This document shows positions 1 to 1,251 of a stretch of DNA of 1,251 bases, piece by piece. The stretch's first letter is position 1. Each line of letters opens with the position of its first letter. The notes under the pieces were generated by a model. That model ran no database searches. It was not told the origin of the DNA and saw nothing but the letters and a program-made list of their open reading frames with translations. The translations under genes were made by a program, and so were the position numbers. Location of the stretch: NCBI GenBank assembly GCA_000004985.1, contig GG739477.1. One strand, 5' to 3'. The stretch is from Naegleria gruberi. Taxonomy: Eukaryota.

Positions 1-5
1 ATTAC

Positions 6-138
6 CTTGTTGACTAGTGTCACCCACTTTTGGGCTTGTATGAACGACTCTGCATTGGTAATATCATACACCACAAGAGCTGCATAAGCTCCTCTAAAGT
101 ACATTGCTGGCAATGATTTGTATCGTTCTTGTCCACTA
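6..138 (-). CDS. Rab5/Ypt5-subfamily small GTPase, exon 3, partial ((T)[44 protein letters not shown]). The gene continues past the window edge.
   Basis: Minus-strand translation matches Rab5 '[41 protein letters not shown]' and yeast Ypt52 '[24 protein letters not shown]'. The acceptor tttatAG is at 140-139. An AAG|GTAAT at 8-1 looks like the next splice donor, so the exon probably ends at 6. Alternatively the exon runs to position 1. The G4 (NKxD) and G5 motifs and the C-terminal Cys prenylation motif must lie outside the window. Confidence 0.8.
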
Positions 139-203
139 CTATAAATGTTTCAAATGCATTTACAATAATCATTCAATGATTAATCAAAGATACTAAAACC
201 TAC
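139..203 (-). other. Intron 2 of the Rab5-like gene (65 nt, GTAGGT...tttatAG)
   Basis: In-frame TAG follows 'tgg gat acg' on the minus strand. Donor GTAGGT and acceptor tttatAG restore the frame into GQERY (phase 2). Using the second AG (tag at 137-136) would delete one residue from the DxxG box, so the first AG is preferred. Confidence 0.65.
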
Positions 204-336
204 GTATCCCAAATTTCAAATTTCACAACTCTATCCTCCAATGGTACAGTTTGAGTCAAGAAAGCAGCTCCAATAGTGCTCTCCTCATGCTCACTAAAGT
301 ATCCTCTAACAAATCGCAAGACCAGATTCGTCTTTC
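204..336 (-). CDS. Rab5/Ypt5-subfamily small GTPase, exon 2 ((G)[43 protein letters not shown] + 2 nt of the Thr codon)
   Basis: Open frame on the minus strand with near-identity to the Rab5 consensus [28 protein letters not shown]...[14 protein letters not shown] (switch I / effector loop). Preceded by acceptor tgataatcAG (AG at 338-337) and followed by donor AC|GTAGGT (GT at 203-202). The frame is continuous with exons 1 and 3 only with these splice sites. Confidence 0.85.
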
Positions 337-387
337 CTGATTATCATGTGTTGTGAATTTTTAAAAGCTCATGTTAAAAACACTCAC
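337..387 (-). other. Intron 1 of the Rab5-like gene (51 nt, GTGAGT...atcAG)
   Basis: In-frame TAA immediately upstream of the exon 2 sequence forces an intron here. Canonical GTGAGT donor and pyrimidine/AT-rich tract ending in AG. The P-loop frame is restored only with this splice (phase 1). Confidence 0.7.
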
Positions 388-457
388 CCGTAGAACTGCT
401 GCCCAACAAGATCAATTTATATGACACAAACTTTGGAGGAGTTTTAGAGGATATCAT
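388..457 (-). CDS. Rab5/Ypt5-subfamily small GTPase, exon 1 (start codon at 457-455; MISSKTPPKFVSYKLILLGSSST + first nt of the Gly codon)
   Basis: Reverse-complement translation from the ATG gives KLILLGSSSTG|KT, i.e. the Rab5 N-terminal beta-strand plus P-loop GxxxxGK[ST]. An in-frame TAA lies 18 nt upstream of the ATG. The exon ends at a strong donor CGG|GTGAGT (GT at 387-386), leaving a phase-1 split Gly codon. Confidence 0.8.
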
Positions 458-659
458 TGATTGGCTATTTTTTTAAATTTATCATGTTCATGATTACTGG
501 TGGAAATGATTTGTCAGCTTTGTTCCGATGATAGATATTGGCCCATGTAAAATTCATGATCAATTACTGTAAATGCAAATATGGAAAAGTACAAAATGAT
601 TTTAAAAACATTTTGTTGCAATAAGAGGAGTATTGTGGAAATGTGTTAAAAACATTTGT
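458..659. promoter_or_regulatory. Divergent intergenic region: putative Pol II promoter / 5'UTR of the Rab5-like gene and 5' flank of the tRNA relic cluster
   Basis: By position only: it lies between the ATG (457, minus) and the first tRNA-derived fragment (660, plus). AT-rich, with an A/T run TTTAAAAAAATAG (minus) about 15-25 nt upstream of the ATG and a CCAAT (minus, 540-536). No consensus element is clearly identifiable. Confidence 0.3.
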
Positions 660-682
660 AAGCTGGCGTAGCTCAGTCGGTA
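660..682 (+). pseudogene. Truncated tRNA-Ile 5' fragment: exact 23-bp copy (aagctggcgtagctcagtcggta) of positions 930-952 of the intact gene
   Basis: Perfect 23/23 direct repeat that includes 1 nt of 5' flank, the acceptor 5' strand, the D-stem and the D-loop (A box). Similarity stops abruptly at 683, which is AT-rich with T4 runs at 695-698 and 703-706. There is no B box or 3' half. Confidence 0.8.
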
Positions 683-706
683 TTATATTTAATAATTTTA
701 AATTTT

Positions 707-763
707 AACGTAGCGCAGTCATTTAACGTTGCGTTAATTAATTGGTCTGTCATTTAATTCAAA
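707..763 (+). pseudogene. Decayed tRNA-Ile-like copy (5' half 707-740 plus T-arm-like 741-760), non-functional
   Basis: By-eye alignment to tRNA 935-996: aacgtagcgcagtcatttaa-cgttg... vs ggcgtagctcagtcggtagagcgttg... is about 70% identical, and attggtctgtcatttaattc vs attggtc-gccggttcgatcc. Most differences are G>A or C>T. The A box is degraded to TAGCGCAGTCA and the B box is destroyed (catttaattc). Confidence 0.5.
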
Positions 764-884
764 ATTGAAATTGACACATCGCTCTCTATCAATAAAATTC
801 TGACGTAGCTCTTTCAATAAACGTTGCTATAAATATATATACATACAAATGTAATTAACGCAACGTTAAATGACTGCGCTACGT
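708..884. repeat. Perfect 33-bp inverted repeat (arms 708-740 and 852-884) separated by a 111-bp AT-rich spacer
   Basis: The reverse complement of 708-740 (acgtagcgcagtcatttaacgttgcgttaatta) equals 852-884 exactly. Pairing breaks at 707/885 and 741/851. The arms contain the internal palindromes AACGTT and TTAATTAA and are themselves tRNA-5'-half-like. Confidence 0.9.
800..827 (+). pseudogene. Third decayed tRNA-Ile 5'-half-like fragment (ctgacgtagctctttcaataaa-cgttgc)
   Basis: Aligns to tRNA 933-961 (ctggcgtagctcagtcggtagagcgttgg) at about 21/29 identities. Four of the mismatches are G>A transitions, plus one 1-nt deletion. The cgtagctc core is intact. Confidence 0.45.
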
Positions 885-938
885 GATTAGTTATATTAGA
901 GAATTATTAAAGTATTAAATGAAGAATGCAAGCTGGCG

Positions 939-950
939 TAGCTCAGTCGG
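939..950 (+). promoter_or_regulatory. Pol III internal promoter A box (TAGCTCAGTCGG)
   Basis: Matches TRGCNNAGYGG at tRNA positions 8-19. Confidence 0.7.
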
Positions 951-982
951 TAGAGCGTTGGTCTAATAAGCCATTGGTCGCC

Positions 983-993
983 GGTTCGATCCC
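983..993 (+). promoter_or_regulatory. Pol III internal promoter B box (GGTTCGATCCC)
   Basis: Matches GGTTCGANTCC at tRNA positions 52-62. Confidence 0.7.
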
Positions 994-1009
994 GTCCGTC
1001 AGCAGATAA

Positions 1010-1013
1010 TTTT
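1010..1013 (+). terminator. Pol III terminator T4 run 6 nt downstream of the tRNA 3' end (second T4 at 1030-1033)
   Basis: TTTT on the coding strand immediately after the discriminator base. This is the typical eukaryotic tRNA gene terminator position. Confidence 0.55.
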
Positions 1014-1251
1014 GAATCTAAATTCAGAATTTTAAGTTTGCTGCTCTGTTCTTCATTCTCATTATTCTTGCTATTTTCCAGAGATGAGAAAATACAGTAC
1101 CAAATAATGATATGGATTAAATGGTAAAATTCCTACTATAGAATGATTAGCAAATTAATTAAACAAAAAAAATGAACATTACACAAAAGGCCTTTCTCTA
1201 TGAAATGCACATGATGAAATTTGTACGTACATTCTCACTATAAAATCATTA

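Follow-up and report, generated by a model that had tools for sequence, protein, structure and literature searches.

An exact copy of the start of a tRNA-Ile gene at the base of a long palindrome built from decayed copies of the same tRNA

The tRNA-Ile gene and its neighbourhood

The stretch of DNA that we analysed, called the window below, is 1251 bp long and AT-rich (GC about 27-28% outside the genes), and holds two divergent genes, one for a small GTPase and one for a tRNA, separated by intergenic DNA at positions 458-931 (Table 1). The GTPase gene is represented by its first three exons, whose spliced product of 112 aa has 1277 homologues with Ras/Rab Pfam domains; the top matches are Rab5 proteins at 63-72% identity, and none is near-identical. 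Because this adjoining Rab5-like gene carries spliceosomal introns, the locus is eukaryotic.

ARAGORN predicted a single tRNA in the window, on the plus strand, and the Rfam model RF00005 matched it with 59.9 bits (E = 3.6e-12; gathering threshold 29). The predicted molecule carries two mismatches, U27-U43 and C50-U64, both of which are kept in its relatives. As is expected of a eukaryotic nuclear tRNA-Ile(AAT), a cloverleaf with an AAT anticodon that scores above the curated threshold is accompanied by conservation in relatives and by a run of T residues 3' of the gene. From general knowledge of Pol III genes we take this run (TTTT) to be the RNA polymerase III terminator. The 10-nt trailer in which it lies, GATAATTTTG, is also found directly 3' of an identical tRNA in a related locus, L070.

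Table 1. Features of the window, with positions counted from its first base.
Feature	Position	Strand	Basis or remark
Rab5-like small GTPase gene, first three exons	6-457	-	six-frame translation and GT-AG boundaries
Rab5-like gene, exon 3	6-138	-	
Rab5-like gene, short GT-AG intron	139-203	-	
Rab5-like gene, exon 2	204-336	-	
Rab5-like gene, short GT-AG intron	337-387	-	
Rab5-like gene, exon 1	388-457	-	GT-AG boundaries
Small imperfect palindrome AAATGT...ACATTT	640-657	.	immediately left of the solo fragment
Solo fragment, tRNA positions -2 to +21, exact	660-682	+	A-box region present, B box absent
Long imperfect palindrome	685-915	.	arm pairing, DNA fold
Relic A, holding the left perfect 33-nt arm (708-740)	~709-747	+	tRNA positions 6-48, 77% identity
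Relic B	~800-832	+	tRNA positions 2-35, 76% identity
Relic C, the right perfect 33-nt arm and inverted copy of relic A	~852-884	-	
Partner (putative donor) copy of the repeat	927-952	+	5-nt leader and first 21 nt of the tRNA
tRNA-Ile(AAT), intact	932-1004	+	ARAGORN; Rfam RF00005
TTTT run in the 10-nt trailer GATAATTTTG	1010-1013	+	read from the sequence

The exact repeat and the palindrome between its copies

The start of the tRNA gene is present twice in the window. The 23-mer AAGCTGGCGTAGCTCAGTCGGTA occurs at exactly two places, 660-682 and 930-952, with 0 mismatches, and a second copy was found in none of 200 dinucleotide shuffles, even with three mismatches allowed. If one mismatch (T659 vs C929) is accepted, the repeat grows to 26 nt (657-682 vs 927-952). 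In the numbering of the tRNA it runs from -2, or from -5 in the 26-nt version, to +21, and ends inside the D-loop. The solo copy lies 270 bases upstream of the copy at the tRNA start, on the other side of a palindrome, and the similarity between the two is sharply bounded: from identity at 23/23 positions it drops to background over a single base at either end, the 7 positions that follow the 23-mer on its 3' side agree in only 2 cases, and the upstream flanks of the two copies are not significantly alike (169/1000 shuffles). In relatives the gene is preceded by GTA or GTAA at -1, and TTTGTAA, the leader of the solo copy, is no less native in appearance than the leader of the gene. To the left of the solo copy, the sequence TTAAAAACATTT at 646-657 is an exact 12-nt copy of 602-613. 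Further small local duplications and palindromes adjoin the site.

The 247 bp between the two copies (683-929) are AT-rich, with a GC content of 0.267 that equals that of the neighbouring intergenic DNA, and contain no ORF of at least 30 aa; T-runs at 696-699 and 703-706 would be expected to halt Pol III early. This segment is essentially one long imperfect palindrome (about 685-915) and not a loose collection of pieces. Its outer arms pair 685-697 with 902-915 with one indel, an extension that is significant by shuffling (p = 0.023) and against window-derived controls (p = 0.0015); its core arms, 697-746 and 846-895, match at 40 of 50 positions and include a perfect 33-nt inverted repeat, in which 708-740 is the reverse complement of 852-884; and its centre, 747-845, holds relic B. 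Folded as single-stranded DNA, the palindrome reaches -51.6 kcal/mol (z = -7.6). Its placement between the repeats is asymmetric: the left base lies 2 nt past the end of the solo copy, and the right base stops 11-14 nt short of the right repeat, the complete copy starting 12-15 nt beyond it.

Much of the palindrome is itself tRNA-like. Three relics, A, B and C, show 75-77% identity to the 5' part of the tRNA, with scores reached by 0/300 shuffles. The two perfect arms are about 76% identical to tRNA positions 6-38, and relic A extends further, into the variable region ATTGGTC. Relics A and B are 75% identical over 40 nt and have the derived changes ACGTAGC and AACGTTGC in common; B and C form a tighter hairpin of 36 nt, with 75% complementarity and a 10-nt spacer. 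The order of relatedness is thus one in which A and C, being identical, group first with B and then with the tRNA, and the copy at 660-682 is identical to the tRNA. All three relics retain CGTAGC, where most related tRNA-Ile genes have CATAGC, and they therefore descend from the window lineage's own tRNA-Ile. That the relics derive from one tRNA-Ile variant, lie in both orientations and differ in age points to repeated local copying rather than to a foreign insert.

These results bear out the descriptive part of the first-pass annotation, which had reported an exact 23-bp repeat that ends in the D-loop and encloses a segment with no ORF, a perfect 33-bp inverted repeat and several tRNA-like pieces. 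Its claim that the 23-bp duplication is much younger than these other pieces also stands. Two further descriptions of the segment were tried and rejected. A tandem array with a period of about 135 or 95 is not supported, as the pieces are spaced at 42, 95 and 133 nt, with no common period, and TRF reported none. Matches to plant MIR hairpin families in Rfam reached 38-40 bits against thresholds of 110-195, and reflect a generic long hairpin only.

Relics of several ages and orientations could also be what is left of a tandem or inverted tRNA-Ile cluster, in which case 660-682 would be the 5' end of a decayed copy that gene conversion has recently made identical again to the intact gene. Clusters and inverted pairs of tRNA-Ile genes do occur in other protist contigs (L011, L035 and L041), and the perfect 33-nt core within less similar arms suggests conversion between relics A and C. 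However, the similarity around the solo copy is lost within one base on both sides, with no trace of a decayed gene past 682, and conversion needs flanking homology, which is absent here. We regard this explanation as improbable.

Related tRNA-Ile loci and searches for further copies

The tRNA shares its 28-nt anticodon arm, without a mismatch, with 93 metagenome stretches from many protists; of these, only L070 has both the identical full gene and the 10-nt trailer GATAATTTTG. The tRNA-specific 3' 29-mer had 0 matches in the viral and genome collections; its 5' 21-mer matched only phage tRNA-Thr genes among viral contigs, which we put down to chance sharing of a common D-arm. Spurious ORFs that run across the tRNA served to gather more tRNA-Ile loci. 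Of these, L104 has, like L070, a gene identical to that of the window over its full length; L105-L110 have closely similar variants that share its unusual T arm. Locus L104 offers the identical tRNA together with 337 bp of upstream sequence, and its ENA sample also holds a contig with a truncated, 100% identical copy of the BTB-domain protein encoded at L070. The only named relatives of that protein are from Naegleria fowleri and N. lovaniensis (43% identity), and a synteny check found no tRNA genes around the BTB homologue in these two species. L070 and L104 would belong to the organism of the window or to a sister of it, and from the identical tRNA and trailer the lineage of the window is most probably a heterolobosean amoeba.

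Seven of the related tRNA-Ile loci are distinct and have at least 270 bp of upstream sequence each (L105 and L106 were counted as one locus), and the DNA upstream of the gene is free of tRNA stumps, tRNA-like relics and hairpins in all seven, L104 included. Since the upstream regions of its relatives are clean, the combination of stump and hairpin is peculiar to the window locus, not a trait that this family of genes shares. Likewise, a partial copy with the acceptor 5' strand was found only in the window among 94 loci (320 kb). The contig of L070 ends 46 bp upstream of its identical tRNA. Over the part available, its similarity to the sequence upstream of the tRNA in the window was not significant, which led us to reject conservation of the right end of the 247 bp as a native leader. 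L070 and the window have GAATG in common, 4-9 nt upstream of the tRNA start.

We also looked for the palindrome elsewhere. A 26-mer from the hairpin arm had 0 matches in the viral contigs of IMG/VR, a 24-mer had 0 matches in the JGI metagenomes and the GTDB prokaryote genomes, and none of 100 fetched loci (L070 and L104 included) matched the 247 bp, the hairpin arm or the flanks of the window. The source genome is not among these collections, and the lack of a second 247-bp copy in them is weak evidence. Two ORFs of the window, looked up by exact sequence, were not on record either.

The arrangement might also be an assembly or amplification artefact, such as a chimeric join at the palindrome. 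Palindromes and multi-copy tRNA genes are the classic places for assembly errors, and the contig of L070 breaks off just upstream of its identical tRNA, at the 46 bp noted above. A k-mer misjoin would nevertheless still require that the genome contain, at some place, the 23-mer with TTATATT directly behind it, and microhomology of the kind found at the junctions (see below) is typical of biological events. An artefact is in our judgement very improbable.

Origin of the duplicated tRNA start

The first-pass annotation had gone on to interpret 683-929 as inserted material, possibly a mobile element, an interpretation for which we found no positive support. It would have a non-autonomous palindromic element of 247 bp (MITE- or foldback-like, Dada-like, or a tRNA-derived retroposon) enter the D-loop region of the tRNA-Ile gene, with a target stretch of 23-26 bp either duplicated or supplied by the element, leaving an intact gene on the right and a dead 5' stump on the left. 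An exact direct repeat around an ORF-free segment with long inverted repeats is what such an event would produce, the left arm of the palindrome lies only 2 nt from the left repeat, and the leader TTTGTAA of the stump fits the GTA(A) before the tRNA-Ile genes of relatives. Yet cut-and-paste TIR transposons and MITEs make TSDs of a fixed short length, 2-11 bp, and the repeat in the window (23 nt exact, 26 nt with one mismatch) is far above the TSD of any cut-and-paste superfamily. Nor do the inverted repeats abut it on both sides, the right arm stopping 11-14 nt before the right repeat, so that the palindrome is terminal on the left only.

Target-primed retroposition, which can yield long duplications of variable length, would ease the difficulty of repeat length, but the A-rich or simple-repeat tail of a SINE or non-LTR retroposon is found at neither end of the segment (...GAAGAATGC followed by AAGC on the plus strand, ...AAATATAA followed by TACC on the minus strand), and there is no transposase or integrase. 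The interior, moreover, is built from relics of the target tRNA itself, the arm has no second copy in the viral, metagenome and prokaryote collections or in the 100 fetched loci, and 0 of the related tRNA-Ile loci are occupied. Short TSD candidates around 688-911, GTATTATA and GTATTAAA, match at 7/8 positions, but they are AT-rich and were picked post hoc, and we place no weight on them. Literature searches for Naegleria transposons at tRNA genes found nothing relevant. Taken as a whole, we consider an insertion unlikely.

A close parallel to such an insertion is provided by Dada, whose members are specific for tRNA and snRNA genes and which is the only superfamily of eukaryotic DNA transposons with tRNA genes as known targets (PMC3706591). 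Dada-tIA and Dada-tIB of Perkinsus have the D-arm of tRNA-Ile as their target, with the TSD TAGCTC; Dada insertions have a TSD of 6-7 bp at a site particular to each family, split the gene, and carry sub-terminal inverted repeats that are also present in the target gene (PMC3706591). The window resembles them in its eukaryotic setting at a tRNA-Ile gene, and its arms, which mimic the tRNA, may parallel their inverted repeats. Unlike in Dada, the repeat is 23-26 bp long and the tRNA gene is whole; the inverted repeats of Dada measure 7-9 nt, whereas the arms in the window measure 33 nt and lie at unequal distances from the repeat; and autonomous Dada elements encode a DDE transposase, whereas 683-929 holds no ORF of at least 30 aa, a state that would also suit a non-autonomous derivative, and no family of copies was found.

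The arrangement is also reminiscent of prokaryotic elements mobilized by tyrosine recombinases, where part of a tRNA gene stands as a direct repeat (attL/attR) on either side of the element and the gene is restored at one of its ends. A tRNA-derived direct repeat is indeed present in the window, but an integrase and a kilobase-scale element are not: prokaryotic integrative elements are of kb scale, while the segment here is 247 bp of non-coding DNA with tRNA relics at a eukaryotic locus, and the prokaryotic elements usually repeat the 3' part of the tRNA, in contrast to the 5' part and leader repeated here. With MITEs and foldback elements the segment has in common that it is short, AT-rich and non-coding, with long inverted repeats and a very stable hairpin; it differs from them in that the right inverted repeat is not terminal and the flanking repeat is too long for a TSD. 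A more specific proposal is that the palindrome is a non-autonomous element that homes to heterolobosean tRNA-Ile genes, its sub-terminal arms mimicking the 5' half of the gene, and that on integration about 23-26 bp of the target (leader and first 21 nt) are duplicated or brought along, such that the gene stays functional. We consider this improbable, if less so than an artefact; were it true, a eukaryotic lineage that has received little study would harbour a tRNA-homing element of a new kind, which regenerates its target. Such an element would be unlike every described eukaryotic transposon superfamily and a eukaryotic counterpart of the prokaryotic elements that regenerate their tRNA target.

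Most likely, the duplication is a small repair or template-switch scar near an old, locally generated palindrome, and as such most likely an event of a known type, found in unusual surroundings. An X-Y-X arrangement is formally symmetric, and the addition of a short X beside an existing Y fits it as well as the insertion of Y does, and in our view better. In the specific form that we tentatively favour, and to which we give a little less than an even chance, a DNA patch of 22-23 nt templated by the tRNA start was placed at the far base of a palindrome that was already there. Palindromes are prone to breakage, and the yeast literature describes tRNA genes as barriers to replication forks. The order of events, the break and the enzymes are what we infer. 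The palindrome (about 685-915) would have come first, from earlier partial copies of the gene's 5' half, whose identity to it is now down to about 76%; relics A, B and C would be earlier products of the same local instability. Later, a break or stalled fork at the left base of the palindrome would have left a free 3' end, ...CATTTGTA, barred from using the hairpin-folded palindrome as its partner. This end could then have primed on the first single-stranded stretch past the hairpin, ...GAATGCA, just upstream of the tRNA, and copied about 22 nt, AGCTGGCGTAGCTCAGTCGGTA, before it dissociated and its new terminus, ...GTA, paired again with the original site to let repair finish. By such microhomology-mediated repair or template switching, a short templated insertion would arise across the palindrome and the tRNA gene would remain unchanged.

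Both junctions carry microhomology of the kind that a templated patch would need. At the start junction, TGTA at 657-660 faces TGCA at 927-930 (TG-A in common), and the sole mismatch of the 26-nt repeat (659/929) falls inside this first microhomology, where an imperfect primer match or an error-prone polymerase would fit. GTA occurs at 658-660, 680-682 and 950-952, which makes the acceptor end identical to the bases that directly follow the donor tract on its 3' side; because the donor tract ends in GTA like the acceptor end, the primer could therefore switch to the donor, copy it and switch back. The first-pass annotation had named a recombination or repair event at the tRNA gene, with microhomology-mediated duplication as one candidate, and it is this part of its interpretation that we retain. 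Microhomologies this short and AT-rich could be due to chance, and their statistical weight is low.

The patch agrees in several respects with the templated insertions of alternative end joining, which overall are shorter than 25 bp, about 85% of those made by polymerase theta being primed within 10 bp of the breakpoints, and in which a match between the bases 3' of the donor tract and the acceptor end is a described rule (PMC5068794). Like them, the insert in the window is a short, exact copy of nearby sequence in direct orientation (22-23 nt, at the upper end of the usual size) with microhomology at both the priming and the resolution junction. As in SD-MMEJ, which is driven by hairpins and loops near breaks, with structures within about 30 nt (PMC5728401), a hairpin-forming sequence adjoins the junction. 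The distance to the donor is different: usual templated insertions have donors within about 10-30 nt, and here the donor lies some 250-270 nt away linearly. Because donor and acceptor are 247-270 nt apart, the patch model needs extrusion of the hairpin, which would mask the DNA in between and draw the two sites close to each other; only with the 685-915 palindrome extruded does the distance shrink to about 15-30 nt. A deletion accompanying the insertion would show only against an ancestral sequence, and a literature search for POLQ in Naegleria found nothing. A point against the model is that it gives no account of the old palindrome's own origin.

The template of the patch might instead have been RNA, if a 5' fragment of the primary tRNA-Ile transcript (from a putative start near -2/-5 to the D-loop) had been copied by reverse transcription into a break at the base of the palindrome. 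On its left the repeat does begin within the leader, a few nt before the mature 5' end, where Pol III transcripts start and where a run-off cDNA would end; its right boundary, position 21 in the D-loop, fits the size class of 5' tRNA fragments; and the microhomologies at the junctions would serve as they do for a DNA template. The window contains no reverse transcriptase or retroelement, however, and a free RNA would not explain why copies sit at both bases of the palindrome, as a DNA template approached through the hairpin would. We therefore find an RNA template improbable, and the DNA-templated patch remains the reading that we prefer.

If the duplication is indeed a repair scar, small templated duplications can arise repeatedly from a palindrome that lies next to a strongly transcribed Pol III gene, and hairpin extrusion lets a templated insertion use a donor about 250 nt away. 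The locus would then be a useful illustration rather than a surprise. It also carries a warning for annotation, in that a tRNA stump, a hairpin and an exact repeat together mimic the footprint of an integrating element.

Stem mismatches in the tRNA-Ile gene

The tRNA-Ile(AAT) gene of the window carries a C50-U64 mismatch in its T stem, and this same mismatch is common to all of the related loci that bear an identical gene (L070, L104) or a close variant of it (L105-L110; 8/8, with L105 and L106 representing the same locus). Approximately 90 other protist tRNA-Ile genes that share the anticodon arm of the window gene have a perfect T stem. A second mismatch, U27-U43, was kept unchanged in 93/93 metagenome stretches, and the entire 28-nt anticodon arm was likewise identical across all 93 of these.

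The first 21 nt of the gene were also found, without any difference, at the 5' end of a phage-encoded tRNA-Thr in six viral contigs (L001-L006, IMG/VR). This identity between a phage tRNA-Thr and a eukaryotic tRNA-Ile is most likely a case of convergence, the acceptor and D-arm sequence being a common one.

Genes adjoining tRNA-Ile

In L070, a JGI metagenome contig, a tRNA-Gly(GCC) gene lies 87 bp downstream of the identical tRNA-Ile; the contig ends, at its position 1, 46 bp upstream of the tRNA-Ile. The variant tRNA-Ile of L107 adjoins a gene for a 350-aa Ras/Roc-family protein, a neighbour reminiscent of the GTPase beside the window gene, but oriented convergently with the tRNA in L107 and divergently in the window.

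The G-motifs of the window's Rab5-like GTPase, as read from its translated sequence, are unusual: the P-loop is GSSSTGKT rather than the usual GESAVGKS, and the G3 motif is DTSGQE rather than DTAGQE. No homologue exceeding 72% identity was found in a search among 5.8 billion proteins. Either the protein is a paralogue that has diverged, or its source is a lineage not yet sampled.

Small palindromes and repeats around the locus

Coordinates of features at the tRNA-Ile locus and in related contigs
Feature	Sequence	Position	Detail
tRNA-Ile(AAT)		window 932-1004 (+)	
Rab5-like GTPase exons		window 6-457 (-)	
Imperfect 30-nt palindrome	GATAATTTTGAATCTAAATTCAGAATTTTA	window 1005-1034	self-complementary at 22/30 positions
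Small palindrome	ACAAAATG...CATTTTGT	window 591-616	94% complementary
Exact 12-nt direct repeat	TTAAAAACATTT	window 602-613 / 646-657	copies 44 nt apart
tRNA-Ile		L070 47-119	
tRNA-Gly(GCC)		L070 207-277	
Variant tRNA-Ile with adjoining Ras/Roc-family gene		L107 1004-2176	

The imperfect palindrome is the trailer and terminator region of the tRNA-Ile itself. The solo tRNA fragment, the exact 23-nt copy of the tRNA-Ile start, has both the small palindrome and the direct repeat a short way upstream of it; these two features hint at additional small local duplications in the same intergenic region.

Follow-up and report, generated by a model that had tools for sequence, protein, structure and literature searches.

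How did a perfect inverted repeat, whose arms resemble one half of a tRNA gene, come to lie in the short intergenic stretch upstream of such a gene? In this study, we analyze this repeat within its window, by which we mean the whole stretch of DNA presented above, 1251 bp of eukaryotic nuclear DNA with a GC content of 33%. We consider a mutational scar, left by the copying or repair of DNA, the most likely explanation, ahead of a mobile element or a regulatory device. The features on which the argument is built are collected in Table 1.

Table 1. Features of the window and of the related contig L008, with the evidence for each
Feature	Position	Strand	Remarks
Rab5-like GTPase, first three exons	388-457, 204-336, 6-138	-	GT-AG introns of 51-65 nt; Pfam Ras
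Fragment Z (possible fifth fragment, strongly decayed)	617-660	+	642-660 against reverse complement of 844-862, 16/19
Fragment A	657-682	+	Direct copy, 26 nt, of tRNA positions -5 to +21 (25/26 identical); blastn E = 6e-7
Fragment B	700-740	+	Aligned to tRNA positions 6-38; weak continuation to about 760
Outer flank of left arm	700-707	+	AAATTTTA, against AAATTCTG at the flank of fragment C, 6/8
Left arm (core of fragment B)	708-740	+	ACGTAGCGCAGTCATTTAACGTTGCGTTAATTA; from repeat search and alignment to the tRNA
Spacer, AT-rich	741-851	.	GC 0.28; contains fragment C; no ORF of at least 30 aa
Fragment C	795-835	+	A third, diverged version of the arm unit, lying within the spacer and oriented like B
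Imperfect inward continuation of the repeat	841-851 against 741-750	-	8/10 pairing plus a 1-nt bulge at G851
Right arm (fragment D)	852-884	-	Exact reverse complement of 708-740
5' flank of the tRNA-Ile gene	885-931	+	885-926 aligns with L008 1-46, p = 0.016
Intact tRNA-Ile(AAU) gene, source of the fragments	932-1004	+	ARAGORN Ile(AAT); Rfam RF00005, 59.9 bits against a gathering threshold of 29
Genes of contig L008	47-119; 207-277; 564-1469 (in L008)		tRNA-Ile; tRNA-Gly(GCC); intron-less BTB/KCTD-like gene

Anatomy of the repeat and its surroundings

The repeat search recovered two arms that are exactly complementary at all 33 positions (708-740 against 852-884) and are separated by 111 nt, as an earlier note on this DNA had described them. 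Their length is far beyond chance, which bears out a further claim of that note: when the window was shuffled 60 times with its dinucleotides preserved, the longest perfect inverted repeat had a mean length of 11.9 bp and never exceeded 20 bp, against the 33 bp observed. Moreover, a search for the arm allowing three mismatches returned only two sites, the two arms themselves, and none of 200 shuffles yielded any. The region as a whole has a GC fraction of 0.32, the arms 0.39 and the spacer 0.28, and the longest ORF inside the 177-bp unit formed by arms and spacer (708-884) has at most 27 aa. The outer limits of the repeat are sharp, its outward continuation past 33 bp being not significant (shuffle p = 0.31). 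Inward, blastn extends the match to 41 of 44 positions (708-750 against 841-884), an extension that is weak (shuffle p = 0.17).

The earlier note had suggested folding 700-892 as a check, and this predicted stable RNA hairpins on both strands, at -65.8 kcal/mol on the plus strand (z = -10.1) and -68.9 kcal/mol on the minus strand (z = -9.1). Folding of the segment 683-926 as DNA gave -46.2 kcal/mol (z = -7.0). Of the two structures which that note had envisaged, a hairpin is plausible in single-stranded DNA or in RNA, but extrusion of a cruciform from duplex DNA is unlikely with a spacer of 111 bp. The tRNA-like motif that it quoted was read correctly, being cgtagcgcagtc at 709-720 against cgtagctcagtc at 667-678 and 937-948. 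Its reading of 700-707 as aatttta has to be amended to aaatttta, which is 8 nt long.

The repeat is located within a 475-bp intergenic stretch that separates the start codon of a Rab5-like GTPase gene from the tRNA-Ile gene, the two genes being directed in opposite directions. The Rab5-like start codon lies 251 bp from the left arm and its transcription is directed away from the repeat; the tRNA-Ile gene is followed by a TTTT terminator at 1010-1013. The spliced Rab5-like product of 112 aa finds its best matches among Ras/Rab5 proteins with 64-70% identity. Its G1 motif is unusual, GSSSTGKT, and splicing at the acceptor 139/138 would make its G3 motif DTSGQ. When exon 3 alone served as query, the matches had only 62% identity and came from an unrelated organism with a GC content of 55% and no tRNA nearby, and ten ORFs of the window were absent from a collection of 15 billion proteins.

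A 26-mer taken from the anticodon arm of the tRNA and used as a query led to 10 metagenome loci. Only one of the ten, on contig L008, carries an identical 73-nt tRNA-Ile, and it also has the same ten bases 3' of the gene. With regard to the tRNA itself, its anticodon stem has a U:U opposition at the top, which all ten loci share because the exact-match search with the 26-mer forces it, and a C:U mismatch in the T stem is common only to the window and L008 among the ten. The BTB/KCTD-like gene of L008 has Naegleria proteins as its sole named relatives (43% identity), and the contigs retrieved for it reached no farther upstream. Though L008 reaches only 46 nt 5' of its tRNA gene, not far enough to reach the place of an arm, the resemblance of 885-926 to that flank makes it look as if the right arm directly adjoins the native 5' flank of the tRNA gene. 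In another contig from the metagenomes, L007, which is AT-rich (33% GC) and comes from another eukaryote, thirteen tRNA genes are packed into 1.9 kb (1729-3560).

A local family of tRNA-Ile fragments and their relative ages

As judged from the alignments, the arms are members of a local family of fragments from the first half of the neighboring tRNA-Ile(AAU) gene. The left arm corresponds to about positions 6-38 of the tRNA, and the arms terminate exactly at the anticodon loop. In fragment B the anticodon loop survives as the remnant TTAATTA, with the AAT triplet retained, and farther on the fragment aligns with the ATTGGTC of the variable region. Fragment C is identical to B at 31 of 41 positions over 700-740 (76%; blastn E = 8e-6) and at 25 of 33 in the arm core (803-835); it retains CTGaCGTAGCTC, a stretch closer than B to the tRNA 5' end, and matches the tRNA with a blastn E of 0.013. 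The blastn similarity between arm and tRNA (E = 0.02) is modest taken alone. In Smith-Waterman comparisons of the arm units with tRNA-Ile against shuffled sequences, B obtained p = 0.002 and C about 0.0005 or under, and among 102 distinct tRNAs from the fetched loci, the tRNA-Ile of the window was the best match to both B and C. The p values and this ranking uphold the derivation of the arms from the 5' half of tRNA-Ile that had been proposed from the sequence. The arms have no match to RF00005 even at E <= 10, which marks them as fragments and not genes.

The similarity between B and C does not stop at the edge of the arm. It runs 8 nt farther out, through the flanking octamer, which suggests that B is part of a longer repeat unit and not the terminus of an element; the octamer match has an estimated binomial p of about 0.01-0.06 and is weak by itself. 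Fragments C and D together form a quasi-palindrome around a 16-nt spacer, and thus a second, imperfect hairpin (-15.4 kcal/mol, z = -3.9).

Fragment A differs in character. It contains the A box and lacks the B box, it is followed by runs of four T at 696-699 and 703-706, and together with its source at 927-952 it forms a direct repeat that brackets a 244-bp segment (683-926) holding the entire inverted repeat. The five bases directly before the tRNA gene of the window, TGCAA at 927-931, are absent from L008, and fragment A has TGTAA; the fact that A carries this TG(T/C)AA leader, which the L008 copy lacks, indicates that A was copied locally, from the gene in the window.

All of the fragments are 5'-only, without T arm or B box, and they are clustered inside 320 bp. 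The match listed for fragment Z has p = 0.003, a post hoc and weak value. The 8-mer CATTTGTA occurs both after the right arm, in the orientation of that arm, and before fragment A. This 8-mer and the 16/19 match may represent a fifth, decayed fragment or chance. In the same neighborhood there is a perfect 12-nt direct repeat, TTAAAAACATTT, at 602-613 and 646-657, its copies 44 nt apart, and its motif TTAAAAACA is seen again at 374-382.

The fragments can also be ordered by age. A multiple alignment of B, C, and D with the tRNA revealed that the three have lost the same nucleotide in the D-loop region, carry several G-to-A changes in common, and read TTGC in place of TTGG. These common changes indicate descent from one copy that had already diverged, and hence an old arm sequence. 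Of the 33 core positions, 8 differ between B and C, and from this level of identity (25/33) we calculated a probability of about 1e-4 that two equally old arms would be identical at 33 of 33. Since B and C have kept only 25 of 33 positions in common and B and D all 33, the identity of B and D must be recent. The recent identity of the arms that had been postulated earlier is thus found to sit on an older, diverged family. Fragment A shows none of the changes seen in B and C and is young relative to both.

Origin of the inverted repeat

Fragment D is an inverted copy of B, 144 bp away from it, and B is still intact. We put at an even chance the reading that the repeat is a short templated inverted duplication, or a homogenization of its arms, brought about by fold-back priming or template switching. 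The earlier note had also named recent inverted duplication or homogenization as the origin, and the tRNA derivation of the arms, their recent identity, and the lack of a target-site duplication lead us to favor it as well. The precedent in yeast is a process at breaks, in which an end folds back and pairs through an imperfect inverted microhomology of 10 bp, leaving a 41-nt loop; Pol delta then extends it by 2 to about 150 bp of copied sequence, mostly 5-34 bp, and the other end is joined via 0-5 bp of microhomology, so that the inverted repeat is lengthened (PMC11724301). In the course of replication, template switching makes the imperfect arms of inverted repeats identical and longer (PMC8604942; PMC8794818), and it is reported to favor short spacers (PMC8604942).

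Applied to this locus, B and C would be old copies of tRNA-Ile, diverged from the tRNA and from each other, and D would be a recent and exact 33-nt inverted copy of B, produced in a single step when DNA synthesis followed a wrong template. By one route, a resected break end or a nascent strand ending near 851 would fold back, anneal near 741-750, and copy from 740 to 708, after which the new end would be joined to the native tRNA flank at 885. By another route, the inverted repeat would be older and originally imperfect, and a template switch would have rewritten one of its arms to match the opposite arm. Fragment A might be a second short templated patch of a similar kind, laid down in direct orientation. 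Several features of the locus bear on this proposal. B and D present an exact inverted copy whose template is retained in cis, and the template arm appears native to its context, the similarity of B to C over 700-740 extending beyond the boundary at 708 (weakly, if only the flank with its 6 of 8 matches is considered). The stretches 741-750 and 841-850 are a candidate for the microhomology that primed a fold-back copy; their match is not significant (p = 0.17) and leaves the extra base G851 over. The junction of D with the native flank at 885 has no microhomology, and the loop required, about 90-111 nt, is longer than the 41 nt documented in yeast. The anatomy and the relative ages can be read directly from the alignments, and the copying event is what we infer from them.

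A mobile element would be expected to leave other traces, and these were sought at the boundaries of the repeat and in sequence collections. A scan of all boundary offsets with k = 2-12 detected only 3-nt AT-rich matches and the palindromic ACGT, in agreement with the earlier statement that no target-site duplication flanks the repeat. A 4-bp target duplication of ACGT was considered and rejected, for the internal copy C has an ACGT like that of the arm tip, and these four bases align with the tRNA, which makes them part of the repeat unit and not of a duplicated target. The exact 33-mer had no match in metagenome contigs, and a 25-mer and a degenerate 24-mer of the arm were absent from viral contigs, all of these being collections without the host genome. 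Among 185,579 prokaryote genomes, a degenerate arm pattern gave a single match, by chance, in a Paraburkholderia MAG, and the arm was absent from L008, L011, and L012, about 2 kb of contig sequence from the same or a sister organism. Because the searched collections do not contain the host genome, this absence says little on copy number. A sister, orthologous, or allelic locus without the inverted copy was likewise not found in these collections.

The main alternative is that the 177-bp unit is a MITE or foldback-type DNA transposon with tRNA-Ile-derived ends and with fragment C as an internal subterminal repeat, which inserted upstream of a Pol III gene at a distance of about 47 bp, and we consider it unlikely on balance. 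Its size, its perfect 33-bp terminal repeats, its AT-rich non-coding interior, and its gene-proximal site fit the description of such elements (PMC5172404), the identity of its arms is greatest at the outer ends and falls off toward the inside, a pattern common to many terminal inverted repeats, and its right end lies 47 nt from the tRNA +1, in the position class of Pol III-directed elements (PMC5006619). However, a target-site duplication is missing though perfect arms imply a young insertion, the arms match the adjoining gene best among the 102 tRNAs, which would be a coincidence if the insertion were unrelated to it, and the similarity between B and C passes the supposed terminus. The lack of a second copy in the metagenome, viral, and prokaryote-genome collections and in about 2 kb of related contig sequence also speaks against it, if weakly, as the host genome was not included. 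The foldback-type element raised in the earlier note gained no positive evidence here, the 33-mer being found nowhere else in the searched collections. It is a long shot that 708-884 or 683-926 represents a tiny foldback family as yet undescribed, whose ends mimic the A-box half of a tRNA, which would home to tRNA genes via Pol III factors or homology, and whose transcripts would give a perfect 33-bp double-stranded RNA with tRNA-Ile 5'-half sequence. Partial-tRNA direct repeats are a hallmark of integrase-mediated insertion into tRNA genes in prokaryotes, and here a 25/26 direct repeat of this sort brackets 244 bp with an inverted repeat inside. On this reading the 26-nt repeats would be the duplicated site of attachment or targeting, and what is left of a site-specific insertion would be 683-926, a shrunken element with inverted recombination sites; eukaryotic Dada transposons, too, target the A box of tRNA genes (PMC3706591). 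We judge this highly improbable, since the 244 bp hold no recombinase or transposase gene, Dada elements make duplications of 6-7 bp and have no terminal inverted repeats (PMC3706591), 26 nt is too long for the duplication made by a DDE transposase, and 885-926 resembles the native flank of the L008 tRNA and is probably not foreign. A pair of tRNA-derived SINEs was rejected on finding no body homology past 33-44 nt, no tail, and no B box, and an inverton, or site-specific inversion switch, was rejected for want of a recombinase and of any evidence.

The two remaining rivals differ from these in that one denies the repeat as a natural structure and the other concerns its use. Amplification chimeras are typically inverted fold-back copies, and the window, at only 1251 bp, and the related metagenome contigs of 1.1-1.5 kb suggest low coverage; the repeat could then have entered a low-coverage contig either with a chimeric inverted read, such as strand-displacement amplification may produce, or through a mis-join at short repeats. 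That it is such an in-vitro or assembly artefact seems very improbable to us, given that the spacer is unique, that both arm junctions lie inside otherwise colinear sequence, that a 33-bp repeat is shorter than a typical read and should not confuse an assembler, and that the older copies B and C show the locus to be truly repeat-rich. A selected hairpin-RNA gene, in which a transcript of 700-892 would be diced at its 33-bp stem into small RNAs, possibly related to tRNA-Ile, would be compatible with either origin of the arms, and is highly unlikely in our view. The predicted folds are very stable on both strands, transcripts of foldback repeats are known sources of siRNA (PMC4408798), and Rfam models of long-hairpin MIR families align with the region end to end. 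Nevertheless, no miRNA or hairpin family of Rfam reached its gathering threshold, the best being MIR8007 with 40.2 bits against 195 and the others scoring 31-40 against 74-140, and membership in such a family was rejected on score. These matches of 31-40 bits against thresholds of 74-195 fall on both strands and on several unrelated plant families, which indicates a generic hairpin. In addition, a stem in which all 33 pairs are Watson-Crick, without a G:U pair or a bulge, is what would be expected of a copy made at the DNA level rather than of long-term selection on RNA, the loop of 111 nt is large, the B box is degraded in B, and the runs of four T at 696-699 and 703-706 would stop Pol III starting from fragment A. 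There is no indication of a selected function for the repeat, and the small-RNA precursor raised in the earlier note gained no positive evidence.

Significance and comparison with known systems

The repeat is best classed as a fresh example of a known mutational product situated in a cluster of tRNA fragments, with a MITE-like element as the main alternative. If templated inverted duplication is the true origin, the locus offers a clean natural case of it beside a Pol III gene in a protist lineage that has been little sampled, and would show that perfect hairpins can originate in one step, a result that changes no concept. It is mildly unusual for one tRNA gene to have several 5'-only fragments of itself gathered directly upstream, which may reflect breakage or template switching that recurs at an active tRNA gene. 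The arms would form a 33-bp stem in single-stranded DNA or in a read-through transcript. It is possible that this stem pauses replication and favors further template switches or inversion of the spacer, or that it yields double-stranded RNA if transcribed. Should the arm turn out to be a dispersed mobile element that mimics a tRNA, or a source of tRNA-Ile-related small RNA, it would constitute a new link between repeats and tRNA genes.

The unit 708-884 can be set beside several known systems. It is like MITEs and Foldback elements in being 177 bp long, in having perfect 33-bp inverted ends, a small AT-rich non-coding interior and an internal repeat of the terminal motif, and in its location near genes. 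It is unlike them in that a target-site duplication is absent, a second copy was not found in the collections searched, its ends are homologous to the neighboring gene, and its homology to the internal copy extends beyond the supposed terminus. The direct repeat (25/26) is shared with integrase-type insertions, and the recombinase gene of such insertions is absent. Dada elements are DNA transposons tied to tRNA genes, including tRNA-Ile in Perkinsus, with TAGCTC in the A box as target (PMC3706591); the same TAGCTC stands inside the arm motif, and Dada's sub-terminal inverted repeats echo the target gene. However, a Dada element goes into the gene itself, duplicates 6-7 bp there, encodes a DDE transposase, and lacks terminal inverted repeats, whereas the present structure lies upstream of an intact gene and has a 26-nt direct repeat, no ORF, and long terminal repeats. 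The Dictyostelium element TRE5-A inserts about 50 bp upstream of tRNA genes (PMC5006619), a position similar to that of the right-arm outer end at 47 nt; the resemblance is positional only, as no reverse-transcriptase remnant, A-rich tail, or duplication is present here.

With hairpin-RNA and MITE-derived miRNA precursors (MIR8007, MIR4208, MIR6217, and others in Rfam) the repeat has in common a long perfect stem and a large loop, and it aligns with them from end to end below threshold. It differs from the Rfam precursors in its scores of 31-40 bits against 74-195 and in matching on both strands and across unrelated plant families. Closer to hand are tRNA pseudogene fragments and partial duplicates, to which A, B, C, and D are similar in being colinear with the 5' part of the adjacent tRNA-Ile and, in the case of B, in keeping the AAT; the present fragments are unlike them in being 5'-only and clustered, with one inverted and identical to another.

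Lastly, fold-back and template-switch products provide the comparison on which the favored reading is based. The present locus departs from them in its spacer of about 90-111 nt, against 41 nt in yeast and mostly <=70 nt in surveys, in the extra base G851 at the junction of primer and copy, and in that here we infer the event. On the other hand, like those products it consists of an exact inverted copy made in cis with the template retained (PMC11724301; PMC8604942; PMC8794818; PMC7954356), its 33-nt copy falls inside the 5-34 nt class and has a candidate, non-significant and imperfect, inverted microhomology of about 10 nt adjacent to it, microhomology is lacking at the junction on the other side, and what results is a perfect inverted repeat of greater length.
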